NCBI GenBank assembly: GCA_025594325.1
Contig: JANHCV010000004.1
Coordinates: forward strand, 868,001 to 932,000
Reading direction: 5' to 3'
DNA length: 64,000 bases
Origin: Blastocladiella emersonii ATCC 22665
Lineage: Eukaryota > Fungi > Blastocladiomycota
The notes under the pieces are model-generated. The model was not told the DNA's origin and made no database searches. It worked only from the letters and a program-made list of their open reading frames with translations. How positions within the stretch are numbered: the first letter of the stretch is position 1; every line of letters starts with the position of its first letter. The position numbers and the translations under genes were made by a program. Positions 1 through 64,000 of the stretch are shown here, in pieces.

Positions 1-260
1 GCCCTTGTCGAGCTTGGCCTTGATCTCGCGGATCGAGATGGGCCGCGCAATCACCTCGTAGTAGTCGGGGTAGTGGGTCTTGGACGGCAGCACCGCGAAC
101 AGCTTGGCGAGGAGCCGCCCGCTACCGTCGGGGATGGTGTGAGCCGGGCGTGACGACGACGGCGACGACAACGCCGGCGGCGGCAGCAGCAAACGTACTC
201 GGCGCTCTTTGCGCCGCGGACCGTGTCCAGCAGCGTCTTGAGGGCCTCGCGGAGGACCAT
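1..260 (-). CDS. Bromodomain protein (RSC1/2/4 or polybromo-like), 5' part only; runs off the window start
   Basis: Splicing GA|gtacgt(197)...tag(122)|C gives MVLREALKTLLDTVRGAKSADGRLLAKLFAVLPSKTHYPDYYEVIARPISIREIKAKLDKG, with the F-x2-LP-x5-PDYY-x2-I-x2-P bromodomain ZA loop. An upstream ATG at 533 is an alternative start. Confidence 0.8.
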
Positions 261-633
261 GGTGGCGGCGAGCTCGATGCGGACGGGGATCGCGATGCGG
301 GAGCGGGAGCGGCGGCGAGTGCAGCGAGTTAGGGGGGCGACGCCGGCCGGAAACGCGCGAGTGCGGGGGGCGGGGGTCGGAGGGGACGGGAGTGAGAGGA
401 CCCGCCCGTCCGCGCCTGCGTCCGCGGCCAGCTGCCGACGCGTGTGTTTGAGCCGCGCTGCCCGCCGCCGATCTCGCTTCCTCAGCGCGAATTTCTCTCT
501 GACTTTTGGTCGTAGGGCAGCAAGGTCTGGCATTCAATCAAAATGGAGGATATAGAGAGGGGGAGCGGGGCGGTAAGAGGGAGTGTATGGCCTCGCCGAC
601 GCGAGCGAACGAGCGAAGGTGGGATCCGTGTCC

Positions 634-1301
634 TTAGTGCGGCTTGGGCTTGAATCCTATGCTTTCCGGCGCGTGCGGGAGGGTCAGCATCCTCGAAAAG
701 CAGCAGGGCGGAGTGCGGGAACGGACCATCAACGGCCATGTTGCGCGTCACGCTCGGGATCGTCACGGTCATGCCGTCGAGCTCCTTGCACATCTGCACC
801 TGGCACCCGAGCCGCGAGCTACACGCACACACAGCACCCTCCGTCAGCATCATACCCAGTCGCGCAGCACGCGCAGGCATACGTGTCGGTCAGCCCGAAC
901 GCGAGATCGAGCATATCGTTCTCCTCGTCGGTCGGCTCCGGGATCGCGTCGTAGAACTTGGGCTCGACAATGACGTGGCACGTCGAGCACGCCAGCGACC
1001 CCTCGCACGCGCCCTCGAGCTCAATGTCGTTGGAGTGCGCCAGGTCCAGCAGCGAGTCGCCCTCGTCCGCGCCCACTGTGAACTTGTCGCCGTCGCTCGT
1101 CACAAACGTCACCGAGTACGGGTGGTCCACGCCGCTCGCCTTCTTGCCGTGCGCATGCATCGCCGACGTCGAGAACCGTGCCGACCACTGTGGCCGCGCG
1201 GCGGCAGAGCGCATCATCGTGGGGGCCGCGGTCGCGGTCACCGTCGTCGCCGCACGCATGGCGGGGGCCGAGAGCCGGGTCAGAGAGCGCAGCATGTTCA
1301 T
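634..1301 (-). CDS. YAH1: Mitochondrial adrenodoxin-type [2Fe-2S] ferredoxin, 3 exons
   Basis: Arg/Ala-rich presequence, EGACEGSLACSTCHVI cluster motif, then SRLGCQ after intron 1 and a final exon GFKPKPH* (stop 634-636). Confidence 0.95.
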
Positions 1302-1435
1302 GGTGTTAATTCGAGTCTTGTTGTCCCGTCCTCAAGAAGAGAGAGGAGATCGGAGAACCCCGCGGGGCTCGGCGCCGATCAGGCCGTTGACCGACCATCA
1401 TGTGAGCCTCCCTCCCTGCTTCCCCTCCACCCACG

Positions 1436-2463
1436 ATGCCGCTCATCATCCTGTCCGGCTTCCCATGCAGCGGTAAATCACTTCGCGCAACGCAGCTGCG
1501 CGCGCACTTTACCTCGCCTCCGCCCACGGACACGCCGTCCTGGCCGACCGAGGTCCACGTCGTCGACGACGCCTCGCTGCGCATCACGCACGCCGACTAC
1601 GATGCGCCCGCCTCCGAGAAGCGCGCGCGCGCCGCCATGCTGTCGGCCGTCGAGCGCCTGCTGTCCAAGGACGCGCTCGTCATCGCCGACGGCATGAACT
1701 ACATCAAGGGGTTCCGGTACCAGCTCTACTGTATCGCGCGCGCGATTGGCACGCCGCACTGCGTCGTACGTTCTTCTTGAGCGTGCAGATTGGCCAGTGA
1801 CTGATCTTTGTGTGAGGGTAGGTGCACTGCGGAGCCCCCGTCGACCTCGCGCGCCAGTGGAACGCTGACCGACCGGCCGATGCGACCTACGCCTCGCAAA
1901 CGTACGCATGTCTTCATCCTCGCTGGTGGCCCGATCCTCACCCGTGTGCCCGCTAGCTTCGAGGAGCTCGTCACGCGGTTCGAGGAGCCCGACGGCAAGA
2001 ACCGGTGGGACGCGCCGCTCTTCATCGCCATGCACTCGGACGAGTCGCTGCCGCTGCAGCTGATCGTCGACGCCATCGTGCACCGCAAGGCGCCGACGCC
2101 CAACATGTCGACCGTCGTGGTACGCGCACTTGCGCCCCACACCCTCATCAGTACCTCACCCAACGCGTCCCGCCCGTATAGAAACCGCTGAGCGACGCCA
2201 ACTACGTGTTCGAGATGGACAAAGCGACGACCGCCTTAGTCACCGCGTACTTTGCCGCGCAGAACGCGCACCCGCCCGGCTCGTCCATCACGCTGCTCGA
2301 CTGCGCGACCAAGCTGCGGCTGCCGGGGCACAAGCTGTCGCTGCCGCAGCTCAAGGCCCTGCGCCGCCAGTTCCTGTCGCTCAACAACCAGCGCACCGTC
2401 ACCAACGTCAGCAAGATCAAGGAGCTGTTTGTCAGCTATCTCCACGACAATGTCAATCACTAG
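1436..2463 (+). CDS. KTI12: Elongator-associated PSTK-like protein Kti12, 4 exons
   Basis: MPLIILSGFPCSGKS P-loop, DGMNYIKGFRYQLYC, EEPDGKNRWDAPLF and LRRQF motifs, joined by GTACG...AG introns. Confidence 0.93.
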
Positions 2464-2478
2464 TAGTAGACACGTTGT

Positions 2479-4038
2479 TTACATCCACGCCGACCGCGGC
2501 CCCGTCGGACTGCCCGCGCGCTCGACGGCGCTCCGCACGCGCCCGCGCAGCGCCTCGACCCGCGCGCACAGCGCCTGGTACTCGCCGAGAAACTCACCGA
2601 GGTCGTCCTTGCTGCCGTTGCCCGTCTGCGGCTCTTCCGCTGCTGCCACGGGCGGCGGCGGCTGAGCGACCACAGGCACGGGCGGTGGTGGCGCGGCCAT
2701 AGCCGCCGCGAGCTTCGCCTGCATCGCCTCGAGCATATTCCTAAGCGCGGCGTTCTCAAGCGCGAGCGCGACCGCGGCCTTACGCTGTCCCTCGGCGTCC
2801 GCGGCCGCGTCGACGGCGACGTTCGCGGTACACGTATTCCGGATGGCCCTGGCCCTTGCCGCGTACCGGAGCGTGCTGACGGCCTCGCCGTAATCGGCCT
2901 CGTCCGCGGACACACACGCGAGCATCGCGGTCCTCGAGTTCCCGCCGAGCGCGGGCTGCAGGAGCCGCGTGAGCTTCGAGTCGCGATACGGGACATGCGC
3001 GGGCGTTTCGGACGCCAGCGCGTGGATCACCTGGCCGAGGACGAGGAGGCCCTGGTTGATGGAGATCCCCTCGCGGCGGCGGTCGCCCGCGGTCCGCGCC
3101 TTGTTGACGCGCTCGGACCCGGCGAGGTCGACGAAGTGGAACCGCGACTCGAGCCGCGTGACCGCGGTGCGCCGTTGGGACAGCGTCAGCGTCACGATGG
3201 CGTGCGACCGCGACGACCGCTGGTTCATGGCCGTCGACCCCGTGCTGCGCGCCGCGAAGCCGCGGTCCAGGAGACGCAAGCAGTCCGCGACGCCCGCGAC
3301 CGCCGTGGACGTGGCCCCCGCGACGGACACGCTGCCAAGGGCGTCCTCGCGCAGCGGGAGCCCGCGTGCGGGGGCGCCGGCTGGGCGCAGCAGGTCCATG
3401 ATCTCCTCATTGTAGATCTCGACCATGGCCAGCGACGCCTCAAACTCGGCCGTGTCCGCCGAGGCGAGCCGCGCGAAGATAGCCTCGAGCGCGCGCGGCA
3501 CCATGCCGTCGGCGCCGCCGCGGTCAGTCCCCATCGTGTACGTCTTGCCGCTGCCCGTCTGCCCGTACACGAACACGGTGCAGTTGAACCCGGCCACGAA
3601 CGAGTCGACGAGCGGCGCGACTGTGGCCGCGTAGACCGCCGCCTGCGTCGCGTCCTCGGCAAAGACTTGGTCGAACGTGAACTTTTGCGCGACCGCCGCG
3701 GACGACGAGGTGGTTGAGGAGGACGACGTGGCGAGGCTCGACGTGGACCCGAGCGCGCTGTCGCACTCGTGCAGCGGCGTCGATGACGCGAGACTTGACT
3801 CGGAGCCCCAGCACCGCTCCGAGATGGCCGGCGTCCGGCTCAAAACGGCCACGGTGTGCGGGTCCTCGACCTGCAGGGATCGCGGGCCAGGCGCCGCGGC
3901 GGCGGAGCGGGGCCGCCCGCCATCGTCGCGGGTTGGCGAGGACGCCGGCCGCTGTTTCGGCGGGCGCACGCGGATCGAGACGTGGACGCGGGACTTGATG
4001 GCCGCCGCGGTGGCCGCCGTGTCGGATGGCGTGGTCAT
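2479..4038 (-). CDS. Kinesin motor, kinesin-4 (KIF4/KIF21/KIF27)-like, short tail, intronless
   Basis: VHVSIRVRP, YGQTGSGKT, SSRSHA, DLAGSER, REGISINQGLL and HVPYRDSKLTRLL. The start may be 4065. Confidence 0.9.
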   Translation of the reverse strand: MTTPSDTAATAAAIKSRVHVSIRVRPPKQRPASSPTRDDGGRPRSAAAAPGPRSLQVEDPHTVAVLSRTPAISERCWGSESSLASSTPLHECDSALGSTSSLATSSSSTTSSSAAVAQKFTFDQVFAEDATQAAVYAATVAPLVDSFVAGFNCTVFVYGQTGSGKTYTMGTDRGGADGMVPRALEAIFARLASADTAEFEASLAMVEIYNEEIMDLLRPAGAPARGLPLREDALGSVSVAGATSTAVAGVADCLRLLDRGFAARSTGSTAMNQRSSRSHAIVTLTLSQRRTAVTRLESRFHFVDLAGSERVNKARTAGDRRREGISINQGLLVLGQVIHALASETPAHVPYRDSKLTRLLQPALGGNSRTAMLACVSADEADYGEAVSTLRYAARARAIRNTCTANVAVDAAADAEGQRKAAVALALENAALRNMLEAMQAKLAAAMAAPPPPVPVVAQPPPPVAAAEEPQTGNGSKDDLGEFLGEYQALCARVEALRGRVRSAVERAGSPTGPRSAWM

Positions 4039-4323
4039 GGCTGTTGCTGTTGATGATACATTCATTTGCTTTCTTGGTTGTGGAGACCGGGCGTGTGACG
4101 CACACGGCTGAGCAGCTTGACACCTCATCTCGTACGAGCGATACAGTACGAATGGGAGACACGGAGCCGGCCAGTCGGTCGCTGACTCCACGGCCTTCTC
4201 CGTCGCGCGAGCCTTGGCCACCGAGCAGGCAGGTCCGCGTCTCCCACCCCGTCACGAAAGAACCATTGAGGGAGTACGTTTAGTAGTATAATATAATCCA
4301 GTCTCTTCCCAAACCAACGAGCG

Positions 4324-5834
4324 CTAGCTATTCGGCGTCCACAGCCGGCCGCGCCCTCGCCCGCTCGCGTTGGACCGGGACCGCCGGATCTCGCCTCCAC
4401 CGCTTCCGCTATTCGCTGGTCCGCCGCGGCCCTGCTGCTGTTGGGACTGCTGCGGTGGCGGGAACCGGTTGGCCTGGTGGTGCGCGCCCCCGCGTCCGCC
4501 GTTACTGGCGTAGTATGGCGGCGCGCCACCGCCGAGCTGCATCCCAGCCATCTGCGCGTCGATCCCGGCAAACTGCTGGGCCGCGCCACCGGGCGAGACC
4601 GCGCCGCGCGTGGGCGACGCGTTCCGGGATGCGTTGCGCGACGCAGCGCGCGACGACGGCCCGCTGTACGCCTGGGGCGGGATCGCGACCCCCACCGACG
4701 GCGGCGTCGTGTACCCGGACCTGCTGGCGGCGGCGCCGGGTCCACCGCCGAGGAGGACGAACGGAGCGGGCCCATTGCGCGGGTTCGGGACGAGCGGCAT
4801 GGGCGGCGGGGTCGGCGGCGCGGGCAGGTTGAGTGCGCGCAGCTCGTCGATGGACGGGGGTAACGGGATCGGGTACTGCGGGAGGCCGGGCACAGTGACG
4901 ACGCCGATGGCGGGGGCGAGCGCGGGCGCGGTCGCGGGTTTGCCGTTCTTGCGCGGGAGGAGCGAGGCGGGGACTGCGACGTGCGACGGGACGGGGACCG
5001 CGATCACGTTGGCGGGGTGGGCGTAGTGCGCGTGCGGTGGTGGCGGCGGGTTCGGGTGGCGCGCGTAGCCCTGGTATTGCGGGTACTGGTGGTGGTGCTG
5101 GTACCCGTACGCGCCGTGCGGCAGGCGGCGGTACTCGGACATGTCCTCGTCGTCGCCGTAGTTGGAGTTGGGCTTGCTGCGCGGGCGCGACGTGGACGCC
5201 GAAGCGGAGGCCGGCGCCGAAGAGGTCGGCGTCACGGCCGTCTCGCTCCTGCTGCTGCTGCCGTCGGCCGCCGCCGCGTCGTGGTTGGACGCCGACGAGC
5301 CGGGCCGCTTCCCGCTGGTAGCGGCGCCGTTGCTCGCGGCGGCAGGCTCCGCGTTACCACCGTCCGCGGCAGCCGCGGTACTTGAGCTGCCACCGTCGGC
5401 CGACCCAAAGATACGCTCGCGCGCGCGCTGGTACTCCTCCTCCTTTTGCCGCGCGCGCGTCTCGAGCTCCTTGCTCGACAGCGCGCCCTTGGCCTGGGCG
5501 CGGCGGTCGGCCGTGTTGCGGCGCTTCAGGATCTTGACGGCGGCGGGCGCCGCGGCCACGTTGGCCTGCTCGACGGGCACGATGACGGGGCCGTCCGAGT
5601 TGCTACACGCGGCAAGCGGGAGGTCGGGTTGGGTGAGCACTCGCTGTGTGGTGCGGGGGTGGTGAAAGGGCGTACGCTTGGGCCCACAGCTCGGCGTTCT
5701 CGTCGCGCTTCTACAATGTGCGTGGTGTGAGCGGATGGCGGGGACCGGCGAGCAAGGCCAGCGCGGCGAGTGCGTACAGCGGGCGCGGGCGGCGCGAGGT
5801 CCGCGAACGGGTCCTCGGCAATGACCTTGGACAT
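4324..5834 (-). CDS. SUZ-domain RNA-binding protein with Pro/Gly/Gln-rich tail, 2 exons
   Basis: VKILKR...QKEEEYQRARERIFGS SUZ signature. Exon 1 (MSKVIAEDPFADL...) is joined by a gtacgc intron at about 5675-5603. Confidence 0.75.
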
Positions 5835-6288
5835 GATGACGGTGCTCGAGGCGGACGAGGTTGAGATCGACCGAGATCGAGAGGGGGTGACAGGGCACGT
5901 CTCAAGGGTGGTAGAGTTCCTGAGCCGGGCGGATGAAGGCTCAACAGCCGCGACTTGGCGGGTACACGAGAGAGAGCGCGGATGTTCCGTTGCAGCCGGT
6001 CGTCACTTTGCCGAGAGTGCGAGCAGCGTGCCGTCGGGGGAGAGGGCATGGAAGGAGAGCGGAGGGAAGCAGGAAACGTAACGGCGGCGGTCACGCGCAC
6101 TGCTTGCTCGCCGTTGCGACCCGCCCTCGTTCGTCGCCGGGAACGGCACCGTGTCTCGCGGCGTGGCACCTTCCCTCAGCCGCAGGTGCGACGGCGATGG
6201 CGGGAAATGAATGAAGAGTGCGTGCTATATATGTACTGATTCAAGGGGGGGGGGGGGCAAATAATGTGCAAATGCTTTGGTGCAGCGC

Positions 6289-7508
6289 TCAGTCGAGCTG
6301 CTCGATCTTGGCCCAGGCGTCGCGGAGCACGGCAAACTTGGCGGGGAGGCCGACCTTGATGCGGACGTGGGTCGGGCGCTCGTACCCGTACTCGCCGGCG
6401 CGCACGGGGGTCCCCGCCAGGCGCGCGGCCTCGACCAGCACGTCGGCGACGCGCGCGTCGTGCACGTCGATCCAGATCCACGACAGGAACGACTGCCCGA
6501 GGAACGTCCACGGCTGGGTGCCGAACTTGGCCGCGTGGTCGGCCGACACCTTGGTGAGGGCCGCAATCTGGTCGGCGCGCCACTGCGTCGTCGACGTCCA
6601 CGTCTCGTGCAGGAACGCGTCGTCGCGCACCACCGCCGACACGAAGGGGAGGGCGAGCGAGTTGACGGACCACGGGACCTGGTGCTTCTTGAGCATGGCC
6701 GTGTGGTCGGCCGTCGGCGCCACAATCGAGCCGATGCGCAGGCCCGTGCAGCACCACAGCTTGGTCCAGCTGTGGATCACGTACACCTTGACGTCGCGCT
6801 GCGCGAGCATCTCGGCGACAAACGCGTGCTGCGACGTCATGGACTGGGCGCGCCAGTCGGCCGAGTGCCACGGCTGCATCGACTCGTCGAGCACCACCAC
6901 GCCGCCGTCCTCGACGTTGGCGCGGATCCACGCCTTGAGCGCGTCAATGTCCATGTACTCGCCCGTCGGGTTGTTCGGGTTGACGATGCACGTCATGGTC
7001 GCCGGCTGCGCCGCCGTCGGTGCCAGGATCGTGCGCTCGTTGGTCGTCGCCGAACGCTGGTACTCCATGTACTGCACGTCCCACGGACCCGCCTTCCACG
7101 TCCCCTGCGGCGACAGCCGCACCACCAGGTCAATCAGCTCCGACGCGCCGTTGCCCATGAGCAGCCGCCCGTGGTTCGCCGCGAACTCGTCGTCCTCGGG
7201 CCACAGGAACCGCGCCAGGTCCGACTTGGCCGGCTCCTGGTCCGCCGGCGGGTAGTGGTGGATGTTGTGGATCTGGTGGTGCAGGCAGGGAGCGTCAGCG
7301 CGGCTTCTCGGGAGGCCCCCAGCAGCGAGAACTGGCGTACCGACTCGGCCACGGCGTCCAGGCCCGACTGCGGCGTGCCGAAGCAGTTGGTCGTGACGGA
7401 AAAGTCCTCGACGAACGTCTCAATCTTGGACCACTCCTGCCCGCCGTGGTACTGCTGCGTCTTGCTGTCCCACGGGTTGAGCTTGGTGGTGGCGTTCGGG
7501 CTGACCAT
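6289..7508 (-). CDS. PLP-dependent fold-type I enzyme, CobD (threonine-phosphate decarboxylase)/HisC-like, 2 exons
   Basis: N-terminal HGG...DFSVTTN, GNGASELI, NPNNPTG, LDES and SWTKLWCCTGLRIG (PLP lysine). One gtacgc intron at about 7335-7275. Confidence 0.8.
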
Positions 7509-8267
7509 GGTTGATTGATACGTTGCGTCGTTCTATGACGTGCTGCTTCTGAGAACTCTACCCGGAGGAGAGAGGGCGTCGGCGGCGAACCTTGGGGCGT
7601 GGGTGGCGGGGCGGCGAGGGGAGGAGGGGCACGCACACGTTTCATTTCGGTGGTCGACAGGTGTGGCAGCACGCTTGCCGCACGCCTGAGCCACCACGCC
7701 GCCATGAGATCACTTCTGGTGCCGCGACTCCTGCTCTCTCCCTCTTCGCCCTTGCGCCCGAATGAAAACCGATGATGATGCAGTACTTGATGAACTGAAC
7801 TGCTGAGGCGCGTGAAGGCGCGTTCACCGGCTCGTGAGATCCGCGGCGCGCTCCCCGATCTTGTGGACTTGCCTCGCCGAGTGCGACCCGTGGATTGCTC
7901 CATCTTGCGAGCCTACGTGAACTCGCTGTGGGCACGCAAGAGAACTGACAACCGCGCGCCGGCCGGCAGTTCCTCCTCAGTCTTCTCGGCTGTGACCCGG
8001 CGACACATGCTGAGGACCTTCGCCCGCGACACGTGCGTGGACGGTCCCGCGCCCGTGGTTACGCGCCCAACGACCCGAATCACGTCCGTGACTCGGCCGT
8101 TCGGCCACGGCGCGAGTGCGTGAGTTGGCCGTCGCGTCGTTGTGACGGAGATGGTTGTGTTCCTCGCCGGCTTCCTCCGCCGCTTCGAGCTCACGGCGCC
8201 GGAGAACGCAGCAAGGCCGCGCCTCGGGACGCACCGCGCTACCCGATGCTGTGCCACCATATCGCTC

Positions 8268-9606
8268 TCATTCTCCACACGCGTTCGACGGATCATCTTG
8301 ACGCAACGCGCGCGAGTTAATCCGCCGCAGCGGGACGCGTAGGTCGCCCGCCTGCGTGATGAGCGCGGCCGCGCTACGACTTGCTTGTTCCCATTCACAC
8401 AACTCAATGTCAAGCGACGTAACGAAAGCGAAGCAACAACACATCGCATGTGTCAAACCATCCATCAGTAGCCCGGCGTATCAGACATGATAGGCGAAGC
8501 GTACGCTACGAGCTCAACGCGCAGGTGAGTCGCGCCGAGCGCCTCCTTCATCTGCTCGATACTCGGGGGCACAGAGAACTTCTTGCTGTACCCGAGGAAG
8601 CGCGGCTGGCCGCCGGCGACGCGTTCGTCGCACTCCGATACGAGGTCAGCGCGCTCGCACGCGCTGTCGAGCAGGAACCACTCGTCCATGGGGATGGCGA
8701 GCTGGGCGAACGTCGCGTACTTCCACGCACACGCAGCCTGCTCGTTATTCGAGTCACTGGTGGGGGCCGAGCGGTGGCGAACAATAACCGCCGCGACATG
8801 CAGGTTGCTGGAGCGTGGGCGTCAGTGTTGGGAGGGAACGTGAACACGCAGGAAGGGGGGAGAGGATCACGTACAACTTCCACGTCTCCGGTTGAAGCTC
8901 GATAGAGCGGAACGCCTGCAAGTCATTCATGGTCCCAGGCGTGTCCGCGTCGAGCTCGTCGTGCGGGTCGCGCACCGCGATGAACGCGGCGGGCATGCGC
9001 CAGGTAGACGTCCCACTGGCGACAAACCCGTTCAGGGTACACTGGGCAAGCTGCTCCGTCGCCGAACGGTGCGACGAGACGCGGTTGTACTTCCTGCCCG
9101 AGTCTGGGCCCGCCGGGATTTTGATGCCGAAAGTGGCCGTCGGCGCAGCTCTGCAGAATGCATCGTAGATGTGCACGACGGGACGGAAATGAACTAGTCT
9201 CTCGCGGAGCATGAGCACCGACGCGTCCAGGGTCTTGAACGCGTCGAGAATCGTGTGCAGGTTGACGCCTTGAGCACTGAGGCTGATGACTTTGCCGGGC
9301 GCAAGGCCGACTGAAGGTCTAGCGAACCAGAATTCATGAGTTACGCTCGTGTGGCAGCCTGGAGATGGAGCAACGATACGCACAATGAGAATCGGCTGAC
9401 CCTCCAACCGCGACGGAGAGGTACGGCAGCAAAAGTCGCGCGGCGCCGTCAAACTTCTTGTCTTTGAGATGGCTGACCACCTCTGCAAGCGCACGGGCGG
9501 CCACCTCGGGCTCATGAAGCGAACCAGCCGCAACATTGTCGGCAGGACCGAGCTGGCTGGTCATCTCACTGAGCTGGGAGAGGGTGCGGCTGCCAGCCAT
9601 GGTCAC
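8268..9606 (-). CDS. Hypothetical spliced gene, 5' part frameshifted or mis-started
   Basis: Two consensus introns (gtacgt about 8875-8809 with a CTGAC branch site; gtacgc about 8501-8376) join ORF pieces in frame (...ETWK-FNLHVAAV...ELVA-AAALITQ...). No recognisable domain. Lower GC than neighbours. Confidence 0.4.
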
Positions 9607-9962
9607 GGCCAGCGCCGACAGCAGCGCGTCGAGGGCCGTGGTATCGTCGACGCGTTAGCCCTCGGCGATGGTGTCCGTGTTGAGGCCGGCGCGAGGTGAG
9701 ACGGCGTTGACAGAGCTATCGGCACGGTGTGACATGGTGGAGTCGTATCGATGCATAGCAGTGCTAGGCAGGATAGAGAGTGGACTCAAGGTGGTCGAAG
9801 CCGGCTGAAAGCACAGGTGTCGGTCGGTCATTCAGTTTGACAAGCCTCGCCACGAGCGAGATCGATGCGACCGTCATCAGCTGGGTGGCTGGAGCACGCT
9901 CGTGGAATGGAGAAGTACATCGGCACACTGGCGGGATTTTGTTGACGTAAATCGACCCGTAA

Positions 9963-10265
9963 ACGTGCTCGACATGCTTTTGTCTCGACCTGCTCGCCCA
10001 CGACCCAGCAACGAAGATCAAGCTGTGCAACCATATCCTGCACGCCGTTGAACAGCTGACTCCAATCCCAAAGCACTTGGGCCAGACGCAGCGCGTTCAA
10101 GGAAACGATGTGCAAGTTCCCGGTGCGTTGCAGAGGAGGCGTGTAAGCAGGTCGAGCGAGAGCAGTAAGGGAAAACCTCGAGGCGCGGGCGGCTCTCAGG
10201 ACTCGGACATTGATCCAACCAGCCGGCCACCAATGCAGGCTGTCCCGACGAACCGGGAGTGGTAA
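9963..10265 (+). pseudogene. SWIM-type zinc-finger relic
   Basis: TCSTCFCLDLLAHDPATKIKLCNHILHAV fits C-x-C-x14-C-x-H. Two in-frame TAA stops lie immediately upstream. Confidence 0.4.
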
Positions 10266-10281
10266 GCTACGGATACTAGCA

Positions 10282-10612
10282 AATAGCGGGTCGAAGGAGC
10301 GATAGTGATGTCATGGCGCGGGTGGTCACCGTGGACGCGTCGCGAAATCACGTTTTGTCTCCACTTCTTTGCGAGACGCGTAGTGCCCGCCGGCTTCGCG
10401 CTCGCGAATCATCCCCCACACCGCTCGGGTATTAACGCGCCCGTCCAAGTGACCCGTTGCCGTGTCGCGTGACCCGAGTCAACACTCGGTGCAACGGAAC
10501 TCGCGCGCGGCGCGCTCCGCGCGGCCCTCAAAAAGCGGACCGGTCCCCGGCCAGCCCCTCTCTCTCGGCCCCACATGCGATCGTCCGTCCTGCGTTGCTA
10601 CGTGTACCTAGC
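10282..10612 (+). repeat. Dispersed repeat, copy A (inverted copy at 54367-54710)
   Basis: Manual alignment to the reverse complement of 54367-54710 shows about 12 differences over a ~140-nt core (GGGTGGTCACCGTGGACGCGTCGCGAAATCACG...GTGACCCGTTGC). Weaker homology extends to AATAGCGGGTCGA and ACCTAGCT. Confidence 0.92.
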
Positions 10613-10703
10613 TTGTTCCCCGATTGGATCGGAGCAGCATTACCTAGATGTTGTTCAGCCAGAAGCCCAAGCGAGAATGGTCACACGAAAATACAAGAAA
10701 GGT

Positions 10704-10815
10704 ACATGAAAAAAAGAACATGAAAAAAAAAGAACATCAAAAGAACATCAAAAGAAAAAACATCAAAAGAAAAATATCAAAAGAAACAACATCAAAAGAA
10801 AATATCAAAAGAAGA
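10704..10815 (+). repeat. A-rich imperfect tandem repeat, unit about A(C/T)ATCAAAAGA
   Basis: About 7-8 copies of an 11-14 nt unit, directly visible. Confidence 0.85.
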
Positions 10816-11854
10816 AGATCCCGGAACTTGAGACTCCCGCAACGCAGGCGGACACCCACCCATTCGCACACCATGGCCGCGGATATGGTGCTACTTTATT
10901 GGTCCTAGCTCACTCGCAGATTCGCACGAATCGGATGTGTTGCTGATTTATTACGCGAAAGGTCTCCCCGCGGTGAGACGCGTGTCACGCGTGTCTCGCG
11001 CTCGCGCGTGGCGCTGTGAGACGCGACGATCAAACACGTGAGTGGCTGAAAATGAGCGTTGCGACTTGAGCCGCGGGTCTACGAGACGCCGAAGGCTGAG
11101 GCCGCGCTTTCGTCGGTGCCGACGACCTCCTCCCCAAGTGTTTCCGGCTCGTTTGGTGGAATTGTGAGGCACAAGCGAAATCGGCGCACTTCCTCGTCCT
11201 CGATGAGCTGAGACTCAAGGACCTCGACTCGGAGCATGCTTCGCGTTCAAGGGCGCCAAGTATTCATCCCGTCGCTTCCAGTCAAATGACCTTGCGCCTC
11301 AACCTGCTTGACCAAGTCCGTGAGTTTGGGCGTTCGGTGGAGAGCGGGCAAGTGTACCTTGGCGCCGAAGAGCTGCAACGACAAGTCGATGCGGCATGAG
11401 CTGCGCGACCATCGAACCAATCCACTGCCCCACAGTTCTGCGTCACACGTCTCACGAACAAGTAGGAGAGATTCGCTTCAGTTGCTCCAGCAACCGAATC
11501 CCGCATACCCGCCCGGGAGACTGCTGCCGACGGCCGCCCTGACCGCGCGCTCGCGACCCGAGCGGCTTGCTCCTCACGTACACTCAAGAAGCCGTTCCAC
11601 TTCGGCGATCCTGCAAGCAGGTCCTGCTCGTTATATCGTCGGGATGATCGCCCGTCTATGGAATTTCATTCATTCAATCAGCACAAGTCAAGGCGACGCG
11701 GTTCCAGCCATCCGGCTGGACGTGCTGCGCCACCCTGGCGCCGACCCGCGCATGCGCCACCACCACCCGATCCCTCCGCTTCCACCTCGCCAAGTCAAGC
11801 GCAAAAGTTGCATTCTCACGCACATCACCATCCACACACGTCCCTTCCGCCCAC

Positions 11855-14710
11855 TCAGTACCCGCCTGCTCCCGGCGCACCAACCACTGGCGCCGCCGCT
11901 GGATCATGCGGCTGCTGCTGCTGTGGCGGATACCCCGCTCGCTGCTGCTGGAGGTACTGCTGTTGCTGCTGCTGGGTTCCCGCGGGTGGCCCGTACGCGC
12001 GCGGCCCCATGCCGGGCCCGGGTGGCGCGTACCCTGCGCCGGCGACTGGCGGTGCGTGGTGGTGGCTCGGCGAGACGACCGCGTACCCGTTCCCCTGCTG
12101 CTGCTGGTGCTGCTGCGGGTGTGGGTGATGCTGACGGTACTGCGCCTGCTGTTGCTGTTGCTGTTGCTGATACCCCGCCTGCTGATACTGCGCATGGTGC
12201 CCCGGCTGCTGCTGTTGCGCCGACGACGCGTTGGCGAGCTGCTGGCACACCCACACGACGTACTCGGTGCCCTCAGACTGTTCGAGCGTTTCAAGTGCGC
12301 CGCGGAGCTGGTCGAGCCCGCGCGCCGCGTCGGCCGTGCGCGCCTTGGCCTTGAGCCCCGCGACCACCTGCACCCACGGCTGCACGTACCAGTTCGGGTT
12401 CGGATTGGTACTACTGGTCGCGGACCCGGGCGGCTGCGCCGACATGGGCCGCGGCGTCGGGCTCGCGGTCCCGCTCCCTCCACCGCCAAACCCGCTCGCG
12501 CTCGGCGCGTTCGAGTTGGTGATCGAGATGGGCCGTGGGACGACAGGCGGCGGCGGCGCGGCGCGGTACGGCGGCCCGTTCCCGTTCGACGACGAAGTCG
12601 CGGGCGCGAGCGGCGCGGTGCCGGGCCGGACGGGCGGCGGGTTGGCAGGGAGCGGCGGCGCGGGCCCGCGGCCGCCGCCGGGGACCGACGAGAGCTCGAG
12701 CGGGGACGTCTGCTGGCGCGCGTGCGCGTGCGGGAGCGGCATGGCGGGGGCGCCGGGTCCGCCGGGCGGCGGCAGCGGCGACGTCGGGCCCGAGTGCGTG
12801 TGGTGGCGGACGTGCGGCGCGGGCGTGGCCGCGGGACTCGACGAGGAGGGCGGCGGGGGTGGCGGGGCGCCCGCGGTCGTGATGGCGTACGGCGAGTACT
12901 GCGGCGACGACGGGCTCTGCGCCGAGGAGCTGGCGCCGCCGCCGCCATTGGCGTTGTACGACGGCTGGATTGGCGGGACGGGGGCGGGCGCGGCAGCGGG
13001 CGCTGGTGGCGATGATGCTGGTGGCCGGGCCGCGACGGGCGGCGGCGGCGGTGTTGGTCCCGCATTCCCTGCGGCCGCGGCGGCCGCGGCGACATCGCGG
13101 CGCACGGTGCTGAAGTCCCACGTGGCGCCCTGGACCGTACTCATAGCGCTGTGCGGTCCCCGCCCACCGTCGGGCCCGCTCGCGCCCGAGTGGCCGGGCC
13201 CGATGACGGTCCCGTCGATGGTATTCTGGCCGTTCGTGCCGAACCCGGCGTTCCCCGGCTCGCTGCGCCACCGCTCGTAACGCTCGGTGAGCTCGGTCAG
13301 GAAGCTGCACTTCTTGGCCGTCTTGATGAATCGGTGCTTGAGCAGGTCCTTGGCCGAGGGCCGCAGCGCTGGGTCCTTTTGCAGGCACAGCGAGACAAAC
13401 TCCTTGAAGGCGCGCGAGAAGGCGCCGTCGAGCGCGGGCGGCTCGGCCTTGGGGATGATGAACAGGACGCGCATCGGGTGTACGTCGGCGTGCGGCGGCT
13501 CGCCCTTGGCGAGCTCGATGGCCGTGATGCTACACGCGGCGGCGGTTAGCGAGGGCCGCGCGGCTGCAGCGGGTCGGTGCGCGTACCCGAGGGACCAGAT
13601 ATCGGCTTTTTCGTTGTACCCGGACTGCAGAATGACCTCGGGCGCCATCCAGAACTACACTCGCGCGGTCTGTGTCAGCAGCGCGCGAGGTGCATCGTGG
13701 ATCACACGGGGAGAGCGTACGGGCGTTCCGACGAAGGTGTTCTTCTTGGTCATGGTGGCCGTGAGCTGGCCCGAGACGCCAAAGTCGGCGAGTTTGACTA
13801 GCCAGACGGTCGATTCGCGGTGAGTCGGATCCCCACGCTCGCAAGCGCACCGCCCAACGTACCATCGCCGGTCTGGGTGAGGAGGATGTTGGCGGCCTTG
13901 ATGTCTACACGAGCGTCGTCCCAATCAGCGCGGGAACCAGCGGGCGCCTCGGCCACGGCGAGCGAGCGAGGACGGACCTCGGTGCAGCTTGTTCTGGTCG
14001 TGCAGGTACTCGAGGCCCTTGAGCAGCTCGCGCAGGATGATGGCGATGAAGAGCTCCTCGAAGAGGCCGGGCTTCATCTACACGGGGGCGTGCGAACTCG
14101 TGCGCGTCAGTCGTCGAGTCGCGTTGCGTCGCGCGAGAGCAAGTGAACGGACCAGGTCGAGGCACGAGCCGCCGCCGCAAAACTCCATGACGATCCAGAG
14201 CTTGGAGCCCTTGATGAACGAGCCATAGTACTTGGTGACGAACTAGATGTGCGGGCGGGACGCGTCAGCGGGGTGCTCGCGAGGGCAGCGAAGCGGGGGA
14301 AGCGTACGGGCGAGTCGAGCTGGCTCAGAATGGAGATTTCTTGCTGAATGTCCTCGATCTCGTCCTCGGCCTGCTCGAGGTCGATGATCTTGATGGCGAC
14401 GGGCGCCTTGTTGCGCTTGTCGAACCCTGGTCGTTGGCGGGAGGACGTCAACGAGGTGGAAGGGACAAGGGAGGGAGAGACAGCACGGACCCTTGAACAC
14501 CTCGCCAAACGAGCCGCGGCCAATCCGCTCCTGCTTGACGTAGAGTTCCTCGGGGTCGATCTTGATGAGCGGGGCCGGCGACGTCTAGACGCAGGCGCGA
14601 ATCCGAGACAGCGGGCCGACCGACGCGCGAGTCAGAACACGTCAGACCTGGGGCCAGGCCGAGCCAATCAGGTCGGGTGGCACGGCACACGGGCAGCGCG
14701 CACGTACCAT
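11855..14710 (-). CDS. STE20-family GCK-III kinase (MST3/MST4/STK25-like) with long Pro/Gln/Gly-rich tail, 9 exons
   Basis: Spliced [33 protein letters not shown]...VAIK...[10 protein letters not shown]...DFG...TFVGTP-FWMAPE. Exon 1 is ATG alone (14710-14708). Confidence 0.92.
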
Positions 14711-16320
14711 GGCGGGACGGCGACTGCAGGGACTCGGCGAGGTCGGACGGACGGGCAGCGGGGCGGGCGAGTGGTGGGAGAGGGACCGCGACGAGGGCTG
14801 GTTCGCGAGCGCACGGGCGAACTCAATCGGCGGCGGCGGCGGCAGGAGCGGCAGCGGCGAGGGCGGGATGCCTGATTAGGCAGGGACGCGGCACGGCGCG
14901 GTGGAGGGAGAGGAGCGGGGCTGCTGGCAGCGAATGCAGCGAGAGAGAGCCCGTCGGTGCCGACGAGATGAGTGCAGGCTGAGGTCCAGGTCGCAGCGAA
15001 GGCGAAGGCACGCGACGAGGGGACAGCGTGACCGCGACGACGCCACCGGTAACGCGATTCGGGCGGAGGCGGCCGCGTCGGGGGGAAGAAGACCCGAGGC
15101 AACAGCAGCACGTAGACGCTACGCGATGGACCGAATTCGCCACAGCCAGGTCAGAGTCGCTCGGGCCCATGCATCAGTGGCGACGCTCGAGAACGCACCG
15201 GTTGCACCGCGGCCGGGTGATCAGAGGACGACGCCGAAACTGGATCAGGTCCGCGTGTGCGCAGATGCGGAACGCGTGTCGTGTCGTGGGATGCACACGG
15301 CGGCGTGGGGGAGCGCAGTGTCTGCACGCGATGGGGAGACACGGCGGCCCGCGTGATCGCGGCGAGTGGGCGGGCAGGCGGGCGGGCGAGCGTGTGTCCG
15401 CTGTGTCGAGCGGGTGCACGAGCGAGGAGAGGCGAGGGAATGAGGGAGACGAGACGAGACGCGGGCGGCGTGACGTGAACGACGCGTCGATTGCGGCGGC
15501 GGCGGTGCGTTTGTTCGTTCGTTGCAGCGGGTCGCTGTGCAGCAGCTCTCTCTGCTCGTCTGCTTCAAGAACTTGGCGCAACGACGGGGCGGAGGGGAGC
15601 GGGGCTCGCTGACCGGGATGGCGGGCCGGCCAGATCCCATCAACCATGGCCGGGCACGCACGCATGGCTGGCCGTGGGAAACGGCTGCGAAATGGGCCAA
15701 GCTGGCCGTGCTGACGCCGCTTCACGCCGTTGCCCGCTGCCTGCCTTCTCGCACGCACTCGCTCAAGCTCGCTCTCCCTCTGCCTCTCGCAGCTGCTGCT
15801 CAAAATGCGTGCCCACGCTCGAGTGCCTTACTTTTGGCCTCGCCGACTCAAACGGAGGGCAGCTTGTTACACGACCTGCGTCAGGGGACCCCACGGCCTC
15901 CAAACTTGTCCATCACGGCCAAACTGGGAGCGTGAGCGCGAGAAACACTTCCCATCGAGCGGCGACGTGAGCAACCGAGCGGCCAGGAACGTCCGCGGAG
16001 CGGGAGGATCAGATCCGCACAGACGTGCTCGGGATGTTGCGCACAGGGGTGGGCGTGAAACCACAGGCCTGCGTGAGAGAGGAGAAAAGCGATGGCTGAG
16101 GCTCCTTGCCAGTGTGACACAAAGTGAGTCGAGCCGCGCCCAGCGACGGGTCACGCCGCGCCGCGTGAACGCCGCAAACACGCGTCGCGCGCGCCTTGCT
16201 GCCGCTGCCGCTCCATCGTGAGCGCACTCATTGACCTCATTCCACAAGCACAGCCCAGCGCGATCAAACGCAACGCATCAACACCCTTCTCCACTTGACG
16301 CAACGACCGCGCTTCTCGCC

Positions 16321-18859
16321 ATGGCGCCAGAATCCGGAAACCCGCTCGCCGTTGCGGCCCAGGGCGCCGGCAAGCGCAAGTCCAAGTCGGGCGGCTTCCA
16401 GACCATGGGTCTGTCGCGCACCGTGCTCGACAACATCAAGCACATGGGCTACCAGATCCCGACGCCCATCCAGCGCCGCGCCATCCCGCCGATCCTCAGC
16501 GGCCAGGACATTCTCGCCATGGCCCGCACCGGGTCCGGTAAGACGGCCGCCTTCCTCATCCCGCTCGTCGAGAAGCTCAAGTCGCACTCGGCCCGCGTCG
16601 GCGCCCGCGCTGTCGTCTTGTCGCCCTCCCGAGAGCTCGCCATGCAGACCGTCACTTTCCTGCGCAAGCTGTCCAAGGGCACCGACCTCCGCAGTGTCGC
16701 CCTCGTCGGTGGTGACAGCATGGATGACCAGTTCAGCGCCATGGCTAGCAACCCCGACGTGATCATTGCCACCCCCGGTCGTCTGCTCCATTTGCTCGTC
16801 GAAATGGAGTTTGACCTCAAGCTCGTCGAGTACCTCGTCTTCGATGAGGCCGATCGGTACGCGCTCGCGCTTGCCCGCTCCCCGGTAATCCACCGCTAAC
16901 CCACTCGCACCATCGCGTAGCCTGTTCGACATGGGCTTCGAGGTGCAGCTGCACGAGATTCTGCACCGCATGCCCGACGCCGAGTCGCGCCAGACGGTCC
17001 TCTTCTCGGCGACGCTGCCCAAGTCAGTCATCCTGTTCGCCAAGGCGGGCACCAAGCCCGACGCGGCCATGATCCGCCTCGACACCGAGATCAAGATCCC
17101 CAAGGACCTCGAGATGGCCTTCTTCACCATCAAGCCGACGGAAAAGGACGCGGCGCTGCTGTACCTGCTGCGCGAGGTGATCAAGCTGCCCAAGCAGATC
17201 CCGTCGGCGGCGAGCGAGGCCGACGCCGCGGCCCAGGGCAAGCCCAAGTCGCCCCAGGCCATCGTCTTCGTGTCGACCAAGCACCACGTCGAGTACATCC
17301 ACACGCTGCTGCGGCTGCGCGGGTACAGCTCGACCATCATCTACGGTGCCCTCGACCAGTCGGTGCGCAAGATCAACCTCGCCAACTTCAAGGCGGGCCG
17401 CCGCAACATTTTGGTGGTGACGGACGTGGCGGCGCGCGGTATCGACATCCCGATCCTCGACCACGTCATCAACTACGACTTCCCGCCCGAGCCCAAGGTG
17501 TTCATCCACCGCGTCGGCCGAGTCGCGCGCGCGGGCCGCCGCGGCTGGGCGTGGAGCATGGCGACCAGCGAGGAGATGCCGTACCTGTTTGACCTGCAGC
17601 TGTTCCTGGGCCGCCCGCTCATCTACGACGCGCACAACAACTACCCGGCCGAGCTCGACTACACGAACCAGATCGTGGCCGGCGCCATCCCGTTCCCGCT
17701 CATCGAGGACGAGGACGAGTGGATCACGCAGCAGCTCGAGGAGAACGTGGAGCTCTACAACAACCGCAACACGGCCAGCAACGGGTACAAGCTGTACAAC
17801 AAGACGCGCGTCGCCGCCTCGCCCGAGTCGCACTCGCGGTACAAGACGCTCACCCTCAGCCACCCGTTCGGCCAGGGCGCGCACCCGCTCCTCCTCGGCA
17901 AGCTCTCGGACGCCGACATGAAGCGCCAGGACCTCGTTGCCCAGCTCGCGTCGTTCCGCCCGCCAGAGACCATCTTCGAGGTCGGCACCCGCGGCGGCAA
18001 GAACGAGGCACACAACCTCATGCAGCGCCGCCGCGTCCAGAACTTCAAGTCGATTGTCAAGAACCGCGAGGCCACCACCGAGTCGGCCGAGGCCCACCGC
18101 GCCGCCATCCAGGCCGCGGTCCTCGCCGCGCCCACCAAGCGCGGTGCTGACGATGACGACGACGACGAGGAGGACGAGGAGATCAAGGAGCTGCTCGACG
18201 GGTTCGCAGCGGCGCGCGACCCCAAGGGCAAGAAGAAGGGCAGCAAGAAGCAGCGCACCGACAACGGTCCGGCATCGGCCGACCGGTTCAAGGACAAGGA
18301 GCACTTCCTCGAGTACCGTCCCGCGGACCACAACACGGAGCGCGGGTACGCGATGCACGCGACGACGTCGCTGTCGCGCGGCGCCATGAGCGCGTCGGTC
18401 GACTTCATGGGCGACGACGACACGATGCTCCGCGGCACGCGTGGGTCGGGCAAGATGGTGTGGGACGCCAAGAAGAAGAAGTTCAGGCGCGAGACGGTCG
18501 GCGCCGACAACGTCAAGCTGATCAAGGGCGAGTCCGGCATCAAGCTCCCCGCGTCACTCCAGGCGGGGCGGTACACGGAGTGGAAGAAGAAGAACAAGAT
18601 GTACGTCCCGCGCACCGGCGAGTCGGAGCTCGCCAACTCCCGCGAGCTCGCCGCCGAGGCACGCAAGCGCAAGTTCCGCCACCAGCCCAAAGAGAAGACG
18701 GGCACCGACCTCAAGGACGCACGCCAGATCGTCAAGCAGCGCAAGGAGAAGGAGCAGCGCAAGGCCAAGAACGCGCGCGGGCCCAAGCGTAAGGGCAGCG
18801 GCGGCGGCGGCGGCGTGTCCAAGGGTAAGGGCAAGAGTAAGGGTAAGGGCCGCAAGTAG
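16321..18859 (+). CDS. DBP10: DEAD-box RNA helicase Dbp10 (60S biogenesis), 2 exons
   Basis: GGFQTMGL Q-motif, [25 protein letters not shown] and the WDAKKKKF...GESG DBP10 C-terminal motif. Intron 16857-16920. Confidence 0.95.
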
Positions 18860-18937
18860 GCGGCCGTGTAGCTAGATCATATATATCATCAACTAGTCAT
18901 CCATCGTGCGCGAGAGACCGGCCTTGAGGTGGCCGTC

Positions 18938-19098
18938 GTGAGGATCGGGATCAGGACTCGCGTCACGGCGGCGGCGTCGAGGCCCCAGGCCCTAGTCGTT
19001 CACCGTGCAGGAGCGACCGACCAGGTCGCCGTGAAGGTGAGGATCATGACCCGCGTCACGTCGACCACGGCCGCAGCGGCGGGCGTCGAGGCCCCAGG
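18938..19098 (+). repeat. Imperfect local direct duplication (two copies of about 52-62 nt)
   Basis: GTGAGGATC...CGCGTCACG...GCGTCGAGGCCCCAGG at 18938-18989 and 19037-19098. Confidence 0.6.
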
Positions 19099-19867
19099 AC
19101 CCATGTTGAAAATGAACCCGCTGCAGCTCGCCCGCGCGCGTGCGTGGCACCGAGGACCCACTCGACGTTTCGGATCGAGGCCGTATGACGTCAAGCGCGG
19201 CCGCGGCGGCGGCGGAGTGGCGGCGGCGGCGTCGCCCGCCTGGGCGTCTCCTCCGGGAGCGAGCGGGTTGCGCACGGCGGGGCCGCCTGCTTCCTCTCCC
19301 CTGCTGTGTTGTGTTGTGTGTTGTGTGTCGTGTCTCGTTCGTTGCCGTCGTCGTCGTGGATTCGGCCAAGCAGTCCAACTCCGTCGTCGCGGCTTCATCA
19401 CCGTCATCGCGCTCAAGCTGACGGGCTTCCTGAGACCCCTCGTGTACGTGTCCGCCGTGTTTCGATGCGCTCCATTCAGTCGCCATGCCCGCACCATCAC
19501 CCTCGGCGCCATCGCGAGGAGAGAGGACAAGCAGACCACGGTGGAGGGCGGTGGTGGCCGCGGCAGCGACCACGGCCAGCTTGGCTCCTCTCTCCCGCCG
19601 ACCTATCCCTCGCCCCCCTCGCACTTGGTCGCCGGAACCGCCGAGACTCCCCGCAATCGTCTCCACGAGCGCGCTGGACCCGTATGCATCGAATGAATCC
19701 ATGAAACTCGCGGGGTGGTGGTGGCGGAGCGACCATGGCGACCGCCGACCACCGACCCGACTACGCCGGCCCCATGTATCACCGCTCACTCCCTCGGCCC
19801 CCAACTAGTCTACCGAGCGTATCCGACGTGCAGAGCGAGAAACGAGCCGAAAAAGGCGTCCAAAACG

Positions 19868-22557
19868 ATGTCGGCCCACAAATTTAAGGTCAAAACGTAT
19901 GGGGCACCCACTTTCTGCGATTCCTGCCACAAATTGATGTGGGGCCTAGTCCGGCAAGGCGTCTGCTGCCAGAGTACGTCCATTGCTGTGCCTACATCCG
20001 TCGTCGTCGTCGTTGTTGTCGGCGGAGCGCTGACCCGGCCTGTACCCGACCCGTACCCTGTACCTCGCCCCACCCACCCCCTACCCCTCTCCACCCTCCC
20101 GCACCCTGCTCTCCTCCTCTGCCCGCGTCCGTAGAGTGCCACAGCAACGCCCACTTCAAGTGCGCCGAGACCGCCGAGCCGTGCACGGGCGAGAAGGTGC
20201 ACCGGTCGCGCTCGTCGCGCCGCTCGCGCAGCGAGGGTCCGCGCACCGGCGCCGACGGCGGCGACGACGCCCGCTCCGAGTACCGCCAGTCGTCGACGGG
20301 TCCGTTCGACTACCCGTACATCCCCGACAGCGCTGACGCCATGCCCGTCGGCCCCGACGGCGTCCCCTCGTCGTCGTCGGCCGCGGCCACGGCTGCCGAG
20401 GACGACCACCGTGCTGGCGTCGGCGCGCACCGCACCCCCGAGGCGCTCCTGTCGCACGCCATCACGTCCGCCGTCAACCCGTCCGACACCATCAACACGA
20501 TCCAGAAGGTGCAGCAGCGCAACAACAACAACAACGGCGGCAGCTCGTCGGGCACCAGCGCCGGCATGATCACCAACGGCGAGTCGACTACCGGCGACGC
20601 GTCGCCCAAGGCGCCCAAGAAGAACCTGCGCGAGATGGTCGACGACATCATCGTCAACACGTCGCGGTACGCGGCGCGGCAGGAGCTCAAGCCGCGCGAG
20701 GCGCCGCTCAACCTGCTGACGACCACCCCCAAGAACATGACGCGGTTCGTGTCGCGCACGGGCGGCGTGCACGCCTTCGAGATGGGCGTCAAGGACGTGC
20801 TGTCGTGGCGCAACAAGACCATGACCATGCTCGTCCTGTCGGTCTTCACGCTCGTGTGCCTGTACCCGATGGTCGTCGTGGTCGCGCCGCAGGTCCTCAT
20901 CATCCACCACATGGCCGTCGGCTACTACGAGCACACCAAGGCCAAGGCCAAGCGCGAGGCCGCCGGCAAGAAGGTTTCCGCCCCGAAAATCGACATGGAC
21001 CCGACTCCCAAGCTAAAACCCGCCGAATACCGTGATAACATGCAGTTCATTCAGAACAGCATGTCCCAGTTCGCCGACGCGTTCGATGCCATCGTTTTGT
21101 TCAAGGAACGCCCGGTTTCGCGCTTTACTCCTCCCGCCCTCGATTCCTAACGCCCTCGTCCTCGTCGTTGATCCGTGTAGCGCAACTACCTCAACTGGGA
21201 CCTGCCCGAGAACGCGACCACGTTCCTCAAGGTGGTGGCGTCGTCGACGATCCCGGCCATGGCGCTCTTCTACTACGTGCCGCTCAACCACCTGGTGCTG
21301 GCGGTCGGCTGGCTCGTGTTCGTCGGCAACACGCCGCTCGTGATCGCGATGCGCGAGACGCTGACGCCCGTCCTGCTCGAGGTCCTCAACGAGAACTGGG
21401 TGTTCGCCAAGGGGCTCGTCAAGCAGTGGCCCGAGGTGATGAAGGTCAAGCCCAAGCGCCGTTCGCGCGGCGCCAACGGCGGCGGCGCGACCGGCTCGCG
21501 GTCCAACTCGGAGGTGGGCGCGCCGCCCGAGGAGGGCCAGTACATGGTGGCCATCTACGAGAACCAGCGGTGGTGGCTCGGGCTCGGATTCATCAACTAC
21601 CTGCTGACGTCGGAGCGGCCCGCGTGGTCCGACTACTCGGGCTCGATCCCGCTCCCGCCGCGCGCGTCGTACGCGCCGCCCCCCGGGTTCGACTTCCTCG
21701 ACGACGACTGGCACGTCGACCGCCAGTGGTCCGTCGCCGGGCCCGACAACGACGGCTGGGTGTACTCGGACCACCTCTGGGGCAACCCGCGCTCGGCTGC
21801 GGGCGTCGGGTCCCTCACCCGCCGCCGCAAGTGGGTCCGCCGCGTCGTCCGCCGCATCGACCCCGCCGAGGCCGCGGCCGCCGCCCGTGCCTTCACCGCC
21901 AACACGCTCTCGCGCGGCGGGTCCGTCGTCTCGTCCATGATGGTCACCACCGGGTCCACCGTCGGCGCGTCGCCCGCTGTCTCGTCGGTCGCCCCCGAGT
22001 CGTCGGTCTCGGGCCCCAACGCCGTCGGCGCGGTCAAGGCCGGCAACGCGGCCGAGCCCCCGCTCCCGCCGTCGCCGCCCGAGTCGGCCGCCGGCGTCGG
22101 CAAGCACGCGTCCGAGGCCGAGGACAAGCAGCAGAAGCGCAAGTCGCGCTCGGGCTCGGTGTCGAGCAACAACACGCTGTTCCGCCCTCCGACCGCCACT
22201 GCGTCTGCGCCCGCGGTGCCGACCATGACGACGGGCGCGGGTGCCGGGATCCCCGTCCCCGTGGTCAAGTCGCGCGCGGCGGTCGCGGTGACGCGTTCGG
22301 CCGAGGACGACACGGCGTCCATGATCATCAGCGAGGACGAGGCCAGCGACGCCGACGAGGGCGCCGAGTCGCGCGACGAGATCGAGTACGTGCTCGAGCT
22401 CGACGGCGAGCAGATCGTCCTCGAGGGCATCCGGTCGCTCGACATGGTCGACATGGACCGCCTCCGCGACATGGTCCGCGCCATCAAGCGCGAGTCGGTC
22501 GTGTCCTCGTCTGGCGCGTCGTCGATGCGCAAGGTGCGCAAGGTGCGCGTCGAGTAA
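19868..22557 (+). CDS. C1 (DAG/phorbol-binding) domain fused to a Pex23/Pex24/Pex30-type membrane peroxin with a dysferlin (DysF) domain, 3 exons
   Basis: HKFKVKTYGAPTFCDSCHKLMWGLVRQGVCCQKCHSNAHFKCAETAEPC after splicing 19974-20134. Hydrophobic hairpins follow, then YENQRWW...WSD...DGWVY...TRRRKWVR. Confidence 0.8.
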
Positions 22558-22968
22558 GGTGGTTGCGAGGTGCGAGGCGGGCGAGTGGCCCGCCGTATGG
22601 CATTGCGATTCTGTTGTTCATCCTCATTCTTGTTCCCCATATATACGATATTCTGTACCATCGATGTCGACCACGGTCGTGTCCCTGATGAAAAAGGAGA
22701 GAAGGTGGCGCCGGCGTCAGCTGATGCGCCGCTTCCAGCCGCTGAGTTCTCCGCTCCCCTTCTCCTCTCAACCGCCGACCGCAGCCTCTCGTGCACTCTC
22801 CCCACCTCCCCACCTCCCCTTGCTACGAATCAACCTCGCCGGCGGACCCACGACCGTCCTCGGCGCGAGACTCCCTGCAACAAACCGCTCGCACTCCCGC
22901 AAAAACCATCGCGGGCCTCGCATCGCACACACACATCTTGCAGCTACTGCGCCACCTCATCCACAACC

Positions 22969-23528
22969 ATGCAGCTCTCGTCCAACGCCTCGCTCGTCCG
23001 GTGGACGGTCCTGGTCGTCGCCGCCATGATGGCGCTCCTCGGCTTCGCTGCCGTACGCGGGACTTTGCGATGGTGTCTCACCCATGGGACCCCAGGCTGA
23101 CTCTCCGGGTGTAGGCGCAAAACACGAGTAACGGCGGCAACGGCGGCAACGGCGGCGGGAACACGCCCGCGACCACGTCGCAGCAGGGCTCCGCGTCGCG
23201 CACGACGGGCGGCGGCGGTGCCTCCGCCACGCCCACGGGCACCGCGTCGGGCGGCAACAACGGCGGCAATGGCGGGAACAGCTCGAACGGCAACGCGACG
23301 CGCACGGCCGGCGGTACGGGCAACGCGACGGCGACGGGCAACTCGTCGTCGGCGGCCGCGAGCCCGACGCTCGAGCCGGCCTTCACCCCGACGCCCGTGG
23401 CGCCCGCGCCCGCCGGCGCGACCATCGAGAACCGCAGCGTCTTCTCCGACAACGACGCGGCGGGCGTCCGCGCCGGCGCCATCGTGGTGCTCGCGGTCGC
23501 GGGCGCGGCGATGGTCGGTATGCTGTAA
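22969..23528 (+). CDS. Small secreted Gly/Asn/Thr/Ser-rich protein, probable GPI anchor, 2 exons
   Basis: Signal peptide (VLVVAAMMALLGFAA), gtacgc intron, low-complexity body and hydrophobic C-terminus AIVVLAVAGAAMVGML*. Confidence 0.75.
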
Positions 23529-23664
23529 ATTTCTTTGTCGTTTGTTGTTCATCTAGCACTCCCTTTGTATCGGTTCAATATCGCACTGTCTTGCACATCA
23601 TCCTGATCGGCGGTGAGCGTGTGTATCGTGTTTATTGATTTCTTTGTACATGAAGCGAGAGCAC

Positions 23665-24411
23665 TCACAGCGCAAGGACCGCGGCGCCGACCACGGCCAC
23701 CACGGCCGCCGTCGCGCCGACCGCGACCTTCCCCGCGGCCCCACTGATCTTGATAACCCCGACGCTCGGCTTGAAAAAGCTGTCGGACAACTGCGACGCG
23801 CCAATGACGATATCGCCGGGGCAGATACACTGGCCCTTGTTGCAGTCGACGGTCCACTCGCGGTACGCGCAGAACTCGCGCGCGCAGTCGAACGCCGCCG
23901 CGTTGCACTCCTTGGACTCGGGCGGCGCCGGGTTGAACAGCCGCACGCCCGGCTGCGGCGTCACCACCACGCTGCCCGACGTCGCCGGCGCCTGCGTCCG
24001 CGACGCCGCCGCGTTGCTCGGGTTGCGCACCGTCGTCACAGGCGCGGTCCCGTTGCGCGCGCCGCCGTTCGACGGGGTGGGGGTCGGGCGGGAGGAGGTC
24101 GACGAGCTCGAGGTCGCGGACGCGCTCGTCGAGCTGCGCGTCGTCGACGCGGACGCGGAGGAAGAGCTCGAGGGTGTGGGCGAGGCGGAGGCCGAGGTGC
24201 GAGATGCCGAGGCTATCAGCGATGGGACGGAGAGTCAGCTTCAGGGACTTTCGACGCCGAGACGGCAGAGGCGAAGAGTACATGACGAAGAGCTCGGCAC
24301 TGGTGGTGGCGGCTGCTGCGCGGCCACGGGCAGGACGACGATCACGGCGAGCAGGGCGGCGACCAGCACCAGCTGGCGGGTCAGCGACGAGGCGGCAGTT
24401 GGGCGAGTCAT
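23665..24411 (-). CDS. Secreted Ser/Thr-rich protein with a six-cysteine module and probable GPI anchor, 2 exons
   Basis: Signal LVLVAALLAVIVVLPVAA, Ser/Thr stalk, CNAAAFDCAREFCAYREWTVDCNKGQCIC and hydrophobic tail AAVVAVVGAAVLAL*. Confidence 0.75.
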
Positions 24412-25992
24412 GGCGTAGTAGTTGAAGTTGATGTTGTCGTCTATGGAAGAGCACCGACACTGTTGTCGTCGTCGTTCGTCGTTCGTCTAGGGCGGAGCCG
24501 GTGTGCGCGGCCTCCTCGTCTAAATTGGCTTGTTTAGCGGACTGTGCGCTTGGGAGCGTCGATGGCGTCGGCGACCCGGTCGCGATTCATGAGGCACAAG
24601 GGCGGGGAGGCGAAGAGCACAATGAGGGTGGCGGCGGCCATGGGCGGCTTGCCCTCCGCCGTGGCGCCGGAGATCGCCCCACGCGCACGTGCAGGACCCG
24701 AAACGTGCGTCCGTATGACGCCCGGCCAATCATCGCGTCGCGTTTCGACCGACGCGTCGGTGCCGATCAGAGAAGCGATCACGACTCGTTGAGTGTGCTG
24801 TCAAGCGCCGTCACTTGGACTTTAGCCGTAGATCGTTCGTACGCGTAGCCGCGACTTACTTCGGAACCTTGGTCAGCGATGGGGACGCGTCTCTCGCTAG
24901 CGAGCCTTCGCGCTCACATCTTGACCCCAGGAAGAGCGCGAAGCGGGCTCTGTCAGAGCGACCAAAACATCAATGCCACGGCCATCGGTGTCGTTTCAGG
25001 ATTGAGGGGTCCTGGCAAACTTGAAGCGAGACGGAAGGACTTGAGCGACGCGATGTCCCGCATGAGAATCCGGCGATGCCGACCCTATACTTTGCCGCAT
25101 CACCCGCCGCATCACTTGCTCTCACCGCTCGCTACTTTGAGCGATCGAACTCAAGTCTATTGAGCACCTCCTAACCAAAGCAGATCGACCCGCGAGAGCA
25201 AGTTCTGGACGCCCTCGCTCCCGCGGCATTCGCGCGAACGACACGCGTCCTGTTGACGCAATGCCGCGGGATCGTCGCGTCAACGGGCTGTTACGAGCAG
25301 ATTGAGAAGTGTGGGCGTGAGTCGGATGCAGCCGAGCGACCGACGCGTGGTCGAGTGTTGGATTGAGGAGTTCACATGATCAACTCGGTCCGAGGCGGAG
25401 GGGGAGCAGCCCGTACTTATAGCACTCGGCGTTGCGTGAGAACTAGTCGTTGAGACTCTGTAATTGAAGCGTTCTCCGCTGGAACATAGACGTAGCAATG
25501 AAGTGTCACGGCGTGCAGTCCAACGACGCGGGAGGCGGCGCAGCAGTGCGCCGTAGTTTCAGCGGAACGCTGCGGCTGCGGTGAGCTACCGCTGCGGACT
25601 CGGCCGGAACCCGGTGCACTGTGCTCTGTCGACGGCAACCTAAGAAGCGCGGCGCAAGCAGGAGGAAAGTTGTGGAAGCAGAAAGCGGCGCCGCGCGACC
25701 GAGTGGCGGTGGTGGCTGAGCCCGGGTGGCGCAGCCGCTGCGTGAGCAACGCGACGCTTTTCACATGGCCACCGGCTCGACATGATACTGTCGGTATACC
25801 TTGATCGGAGCCCAACGGTACACGTTACTCGCACCTGAACACGGAACGCATCACAAACTCAAAGTCAAAGTCGAAAGACCATTGAGAATGAATGAAAACA
25901 AGAATTGATCAAATTACACACGAAACAGGCAAACAGCAGATATGTTGGTTTAAATGAGAGGTATCACGAACTGAAACTGCAAAGAAATAGAA

Positions 25993-26976
25993 TCAAGAAA
26001 CAAAAGCGGCGGACCGCAGGACCACGACAGGCGATAGGGTGGTCGGGAGAACCTTGACGCCGCGCTGCTTGGTCGAACGCGGCTTGGACTCGGACGAAAC
26101 GGCGGGCGCCTTGACGGTACTGGATGCACCGCCCAGGAGGCTACCGATCCGGACCTTGAAGGAAGACCAGCGGGACGTCGACTCGTGGTTGTCGACCAGC
26201 GTCTGATCTGACCCGAGCTTGGCCGAGAGAACGGCAAGGTTCGAGTCGATGACGTTCACCTTGACAGCCTCCGCCGCCGCCACCACCTTCACCTCGGGGT
26301 CAACCGCGGCCGAAGGCGCACTGCCACGGTGGCCAGCACGGCGGCAGACCCAGCGCAGCACTTTGCCAGCGGCGCTACGCTTCTTCTCGGCGGTAGGGGC
26401 AGCGGCGGCGGGGGCGGGACACGAGGCGATCTCCTTGATGGGCGCCGCAGTCGACGCGAGGGTGTCGACGGCAGCCGGAATCTGGTCGGTCGGGGCGGCG
26501 GGAGCGACAGCAGCCACAACGGCGGCCGTGGGCTCAAAGGAAGCGCGCAGGGTAGCCACATTTGCCCCCGCGAGCGTCCCGAGCACAACCGCCGCCGCCG
26601 TCGCGGGACCCGCCGTAACCGACTTGGACTTTATGGTGTCGCTCTGCACGAACTGGCCGTTGTCGCCGACGAACTTGGCGACGTTGACCTGGTCCGAGGA
26701 CCGCGCGCAGGCCGAGCGCGAGCCGGTAGACGTGGGCGAGCCGGGAACAGACGCGAGCTGCTCGAAGCGGTCCTTGAGGGTGCCGACCGTGGGGGTCGGC
26801 GTCAAATCGACGGCGCACTCGTTGTCGGCGACCATGTTGTCGGGCACGTTGCAGCCACTGGTGCCGTTCGCGAGAGCGACCACGACGCGGAGCGAGTGCT
26901 TGACCAAGGACACGGGCGACTTGGGCGAGGACGGCGACGACGAGACGGGGGCGGCAAGAGCAATCGAGGCAGACAT
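25993..26976 (-). CDS. Hypothetical Ala/Ser/Val-rich protein, intronless
   Basis: Open frame from ATG 26976 with a correctly oriented TATAAAG about 90 nt upstream. No recognisable domain. Confidence 0.6.
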   Translation of the reverse strand: MSASIALAAPVSSSPSSPKSPVSLVKHSLRVVVALANGTSGCNVPDNMVADNECAVDLTPTPTVGTLKDRFEQLASVPGSPTSTGSRSACARSSDQVNVAKFVGDNGQFVQSDTIKSKSVTAGPATAAAVVLGTLAGANVATLRASFEPTAAVVAAVAPAAPTDQIPAAVDTLASTAAPIKEIASCPAPAAAAPTAEKKRSAAGKVLRWVCRRAGHRGSAPSAAVDPEVKVVAAAEAVKVNVIDSNLAVLSAKLGSDQTLVDNHESTSRWSSFKVRIGSLLGGASSTVKAPAVSSESKPRSTKQRGVKVLPTTLSPVVVLRSAAFVS

Positions 26977-27064
26977 GGTGGTCGTATGGGGAACGGAATC
27001 TGCGATGAGTGGGTCTTGTTGAAGGTTAGAAAGTAGAGCTGGAGGAGCGCGGGGGCACGGCTGA

Positions 27065-27074
27065 GCTTTATAGC
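27065..27074 (-). promoter_or_regulatory. TATA box GCTATAAAGC
   Basis: About 90 nt upstream of ATG 26976. The same 12-mer (GAGCTTTATAGC on the + strand) recurs at 28454-28465. Confidence 0.6.
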
Positions 27075-27613
27075 GCAGCTGCTCAGCTAGCTCGCAACTG
27101 ATTCGATCCTCGCCGTTCCAGTCAGTCGCCCTTATGAGCAGCAAGATGCCCTTATGACCAGCAAGATGGGCAAGGCGGTGAGTGGACCGAGGGAGTCGGC
27201 CCGAGGTGGCGCAGCGGCTGGCCCAGCCGAGCCACATCGCGTCGCGTTTCAGCACCGCCGTCGCTTCCCCTTTGCATTATGCCTCAGGACGCGGACTCGA
27301 TCAGCTCGCGCTTCTCTCGACAGTTCACGTGGCGTCCGGGATTGGGAACTAGCAGCAGGCCGAGGCCCGCTCGACCGTTCAGCGTGCAATCCTAGCTACG
27401 CGCGCCAGCCCCGCGGCGTGCACCTCGCGGCCAGTTTCACCCTTCCGCTCTGACATCGCTTCTCTACGGCGGCCGTGGTGGTGGTAAAATCAATGCCGGA
27501 TGAATTCAATGATGTGGAGAGGGATGGGATGGATAGACTCTGAAGGGTAACGACTCAACGACAGCACGACCACTCGCGCGCGACGGCGTGCACTTCCTGG
27601 AGAAGGCTGACAT

Positions 27614-28357
27614 CTACTCCTCGGGGACGCGGCGCTCGGCAAACTGGCGCGTCGCGTCGCGCAGCTTGTCGACGGGCGCCGTCATGCCGCCGACAATCGT
27701 CTCGGCGAGCGGCTTGTCGGGCGCCGACGGGTGCGGGTGTGTCGGCGCGATGCGCTTGGCGCCTGCGTGGGTCGTTCGGGGGTGAGCGATGTCAGTGATC
27801 AGGTCCGACATCACACGGGATCGCGAGCGAACGAGACGAGGGAAACGCACCCACGAACTTGTGGCCGAGGCGGATCATACCGTCGTCGCCGATGAGGGCG
27901 CGGAGGCGCGGCAGGTCGCGCTCCTCCTCCTCGAGCGCGTGCGTCTTGAGCTCCGAGATGATGCGGCCGAGCAGCGGCGCGTGCTGCACCGACTTGACGT
28001 CGTGCTTCTCGAGCTCGTACAGCATCTCCTTGACGCGCTGGTGGTCGCCGCGCAGCCCGTCCGCGACCGCCTTGGTCTCGTACGTCTCGATGTCGCCGTA
28101 CACGGTCTGGTTCGCGAGCGGGGAGGGTGTCAGTGTGCGCGATCACCGAGCGGAGTCATGAAGAGAGCCCGCACCGTCTCCTCGGCCGCCGAGTGCACGG
28201 CAATCTCGCGCACCAGCTCGTTGGCGATGGCCTGCTGCTCCTCGTAGCGGCCGGCCGACGCGCAGTACCGGTCGTACAGGTCCCACAGCGACTGGTGGTC
28301 GAGGCGGATCAGGTCGTCGACGCCGCGGTTGCTCTGCTCGTTCGAGAGGGCCTGCAT
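27614..28357 (-). CDS. Hemerythrin HHE cation-binding domain protein, 3 exons
   Basis: DH...HSAAEE...DH...HALEEE di-iron ligand pattern and C-terminal APTHPHPSAP. Two gtgcg introns splice in frame. Confidence 0.9.
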
Positions 28358-28455
28358 GGTGGTTGTTGATGCGTAGGTGTGTCGGGGGTGTCGATGCGTG
28401 GAAGGCAGCGGGCACTGGGGAGCGAGAGCGAGGGCGTGGGCCGGGAGCGACGCGA

Positions 28456-28465
28456 GCTTTATAGC
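28456..28465 (-). promoter_or_regulatory. TATA box GCTATAAAGC
   Basis: About 100 nt upstream of the hemerythrin ATG. Confidence 0.6.
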
Positions 28466-28755
28466 CCTGCCGTGTCGGGACGAGTGCGAGGTCGGGAGAG
28501 GGGCGGCCGCGGGTGGGTGTGCCCGGCGGGGCAGGGCCGATGGACGGCGACGCGAAGATGAGCGCGACCACGTCACCGCTGTGGCCTGCGCACGGCACGC
28601 GTCCCCGCGGTCTCACTCAGCCCTCTCCTCTTTGGATCGGCGCCGATGCAAATTGCCGCACCGCCCGATCACCGACCGAGCGCGGGAACACTCACCCGAC
28701 CGGCCGACCGACCTGCTGAGCGGGGAGGGCGCGCGTGGGCGCAACGCGTCGCGTC

Positions 28756-28786
28756 GCGTTCGCGTTCGCGTTCGCGTTCGCGTTCG
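28756..28786. repeat. (CGCGTT)n hexamer microsatellite
   Basis: About 5 tandem units, directly visible. Confidence 0.8.
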
Positions 28787-28876
28787 AGGTGGCTGAGACA
28801 CGCGTCATTGCCCTCGCCATCGTCGATCCTAAGCGAGTGGGTATATTCAATCACGCCCGCTGATGCATACGGCGTG

Positions 28877-30217
28877 TCACCGTCGCGCGAGCTGACCGGC
28901 CTGGACCGACGCCGCGATCGCGACGGCGATGGTCGCCGCGACAAAGATGCACCACACGACGACGCGGCACGTCCACCCGAGCTCGACGCTCGTTGCCGCC
29001 GCCGCTGTCTGTGCGCTGGCGTGGGACCCGTGCCTGCGGGGCGTCGGCGGCCCGCGAGCGAGCCCGAGCGTCGACCCCTGCGCCGACTCGGGGTCGACGG
29101 CGCTCCCGTCCTGCTGCGCCGCCGACTTGAGCGTGACTCCGGACGTCTTGGCCATGGACGACTTGAGCACCAGCAGCGTCTCGCCGGGCCCGTCGATCCC
29201 CGACGGCGTGGGCGAGCGCGGCGTGAGCGGTATTGACGGCTCATCAGCGGCATCGCCGAGGACCACGCGCGATGCGGGCTTGCGCTGCAGCGACGCGAAC
29301 AGGCCGGCACCGGCCGCGATCTTGAGCGACGCCTTGGACCCAGACACGTCGTCGATGCTCGCCGACACGCGCTCGAGCACCTCGGCCACCTTGATTGCGT
29401 GTGCCGGCGTGATGGACGTGCGGCGGCTCGATGGCGCCGCGGTAGCGTGGTGCGCGTGCCCGCCGTGCGTCGCGCTCACGTTGCCCGACGACGACAGCTT
29501 CTCAGTCGACCCGGGCGCGCTCGGCGGTCGCGACCCGGCGCCGCGCTGCGAGGTCGGCGCGCTTGACCGGCCGCCACCGCCACCTGGTGTGTTGTTGTGC
29601 GCCATGAACGGGCACCCCGTCGGCAGGATCCCGCCGCCGAGTGGCGCGCGTTGCTTCCCGGTACCGCGGACCGACCCGCTGTGCTCGCTCGCCGGTGCTC
29701 CGGTCCCCGCAGGCCTGTCCGAGTCGTTGGACAGCCCGCTCTCGATGCGCTCGAGCGCCGCGAACCGCGCGTTACGCACGTGCGGCGGGATCGCCAGCGA
29801 CGGTGCTGGCGCGGAAGCGGGTCCGGGTCCCGGCAAGTCGGGCAGGAGCGGCGGCTCGACGCTGAGGTGGTCGAGGTGCAGCAGCCGGCTGTCGTGCGTC
29901 CGGTCGAGCGACGGGGGTACGGCGACGACCGAGAGCGCGCTCGGATGGGTCGAGTGGTGCCCGTGGTGCAGCCGGTGCTGCGAGTTGGCGGGCGACGAGT
30001 GGTGCGCCGACGACGACTTGTTAACACTCGGCTCGCCGCCGTGCGGTCCGACGTGCGATGCGGGCAGGCTGCCGATCGAGACCGTGTACGCGCCGCCCTC
30101 GGTTCCGAGACTCAGCGCGGATCCGTCGCCGCCGCCGTACGACGGGTTGCGCTTGAGCGAGGGATGGCGACCGCCTCGAGGCGGATGAGCGCCTCCTTGG
30201 GGATGACGGGCAATCAT
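28877..30217 (-). CDS. Hypothetical disordered protein with one C-terminal transmembrane segment
   Basis: 446-codon ORF, S/P/G/H-rich, ending CRVVVWCIFVAATIAVAIAASV. A further 3' exon cannot be excluded. Confidence 0.55.
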   Translation of the reverse strand: MIARHPQGGAHPPRGGRHPSLKRNPSYGGGDGSALSLGTEGGAYTVSIGSLPASHVGPHGGEPSVNKSSSAHHSSPANSQHRLHHGHHSTHPSALSVVAVPPSLDRTHDSRLLHLDHLSVEPPLLPDLPGPGPASAPAPSLAIPPHVRNARFAALERIESGLSNDSDRPAGTGAPASEHSGSVRGTGKQRAPLGGGILPTGCPFMAHNNTPGGGGGRSSAPTSQRGAGSRPPSAPGSTEKLSSSGNVSATHGGHAHHATAAPSSRRTSITPAHAIKVAEVLERVSASIDDVSGSKASLKIAAGAGLFASLQRKPASRVVLGDAADEPSIPLTPRSPTPSGIDGPGETLLVLKSSMAKTSGVTLKSAAQQDGSAVDPESAQGSTLGLARGPPTPRRHGSHASAQTAAAATSVELGWTCRVVVWCIFVAATIAVAIAASVQAGQLARR

Positions 30218-30363
30218 TGGGAGTTTATTGGACGGATGACAGCAAGCAAAAGCTATCGCACGACGTGTAGTTGTTCAGAATGCGAGGGCTTAACTGCGTC
30301 CGGGGGCCATGATGCAAGGTCGACGCGTCACAACAACAATGGTTCAATAGTCCCCCGCGCCCA

Positions 30364-31557
30364 TCAAGTCTCTGAAGCCTTCCCATCGTCGAGATCGAGC
30401 TGCTTGAGCACGTCCGCGAGGTCGATGGACGACTGTGCCGCCAACTCTTGTTGAAACAAGTTCACAATTCGGGCGCGTGAGGTCAGATCCGCTGCTGTGA
30501 GCACTTTGTCAGGGCAGGACTTGAGAAGATGCATCAGGGCGAACCGGCCGTCGCTCAACAGCTTGGGCAGAAAGATAAGCGAGTTGAAGTGTTGGTCGAT
30601 GACCTCTGGTGTGTTTCGGAAGATCCAGTCCAGGGAATTCGCTGTCTGCGATGCTCGCGGTGCAGAGAGCCCAAGTGAACCGCGTCGAAAGACCAGCTGT
30701 AACAATCGCGTCGACGATGGCCGTGTGATCAATCAGGCGGCCGAGTTTGGTAAGCTCTTGGAATGACGCGTACCGGCACTCGATGATCGAGACGAGCACC
30801 AAGTGGTTGAAGAACGACATGGGGTATGCGTCCGGGTGGTAAGGCTCCTCCTCGCAGTAGAGGACGTGCTGGAACCACTTGTCGTCCTCGTGGTCAAACA
30901 GCTGGGGAGCCTGCTTCCCGGTGGCCTGGAGCAGGCAGCGGAGAGTTGAAGGATCGCACCGCGTGACCGCGCTCGCGAGAAGTTGGAGAAGCGACATGAT
31001 GGGCCATCCGAGGCACGAGGGAATCTCGGGCGTCAGACCCTCATATTCGTCCCACAGCCTCCAATAGAACTCGTCGCGCGGATCGGGTTCGCGTCAGGGT
31101 ATTAATCGATCGAGCTTCGGCTTGGCAAATGAGCATAACAATCGAGGAGCATCGGGTCGTCCAGCAGCACGGAAGATTCGGATAACAAGCAGCTGAGCAA
31201 CGCGTCGGCCGCGGAAGCGAAGAAGTACCAACTAGGCGAGGGAATCGCCACTTGTTCGGCGTGGAACAGGTATCCTCCGAGGGCTGTGTTCGGGAGGTAT
31301 TTGGTAGGGTGCCCGCGAAACCCAGCAATGACGGCGGGCGCAAGTGCGCGCAGCATAGAACGGCCCCACGCCGTCCTTACTGCTCGCGAGGAAGCCAAGT
31401 CGTACGTCTCCCGCGAGGCGCAGAAGAGCTGCACGCGAGGCTCGGCTAGTTGCAGCACGCTCTCAAACAGCTCGAAGGGAAGCGTGCCAGCTTGTTCGCG
31501 GCCGGTCGGCTGATCAATCTCGCCCATAATATCGCTTTGCATTAAGTCTAGTTGCAT
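30364..31557 (-). pseudogene. Fragmented helical protein with an F-box-like start, probably decayed
   Basis: LPFELFESVLQLA resembles an F-box. Three protein-like ORF pieces lie in different frames without clear consensus introns. Lower GC than flanking genes. Confidence 0.35.
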
Positions 31558-31961
31558 GGATAGTGGTTTAGTGCTTCATGGGAGTCAGGGCAGGGAGATC
31601 GAGCTCTTCGCTGAGCGAGCTCCCGTTCTGGCGCGCTCGACGGTGGCGTCCCTTACAAACCCCGACGCTCGTGCTGACTGTCTCGCGTCTCAAAGTGTGG
31701 CGCAACGCGTCTCCAGCCGAACTTCAGACGTCGCGACTCCCCACGATGCAATCGGTCACTGTGCGGACCCGCTATCGACGAAACAGGATGAGTACGACCT
31801 TCGATGAAAGTTTCGTTGCTCGTGACCAGCTGTGGATGGAGCACGCTGAAGAGTTTGAATAGGATAAGCTGTTCGATGCGTATATTTGTACAGATCACGG
31901 CCACCCATAACTGCCAGCAGTTTAGGGATCCGTAACCGAGGACTTCCTTCGCCTCCCGAAC

Positions 31962-33000
31962 TCAGTTGAGCTGACGAGCAGGCGGGACGGGGTTCGTGGC
32001 GAGGTCGATGTCGAGCTAGCGAGGGCGAAGGAGACGTGAGGTTAGTTGATGATCATGCAGGTCGGTCCGTGACGGAAGTGAACGTACAATGTTGCTGCGC
32101 ACGTCCTGCAGCGAACGGAGCGACTCGCGGCAGTCGCGGGCGATCTGGTCCATCTGCGCCGAGCTGATCGACGTCGAACGGGTCCCGCGCTCAACCTCCT
32201 CCTACGAAACGCGACGAGTTGGTCAGTTTCGGTGGTCTCGCGGAAGCGCATGGACGAGAGCGACGTACCAGAGCACGGTTCATGGTGGCCATGTTGCGGC
32301 GGAGCTCGGCCTCGAGCTGGGCGAGGCGCTGGAGCTGCTGGTTGTTCTGGTTGTTACCGTTACCGTTCTGGTTGTTGTTGTTGTTCCCGTTGTTCTGGTT
32401 CTGGTCGTTCTGCCCGTTACCGACCTGCCCGTTGTTCCCGTTGCCAATCTGCCCGTTGTTGTTGTTCTGGTCGTTCTGCCCGTTTCCAATCTGCCCGTTG
32501 TTGTTCCCGAGCTGATCGTTCGGGTTGCCGACCTGGTTTCCGTTGCCAATCTGGTCGTTCGGGTTGCCGACCTGGTTGCCGTTGCCGTTACCGATCTGGT
32601 CGTTCGGGTTACCAATCAGCTGGTCGTTGGCGTTGTTGCCGCCGCCACCAACCTGGCCGCCGAGATCGACCCCGTTGTTGAAGTCGACGCCGCCGCCATT
32701 ACCCGCGCCGCCGCCGAGGTTCCCGTTGCCGACACCGATATCGCCCGCACCCGTCCCAGCTCCGGCACCGGCACCGGCACCCGCGCCAGCCCCCGCTCCG
32801 CGACCTGCACCTCGAGCAGCCCCATTGCCGCGGCCTGCACCGGCCCCGCGTCCCGCGTTTCCACCAGCCGCGTTACCGCCGGCGGCGCGCGCGCGGCGCT
32901 GCTGCTGCTGCGGGTTCGGCGCGGGCGCGGCCTGGACGAGCTGGAGCGCGACGAGGAGCGCGAGGAGAGCGTAGAGCGTGGTCGACTTGGAGAACTTCAT
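31962..33000 (-). CDS. Secreted Gly-Ala / Gly-Asn-Gln repeat protein with a C-terminal helical segment, 3 exons
   Basis: Signal MKFSKSTTLYALLALLVALQLVQA, (GA)n block and GNPNDQ(I/L)GNG repeats. Two gtacgt introns add EEVERG...DVRSNI and LDIDLATNPVPPARQLN*. Confidence 0.8.
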
Positions 33001-33530
33001 CTTGGTCGTGTTGGTGTTGGTGGGTGAGCAGTGCGCCAGGCAGCTGCTGCGAGAGGAGGATGGTGATGGTGATGATGATGGTGATGGTGATGGGGGGACT
33101 TGACCAGCAAGTTTGATGGTGCTCTGAACCAGCAGAGCTTTGAGGGTGGTTGGTGATCCGTGTAGGTATACGTAGCGGAAGCGAGAGAGGGGGGAGTGCG
33201 CGGGCGCGCTGAGGTTTTAGAGCAAAAACCCGCATGGGCTCGCCAAGCAGGCGAGCCACGCGGGCGCGAGATGAAGGGCGTGGCGGAGCTCGTTGCTGTC
33301 ATGGTGAGCGCCACGCTGCACTGAAGTGGGATGTGGCGCCTCGATGTGACACACACGCGCGATCGCTGAGCCACACTGGCTGAGCCTTCCCCGCACGCCA
33401 GCGCCTCGCCTTCAGCTTCCGCACACAGTCGCCACCAGACACCAAACGGGTTAAAAAAGTGTGACGATTTTGCAACTCGGGACAAATAAATACAGCTCAA
33501 TGACAGTCAAACGTCCGTGACGTCGTGCGT

Positions 33531-36500
33531 CTACCGACGCCGCCCCGCCGTGGGCGTCGCACGGCGCGGGAGGGCCGGGGACCGCGTGGGTGTCGTCTGG
33601 TACGACCCCTGCTTTCCGCGGGACCCGGGCGTGGGCGACGACGGCGGGACGAAGGCGCGGACGCGCGAGACCATGGCCGCGGCGGCCGCGACGGCGCCGG
33701 GCATCGCGTTCTCGGACCCGTTGGCGTGGCGCATCTGGATGTGATCGAGGACGCCCGGGACGATGCGCACGGGCGACAGCGGGCACTCGGGGTACGCGGC
33801 CGAGTCGCTCATCAGGCCCATAGGGTCGGCGGGGACGTGGGCGGCGCCGGTGGGCGTGGTCGAGCCGTCGGATGTTGACGACGGCGGCGCGTTGGCGGCG
33901 AGGATCGCGGCGCGCGACAGCGGCGCCGGGATGCGTTCGGGGCCGGGGCCCAGAAAGCGGCGCTTCGCGGGCGGCTGGATCTCCTCGCCGTCGCGCAGGC
34001 GCTTCTTGGTGAAGGTCTCGATCTCGGTCGACAAGTGGTTGACCTCGCCGGTGAGGTGCCCGACGTGCGTGCGGCACGACTCGTCAAACTGCTGGGTCTA
34101 CATGTCCAAAACCGAAATGTTAGCACCGTCAACGCATCGCGATGTCGCCCACTGAAGCGTACCGAGCTCGCGACCGACTTGGCGCCATTCTGGAGCGCCG
34201 ACGTGGCGCCCGCAACCGCCACCTTGACCTTGGCCACCTCGCCCTGCGCCGCGTCGCGCGCCGCGTGCGCGTGACGGGTGAGCTCGCCCTGGATGTTGAC
34301 GAGCTTGGTCTCCGCGGCCTGGACCTGCTCCAGCACCGCCGCCTCAGCCGCGCTGTTGGAAGACTTGACGGCGCCCGCAAACTCGCCCGTCGCCGCGGCC
34401 ACCTTCTTCGCGTCCGCCGACGCCGCCTTGAGCCCGTCAGCGAGCGTCTCGCGGCCCGTGCGCAGGGTTGCGCCGACATCAGTCGTGGCGGTCGCGACAC
34501 CCGTCTGCTTCGCCTCAGTCGCCGTGTCCATGGCATCGGCCTGCTCGCCGTACGCGGTGCGGAACGTGGCGAGGTCCGCGCCGATAGCCGCGACCGCGCG
34601 CGTCGTGGCCTCGGTCGACTTTGTCCACCCGGCGACGCAGTCGGCGGCGAGAGACTTGACAAGTCCCTGGACCTGCTCGGCGATGGCGGTCGCGCGGGCC
34701 TCAATGCGCTGCTTGTTTTCGGCGGCTGCGGACTCGGCGGACACGCGTGCGGCGTCGAGCGCGGCGGAAGCCGACGCGCAGTACTCGTCGACGCTAGCGC
34801 GCGCGTCCTTGAGGTGGGCGACGTGTGACTCGAAGTACGCCTTGAGCGACGCGAACATGGCCGTCAGGTCGCGCGCGAGGTCCGCGTTCCACGTGTCCTG
34901 CGCCACGGCGAGCGCGGTGAGCGAAGCCTGGTGCGCGGCGAGCTGGTCGGCGACAATCTTCTCGTGCTCGGCGACGGTCGCGCGCTGCGCCGCGCGCGTG
35001 TCGCGGAGCGCGGTGCGGATCTGCTCGAGCGAGACCGAGTCGAGGGACACGATCAACTCGAGCGCCTTCGTGTCCGTGGCGAGGCGCGTGGACAGGGCGT
35101 CGAGCTGCGCCTGCACGGTGGTGTGCGTCTTGGCGACCTGCGCGGCCATAGTGTCAACATGCTCGCGGACCGCGCGCGACTGGCCGGCGGCACCCGTCTC
35201 GAGCTCGGCGAGCGCGGCAGTGAGCGCGGCGAGGTGCGCGGCCGACTCCTCGCCGAACGCGTGCGCGGTCTGCATGTTCTCGGCCGTGACGCCCTTGGCC
35301 TTCCCGACCACGCCGTGCAGGACCGCGAGCTCGGTGTCGGCGGCCTCGAGCGTGGCGAGCGCGGCGTGCATGAGCTTGCGCAGGGCGGCCTCGCGCTCCG
35401 AGACGGCGCCGAGGACGATCTGGTCGTCGCGCATCGTGTGGTGGAGGTGGCGGAGCGCCTCGGTGCGTTCGGCGAGGAGGGCGCGGCTCGCCTTGAGGGC
35501 GCCGCGCGTGGTGTTGCCCTCAGCCTCCTTGATCTCGACGTTGATCTGCAGCAGCTCGTTGCGCAGGGCGAGCGCCTGCAGCTCGGCCTCGACCTCGCGG
35601 ACCTGCTCGAGCGACAGCGTGATGGTCGACAGGGGTTTCGGTTTCGGGCCGAACGCGGCCTTGATGGCGGCAAAGTGCGGGGCGATTTTGTCGAGGTCGA
35701 TGCCGCGGTCGGGCTGCCCGTTGGCGGTGGGCCGGTTCTTGATGTGTTTCGCCTTGAGGGCGTACTTGAGCGTCTTCTTGGTCTCGCCGTTGTTGGGGAG
35801 CGGGGACACGGTGGCGATGAAGCAGGTCTTGGCGGACCCGCCGAGCGACTCGCGCAGGAGCTGGGTCAGGGTGGCGTCGCGGTACGGCACGCGCGCCGTG
35901 TTGCGCGGGTCGGCGAGCAGCTCGATGACGCGGCCGAGGATCAGGAGCGACTTGTTGATGTTCCCGGCCTCGACGGCCTGCGCGTGGACGGCGCCCGACC
36001 GCGATATGTCCTCGGACCCGGCGAGGTCGACGAGGTTCAGGCGGCCGGCGCGGTACACGGGGGCGCCGGTGTCGTCGAGCGAGCGCGTGTAGACGGTGAT
36101 GGTGAAGATGAAGTGCGAGCGCGACGACCGCTGGTTGAGGTTGGTCGAGGCGACCTGGCGGCGCCCGCTCGCGCGCTGGATCAGCGTCATGGCGTCCTGC
36201 GCGTTGGTCACGGTCACCTCCTCGAGGTTGCGCACCACGACCGAGTCCTGGACCTGCAGCAGCGCGAGCGGCGGCGGCGTTGGCGAGTCGCACAGCAGGT
36301 CGACGAGCTCGTCGTTGTACACCTCGAGGCACGACACTTTCGCGGGCACGTCCGACCCGTTGAGCTTGAGCACCTCGAACAGGTTGAAGAGCGCGCGCGG
36401 GATCATGCCGGCCTTCGGCGAGTACCAGTCGCTGATGACGGCGAGCGAGCCCTCCATGGTGAACGTTTTTCCCGTGCCTGTCATCCCGTAGGCGAGGATG

Positions 36501-36847
36501 GTGCAGTTGTACCCCTTGAGCACGTCGTCGACGATGGGCGCCACGGCGTCGCGGTAGACCACGTCCTGGGTCGAGATCTCGGAGAAGGCCTGGTCGAACT
36601 GGTACACCTCGCGCGTGCCGTGGGCCGGGCCAAACTCGAGCTGCCGCGCCGAGATGCCGTTGACGTGCACGACCTTGCTGTTGAGCGGCGCATCAGGCTC
36701 GGGCCTGCATTGGGAGTATGAAGGGATTAGCGAGGGTTGCATTCATCGAGGCTCGCTCACCGCCGAGACTACTTACCGGCAGCGCACAAAGACCTTGACG
36801 TTGGTCAGCTCGGAGGCGGCGCGTCCGCGCTGCGCATTCGAGGCCAT
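33531..36847 (-). CDS. bimC: Kinesin-5 (BimC/Eg5) mitotic motor, 3 exons
   Basis: TNVKVFVRCR-P, YGMTGTGKTFTMEG, SSRSH, DLAGSE, EAGNINKSLL and long coiled-coil stalk. Introns at about 36776-36709 and 34160-34099. Confidence 0.9.
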
Positions 36848-37324
36848 TGCAATCAGTCGGCGGGTCAGGATAGTTGCATGCAAGTTTTGTGCTGGTGGTG
36901 ATCGAGAGAGGGGGAGCGCACGAGTCGTGTACACCACCGCAATCGCAACTCACAATTGCACACAAAGATTTGAGTGAACGTAGCCACAATCACAATTGTC
37001 GGCCGGAATGTGGTGAGGGGCGAAGGGCCTAGCAACCGATCACGTGAGACGCATCTTGACCTCGTCGCCCAGCTGCCGCGGCACTGCCGCTCACCCGAGT
37101 TGAGCGCACGCTCGTCGTGGAACCCCGACAACCAACGCCGCTAACTGTCGACTTCGGGCTGCCGCCGCGGCGATGCCCGCTCGTCCACGCTCGCCATTGG
37201 TGCCCGTCGAGCGCACCATCGACGCTCGTCCTCTTCACCATCGCCGCGTGCAGAACACAGCGCCAATGCGCTCCCCGCCGACGGGCCTCGCCGTCGTTCT
37301 CGGAGCACGGTAGCCGGCAATGCT

Positions 37325-37895
37325 TTGCGCACGGTGAGTAAGCGCGGCGGCCGGCCCTTGCGCGCCCGCCGGCAGCCTCGCCGTCTCGTTGCGACGCTGG
37401 CGCCCCCGCCAGTCGCGGCCGCGGCTATATCGCTGATTGAGGACGAGATGTGCGGCATTGAGACCGACAGCGACACCGAGATGGAGGACGCGGGCGAGGA
37501 CACGGGCAACGACATTGAGGAGGTCGGGTTGTCCAAGGCCAACGTGTACCACCAGCTCGCCGACTTCGGCCTCGTCTCGGGCAACACGGTCAAGGACGAC
37601 TTCTCGACCCTGTCGGACGCCGAGCAGGCGCAGATCATCGAGGCGGGCTCCAAGCCCATCGCCCTCCTGGTACTCGAGGCGCCCATCGTCAGCCTCGCGC
37701 ACCCGGCCCTCGCAAACCGCGTCATCACCAACATCTCCTCGATCGCTTCGACGTCGGTCAACCACGGCCTTCGATCTGGCCGCCCTCCCCATCTCGCTTG
37801 ACGAGATGCCTCATCCTGACACCTTCATGGCGGCCAGTTGCGAGGACCAGATGGAGCTTGACATCGATGAGCTCGCCGATATTGTTAACGTGTGA
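37325..37895 (+). CDS. Hypothetical acidic protein, structure uncertain
   Basis: Acidic ORF 37325-37801, with an apparent continuation in another frame to 37895. No domain recognised. Confidence 0.3.
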
Positions 37896-38364
37896 TGAAT
37901 GAGTACACACCTTCTTTTCTGTGGCATCCCTCCGTCAGTCTCTCGTGTGCCGATTCTGCCTGTCACTCGCGTCAAGTCGTCCTTAAGTACTCACATGACT
38001 GCACGTGAGCGCGTCGCGTCGTCCCCAGGTTTTCCACAAACCGCAATCACAATCGCATGTCGAATTGTGGGTCCGCATTCACAATTTTCGGGAATTGTGG
38101 TGGTGTACACTACGCACGACGGAGACCCTCAGGACCGCGACCCCTGTGCGACGCCGGATCGTCGCCGTGCATCACCTGATTGCGCGACGCGCCTCGCATT
38201 TCTCGCTGCGGTGCGAGACACGCGAGACGCGTCGTCGTTTCCGCTCGAGCGTTGCCTTGTCCGCCCCCTTGCCTGATCTGGGCTCCCCGCGCACATAACG
38301 TCCATGAAGCGCGCAACTCCGTAACCTCTCCATCAACTCATCCACATCCGAATATCATACCACC

Positions 38365-40691
38365 ATGTTACCAAGCCAGGGCCCGCGGCAGCAGCACCTG
38401 CAGAGCATCGCCAACGTCGTGTGCAGCCTGACGTCGTTTGCCCACCTGAGCGCGCAGCAGCAGCTCCCGACCACCACGCTCGACAAGGTCACGGGCAGCA
38501 CCAGCAGCGGTAGCGGCCAGCACCATGCGCCCTCGATCAACGTGACGGCGCCCGAGTCCGGCTCCGGTCCGGCAACGCGCGGCGGCGGCGGCCTGGCCTC
38601 GGCCATGTCGGCGTCGGCCTCGTCCATCGACGCATCGTCGGCGCGGCGCATCGAGATCACGATCGCCGAGATGGCGCAGTTCGCGCAGCTCCCGCCCGCG
38701 CTGCTGCAGAACGCGCTGTCGTTCTCATCGACGGCGCCCACGCTCAACGGCGCCGGCGAGCCCGTCACGTCTCCATCCAAGTCCGATACGAGCCCGCTGC
38801 ACGTCGCGCTGCCGCTGCGCCTGTCCGTGTCGGTGGCCCAGTTCAACGAAATGTACCAGCAGCTGCTGCTGACCGACTGCGAGCGTCTGTCCGAGACGGT
38901 GCGGTCGATCCAAACCCAACTCCGCGCGGTCGCGACGCCGCCGTTCGAGCACGAGGCGCTGCGCCAGGCGCGCGACGCGGTGCACGATCTGGTCGGGACC
39001 GCGGCGGTCCTGGTCCGCTCGCTCGCCGTCACGTCGCTGTGCCTCGCGGCCCACGTCCAGGGCGTGTCGCCGCAGACCCAGGAGTCGCTCCTGATCCGCA
39101 GCGCGTACGTGGCGTCCAGCACGCTCGATCTCGCCAAGCTCGCCCGCAAGCTGCTCGCGGGCCACCAGGCTGCCGATGCCGCGCACGCCGTCCTCGCCTC
39201 GGTCTCGTCGGCCGCGACCAAGGTCGCCCGCGCCGTCAACCAGCAGCAGCGCAAACTGTCCACGTCGTTCCCGCGCACGCTCCTGCCCGGCGGCGGCCGC
39301 GACGCGCCCGCGACCGCGCTGACCAGCAACGAGACGGGGATCCCGCAGTCGCTCGCCGCCAGCGTACCTGCCCCGCCTCACGTCGCCGTGGCCGGCATCG
39401 GGAACCACCCGGGCATGTCCATGGCCAACACCTCGCCCACCGCCAAGCCCGCGGTCCCGAAACTCTTCAACCTCGTCAAGCAGCTGCAGACGCGGCAGCG
39501 CGCGTCGTCCAAGTACGAGAAGGCGCTCGACGACGTGTGCACGCGGTACATCCGGTCGATGCACCTGTTCCTCGACATCGTGCAGGGCGCCACGGCGCAG
39601 TACCGCGCCACCATGGACGCGCAGCTCGCGACCTGCCCGGACATGCACCTCGATATCTATATCCCCGCCCGCGAGATGCTGCGCGAGCTCGTGGGCGGCG
39701 ATTGCGAGTGGGGTACCGAAGGCGCGCGCGACGTGGCAGCGGGTGGCGCGCAGGGCGTGCTCATCATGATGAAGTCCCTCAGCCAGCTCGGGCCCTGGGC
39801 CAAGGCGTTCAAGCAGCAGCAGCAGCGCGGCGGGCCTACGGCGGGCGCGGGCGGGTTCGCGGACGACGTGCCGACCATGCCCCGCGGGACTGGCGTGGGC
39901 GGCGCGCCGCCGTCGGCCCCCGCGATGCCCGTGTCGGTCATGAGCGCCGAGCAGTATGCGGCGCTGTGGTACGTCTCTTTCGTTATCGGCTCACGAGAAG
40001 CGTCCACTAACAAGTTCGCTCGAGTAGCATGTCGGCCAGCACCGAGTTCCCGTCGTCCTCGACCGCGGTCGCGGGCACCAGCATGCCGGCGGGTCTGCGG
40101 TCGACCGACTCCATCTCGGCCCTGCCCGACCCCGCGGCCGCCGCGGCCGCGCGCACGCTGTACCCGACGATCAGCAAGCACGCGTTCGACCCGGACTCAG
40201 TCCCTGCGTTCCCGGTCCCGCTGTCCTCGCGGCTCGGCACGTTCGCACTGATCAAACCCGAACTCGACGAACGCCTCGTCGGCGGCCCACGCCAGAACGT
40301 AGCGCGTCTGCTGGGCCGCGGCGCCGGGTGGCAGAAGGTGTGGCTCGAGCTGGACGTGTCGTACGGTGCGCGGCACGAGCTGGTCGTGTACCCGCTGCTC
40401 AAGATCCGCGTGCACGACGAGGAGGACGAGATCCAGCACCACTACATGGCCAACACGGCGGCCGCGCCGACCGCGCACTCGCTCAAGTACGCGGTCGTCG
40501 AGCACGCGAAGAATGTGCCCGGGTGCGGCGCCGTGGTCGCCGGGCGCAGCGCGGCGGCGGATGTGGTCCGGGTTCGGCTGGCGAGCGGGATGTCGCTCCT
40601 CGTGCATGTCGGCGCGCAGCGCAAGGAGTCGTGGTTCGGACACCTCCGCAGCGAGGCGGCCAAGGCGAGTCAGGCGACGGGCGCGTATTGA
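38365..40691 (+). CDS. Hypothetical protein with helical N-terminal regions and a C-terminal PH-like domain, 2 exons
   Basis: gtacgt intron at about 39969-40027. The C-terminus has GWQKVWLELD...ESWFGHL (beta strands plus terminal Trp helix). Confidence 0.55.
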
Positions 40692-40758
40692 GACGGGACA
40701 AGATGTGGAGAAGGAGCAAAAAGGGCAAATAGATTCAGATAGACAACCCCATGCAAGC

Positions 40759-41940
40759 CTACGCGCGCGCGCGGAGCACGCCCTCGACGACGGCGATCTC
40801 GGCGTTAAGCAGCGAGCTGCCAGCGGCGCCGAGCACCGTGTTGTGGGTGAGCGAGACGAACTTGACATCGAGCAGGTTATCCTCGCGGATGCGGCCGACC
40901 GTGACGGTCATGCCGTTGCCGCGGTCGCGGTCGAGGCGCGGCTGCGGGCGGTCCTTGAGCGGCGACACGTGGATCGCGGCGGCCGGGAAGCTCGGGCACT
41001 GGGTCATCACGGCCGCGGGCGACGGCACGTACTGGGCGAGGACCTCGGCGATCTGCGCGGGCGTCGGGCGCGGCTTGGACCGGTCGGCGAACCGCACCGC
41101 CACGTTCAGCGTGTGGCCGTCGAGGACCGGGACGCGGTTGCAGCTCGCGGACACGGTCATGCCGGCGACCTCGTTGACGTGCGACGTGGCGGGGTCGATG
41201 GTCCCCAGAATCTTCTGCGGCTCGGTCTCGAGCTTGTCCTCCTCGCCGTCAATGAACGGCACAATGTTGTCGAACACGTCGAGCACAGGGAGGCCCGGGT
41301 ACCCGGCGCCCGAGACCGCCTGCAACGTGGCGACCTGGACCGCGTCGATTTCCCCAAACGCGTCAATCAGGGCGCGCAGCACCGTGACGAGGCCCGTCGT
41401 CGAGCAGTTGGAGTTGGTGACAATGTACCCGCCGGGGCGCGGGATCTCGGCGACGCCCTGCGGCGCGGGGACGAGCCCGGCGACCCCCTGGGCGTGCGCG
41501 AGCTGGGCGCGGACCATGGGGGCGAGGTGGTGCGGGTTGGCGGTCGGGACGACGAGCGGGACGCTCGGGTGCATGCGGAAGTTCTTGGCGTTGGAGAAGA
41601 CGGGGATGCCCGAGCGCGCGACGGCCGCCTCGATCTCGCCGGCGACGCCGCTGTCGAGCCCCGAGAAGGCCACGTCGCACTCGGCGAGCCGCGACCCCGC
41701 AACGACGTCGCACCGCTCCACGACCAGCGACGCGAACGCGGACGGGATGTCGGCGGGCAGCTTCCAGTTCACGACGTTGGCGTACGCGCGGCCCGCCGAC
41801 CGCGGCGACGCGCACAGCGCATGGATCTCGAAGAACGGGTGCGCCGCCAGCAGCGTGATGAACCGCTGCCCCACGGTGCCCGTCGCGCCGAGGATCGCGG
41901 CCTTGAGCTTGCGCGGCGGGGGGACGGAGGCCGATGCCAT
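40759..41940 (-). CDS. HOM2: Aspartate-semialdehyde dehydrogenase, intronless
   Basis: AAILGATGTVGQRF, NSNCST (catalytic Cys), QAVSGAGYPG, CNRVPVLDGH and HNTVLGAAG. Confidence 0.95.
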   Translation of the reverse strand: MASASVPPPRKLKAAILGATGTVGQRFITLLAAHPFFEIHALCASPRSAGRAYANVVNWKLPADIPSAFASLVVERCDVVAGSRLAECDVAFSGLDSGVAGEIEAAVARSGIPVFSNAKNFRMHPSVPLVVPTANPHHLAPMVRAQLAHAQGVAGLVPAPQGVAEIPRPGGYIVTNSNCSTTGLVTVLRALIDAFGEIDAVQVATLQAVSGAGYPGLPVLDVFDNIVPFIDGEEDKLETEPQKILGTIDPATSHVNEVAGMTVSASCNRVPVLDGHTLNVAVRFADRSKPRPTPAQIAEVLAQYVPSPAAVMTQCPSFPAAAIHVSPLKDRPQPRLDRDRGNGMTVTVGRIREDNLLDVKFVSLTHNTVLGAAGSSLLNAEIAVVEGVLRARA

Positions 41941-42159
41941 GATGCTTGTTGATGCGTTGCAGTGCAGGCGAGAAAGAGAGAGAGAGGGCGGGCGACGAAA
42001 GCGGAGCGCAAGCCAGCAGCGTCGCGTCGGCGCCGCCCGAGGCTTGGCCGCCTGAAACGCGAGGTGACTCAGGCCCGCACGTGCGCCGACCATCTCGTCG
42101 CCGAGCCGTTCGCGATGAGATCGCCCTCTACTTTGGACGAACCATGCATACGGAAAAAC

Positions 42160-43842
42160 ATGAATCAGTCGATGCAACAGGATCTGAGTGTGCCACCCGT
42201 CACGCTCCACGTTTCGCTGGTGATCAACGCGATTCTCGTCAAGGCTGTTTATGCGCACGACGACCCGACCGATCTTGCGTGACATGCCCAGTATGCTCGC
42301 GTCATGAAGCGTGACGACACTCCCGGCGTGTACCCCGCCATCGAAGCTCGCGTGCTCTCCGCCATATCCGTGGACCATGCGTTCGGCGCTGGCCTGACCA
42401 ACGTTCTCGACATGTGGGATAGGTCGGGCCGGCCGCTCGTATGCACCCGGAGGGCTTTGCTTCATGCGCACACGTACGGCCATCTCGACTCCTTCACCTG
42501 GTGGCGGAAAGCGTGCCCGCGTCCTCGAGTCTCACACATTGGAGACTTTGGGGAGAACAAGGACACTGCCGTGATCCCCGTGCTCATGCTGCCCGATAGC
42601 AGCGAGCCGCCCGCGGGAACCTTCTCGGAACCGACACTAGTTGCAGCCGGTGACGCGCTCGCTCTCGAGTACGCGCCGGACATTGCCGCGGGCACCACGA
42701 CCGAGCTTTCTATCTCGCATGCGCGCATCAGCTCGATCGGCGTCCACGCGCTCGCACAAGCTTTCTCCTCCCCAAATCAATCGGTTCACAAAGTTACGCT
42801 TGCTTTCACTGGCATCTCGCTCCAGATGCTGCTTGACATTGGTCTCCCGTATTCGGTGACCGAGCTCGATCTCAGCGGGAATATGCTGACCTACCGGGCC
42901 AACGAAGTTGAGCGCTGGTACCAATGGCTTCCTTGCATGCTGACCAAGCTCAACCTTAGCGGCAACTCGTTTATGGCTCCCGAGGCCAAGTATACCACTT
43001 TTCTGCGCAGCTTTCCCGGCTCCCTTTCTCACCCGGACTTGGACATGAGCTTTTTCAGCCCCGAGGCCTTCTGCAACCTCATAGTCGGCCTTCCAGACGA
43101 ACTCGTCGAACTCAAGGGCTTCATTCACGAGACATGGTCATCCAAGGAGCTTGAAACGTTCTTCGATGCCTCGCCTGTCTTCCTGCGGCTCGAGATGAGC
43201 CTCAGCAGATTCCCACCGGAAGCGATGCCGCAGCTTGCCGCTTGGCTCCCGAGCTCGGTCATCTACTCGCTCGCGTTGCGCCATCTCGATCTCGATGGCC
43301 ATGACGTGCTTCGGACCGTCATGTCGAGCCTCAACCCCCAGCTCACGTCGCTCACACTGGACTCGAATGGAATCGATAACGTTGAAGCTCACACAATTCT
43401 TGCCGAGGGGCTTCCTGCAGCGCTCCAATACCTCAGGCTCGAGTACAACGACTTTGACGACGACGAGTCGGCCGTCAAGCTCGCGCACCACTTGCCCGCG
43501 ACGCTCGAGGGTCTGCTCATGCACGAAGTCGCGCTCTCGGTTGATGGCGCACGCGCATTTGCCGAAGGACTGCGTTGTGCCAACGACTTCAAACTGATGC
43601 GAATCACGGGTAATCCCATCGAGGACGACGGTGCCTTTGCGCTGCTCTCGGCAGTTGACCAAACTCTTCACCTCGCTGTTCTCAACGATTGCTCGCTGAC
43701 TGACGCGTTCTTGGACATGTGCGTGGCTGGATTGCAACTGCCGCGCCTCGAACACTTGGACGTTTCGGTCAACAACTGCACGGCCGGCGCAGCTGAGCGG
43801 TTCCAGGCCGCTTTTCCGCACGTCGAGGTCCGGTGGCAGTAA
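42160..43842 (+). CDS. RNI-like leucine-rich-repeat protein with an in-frame TGA at 42280-42282; an intact ORF restarts at 42304
   Basis: LxxLxLxxN repeats (ELDLSGN, KLNLSGN, SLTLDSN, YLRLEYN, HLDVSVN). The region upstream of the TGA aligns with the paralog at 44063. Confidence 0.8.
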
Positions 43843-44062
43843 GCCCGCACGAGTCAAGGGCATCATATTCATGCCCGCAGTCTGGTTATAATACATCCGT
43901 GTACCGTGAGCCGTCCTTCTCGCGTCCGTCAGGGCCTTCATGAACGTCGCGTCTTGGAAATGTGGCGTGACTCACGCGATAGGTCGGCGCCGCCGCTCGT
44001 CTCGACGCGTCGCTCTCTCTCCGATCCCACTTACGACACAATCCGCAATGATGCTCACTACC

Positions 44063-44517
44063 ATGAATCACTCACTGCAACCGATGAATCGAGACGCGGG
44101 CGCACCGCCGGTCAAGCTCAACATCTCGCTTGTCGTCAACGCGGTCCTGGTCCACGCCGTCTTCTTGCACGACGATCCGGCGGACCTTGCTGGCCTCGCC
44201 CAGTACGCTCGCGTCATGAAACGCGAAGATATCCCGGACGTCTTCTATCCTTTCTTTGCACTCTACATGTCGACAGTAACCCTCGCCTGCAGGACGCAGG
44301 TGCATCTGCACTGCTAGCAGCAGCCCCGCGATCGCTTCAGGCTGTGAGTATGTCCGAGTGCGGGATCACCGATACGCTCCTGGATGCGTGCGCGGCGACG
44401 CTCTGGCACTCTTTCCTCAGCTTGATTGATTTCAACGTCGCACAGACCGGATGCACCGCGGACGGCGCTGCTCGGTTCAGGGCCGCCTTCCCGTGGTGCG
44501 AGGTCCGATTGGTATAG
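44063..44517 (+). pseudogene. Internally deleted, frameshifted paralog of the adjacent LRR gene
   Basis: The 5' part (HDDPADLAGLAQYARVMKRED) and the 3' part (NPRLQDAGASALL...CTADGAARFRAAFPWCEVR) match the two ends of the 42160 gene and are joined out of frame near 44272. Confidence 0.8.
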
Positions 44518-45281
44518 AGCGGTTCGAGTCGATTGCCTCGGCTGGAACATTGTAGTGGTTCATCGAGGAATGTAACATCACGTTTTTTATGTTGTTTTTC
44601 TTGTCAGGCGGGAAGTTTTGCGCCCGGGTGCCCGAAAGCTGAGTGCAACGCGCGTTTCCGCGAGATACATGGTTAGCGCAGCCAATTCACTCGACTTGGG
44701 TGAAGCAACGCGACAGAGCACCGCGAGGTGGGTCGCGTCCGCCCAACGACGCGTCTCTCACGTGGGCGCGAGACGAAAGTGTCTCTCGCCGGTGACAACC
44801 CATACAAGTGGGCCAACCTTGGCCTCCGGCTGTTGCTTGACGTTATATACCCCGCGGCGACGGGCACGGGTCATGCAACGCGCCTATCACCGGACGATCA
44901 GCCCCGCCGCGTTGGACGCGTTCGTGCGAGCACGGCATCGGCCGGGTTGGGGTTAGCGACGCGGCCGTGGCCGGTCGTTTCGCCGAGAGTGTGGCGTATC
45001 GCGTGGTGCTTCAGCCACACCTGGCATCATCTGACTCGGTTGGGCTCGCCACGTCGCGTCGCGAGCTCGCGCGCGCGCATGCCGCCACCTTGTTCGGGCG
45101 GCCTCTTGCGTGCGCGCACTCCCCCTCCCTCGCTACCACGCTGGCAACGCGGATGAATGCATGGACTTGGGGAAGCAGGCGGAAGCCCTCGGATCGCGTC
45201 AACGCGCGTTCGACTGCGTGGGCCGTCGCCGTCAGCATCGAGGTAGGCGGGCTGTGCCTTGACGCGCCGGTTTTTGAGGAC

Positions 45282-45288
45282 TATAAAG
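45282..45288 (+). promoter_or_regulatory. TATA box TATAAAG
   Basis: About 95 nt upstream of the S9 peptidase ATG. Confidence 0.55.
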
Positions 45289-45381
45289 ATCGCCCGCCCC
45301 CGTCGTCCTCGAGTTGCTCGGACCCGTACACGCACCTTGCACCGACTTGCAACGTAACCAACCACCCGCCACCACCACACC

Positions 45382-47397
45382 ATGGTCCAGCCTGACCTCT
45401 CCGCCGTCGCCCCGCTGATCCCCGTCGAGGACTTCTTCACCAACCCGGACCGCACGGCGCCGCGCCTGTCGCCCGACCACACGCAGCTGTCGTGGCTCGC
45501 GCCCGGCGACAAGAACAACCTGCAGGTGTGGGTCCAGCCGCTGGCGTCGTTCCGCCAGGGCACCGCCGACGGGCGCGTCCAGGTCACGGACCACCCGACG
45601 CACGACATTCGTGCCTACAAGTGGTCGCGCGACGGCTCCGGCATCTTCTTTCTCCAGGACAAGGACGGCGACGAGAATTTCCACCTGTTCCACGTTGACC
45701 TCGCGACGCGCGTCCAGCGCGACCTGACGCCCATCGACGGCGTTGCGATCGGCCGCGGCAACGTCAACGGCGACTGGATCGTCGAGTCCAAGCTGCACCC
45801 CGGCAAGGCCGTCGTCGCCCTCAATATCGACGACCGCCGCCTGCACGACGTGTACAACCTCGACCTCGCCTCGGGCGAGCTCACTCTGCACACCAAGGTG
45901 CGCGAGGGCATCGAGGGCGTGCTGCTCGACGACGAGTTCGTCGTGCGTGCCGCCTCCGCCTCGACCAAGGACGGCAGCGCCAACATCCTCGGGTACAACG
46001 CCGCGGGCGAGGACGACGACGCCAAGTGGCCCGTGATCCTGACGTCGACGCCGCTCGACACCTTGTACCCGATGCACGCGCACAACGACGGCCGCCTCAT
46101 CGTGCTGTCGTCGGTCGGCCGCGAGACCATCGTGCTCGTCGAGCTCGACCCCGCGACCGGCGAGCAGACGGTCCTGTCCGAGGGCCACGTTGACGTGGCG
46201 GCGGTCAAGGCGCACCCCGAGACGGACGCGCTGCAGTTTGTCGCGTACGATTCGGGCCGCTACCAGTGGAAGGTGGTCGACGAGTCGCTGCGCGCGCACT
46301 TTGACCGCGTGCAAGCGTACGCGGCCGAGCGCGACGCCGACGTCGCGTTCCTGCCGTTCGACAACCGTGACGACGCTGTGTGGGGCCTCTCGCTGACGTA
46401 CAGCGACGCGCCGGCCGCGTTCGCGCTGTACCACATGGACCCGGCCGTGACGGGCGCCAACGCCGACGAGCACATCGAGTTCCTATTCACCAGCAACTCC
46501 AAGCTCGCAGGGCTCACGCTCGGCCGGTCCGAGTCGGTCAACTACGTGGCGCGCGATGGGCTCCCGCTCCAGGGCTACTTCACGTACCCGCCGGGCTTCG
46601 ACGCGGCGAGCGGCGTCAAGTACCCGATGGTCCTGGTCGTTCACGGCGGTCCGTGGGCGCGCGACTCGTTTGGGTACGGGGCGACCCCGCAGTGGCTCGC
46701 GAACCGCGGCTACGTCGTGTTCCAGCCCAACTACCGCGGCTCGACGGGCTTCAACAAGACGCACCTGACGGCGTCGTTCAAGCAGTGGGGCAAGGCGATG
46801 CACGACGACCTGCTCGACTCGGTCAATATGGCCGTGGACCGCGGGATCGTCGACCGCGAGCACGTGGCCATCTTCGGCGGCAGCTACGGCGGGTACTCTG
46901 CGCTGGCCGGCGTGACGCTGACGCCCGAGTTCTTCACGTGCTCGGTCGACATTGTCGGCCCGTCGAACCTCAAGACGCTGCTCGCCACGGTGCCGCCGTA
47001 CTGGGAGTCGTTCCTGTCCGTGTTCCACACGCGCATGGGCCACCCGGAGCGCGACTCGGACCTGCTCGACGCCGCGTCGCCTGTGCACCACGCGCACAAG
47101 ATCGTGCGCCCGCTGCTCATCGCACAGGGCAAGAACGACCCGCGCGTCAAGGAGGCCGAGTCCGAGCAGATCGTCCAGGCGATTGCCAAGAACGGCGGCA
47201 ACGTGGTCTACGCGCTGTACCCCGACGAGGGCCACGGCTTCTCCAAGCCCGTCAACCGCGTCGACTTTTTCGGCAAGGCCGAGGTCTTCCTCGCCCGCTA
47301 CATGGGCGACAAGGTCCGCGTGCAGGACGGGCTCGACTTCCACGTCAACAAGGACGGCGCGTCGGCCCAGGTGCGCATCGTTGGCGATGCGTTCTAG
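45382..47397 (+). CDS. S9-family serine peptidase (acylaminoacyl/dipeptidyl peptidase type), intronless
   Basis: N-terminal propeller, VHGGPW, NYRGSTG, GGSYGG (Ser), NDPRV (Asp) and DEGHGF (His). Confidence 0.93.
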   Translation: MVQPDLSAVAPLIPVEDFFTNPDRTAPRLSPDHTQLSWLAPGDKNNLQVWVQPLASFRQGTADGRVQVTDHPTHDIRAYKWSRDGSGIFFLQDKDGDENFHLFHVDLATRVQRDLTPIDGVAIGRGNVNGDWIVESKLHPGKAVVALNIDDRRLHDVYNLDLASGELTLHTKVREGIEGVLLDDEFVVRAASASTKDGSANILGYNAAGEDDDAKWPVILTSTPLDTLYPMHAHNDGRLIVLSSVGRETIVLVELDPATGEQTVLSEGHVDVAAVKAHPETDALQFVAYDSGRYQWKVVDESLRAHFDRVQAYAAERDADVAFLPFDNRDDAVWGLSLTYSDAPAAFALYHMDPAVTGANADEHIEFLFTSNSKLAGLTLGRSESVNYVARDGLPLQGYFTYPPGFDAASGVKYPMVLVVHGGPWARDSFGYGATPQWLANRGYVVFQPNYRGSTGFNKTHLTASFKQWGKAMHDDLLDSVNMAVDRGIVDREHVAIFGGSYGGYSALAGVTLTPEFFTCSVDIVGPSNLKTLLATVPPYWESFLSVFHTRMGHPERDSDLLDAASPVHHAHKIVRPLLIAQGKNDPRVKEAESEQIVQAIAKNGGNVVYALYPDEGHGFSKPVNRVDFFGKAEVFLARYMGDKVRVQDGLDFHVNKDGASAQVRIVGDAF

Positions 47398-48994
47398 GTG
47401 GTTGACGGTTGGTTGTATTGTCTGAAATGTACAGTAACGGTTTTGCTTGATCTCGAACTGATGGAACGAACTGGGACCGTTCCCCGTCTCCTCCGCCCCA
47501 ACACCGCTGCTTTCGCCGTGTTCACTCCCTCCCCCTTCTCGATCATGGCAATCCCTCGCGCACTGTTAACATATCTGACTCTCGTTGTGCTAGACCTCCT
47601 GCCTCTTCGCGGCGTCGGGTCGGCTCGCGGTCGTGATCCAGTCATGGCCGCGTGTCTATTCTTTAGTGTCGGAACCGCCGCCGCCGCCATCGCGAACCTC
47701 TACCGCGGAAGGCTACGTTCCGTGGTCGCGTCGCTCCGCCGTCTTTTGCACACGGCGACCGAAACCGACCTCCTCGTACTACTTCATTGTCACGAGTGAT
47801 TCCTGAGCTCTCAACATGGTGGAGAATCGGGGTAGTACGCGGCAGGTGAGATGCTCGTTCCGTCCGTCCGTCCATCCGTCACCGACTCGTCTCGAGCCCC
47901 GTTCAGCCCCGTTCTGTCCGATCCGTGTTTCTCGCTCCGTCCACCACTCACTCGTCTCGTGTCATGCTTTGACCGAGCTGTCCCCTCGTGTGTCCTCCGT
48001 CGACAAGCCGCGTGGGCCGTCGTTTTCGTGTCGTTCTCGTATCTCGCTCTACCAGTCTATCGCTCGCCACCTGCTTCCCGCGCTCGCTGTTCTCGCACGG
48101 CTCATTTCAGTTGATGTTGCTGTTGCTTCCTGCTGCTCTCCAACATCCTCCTGCTCGCGGCGCTCGCTCGCGGTCCTTACTTCCTGCGTTAGTTTGCTCA
48201 ACTCGCTCGCTTTCCCTTTTCGCTCCGTCCAGTCCTCGCTGCGCTCGTTCGCTGCGCGTGCTCTTCTCTGCACCGACCATCACCTACGCCGTTCCCACCC
48301 TCTGCTGTTTTGGATCTCGACTAGATCCTCCTCTCGTCCTTTGGCCCAACCGCGGCCAAGTTTACCTCGGCTACATCGCCCTCCCGTCCCGCCTGCTCGC
48401 CTTGCTCATCGACCCCACGGACAGAATGGCCTGCACTGTTCCAGCCGTCCGCCTCGTCCTCGCAAACGATCCCTGAACTCGCGCCGTCATACCTTTTTGC
48501 TTCCCGCAAAAACACGAAACGCGTCTCGCGTTCCGCACGTGCAGCGTGCGAGACACCCGTCACGTGCGGCCTGCGAGACATCCGTCACGTGTGGCCACAG
48601 CCCCACGGCGCGTCGCCGTCGCTGCGCGCGTTGCTCCTCCTCTCTTCGGAGCGCGCCGCGCCTCGCTGTTCCTGTTTGCTCCGGCGAGCCCATGCAATCC
48701 AGCCTTTCGGGTGATCCCTGCACATTCCCACGCTGCCGCAAGCTCCAGTCGCGTGCGCTCGCCGCCGCATGGGTCACCGGCCCGCCACCGCGCGCTGCGC
48801 CGCCCCCTTGCCGATCGCGGCCCGGGATCCGCATCGGATGCCATGTAAAAACGTGCGCCCAACGGGCCGACTCCCGCAACCACCCTCCGATGCAGCTTCC
48901 TCGCTCGAGCGCGCCGCGGCGACCGCGCGAACCGTGCGGGTAAACGTCGCGCGCGCGTCGGTCCGCGTTCGTCGCGGTGGTCAGCATGACGGCG

Positions 48995-49001
48995 TATAAA
49001 G
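48995..49001 (+). promoter_or_regulatory. TATA box TATAAAG
   Basis: About 60 nt upstream of EGT1 ATG 49061. Confidence 0.55.
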
Positions 49002-49060
49002 CGCGGCGGGGCCCCGTCATAGATGGAGAGGGTTGTGAAGCAACGACGAAGGCTACCACC

Positions 49061-51872
49061 ATGACACCCCCGCCGCCGCCACCGGCACCAACCGCCATCC
49101 TCGACCGCGGGCGCGCCGTCGTCGCCACCAACGGCGGTCTGACCGGGTTCATCGGCCCCGTCGCCAACGGCGGCGACAAGGACGCGCCGCGCATCGCTGC
49201 CGCGCACAAGCTCGACATCCGCGCGGCCGACGCGTCGGGCACCTCGGCGACGACGGTCGATCCCGTCGCCAAGGTCGTCCTCGACGCGTTCCGCGTGCCG
49301 ACCGGCCCGCCCGCCGACCCGGCGGTCCCAGAATCCGCGCAGCTCGCGGGCCTCGCCGAGCTCGCCGCCGCCGCCACCTCGGACCCGCCCGCCGCGGTGT
49401 GCCGGTACTCGCTGCCGTCGTTCCTGCTGTACGACGCGCGCGGGCTGCAGCTGTTTGACGCCATCACCAAGCTGCCCGACGACGTGTACTACCTGACGGG
49501 GTGCGAGGCGTCGATTCTGGGCGACGAGGGCGGGGCTGCAGCGCAGATCGCGCGCGACGTGCCCGAGGGCGCCGTGGTGCTCGAGCTCGGGTGCGGGTCG
49601 ATGCGCAAGACGCGGCTGCTGCTCGAGGCCATGGAGCTGAGCGCGCGCGACCGCGGGTTCACTCGCCCGATCCACTTCTACGCCCTCGACCTCGACCGTG
49701 GCGAGCTCGAGAAGTCGCTCGCGGCGCTGGCGGCGAGTCCGCCGGCCAACTGTACGTTTCCTCCTTTCTGACTCTCTCACCTCTCCTCGACGGGAACTCA
49801 CTCACTGACGCCGCCCCTTCCTCGAGTGTAGCCAAGCGCTGGTCGCACATCTCCTTCCACGGTCTGGTCGGGACCTACGAGCAGGGCCTGTCGGCGCTCC
49901 GCACGACGCTGTCCAGCGCGCCGCAGCGGGTCGTGCTGTGGCTCGGGTCATCGATCGGCAATCTGACGCGCGCCGCGGCCGTGACCTTCCTGTCGTCGAT
50001 CCGCGCCCACACGCAGCCGCACGACCGGCTCGTCCTCGGCGCCGACCACCGCAACCCGCGCGCCCTCGTCGAGCGCGCCTACAACGACCCGTACGGCGTC
50101 ACGCGCGAGTTCACGCTCAACCTCATCGACCACATCAACGCGCACCTCGCGGGGGACGCGCCGCTCCCCCCGCGCGCCTTCGAGTTCGCACCCGTCTACA
50201 ACACGCGCGCGGGGCGGCACGAGGTGTACCTGCGCGTGCTCGAGCCCGTCGACGCGGTCCTGGCGCCGGCGGACCCGCAGCTCGCGGCGGCGCTCGACCC
50301 CGTCCGCGTCCGGCTCGCGCGCGGCGAGCTCGTGCACGTCGAGTACTCGTACAAGTACAACGACGCGGACCTCGCGGCCCTCCTCGCGCGCAGCCAGTGG
50401 GCCGTCGACGCGGCCTGGGAGGATAAGGGCGCGCGGTACGGCTTGCACCTGCTATCGCCCGCCGCCATCGCCCTGTCGCACCCGTCGCCCGCGCCCTCGT
50501 CGATCCCGAGCCTCGCCGCGTGGGATGAAGTGTGGCGCGCCTTCGACTTCGTTACGCTCCGCATACTCCGCCGCGCGGCGCTCGCGGTCCGCGCCATCGA
50601 CGTGCGCCACCCGTTCGTCTTCTACGTCGGCCACCTGCCGTGCTTCGCGGACGTGCAGCTCGCGCGCGCGCTCGGCGAGCCGGCCACGGGGCCCGAGGCG
50701 TTCCCGCGCATCTTCGAGCGCGGGATCGACCCCGACCTCGACGACCCGACCGTGTGCCACCCGCACAGCGAGGTGCCCGAGACGTGGCCCGCCGTCGACG
50801 AGGTGGTCAAGTATCGCGACATGGTGCGCGAGCGCGTGCGGCGCGTCACGGTCGCGGGGGAGGTGGCGAGCGAGGTCGCGCATGCGCTCAACATGGCGTT
50901 CGGTACGCCCTCTCACTGTCTCACATCCCGTGTTTCGAACCGACACTCACTCACGCGCGGTGTGTAGAGCACGACGCGATGCACCTCGAGACGATCCTGT
51001 ACATGGTCCTCCAACTCGACCCGTCGCTCGTCGACGCCACCACCCTCCCGCCGTGTCTGCGCGCGTACCCGGCCGACTACCCGCCGCTCCCGCCCGCGGC
51101 CTCGCTCATGGTCCCGCGCGGCACCGTGGTCCTCGGCCGCAGCCCCGACGACGGCGTCTTCGGCTGGGATAACGAGTTCCCCGCCTCGGCCCCGCTCCCC
51201 GTCGGCGCGCTCGCCGTGCAGTCGCGCCCGGTCTCGGTCGGTGAGTACGCCGCGTTCCTGCGCGAGTCGGGCCGGCGCGACCTCGTGCCATCGTCGTGGA
51301 AGGCCGAGGGCGAGGAGTGGCACGTGCGGTCGCTCGCCCACGCCGGCGGGTGGCTCAGCATCGCGCGCAACGAGCAGCGCGTCCGCGACCACGCGGTGTC
51401 GGGCATCTCGCGGCTCGCGGCCGACGCGTACGCGGCGTGGTGGAACCGCCGGTTCGGCAGCCCGCCGGATACCTGGCGCGTGCCGACCGAGCCCGAGTGG
51501 GTGTACGCGCGCGACTTGCTCGCGCCCGGCGGGGAGCAGCCCGTGTGCGCGGGCATGGCCGCCGGAGGGGTGTGGGGCACGGCGCCGATGCCGGTCACGT
51601 CGGGCGGCGACGCCGAGTGGACCGCGGGCGGCGTGTGGGAGTGGACGGCGACACCGTTTGCGCCGCACGGCGACCGCGACGCGTGGCGGGCCGACCCGGC
51701 GTACCCGGGGTACTCGGCCGACTTTTTCGATGACGGGAAGCACGGCGTCGTGCTCGGCGCGAGCTGGGCCACGCACCCGCGGCTCGCGACACGCCGCTCG
51801 TTCCGCAACTGGTTCCAGGCCGGGTACATGTACGCGGCGGTCGGCGTGCGGCTCGTCAAGTCGGTCGAGTGA
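49061..51872 (+). CDS. EGT1: Ergothioneine biosynthesis protein 1 (EgtD methyltransferase fused to DinB/FGE sulfoxide synthase), 3 exons
   Basis: LLYDARGLQLFDAIT, ELGCGS, WLGSSIGN, HVEYSYKY, RHPFVFYVGH, spliced FEHDAMHLETILYM (H-x3-H-x-E), VWEWT and FRNWFQ. Introns 49752-49830 and 50902-50967. Confidence 0.92.
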
Positions 51873-51918
51873 TTCGGTTGTGCAGTTTGGTTGTGTATTA
51901 GTCTGTGTTGTGTGGGTC

Positions 51919-52653
51919 CTACCACGAGTCGTCCATGTCCATATCCATATCTACATCACCCTCCTCATCCTCCTCACTGCTCGAGTCGTCCGCCGGCACC
52001 GGCAGCCCGCGCTGGACACACCGCGCGCGGTGCAGGTCGCGCAGCATCGAGTTCCCCGGCGCGTACGCCTGGTGCGCCGCGCGCGCCGCCGCGTCCTGCG
52101 CGAGGGCTCGACGGCGAAGCGCGTCGTGCCGCGCCGCCTGCAGCTCGGCGTTGCACACCGCGTACGGATCCGCCGGGGGTATCGGGAACGGGAACGGCGG
52201 GGGCGCGGGCGGCAGCGGCGGCACGCTCCACGACTGGAAGTCGAACGGCGACGGAGCCGGATGCTGGTGCTGGAACCGCGCGCGCTTGGACGAGGCGAGT
52301 GGGGGTATCGAGTCGGGGATGGGTTCGTCGTCATCGTCGGTGCGGAACCGCTTGAGCCGCGACGACGGCGGGTCGGCAGCGGGCGCGGTCGCAGCGGCGG
52401 GAGCGGGCTGCGCCCACAACAGCCGTGGCGAGGACGGCGACGCGGGCTGGTACGCGGCGGGCGCCTGGTTTGCCCACCCGGGATGTTGCTGGTGCTGCTG
52501 GTGATATCCGGTCGGCTCGGGTGCAAGGGGCAGGTGCTCGGGCGCCGGCGAGAGCGGCCATGGCGGGCGCTGCTCCTGGTGCTGCTGTTGCGGCGCCGCC
52601 TCGCCGCGCCCGCCTAGCGGGTGGTGGTGGTGCTGCATCGTGGTTCGCTTCAT
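51919..52653 (-). CDS. Small Pro/Gln-rich protein with basic NLS-like patches, two Y-x3-N-x2-L helical motifs and an acidic tail
   Basis: Open frame from ATG 52653 with RLKRFR, SKRARF, YAVCNAELQAARH, YAPGNSMLRDLHRARCVQRG and DDSSSEEDEEGD. Confidence 0.65.
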   Translation of the reverse strand: MKRTTMQHHHHPLGGRGEAAPQQQHQEQRPPWPLSPAPEHLPLAPEPTGYHQQHQQHPGWANQAPAAYQPASPSSPRLLWAQPAPAAATAPAADPPSSRLKRFRTDDDDEPIPDSIPPLASSKRARFQHQHPAPSPFDFQSWSVPPLPPAPPPFPFPIPPADPYAVCNAELQAARHDALRRRALAQDAAARAAHQAYAPGNSMLRDLHRARCVQRGLPVPADDSSSEEDEEGDVDMDMDMDDSW

Positions 52654-52949
52654 GGCAGAGTGCACGCAGTCGCCGCGCTCATCTGGCCTCGATTCATGGG
52701 GGTCGTTGCAGTGAGGTGGCGAGGGCGCTTGGGAAGACCGAGGAGTCACAGCGACCGTGACGTCAGAAAGGGAAGGGCAGGGACCCGCACACGTGCCGAT
52801 GAGCTTCACGTCCCTGTGCGGTGCGAACCCCTGACGTCGAGAGACCGTCGACTGAGTGCAAAAATGCAATGCAATTCAATTCATAGCGGTCCTTGACGAA
52901 CGAGAGGGGTGTGGTTTCAAGCTCCGTGATGCCGCCGCCCGGTTCCGCC

Positions 52950-53660
52950 CAACGCGCAGTTCGACGGCTTCGCTTCCGACCTGTCCTTCCTCGCTGTGCG
53001 TCCCGACGCGCCGCCCATCGTCTTCGCGCCCGCGTCGCCCGGCTCGCTCAACCGCACCATGGCGCTCCTCGCCGAGCACTCGGAGCTTGACGCGTCGCAG
53101 GCCACCGCGCTCCTCCAGGCGCTGTCGGACGGACGCGTGATGCATCCAGGGGGCGCCGGGGCTGGTAAATAAGAGCCGTGTCGGCATCAGAATCGCGTGC
53201 GCCATCATTGGAGCGATCGAGCACAACGCGGACTTCTCAATTCTCGTCATGTGCCATACACACCATGCGCTCGACGAGTTCCTTCTCGGACTCGTCAACG
53301 CTGGGTTTGAGAACCTGGTCCGTGTCGGCAGCGGCGTCAGCGACGAGCTCAATGCGCTCCGCCCGTGGCAGTCAGGAGCGCCGCATTGTCGCTGATCACC
53401 TTCGAGTCACCGATCCCGACTATTTCAACACGGACGACGTTGAACGGGTGAGAACGTCGTGCGATGACGTGCTGAGCAAGCTCAAGCAGCTGGAACAGAC
53501 CCGCACGATCAAGTCGGCACATAGCGCTCTCGACATTGGCATGACCACGACAAGCGCTGTTGCTCGCCCGCACCTGCTGCACGGCCTGTCGCCAGAGTAC
53601 TTCCTCTGCGAGCGCCATCGAGGTCGCGCACTATGTCGATTTGAGCTCGCCCGCCTCGCC
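52950..53660 (+). pseudogene. ZNFX1/NFX1-type SF1 RNA helicase fragment, frameshifted
   Basis: LDASQATALLQAL, a broken Walker A (CIQGAPG then shifted GK), ILVMCHTHHALDEFL...VRVGS, IGMTTTSA, and LSPEYFLCE followed by shifted AIEVAH. The pieces lie in different frames. Confidence 0.75.
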
Positions 53661-54366
53661 CTCGGCGCGGGCGACGTTGCTCCCGTTCCACCTGAAGCGT
53701 GATTATAAAAAACGCTCTAGGTTCCTCAATGTCTTCAACGTGCCGTGTTCAAAGCTTTCCTAAACTTCGTTGCTGCGATTGCTCCCGAGCTCAAGTCGAC
53801 GCTCAGTGTCAAGCGGAGAGGTGAAGCAACGCTCAGCGACTGGGACACGGGTACGGCCGTGAAGAGGACACGGGTGCTCAAGCGCGTCGTTCACGCGCAC
53901 GTGAGTGGCGACTCGAACGCGAACCTCACGACTCTCGAGAAGCAGGGCCGGGTCGACCAAGTCCAGACGAGAAACACTCGCGAAATAAACTAGCAACACA
54001 TCCGATCGAGTCTATCGGCGGTTATTCCCACATAACCCGAGGGTGTTTTTCCCGACGGGCCCAAAGTTTAACGCAGTACCTCCATCACGGCGGGCGAACT
54101 TCCGATGTCCATCTGTCCTTTGTTGTCTTAACAGCACTGATCGTCTTTTTTTGGGCTTTTGATTTAGTTTGCGATCTGCGTTTTTTAAGCCTCTTTTGAA
54201 TGTGTAGTCCGTGGCAGCAGTCGGCCTCTTTTTTTTTTTAAATGGATATCTCCTTTTTTGGGGGTGCGTGACCATCCTTGCCCGGCCTTGGCCCGTTTAC
54301 GGCGAGCGCGCCTCCGTTTAGGTAACGTATGACGTGCCCTTTTAACACAAGGTGGTTCAGTGATCG

Positions 54367-54710
54367 AGCTAGGTCACGCGGGAATGCAACGACAGACGAC
54401 AGTTCGCACTCTTCCAAGAGCGGGGGATGGCCAGGAACCGGTCCGCCTTTTGAGGGCCGCGCTCCGCGCGCCGCGCTCGCGTTCCGTTGCACCGAGTGTT
54501 GACTCGGGTCACGGGATACAACCCGCCCAGCAACGGGTCACTCGGACGGGCGCGTTTAATACCCGAGCGGTGTGGGAGATGATTTGCGAGCGCGAAGCCG
54601 GCGGGTGGAACGCGTCTCGCACCGGAGTGGAGACAAAAACGTGATTTCGCGACGCGTCCACGGTGACCACCCGTGTCATGACATGACTCTCATTCTCTCG
54701 ACCCGCTATT
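54367..54710 (-). repeat. Dispersed repeat, copy B; A-rich tract follows on the minus strand at about 54245-54100
   Basis: Its reverse complement matches 10282-10612. Confidence 0.92.
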
Positions 54711-55069
54711 CGTGTTTGTTTTCCTCGTTGTTCACTCGTGCTTGATCGGGACAACCTGCATTGGTGTTTGGAGCAGACCTTCTGCCGGATCTGCCGTTTA
54801 CGAGTAAATCGTGACGGAACTTTGACGGGTCACGGTGGAGCGGTGGGATGAGCAAGTTTTTCCCGCCTTCTGCGGACCCTAAACTCACCGATGAGCAAGA
54901 AACACTTTTCCACACCTTGTGGTTCCATCGAGGCACCGACGAGCCGCCCTTGACTCGGAGCCTTCCGCGGACAGCGGACAGCGTGGCACTCATAGTCCAG
55001 ACGCGCGAAAGACTGCTACACCCAACTCTGTTGTATATTCATAAACACTCCTCGCCGATCCCCACTCGC

Positions 55070-55716
55070 TCACGACTGCGCGCCCTGGTTGATCGTGTAC
55101 TTTGGCGGGCGGTACAGCCGGGGCAGGATATTCCACTGGATCGCGTTGAACGCGTACGTCGGCTTGCCGATATTGCGCTCGACGTTGCGGGTCCCGCACG
55201 CGCGCATCGCCGTGAGCATGCCCTCAAAGTCGCCGGGCGACATGAGGTGCGCCGCCTGCAGGATGAAGCACTGCTCGAGCGTGACGGACATGGACGTGCG
55301 GTCCTTGGCCGACTTGCACGACGCGGTTCACGCCGTCGTGGACGGAAAGCACCCGAACGGCGGCTGCACTTCGACGTTCTCGGCCATGAGCCCAGCTCGC
55401 GCGTGATATGCGCGGCCATGACGAGAATGTCCGTGTTCGGGCGCCTGCTGCCGCCGCTGACGGCGCCTCGTACGCGGCGCACGCCCGACACGGCGACGTT
55501 GGTCCCAACGCTGAGCGCACTGCCGCCGCTGAGCGAGGCCTCGTCGAAGACCGTCGACATAACGCCCGCGAGCTTGATCTCGGACCCGCCCAGGGACTCT
55601 TCAAAGCGGTTTGCGGGCATCTTGACGTATTCTCGAAGTCGGAGCGAGCCGCGAGCGCCTAGACGACGTCGGCGCTGAGCGATCCGACGGGTGTCGCGGT
55701 ACGCGGCGACGAACCG
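55070..55716 (-). pseudogene. C-terminal fragment of an inositol polyphosphate 4-phosphatase (INPP4-type)
   Basis: SCKSAKDRTSMSVTLEQCFIL...YAFN...LYRPP carries the INPP4 CX5R motif. The upstream PNTDILVMAAHITRELG is in another frame, and an in-frame TGA lies four codons before the Cys. Confidence 0.8.
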
Positions 55717-56012
55717 CTACAGCATGTCAGCTCTCGGGCAGTTACGTGCGTATTGTCGAGTGTGCAACCTATTCGAGCCTCTGCAGGTCCTTGCATGACC
55801 GCAGCGAGTGCCGCGTGACCAAAACTCTGATCTCGGCGACGCGCAGCGCCACACCCTTCCTTGCTCGGCTTCTCCCTGCACCGCATCTCTTCAACACCGC
55901 ACGCGCATCGGTCCCCCCCACCGTTCACTCAACGCCACCATCGGAGTGCGGTAGTGCGGGGTCATACTGTGCATCCGCACCGCGTCGAGGACAGTACGCC
56001 TCGAGGTCGGCG

Positions 56013-56019
56013 TATAAAG
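56013..56019 (+). promoter_or_regulatory. TATA box TATAAAG
   Basis: About 70 nt upstream of the metacaspase ATG. Confidence 0.55.
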
Positions 56020-56087
56020 CTCGTCGCGCTCCCCTCGCTCGATGCTTCGATACCCAAGGATCCTCCCGCATCATATCAAGCAGAAAA

Positions 56088-57386
56088 ATGGTCAATTCCG
56101 CTCTGTGTTTCGGCCTCAATTACCCGGGCACCGAGGACGCGCTCCAGGGCTGCGACCTGGACGCCGGGACCATGACGGGTGTCGCCGCAAACATGGGCAT
56201 CGAGAACGTCCAGACGGTCACCGACGATGCCGGTCCGGTGACGCGCGAGCAGATTCTCGAGGGTCTTCGCGAGATGGTCGCTCAGGTGCGTTGGATCGAA
56301 GACCTGATCGCTCGTGGCCACGCTCACACGGCTCGCACCAAACCTGTATAGGCCCAGCCCGGCGACTCGCTCCTCTTCTCGTTCGCGGGCCACGGCGGCC
56401 AGACGGCCGATCTGAACGGCGACGAGCAGGACGGGCAGGACGAGGTGATTTGGGCCAGCGACGGCCCGGTCACGGACGACGAGATCCGCGCGATCCTGGC
56501 CGAGCTGCCCGAGGGCGCCAACATGACGATGGTGTACGATAGTTGCGCGTCGGGGACGATCGCGGACCTCGACCTTAGTGACACGGACATTCCCGGCAAC
56601 GTCGTGGTCATGTCGGCGACCGCGCCGAACCAGGAGTCGCTGGGCGGTGCCGACGGCGGCCGGTTCACCAACGCGCTCGCCGACGTGATTGCCAACAACC
56701 CGGGTGTCTCGTGGGCCGACGCCGCCGTGCTCGTCGACCAGGCCGACGGGAACCACGGCCAGTCCGCCAACGTGTCGGCCAACCGCCCAGAGCTCCTGTA
56801 CGAGCCCGCGTTTGGTCCCGTCGGCGAGATGTCGCGCGATATGCCCACGGACGCGGCCGCGATCGGGTCGGCGCTCGCGACCGAGGACCGCGACGGCGAC
56901 GGGTACGCGGAGCGCAGCGTCGAGACGTTCGAGGACGGGACCGTGGTCGAGCGCATCGACCTTGACGGCGACGGGATCACGGACGTGACGGCCGTGCACC
57001 TGTCGGACGGCACCACGTACATTGAGCACGACGCCAACGGTGACGGCGTCGCCGACACGATCGCGACGTTTGCGGCCGACGGCACCGTGACGTACGTGGC
57101 GACCGACGCGCCGGCGTACTCGGGCGGCGCCGAGGGCGCCGACGGGTACATGGAGACGCGCCTCGAGACCCACCTCGACGGGACGCAGGTCATTAGCGTC
57201 GACTACGACGGTGATTTGGTTCTCGACACGGTCGCCGACGCCAACAACGACGGTCTGATCGACGGCGCCATGGACGTGAACCTCGACGGCACCTCGGACC
57301 TCACGTACGCCCAGGATCTCGCGGCCGACGTGTCCGAGCTTGCTGCGATCGCCGACATTGACATTGGCGGCGACATATGCTGCTAA
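56088..57386 (+). CDS. Metacaspase (peptidase C14B), no prodomain, with C-terminal Dx[DN]xDG repeats; 410 aa, 2 exons
   Basis: ALCFGLNY...LQGCDLDA, FAGHG (His codon 56391), DLNGDEQDGQDEVI, YDSCASGT (Cys codon 56544) and p10 MSA...Q-S...GRFTNAL. Intron 56286-56351 (gtgcgt...tag) splices in frame. Confidence 0.88.
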
Positions 57387-57651
57387 GCGGTTGTTGCGTG
57401 GGACGCGGTTTGTTCCTTGTTCGATACAAGGTCTTTTCTTTTACAATCTCGTCACACCCTCGTCTTCGATTTCTTGTTCACCTGCAGCAGCCTCACGACA
57501 AATTGACGCGTCTTTGAATCAAACTTTCGCAATGTATTCAGGTCAAATCACGCCACCTCCACCTCGACCGGCTACCACTCGTCGGGGATCTCGTGGAAGA
57601 TGGGCACCTTGCTCTCGAACCGCGACGCGAGGTCTACGCGATTCCGCCATG

Positions 57652-58913
57652 TCAGTCACCACGCTCGACCTCCTCGCTGCACGCGAAAATCGTACCGAGA
57701 TACCGCCGGGGCTGATCCATGGCGAGCCCCGCAGCCGCCGGGTCGCTGGCCTCGATGAGCGCGTGGGCGGTGGCGGCGACGAGGTCGGACGCGGTGCACG
57801 ACTTGGCGCCCGCGGCGCCGGGCGTGGTGGTGAGCGAAACTAGGCCGTGCTTGCCCGAGGCGGCGGTCGGGCAGCGAGATGGGTGGCGGGTAGACGACGA
57901 CGACGACGCCGAGCGGGAACTCGGGCGGCGGCCGTGGTGGTGCAGCACCTCGATCTCGCCGGCGTCCGGACACCGCGCGGCGAGCGGGACGGGGTCCACG
58001 AGCGACCCGGGTGCCGCCGCTGCCGCCGCGACGGCGGGCATCCCCGCGCCGGCGTCGCCGTTGACCTGGTGCGGGTTGTATTTATCGACGAGGGCGGCGA
58101 GCGAGACGCACGCGTCATCGACGAGTTCCCAGTCGTCGTCGACGCGGACGTTGAGTCGTGGGGTGGGCGGGGATGCGGCGATGGCACCCGAGTGCTGCTG
58201 GACGACGCCGTAGAGGCGCCACGCGCCCGTCGAGAGGAGGGCGAGGCGGCCGACGTGGAACTCGCCTTCGAGGTAGTCGAGGTCGCGCTCGCTGCGCGAC
58301 TGGAGCCGGCTGACGAGCAGGACGGGCTCGTCGACGTGGATCTGCACCGCCGCGTCGTGGTAGCTGAAGGTCGACAGCCGCGCGAGCCAGCCCTGCACGC
58401 GGAACTTGCGGCCGTCGATGCTACGGTGGCCGGGTGTTAGTGTGAGCCCTGCGTGTGCGAGCAGCGAGGGAAAGGCGAAGCGTACATGAGGCAGCCGACG
58501 GCGTAGACATGAACCGACTTGACGCGCGACAGCGGCACCGACAGCGCGAGCCGCAGCGACGCGTGCGCGCGGTGGTACTCGGCGAGGCGCGGGAACCGCG
58601 GCGGCGTCGCGCTCGGCAGCGTCGTCAGCGACATGCCCGCGTCGCGCATGCCTACGCGCGTGCGCGTGGTACGGTACGTGGCTCGCGTCAGCTTTGCACG
58701 CCGAGCAGCATGAGCGGCGGCGAGGCGGCGAAGCGTACTCGGGTACTCGAGCGGGCGAGCGATCCACGGGTGCGCCATGGCCGTCGCCGTTGCCGGCGGC
58801 GCGTCAGTCGCGGTGGTCGAGGTTGCCGAAGCCGTCGCGGGCGCCGGTCCAGCGGGCGCGGGCGCAGGCGCGGCGAGGTTGGTCGCGGTGGTCGTAGTAG
58901 CGGTCGTTGCCAT
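57652..58913 (-). CDS. Hypothetical protein, at least 2 exons
   Basis: Thr/Ala-rich start. A gtacgc intron at about 58487-58421 joins VYAVGCLM to a beta-rich IDGRKFRVQGWL...LYGVV region. No domain recognised. Confidence 0.5.
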
Positions 58914-59659
58914 TGCAGTGCGTCGTCGTCGTCGTGCGAGTGGCTCGCTACCGTCAGCAGCGGCAGCGGAGCCGCAACCGCGGACGGGCTATGGCCACAC
59001 TCACCCTGCCCTCACGACGGGCCGCAGCCCCGGTCTCGACGCCATGTCTCGCGGGCATCGCCCACGGCCGGCCGGGTGAGACACGCGGTCAGTCGGCCGG
59101 GGGTCGCGACCGCCGTGTGCATGCAGGTGTTCCGAGACCGCAGGCCGGTCTCGGCGCGAGCATCCGCCGTGCCTCAGACCTGTGGCCGAGCCACGGGTAG
59201 CCGGCCGCAACCGCGTCCCCCGATCCACCGTGCACCTGCGCCGGGTCGCGGGCCGCGGATCGGCCGATCAGGGTTCGCGTGTTGCATCGTGTCTCGTCCG
59301 CCTTCTCCGGATACTCTGCGACCATGCAGAGAGAGGCCGAGACGCGTCGCGAAACGCGTCGGATCACATCACGTGTGGGTAGCCGAGCCGTGATGATGTC
59401 AGAGAGCGGGTCGCTGTGAAAAGCGCGTGCGCGGTGCCGAGGAGCGCCACACCCGGCGGCCGGCTCCGACTCCGACTCCGACTCGCCCCCCTGCCCCCCT
59501 GCCTTTGAATCCCCTCTCTCTCTCTTTGCCCTGTCCGCCACAGGAGACTCGTTGTTGATTCTCTCACCTCTCTCGTACAGCGTTCGCCAACCATCATGAA
59601 TCTCTATGCACGCACTCGCTGAGCCTCCCCGCCAACACCATCGACAGTAGACCGCAACC

Positions 59660-60531
59660 ATGGCGCCCACGACCCCCGCCGCGCAGATCCTGGCCGCGCT
59701 GCCGCTGATTATCAAGTACACGGCGACGACGACGGGCCGCGACAAGGTGTACCGCCTGGTCCAGTACCTGTGCAAGTTCCTGGCCTACCGCCTCGCGCAG
59801 ACGGACTCGGCGGGCAGCAACAAGGACCTGGTCGCCAAGCTGACCAAGCTCGTCAAGCACCTGTCGCTGTCGCGCAAGCGTACGCCTTGCTCCCCCCTCG
59901 CCATCCCTCCTCGCTCGCCCTAACCCGTGCCTCGCACCCCCCCCCCCCCGTAGTGATGCGCATCGGCCGCCCGATCGAGTACGCGCAGAACCTCATCACG
60001 GGTCTGGCAACGCAGCGCGACGAGGTGATCAAGTACTGCGTGGTGGGCAAGAACGCGCTGCTGACCGTGTGGATGGGCTACGATTTCCTGGCGTGGGCGC
60101 AGGGCGTCGGGCTTTGGAAGTCGGACAACCCGACCACGTTCTCGAACCGCCTCAACAAGTTCTGGTTCTCGGGCCTCGTGTGCGGCCTCGTCAGCACCGC
60201 CTACCAGATCCATAAGAACGAGACGCGCCTCGCCGCGGTCAAGGCGGCGTCGGGGAACGCGAGCGAGGAGATTGTCAAGGAGGAGAAGGCGCTGATCGCG
60301 TACGTTTCTCACTCTGACTACTCTCGCCTTGGCCGTACTCACGCGCCCACATCGTGTAGCAACCGCCGCAAGCTCGCGCGCCAGATCTTCCAGGAGTCGC
60401 TCGACATCCTGGTCCCCGCCAAGGGTCTCGGGTACATTGGCCTTTCGGACGGCGTCATTGGCCTGACGGGCGCCCTGACCTCGCTCATGGGTGTACAGGC
60501 CCAGTGGAAGAAGGTGCACGGCGGCAAGTAA
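59660..60531 (+). CDS. PEX11: Peroxisomal biogenesis factor 11, 3 exons
   Basis: GRDKVYRLVQYLCKF, LSLSRK-MRIGRP, and C-terminal DILVPAKGLG...GLTGALTSLMG. Two gtacg introns. Confidence 0.93.
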
Positions 60532-60596
60532 CAATACAAACGCTGAAAGAATTATATCAAGTAATAGTCTCCGTCACCACCACCACCGCTGCCGCG

Positions 60597-61344
60597 TTAC
60601 TCGGCCATCTCCTCGACCGACGGGCACGTGCACACGAGGTTCTTATCGCCGAACGCGTCGTCGACGCGCTGGACGGTCGGCCACGCCTTGCGCTCGCGGA
60701 GCGACGGCATCGGGTACGCGGCCGTCTCACGCGAGTACGGGCGGTCCCACTTGTCCCCCAAGAGCGCCGAGACGGGGTGCGGCGCGTTGACGAGCGGGTT
60801 GTTGTCCTTGGGCCACTCGCCGCGCTCGATCTTGGCAATCTCCTCGCGGATGGCCAGCAGCGCGTCGGCGAACCGGTCGAGCTCGCGGAGCGACTCGGAC
60901 TCGGTGGGCTCGACCATGAGCGTGTTGGCGACGGGCCACGACATGGTGGGCGAGTGGAACCCGTAGTCGTGCATGCGCTTGGCGATGTCAACCGCCTCGA
61001 CGCCCGCCGACGCCGAGAAGCCGCGCGTGTCGAGGATGAACTCGTGCGCGCAGAACCCGTTGCCGTTCGTGTACAGGATCTTGTAGGCGCCCGCCAGGCG
61101 CTTCATGAGGTAGTTGGCGTTGAGGATCGCCGTCTCGGTCGCGCGCTTGAGCCCGTCGGCGCCCATGAGCTTGATGTACGCCCACGAGATGGGCAGGATC
61201 GACGCGCTGCCGTAGGGGGCGGCGGAGACGGGGCCGAGCGCCTTGCCGGGCTCGCCGCCGCACCGCGCCGCGTACTCGGGGTGCGGGTGCGCGGGGAGGA
61301 AGGGCGCGAGGTGCTCGCCGACGCCGATCGGGCCAACACCGGGC

Positions 61345-61388
<44 letters not shown>

Positions 61389-63662
61389 GTGGCACACGTC
61401 GGCGCCGTAGTCGCCCGGCCGGCACAGGCCGATCTGGGCGTTGAGATTGGCGCCGTCGAGGTACACCTGGCCGCCGTGCGCGTGGATGATGTCGCACACC
61501 TGGCGGATCCCGTCCTCGAACACGCCGAACGTCGACGGGTAGGTCACCATGATGGCCGCGAGGTTGGCCGCGTGCTCCTTGGCCTTGGCCTCGAGGTCGG
61601 CGAGGTCGAGGTTGCCCATCTCGTCACACGCCACGGCCACCACGCGCATACCCGCCATGGCGGCCGACGCCGGGTTCGTCCCGTGCGCGGAGACGGGGAT
61701 CAGGCACACGTCGCGGTGGGCCTCGCCGCGGGCGGCGTGGTACGCGCGGATGACGCGCAGGCCGGCGTACTCGCCCTGGGCGCCCGAGTTGGGCTGGAGC
61801 GAGACCGAGTGGAACCCGGTGCACTCGGACAGGGCGTACTCGAGCTCCTGGATGAGCTGGGCGTACCCCTTGGCCTGGTGGGCGGGGGCGAACGGGTGGA
61901 GGTTCCCGAACTCGGGCCACGTCACGGGGATCATCTCGACCGTGGCGTTGAGCTTCATGGTGCAGCTGCCGAGCGGGATCATGGCCTGGCACAGCGACAG
62001 GTCCTTGGACTCGAGGTGCCGCACGTACCGCAGCATCTCCGTCTCCGAGTGGTACGTGTTGAACACCGGGTGCGTCAGGAACGCCGACTTGCGAACGAGA
62101 GCGGCCGGGATCGACGAGGTCGCGGGCGCGGCCGTGGCGACGGCCACGGTGGGGCCCACGGCGCGCGACGTGGTCGCGAGGTACTGCGCCTTGGCCGTGG
62201 CCTGCGCGAACACGGCGAGCAGCTGCGCGATATCGGCGGCGGTCGTGGTCTCGTCGACCGAGACATTGATCTGGGTGCGGTCGGCGTTGGCGCCGAGGTT
62301 GATGTTCTTCTGCTCGGCGAGGGCGAGGAGCGACTCGGCGGTCGCGGGCGTGGTGGCGATGGTGACCGTGTCGAAGAAAGTCGCGTTGACGACCTTGTGG
62401 CCCTGTCCCTTGAGCCCCTCGGCGAGGACACCCGCGAGGGCGTGGATCTGCGAGGCAATGGCCTTGAGCCCGTTGGGCCCGTGGTAGACGGCGTACATGG
62501 CGGCCATGTTGGCGAGGAGGGCCTGGGCGGTGCAGATGTTGGAGGTGGCCTTTTCGCGGCGAATGTGCTGCTCGCGGGTCTGGAGGGCGAGGCGGTACGC
62601 CTTCTTACCGGCGGCGTCGCGGGTGACGCCAATGAGGCGGCCGGGCATGCGGCGCTTGTGGGCGTCGCCGCACGCAAAGAAGGCGGCGTGCGGGCCACCG
62701 TAGCCGAGCGGCACGCCGAGCCGCTGCGCCGAGCCGAAGGCGATGTCGGCGCCCCACTCGCCGGGCGGCGTGAGGAGCGTCAGGGCGAGCAGGTCCGTCG
62801 CGCAGCACACCTGGGCCTTGAGGGCGTGCATCTTGGTCGCAAAGGCGCGGTAGTCCTCGACGGACCCGTTGGCGGCCGGGTACTGGACGAGGGCGCCGAC
62901 GAGGTCGTCCTTGACGGCGTCAAAGTCGAAGGTTTTGTAGTCGCCGACGACGACCTTGATGCCGAACCCCTCGGCGCGGGTGCGCAGGACGGCGATGGTC
63001 TGGTCAAAGGTGTTGGCGTCGACAAAGAAGGTGTTCTTGGCGCGCTTGGCGGCGGACCAGGTCATGAGCATGGCCTCGGCGGCGGCGGTGCCCTCGTCGA
63101 GCAGCGACGCGTTGGCGACGGGGAGCCCCGTCATGTCGGTGACGAGGGTCTGGAAGTTGAGCAGCGACTCGAGCCGGCCCTGCGATATCTCGGGCTGGTA
63201 CGGCGTGTACTGCGTGTACCACCCGGGGTTCTCGAACACGTTGCGCTGGATCACGGCCGGTACCTTGGTCCCGTAGTAGCCCTTGCCAATGTACGTCTTG
63301 GCCACCACGTTCTTGCGCGCAATCTCGCGCAGGTCCGCCAGCAGCTCCGACTCGGACCGCGGCTCGCCGAGCGCGAGCGGCTCGGTGCGCCGGATCGACG
63401 CGGGGACCGTCTTGGCGATCAGCTCGTCGACCGACTTGCACCCGACCGTCTTGAGCATGGCCTGCACGTCGGCCGCGGTCGTCGGCCCGTTGTGGCGGCG
63501 CTCGAACGAGTCGAGCGGGCGGAACTCGGAGGTCGTGGCCGTCGTGGCGAGAGCGCGGCGGGCCACGGCGGGGACGGCCGAGCGGCGGACGGCGGCTCCT
63601 GCCGAGGCAACGGCGAGGCCGCGGCGCGAGAGGGACGCGAGGCGGCGGATCGAGGACGACAT
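60597..63662 (-). CDS. GCV2: Mitochondrial glycine dehydrogenase (glycine cleavage P protein), intronless
   Basis: Presequence, [52 protein letters not shown] (PLP Lys) and DKNLVCTCP. Confidence 0.97.
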
Positions 63663-64000
63663 GGTGGTTCTGTGGCAGGGGAGGTGTGAGCACTCGTCGG
63701 GCGCAGTACGGGCAGAGGGAGCGTCTGTACCTCACACACAAGCAAGAGTAAGGGGAGAAAGCACGTCCAACGCGCGCTGAAAGAGGCAAAGGGGCGAACA
63801 CGGCCGACGCGTGCGTGCGAGTGTGCGCAGCAAGTAGAGCAAGACCCGAAGAGTGCGATCGCGGCCCGTAGCAGTCGGGCGGAACGATGGGTGTGCGTAG
63901 AGTGCAGGGTGAGGGGGCAAGGGAGAGAGAAGGCGGATTGCGCACAAGGCGCGAGAGGGTGGGGCAGGCAGGGCGGCGGCGGGCGAGCACGGCGGGAACC

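Follow-up and report, generated by a model that had tools for sequence, protein, structure and literature searches.

Calpains are cytosolic Ca2+-dependent cysteine proteases in which a papain fold is joined to a built-in, multi-site Ca2+-binding C-terminal domain, the penta-EF-hand. Metacaspases need millimolar Ca2+ in vitro, far above cytosolic levels. The fungal type I metacaspases (Yca1/Mca1 and C. glabrata MCA-I; PDB 7qp0/7qp1 and 4f6o) carry a Pro/Gln-rich prodomain and, between p20 and p10, a loop of ~50–60 residues with autoprocessing sites. In the C. glabrata enzyme (CgMCA-I), the Ca2+ ligands are Gly196, Asp198, Asp214, Thr242 and Asp245, and the maturation sites are Arg54, Lys263 and Arg307 (PMC9622860). 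A caspase-family p20 combined with a DxDxDG-type (EF-hand) motif has been reported in seven archaeal proteins (PMC6426788). Among trypanosomatids, MCA4 is a pseudopeptidase according to Proto et al. (2011), as cited in PMC12914765, and the C-terminal domain of T. cruzi MCA5 has been reported as a negative regulator (PMC12914765). These two proteins are eukaryotic precedents for a dead metacaspase paralogue and a regulatory C-terminal domain, but their extensions are not Ca2+-loop repeats, unlike the tail described here.

The protein presented here has its best sequence and fold matches among the fungal type I metacaspases, yet it has neither the Pro/Gln-rich prodomain nor the long p20–p10 loop and carries in addition a repeat tail of 175 residues with CC at its end. 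Its gene lies in a window of 64,000 nucleotides from Blastocladiella emersonii ATCC 22665 (contig JANHCV010000004.1), the numbering of which is used throughout; all features are on the forward (+) strand. The gene has two exons (56088–57386) split by one in-frame intron, and the spliced translation is 100% identical to a 410-residue NCBI protein (P0001) labeled "Ca(2+)-dependent cysteine protease." Exon 1 (56088–56285; residues 1–66) holds the start of the caspase fold, namely β1, helix 1, and the S1-pocket motif G-C-D-L-D-A. The 66-nt intron (56286–56351; GTGCGT...TATAG) ends in the three bases TAG, and its removal yields exactly the NCBI protein. Exon 2 (56352–57386; residues 67–410 and the stop codon TAA at 57384–57386) is an open frame with a Peptidase_C14 match, and the Pfam profile is in register over both exons, with profile positions 4–60 in exon 1 and 66–194 in exon 2. 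An intronless, 70% identical paralogue, P0002, is collinear over the exon junction without a gap. The ATG at 56088 is the first in frame, and the paralogues begin at the equivalent position; a consensus TATAAA (56013–56018), a candidate TATA box, lies 70 nt upstream of it.

By sequence and predicted fold, we assign residues 1–221 to the metacaspases (peptidase family C14B), nearest the fungal type I enzymes. Peptidase_C14 matches residues 5–182 of the spliced protein (E 1.6e-20), the best PDB sequence matches are CgMCA-I (E 2.4e-29) and Yca1 (E 3.6e-27), and the AlphaFold model has pLDDT 75–93 over residues 1–220 and finds metacaspase structures in Foldseek at E 7.6e-17 to 1e-12. The codon of the catalytic His80 (CAC, 56391–56393) lies in F-A-G-H-G-G-Q and aligns to CgMCA-I His182, and that of the catalytic Cys131 (TGC, 56544–56546) lies in Y-D-S-C-A-S-G and aligns to Cys238, bearing out the intact His-Cys caspase fold that the first-pass annotation had proposed. 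The protein shares with the fungal type I enzymes the dyad, the G-C-x-x-D and D-S-C S1 motifs, the five Ca2+ ligands, and the segment G-H-G-G-Q-T-x-D-L-x-G-D-E-x-D-G-x-D-E. The acidic S1 motifs are present and aligned as G-C-D-L-D-A and Y-D-S-C; the Asp after the G-C motif and the Asp of D-S-C we take, per the TbMCA2 structure, to be the S1-pocket residues for Arg/Lys. The canonical metacaspase Ca2+-site segment occupies residues 86–109 (D-L-N-G-D-E-Q-D-G-Q-D-E ... T-D-D; 56409–56480) in the alignment to CgMCA-I, and Gly94, Asp96, Asp108, Thr135 and Asp138 are identical to Gly196, Asp198, Asp214, Thr242 and Asp245 of that enzyme at all five ligand positions. The p10-like part, residues 148–221 (56595–56816), is marked by a second HMMER segment against CgMCA-I 313–383, by AlphaFold strands and helices over residues 149–216, and by Foldseek.

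The domain order is p20–p10, but the linker between the two parts is ~7 residues (141→148) versus ~68 in Yca1 (204→272), shorter than in any type I enzyme compared and as short as had been claimed for it. The fold begins at residue 4 which, with the first in-frame ATG and the start shared by the paralogues, agrees with the proposed lack of a Pro/Gln prodomain. The residues at which CgMCA-I matures, Arg54, Lys263 and Arg307, map to parts absent from P0001. In the alignments, then, the autoprocessing linker is deleted and the prodomain lost, and the dyad, the S1 motifs and the p20 Ca2+-ligand positions are kept. After p10, a second linker, residues 222–239 (56817–56870), is predicted to be disordered (pLDDT < 50 for 222–240). 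The protein has no Lys and 10 Arg, of which Arg228 is the only one in this disordered linker; in the paralogue alignment, Asp229 of the pair Arg228-Asp229 (56835–56840) is invariant, and Arg228 occurs in 8 of the 14 paralogues aligned, among them all four that combine an intact dyad with a tail.

The repeat tail, residues 240–388 (56871–57317), is built of 24-residue β-hairpin repeats with DxDxDG-type loops, as delineated by AlphaFold, dN/dS and weak matches to the Pfam family DUF6802. Six loops of the type D-x-[DN]-x-D-G-x-x-[DE] occur exactly as they had been quoted at first pass: DRDGDGYAE (loop 1, residues 245–253, 56886–56912), DLDGDGITD (loop 2, 269–277, 56958–56984), DANGDGVAD (loop 3, 293–301, 57030–57056), DYDGDLVLD (loop 5, 350–358, 57201–57227), DANNDGLID (loop 6, 362–370, 57237–57263) and DVNLDGTSD (loop 7, 374–382, 57273–57299). 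When the tail was shuffled 20,000 times, such loops numbered 0.04 on average and 3 at most. Between loops 3 and 5 lies a degenerate loop (residues 318–333, 57105–57152) that is split by an 8-residue insertion (pLDDT < 50 at 321–329) and appears uninterrupted, as D-x-D-G-D-G-[YF]-x-E, in paralogues P0006–P0009. In loop 5, the replacement of Gly by Leu at position 6 is confined to the P0001 copy. These two departures, one loop with Leu for Gly and one loop split, count against the explanation that we favor below. Over ten paralogous tails, conservation covers loop positions 1, 3, 5, 6 and 9 and leaves 2, 7 and 8 variable, and Asp293, Asp297 and Gly298 of loop 3 are invariant. The acidic character claimed for ~170 residues is equally evident, with 31 Asp and 10 Glu among the 175 residues of 236–410; the predicted pI is ~4 and the family is strongly acidic. 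The six loops follow D-x-[DN]-x-[DN]-G, add one more acidic ligand position and fit the DxDxDG calcium-binding pattern, a motif class reportedly described by Rigden and Galperin in 2004, and we regard them as putative Ca2+ loops.

An AlphaFold model of the tail alone (pLDDT 81, pTM 0.77) places strands on either side of the loops, in keeping with the β-type segments suggested between them, and these strands alternate between the 9-residue DxDxDG loops and tight D-G-T turns. In this model, built on a 10-sequence alignment, the tail is a flat, open, single-layer sheet with the loops lined along one edge. The full-length model (pTM 0.54) leaves the relative placement of tail and protease unpredicted, and contact with the active site is unsupported. 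The likeness to calpain is one of logic and not of ancestry: the protease folds are unrelated (clan CA versus clan CD), and the helix-loop-helix EF-hands of calpain are unrelated to the β-hairpin loops of the P0001 tail. The chain closes with residues 389–410 (57318–57383), which comprise a helix (389–399) present in both AlphaFold models and the end G-G-D-I-C-C. Of the 17 B. emersonii paralogues, 8 end in CC, and these are spread over separate clades. P0001 lacks a signal peptide and would therefore meet only the low Ca2+ of the cytosol, whereas DxDxDG loops of this kind usually bind Ca2+ weakly and in extracellular proteins, a further count against the explanation favored below.

The repeat itself appears to be of a known type, resembling DUF6802 (PF20615) and the FG-GAP-like repeats common in large bacterial proteins, which likewise place D-x-D-G-D-G loops between short strands. 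DUF6802 is matched by 9 of 10 paralogous tails (best E 2.5e-6) and FG-GAP by 4 of 10 (best E 2e-4), the latter matches being short and sub-threshold. P0001 itself scores 14.9–16.6 bits against DUF6802, below the gathering cut-off of 27 bits, which also tells against the favored explanation. A profile search with the tail returned 4075 proteins, mostly huge; many of the best matches have 1000–4500 residues and 10–19 repeat stretches, and giant bacterial proteins score high because many repeats are summed. The few matches that were traced are bacterial or metagenomic, and one adjoins a WXG100 gene; we considered a bacterial origin of the tail by horizontal transfer but, with giant-protein scores arising by summation, do not claim it. 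The ESM Atlas gave TM ~0.6 to bacterial clusters labeled DUF6802 or EF-hand. Foldseek retrieved no solved structure of the repeat at E <= 1e-3, and VIA-align matches in the PDB were generic single-layer sheets only (OspA, the CPAP TCP domain and MORN; Z 7.5–8.9). We set aside an EF-hand identity, as the 9-residue loops are flanked by strands and the Pfam matches are loop-only and below cut-off, and an FG-GAP/integrin-α propeller, as the period is 24 residues versus blades of ~60, the sheet is open and single-layered, and only the Ca2+ hairpin loop is shared. Dockerin, Excalibur and RHS models matched no more than short stretches of loop, below threshold.

In P0001, the repeat tail is attached to a metacaspase, and this fusion appears, so far, only in B. 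emersonii. No metacaspase with a loop-repeat tail was found outside this species among fungal, bacterial and metagenomic proteins, a statement that covers word-indexed searches scoring 8000 candidates each, in which canonical metacaspases were unlisted, and the best 150 of the 4075 tail matches, and that leaves out a direct search of other blastoclad genomes (Allomyces, Paraphysoderma and Coelomomyces). Among those best 150 matches, a caspase domain occurred only in three B. emersonii paralogues. Scans of GTDB and JGI (bacteria, archaea and metagenomes) returned caspase-domain matches only, ending at residue 182–185. A candidate second fusion, P0172 (707 residues), proved to be bacterial, to be encoded beside a WXG100 gene and to lack a caspase domain, and a metagenomic protein, P0016, has Peptidase_C14 with one EF-hand-like loop. 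The archaeal orthocaspases differ from P0001 in being prokaryotic, in the absence of the p10 region, and in having a single motif rather than a repeat array. Literature searches on B. emersonii metacaspases and on metacaspases with DxDxDG yielded no description of the fusion, the sole DxDxDG match being on a different protein, from a diatom. The statement of the first-pass annotation that fungal type I metacaspases have no such appended domain holds outside B. emersonii in the architecture search. Its claim of a new architecture stands for the fusion itself but not for the tail module, which resembles DUF6802 and whose profile finds 4075 proteins, and it is further tempered by the earlier report of archaeal caspase homologues with an EF-hand-type motif (PMC6426788).

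The explanation we favor, and consider reasonably probable, is that P0001 derives from a fungal type I metacaspase, works as a single chain with no prodomain, and is joined to a β-hairpin repeat domain with calcium loops and to a conserved Cys-Cys end. Such an enzyme would need no autoprocessing, and Ca2+ ordering of the p20 site would switch it on directly. The tail would bind six or seven further Ca2+ in integrin/FG-GAP-type hairpin loops along one edge of the sheet, would stiffen or fold as Ca2+ rises, and would act as a Ca2+-dependent scaffold or docking arm that holds the protease, or its dead paralogues, at sites of high local Ca2+. The site of docking may be a membrane, if the terminal Cys-Cys were S-acylated, which is a guess; in TbMCA4, lipidation is N-terminal. 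We offer one extension that is tentative and, taken as a whole, unlikely: the metacaspase switch may have been rebuilt, with self-cleavage replaced by a calpain-like multi-Ca2+ sensor arm and a lipid anchor that read membrane Ca2+ microdomains, with possible release by one cut at Arg228, and with dead paralogues bearing the same arm as decoys or regulators.

An erroneous gene model, or a dead gene with an untranslated tail, is extremely improbable. In its favor stand an annotation made ab initio with funannotate, a look for RNA runs that showed none, and an out-of-frame ATG 46 nt before the start codon. Against it, the exon 2 frame runs on for 344 codons past the intron, GC3 in its tail part is 0.91 in the coding frame versus 0.69 and 0.43 in the other two, and the same architecture recurs in more than 10 paralogues. 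Moreover, dN/dS against the intronless P0002 is 0.55 in the protease domain and falls below 0.4 in the repeat tail (0.36) and the C-terminus (0.14), and identity is 77% in the tail versus 65% in the protease domain; the repeat tail is under purifying selection and more constrained than the protease domain. The TATA box and the in-frame intron, from which function had been argued, are both present but constitute weak evidence, and it is dN/dS and paralogue conservation that carry the argument. Splicing and expression are predicted from homology and selection, and a functional B. emersonii gene, which we hold to be fairly probable, is part of the favored explanation. The stronger conservation of the tail also speaks for a tail whose role is separate from proteolysis, either buffering Ca2+ at high capacity and low affinity or serving as a Ca2+-dependent structural or adaptor repeat, with the protease being lost family-wide and P0001 simply still retaining its dyad. 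Consistent with this, the family is very acidic (predicted pI ~4), and 11 of 17 paralogues lack the His and/or the Cys and retain the tail, with losses in several clades. Because so many catalytically dead members are tailed, the role of the tail is probably not the regulation of proteolysis alone, and the autoinhibitory module considered at first pass is unlikely to be the whole story. However, P0001 and three others have both an intact dyad and the tail and keep the S1 residues and every p20 Ca2+ ligand, which would be unexpected if the protease were dispensable and thus counts against a protease-independent tail, as does a protease dN/dS that is still < 1. We consider a tail of this kind possible but doubtful.

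The four proteins with both dyad and tail also bear on the linker, as all of them have Arg at position 228. This conservation of Arg228-Asp229, the predicted disorder of residues 222–240, the absence of Lys and of any other linker Arg, the conserved terminal CC, and the negative regulation reported for the MCA5 C-terminal domain (PMC12914765) would suit a tail that is an autoinhibitory or release module, in which tail or linker masks or anchors the protease until a Ca2+-activated self-cut after Arg228 releases a protease of 228 residues in soluble form, the tail staying bound to the membrane. We find this rather unlikely, since the catalytically dead P0007, P0008, P0012 and P0014 keep the Arg too, P0004 and P0005 have His in its place, and contact between tail and active site is unsupported by the predicted model; Arg228 is at most a candidate cleavage site. 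It is less likely still that the loops bind no Ca2+ at all and that the tail is an acidic β-repeat for binding proteins, surfaces or other cations, its DxDxDG likeness being merely structural. The flanking strands in place of helices, the short EF-hand and FG-GAP model matches under their cut-offs, and a literature search on DUF6802 that found nothing relevant, with no study of any member, would allow for this. Against it, conservation within the loops falls precisely where the DxDxDG class has its ligands and its Gly, and integrin FG-GAP repeats bind Ca2+ through such hairpin loops.

If the favored explanation is right, P0001, having lost the prodomain and autoprocessing loop, kept the canonical Ca2+ site, and acquired its own putative Ca2+-loop array and a possible membrane anchor, would be a simple natural system for metacaspase Ca2+ sensing, one that separates Ca2+ activation from self-cleavage and would let local Ca2+ microdomains be tested as the physiological trigger. 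The fusion is limited to one species so far, whose family sets active beside dead metacaspases on a common scaffold, a series within a eukaryote. This family may also give a first functional handle on the DUF6802 repeat, for which the tailed paralogue P0020 scores above the Pfam cut-off (31.2 versus 27 bits).

P0001, the 410-residue product of the window's metacaspase gene, appears from its sequence to be a lineage-specific metacaspase architecture in which a known enzyme is joined to a known, uncharacterised repeat. The first-pass annotation had flagged the metacaspase and its six-loop tail; that observation was confirmed, and its interpretation was partly supported. The gene reads on the forward strand from an ATG at 56088 to a TAA at 57384-57386, with one 66-nt in-frame intron (56286-56351, +; GTGCGT...TATAG, last bases TAG). 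Splicing 56088-56285 to 56352-57383 gives a translation identical to P0001, and the exon-2 translation matches at 100% identity the 410-residue NCBI protein of B. emersonii ATCC 22665 named "Ca(2+)-dependent cysteine protease". The published annotation of the species was made ab initio by funannotate (PMC9730499), and a look for RNA runs over this stretch turned up none. The intron is supported by the split of the Pfam Peptidase_C14 profile between exon 1 (profile positions 4-60) and exon 2 (66-194), by the uninterrupted 1233-nt gene of P0002, a 70%-identical B. emersonii paralogue (L002:10001-11233), and by the gap-free passage of the P0002-P0001 alignment across the exon junction. The intron is absent at that site in this closest paralogue, and the two genes seem to record an intron gain or loss inside a young gene family. 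An out-of-frame ATG 46 nt 5' of the start codon begins an open frame of 166 codons that overlaps the gene (56042-56542, +), and two antisense open frames across the gene (56076-57173, -, 365 codons; 56324-57193, -, 289 codons) most likely reflect codon bias in a 66% GC genome rather than genes. The 371-codon open frame downstream (57652-58767, -), which reads in the opposite direction, gave no match in a Pfam search and does not encode an Arg|Gly-cassette protein.

By alignment and modelling, the core of P0001 is an intact metacaspase that retains a complete canonical Ca2+ site and has lost its processing segments. AlphaFold predicts a caspase-type fold for residues 1-221 (pLDDT mostly 75-93), whose Foldseek matches include Geobacter GSU0716, the C. 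glabrata metacaspase, Yca1, T. brucei MCA2 and plant metacaspases (E 8e-17 to 1e-9); the nearest solved proteins by sequence are the Candida glabrata type I metacaspase, CgMCA-I (E 2.4e-29), and then S. cerevisiae Yca1 (E 3.6e-27). His80 and Cys131 align with the catalytic His182 and Cys238 of CgMCA-I. In the crystal structure of that enzyme Ca2+ is coordinated by Gly196, Asp198, Asp214, Thr242 and Asp245 (PMC9622860), and all five ligands are identical in the aligned P0001 (Gly94, Asp96, Asp108, Thr135 and Asp138). The caspase fold begins at residue 4, a start common to twelve paralogues, and a prodomain is therefore absent; about 7 residues (141 to 148) separate the Cys strand from the p10-like part, compared with about 68 in Yca1 (204 to 272). 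The intact His-Cys fold, missing prodomain and very short p20-p10 linker read from the sequence alone were all borne out. Maturation of CgMCA-I involves cuts at Arg54, Lys263 and Arg307 (PMC9622860), and the segments that carry them, present in that enzyme, are missing from P0001. We infer that P0001 is made as a "mature-like" single chain, controlled by Ca2+ without self-processing.

The tail of P0001 carries conserved DxDxDG-type hairpin loops in an array, and the helix and Cys-Cys at its C-terminal end are conserved as well. Residues 236-410 contain 31 Asp and 10 Glu, and the six Dx[DN]xDG-type loops originally listed were recovered at residues 245, 269, 293, 350, 362 and 374, compared with a mean of 0.04 and a maximum of 3 in 20,000 shuffles of the tail. 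When ten paralogous tails are compared, positions 1, 3, 5, 6 and 9 of the loops are near-fixed and positions 2, 7 and 8 variable, which is the pattern of DxDxDG calcium-binding motifs. P0001 and its four closest relatives have an 8-residue insertion that breaks a seventh loop (318-333), canonical in P0006-P0009. Loops 1-3 are spaced 24 residues apart, each interval holding two short strands with a tight D-G-T turn. In a confident AlphaFold model of the tail alone (pLDDT 81, pTM 0.77), it is predicted to form a single antiparallel sheet of nine strands with Ca-type loops at alternate connections; because they are placed on every second connection, the loops would lie along one edge of the sheet. 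Next come two loops near back to back, a helix (389-399) and G-G-D-I-C-C.

Since 4075 proteins matched the tail profile in an exhaustive HMMER search (E <= 1e-3; 340 at E <= 1e-10) and the tail resembles Pfam DUF6802 (PF20615), the repeat is a widespread, unstudied type and not a new module. DUF6802 matches weakly in nine of ten paralogous tails (best E 2.5e-6); the long paralogue P0020 exceeds the cut-off (31.2 vs 27 bits), and P0001 falls under it (15-17 bits). We found no mention of DUF6802 in the literature searched. The best 150 of the 4075 proteins are mostly 1000-4500 residues long with 10-19 matched stretches each, and the matches traced to source are bacterial or metagenomic. Among ESM Atlas predicted structures, bacterial clusters labelled DUF6802 or EF-hand align with TM ~0.6 over 120-144 residues. 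Foldseek gave no match of the tail model to solved structures at E <= 1e-3, and VIA-align matched it to generic single-layer sheets only, those of OspA, the TCP domain of CPAP and MORN proteins (Z 8.9-7.5). Integrin FG-GAP repeats carry Ca2+-binding hairpin loops, and FG-GAP matches in four of ten tails are consistent with loops of this type; the 24-residue period and open sheet exclude a propeller. A Logan contig (L001, SRR27608054) encodes P0172, a 707-aa protein of bacterial origin that has tail-like repeats, in a cluster starting with a weak WXG100 match, which hints that some such proteins may be associated with type VII secretion.

The proposal of a new architecture stands for the fusion, found only in B. 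emersonii among the fungal, bacterial and metagenomic matches examined, and not for the repeat itself, which is already widespread. A family-built caspase-domain HMM run on the best 150 of the 4075 tail matches recovered B. emersonii proteins only. Word-indexed searches of 5.8 billion proteins were run with exon 2, with the tail region by itself and with a family profile; each scored 8000 candidates, and canonical metacaspases were not among the matches listed. They gave 17 B. emersonii family members and two Catenaria anguillulae proteins without DxDxDG loops; the remaining matches listed were weak, metagenomic or bacterial apart from one Chromera velia caspase-domain protein, and none had both parts so arranged. 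Every match in the GTDB genomes and JGI metagenomes scanned lay in the protease domain and stopped near residue 182. P0172 was rejected as a second fusion, being bacterial and lacking a caspase domain. The searched literature held no description of a metacaspase-repeat fusion. Looser precedents are the EF-hand motif in seven archaeal orthocaspases (PMC6426788), the metagenomic P0016 (Peptidase_C14 with a single EF-hand-like loop), the regulatory C-terminal domain of T. cruzi MCA5 and the pseudopeptidase TbMCA4 (both PMC12914765).

Catalytic dyad and tail are both present in P0001, P0002, P0003 and P0006, and P0169 and P0170 have the dyad without loops. The His and/or Cys is lost in 11 of the 17 members, with Ser, Thr or Gly in place of Cys and Arg, Leu, Met, Ala or Lys in place of His; each of the 11 still carries a tail, one with few loops in the P0010/P0012/P0014 group. 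These paralogues, among P0004-P0012, P0014, P0020 and P0168 on other B. emersonii contigs, are by sequence eukaryotic pseudo-metacaspases; a 2019 survey found pseudo-variants apparently confined to prokaryotic orthocaspases (PMC6426788). A protease-domain tree with unresolved backbone spreads the dead members over four or more well-supported groups, and one of these groups has an active pair as its sister. This set of pseudoprotease paralogues is of interest. Relative to P0002, dN/dS falls from 0.55 in the protease domain to 0.36 in the tail and 0.14 over the last 22 residues; these ratios are best compared among themselves because the very high GC3 (0.91 in frame) may cause dS to be underestimated. 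The tail is constrained at least as strongly as the enzyme, and this, with its retention in dead paralogues, argues for a role independent of catalysis and weakens the earlier suggestion of a module, if purely autoinhibitory.

We propose that Ca2+ would turn the protease core on directly, and that the tail would take up several further Ca2+ ions, become rigid and work as a scaffold or docking arm that depends on Ca2+ and may be tethered to membranes through an S-acylated Cys-Cys. Arg228, which adjoins the invariant Asp229 in a predicted disordered linker and is kept in the four active tail-bearing members, could be a single self-cleavage site freeing the protease, tentatively so because dead paralogues retain it too. 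P0001 (56088-57383, +) has 10 Arg and no Lys in 410 residues (P ~4e-5 against ~2.4% Lys, a crude background averaged over the window's high-GC3 open frames, some antisense frames included), and lack of Lys could limit self-cleavage by an Arg/Lys-specific protease. Six paralogues have no Lys, others 1-5, and the 845-aa P0020 has 14. P0020 (2,021,495 bp contig) has a dead protease domain with Lys/Ser at the dyad; behind this domain come a Pro-rich A-P-G-F-P-Q-P repeat and two ~250-residue tail units resembling that of P0011. The terminal Cys-Cys (57378-57383, +), a possible site of S-acylation or other lipidation, follows G/D-rich residues in 8 of the 17 paralogues, in separate clades; the distant Chromera velia match, P0015, ends in FFCC.
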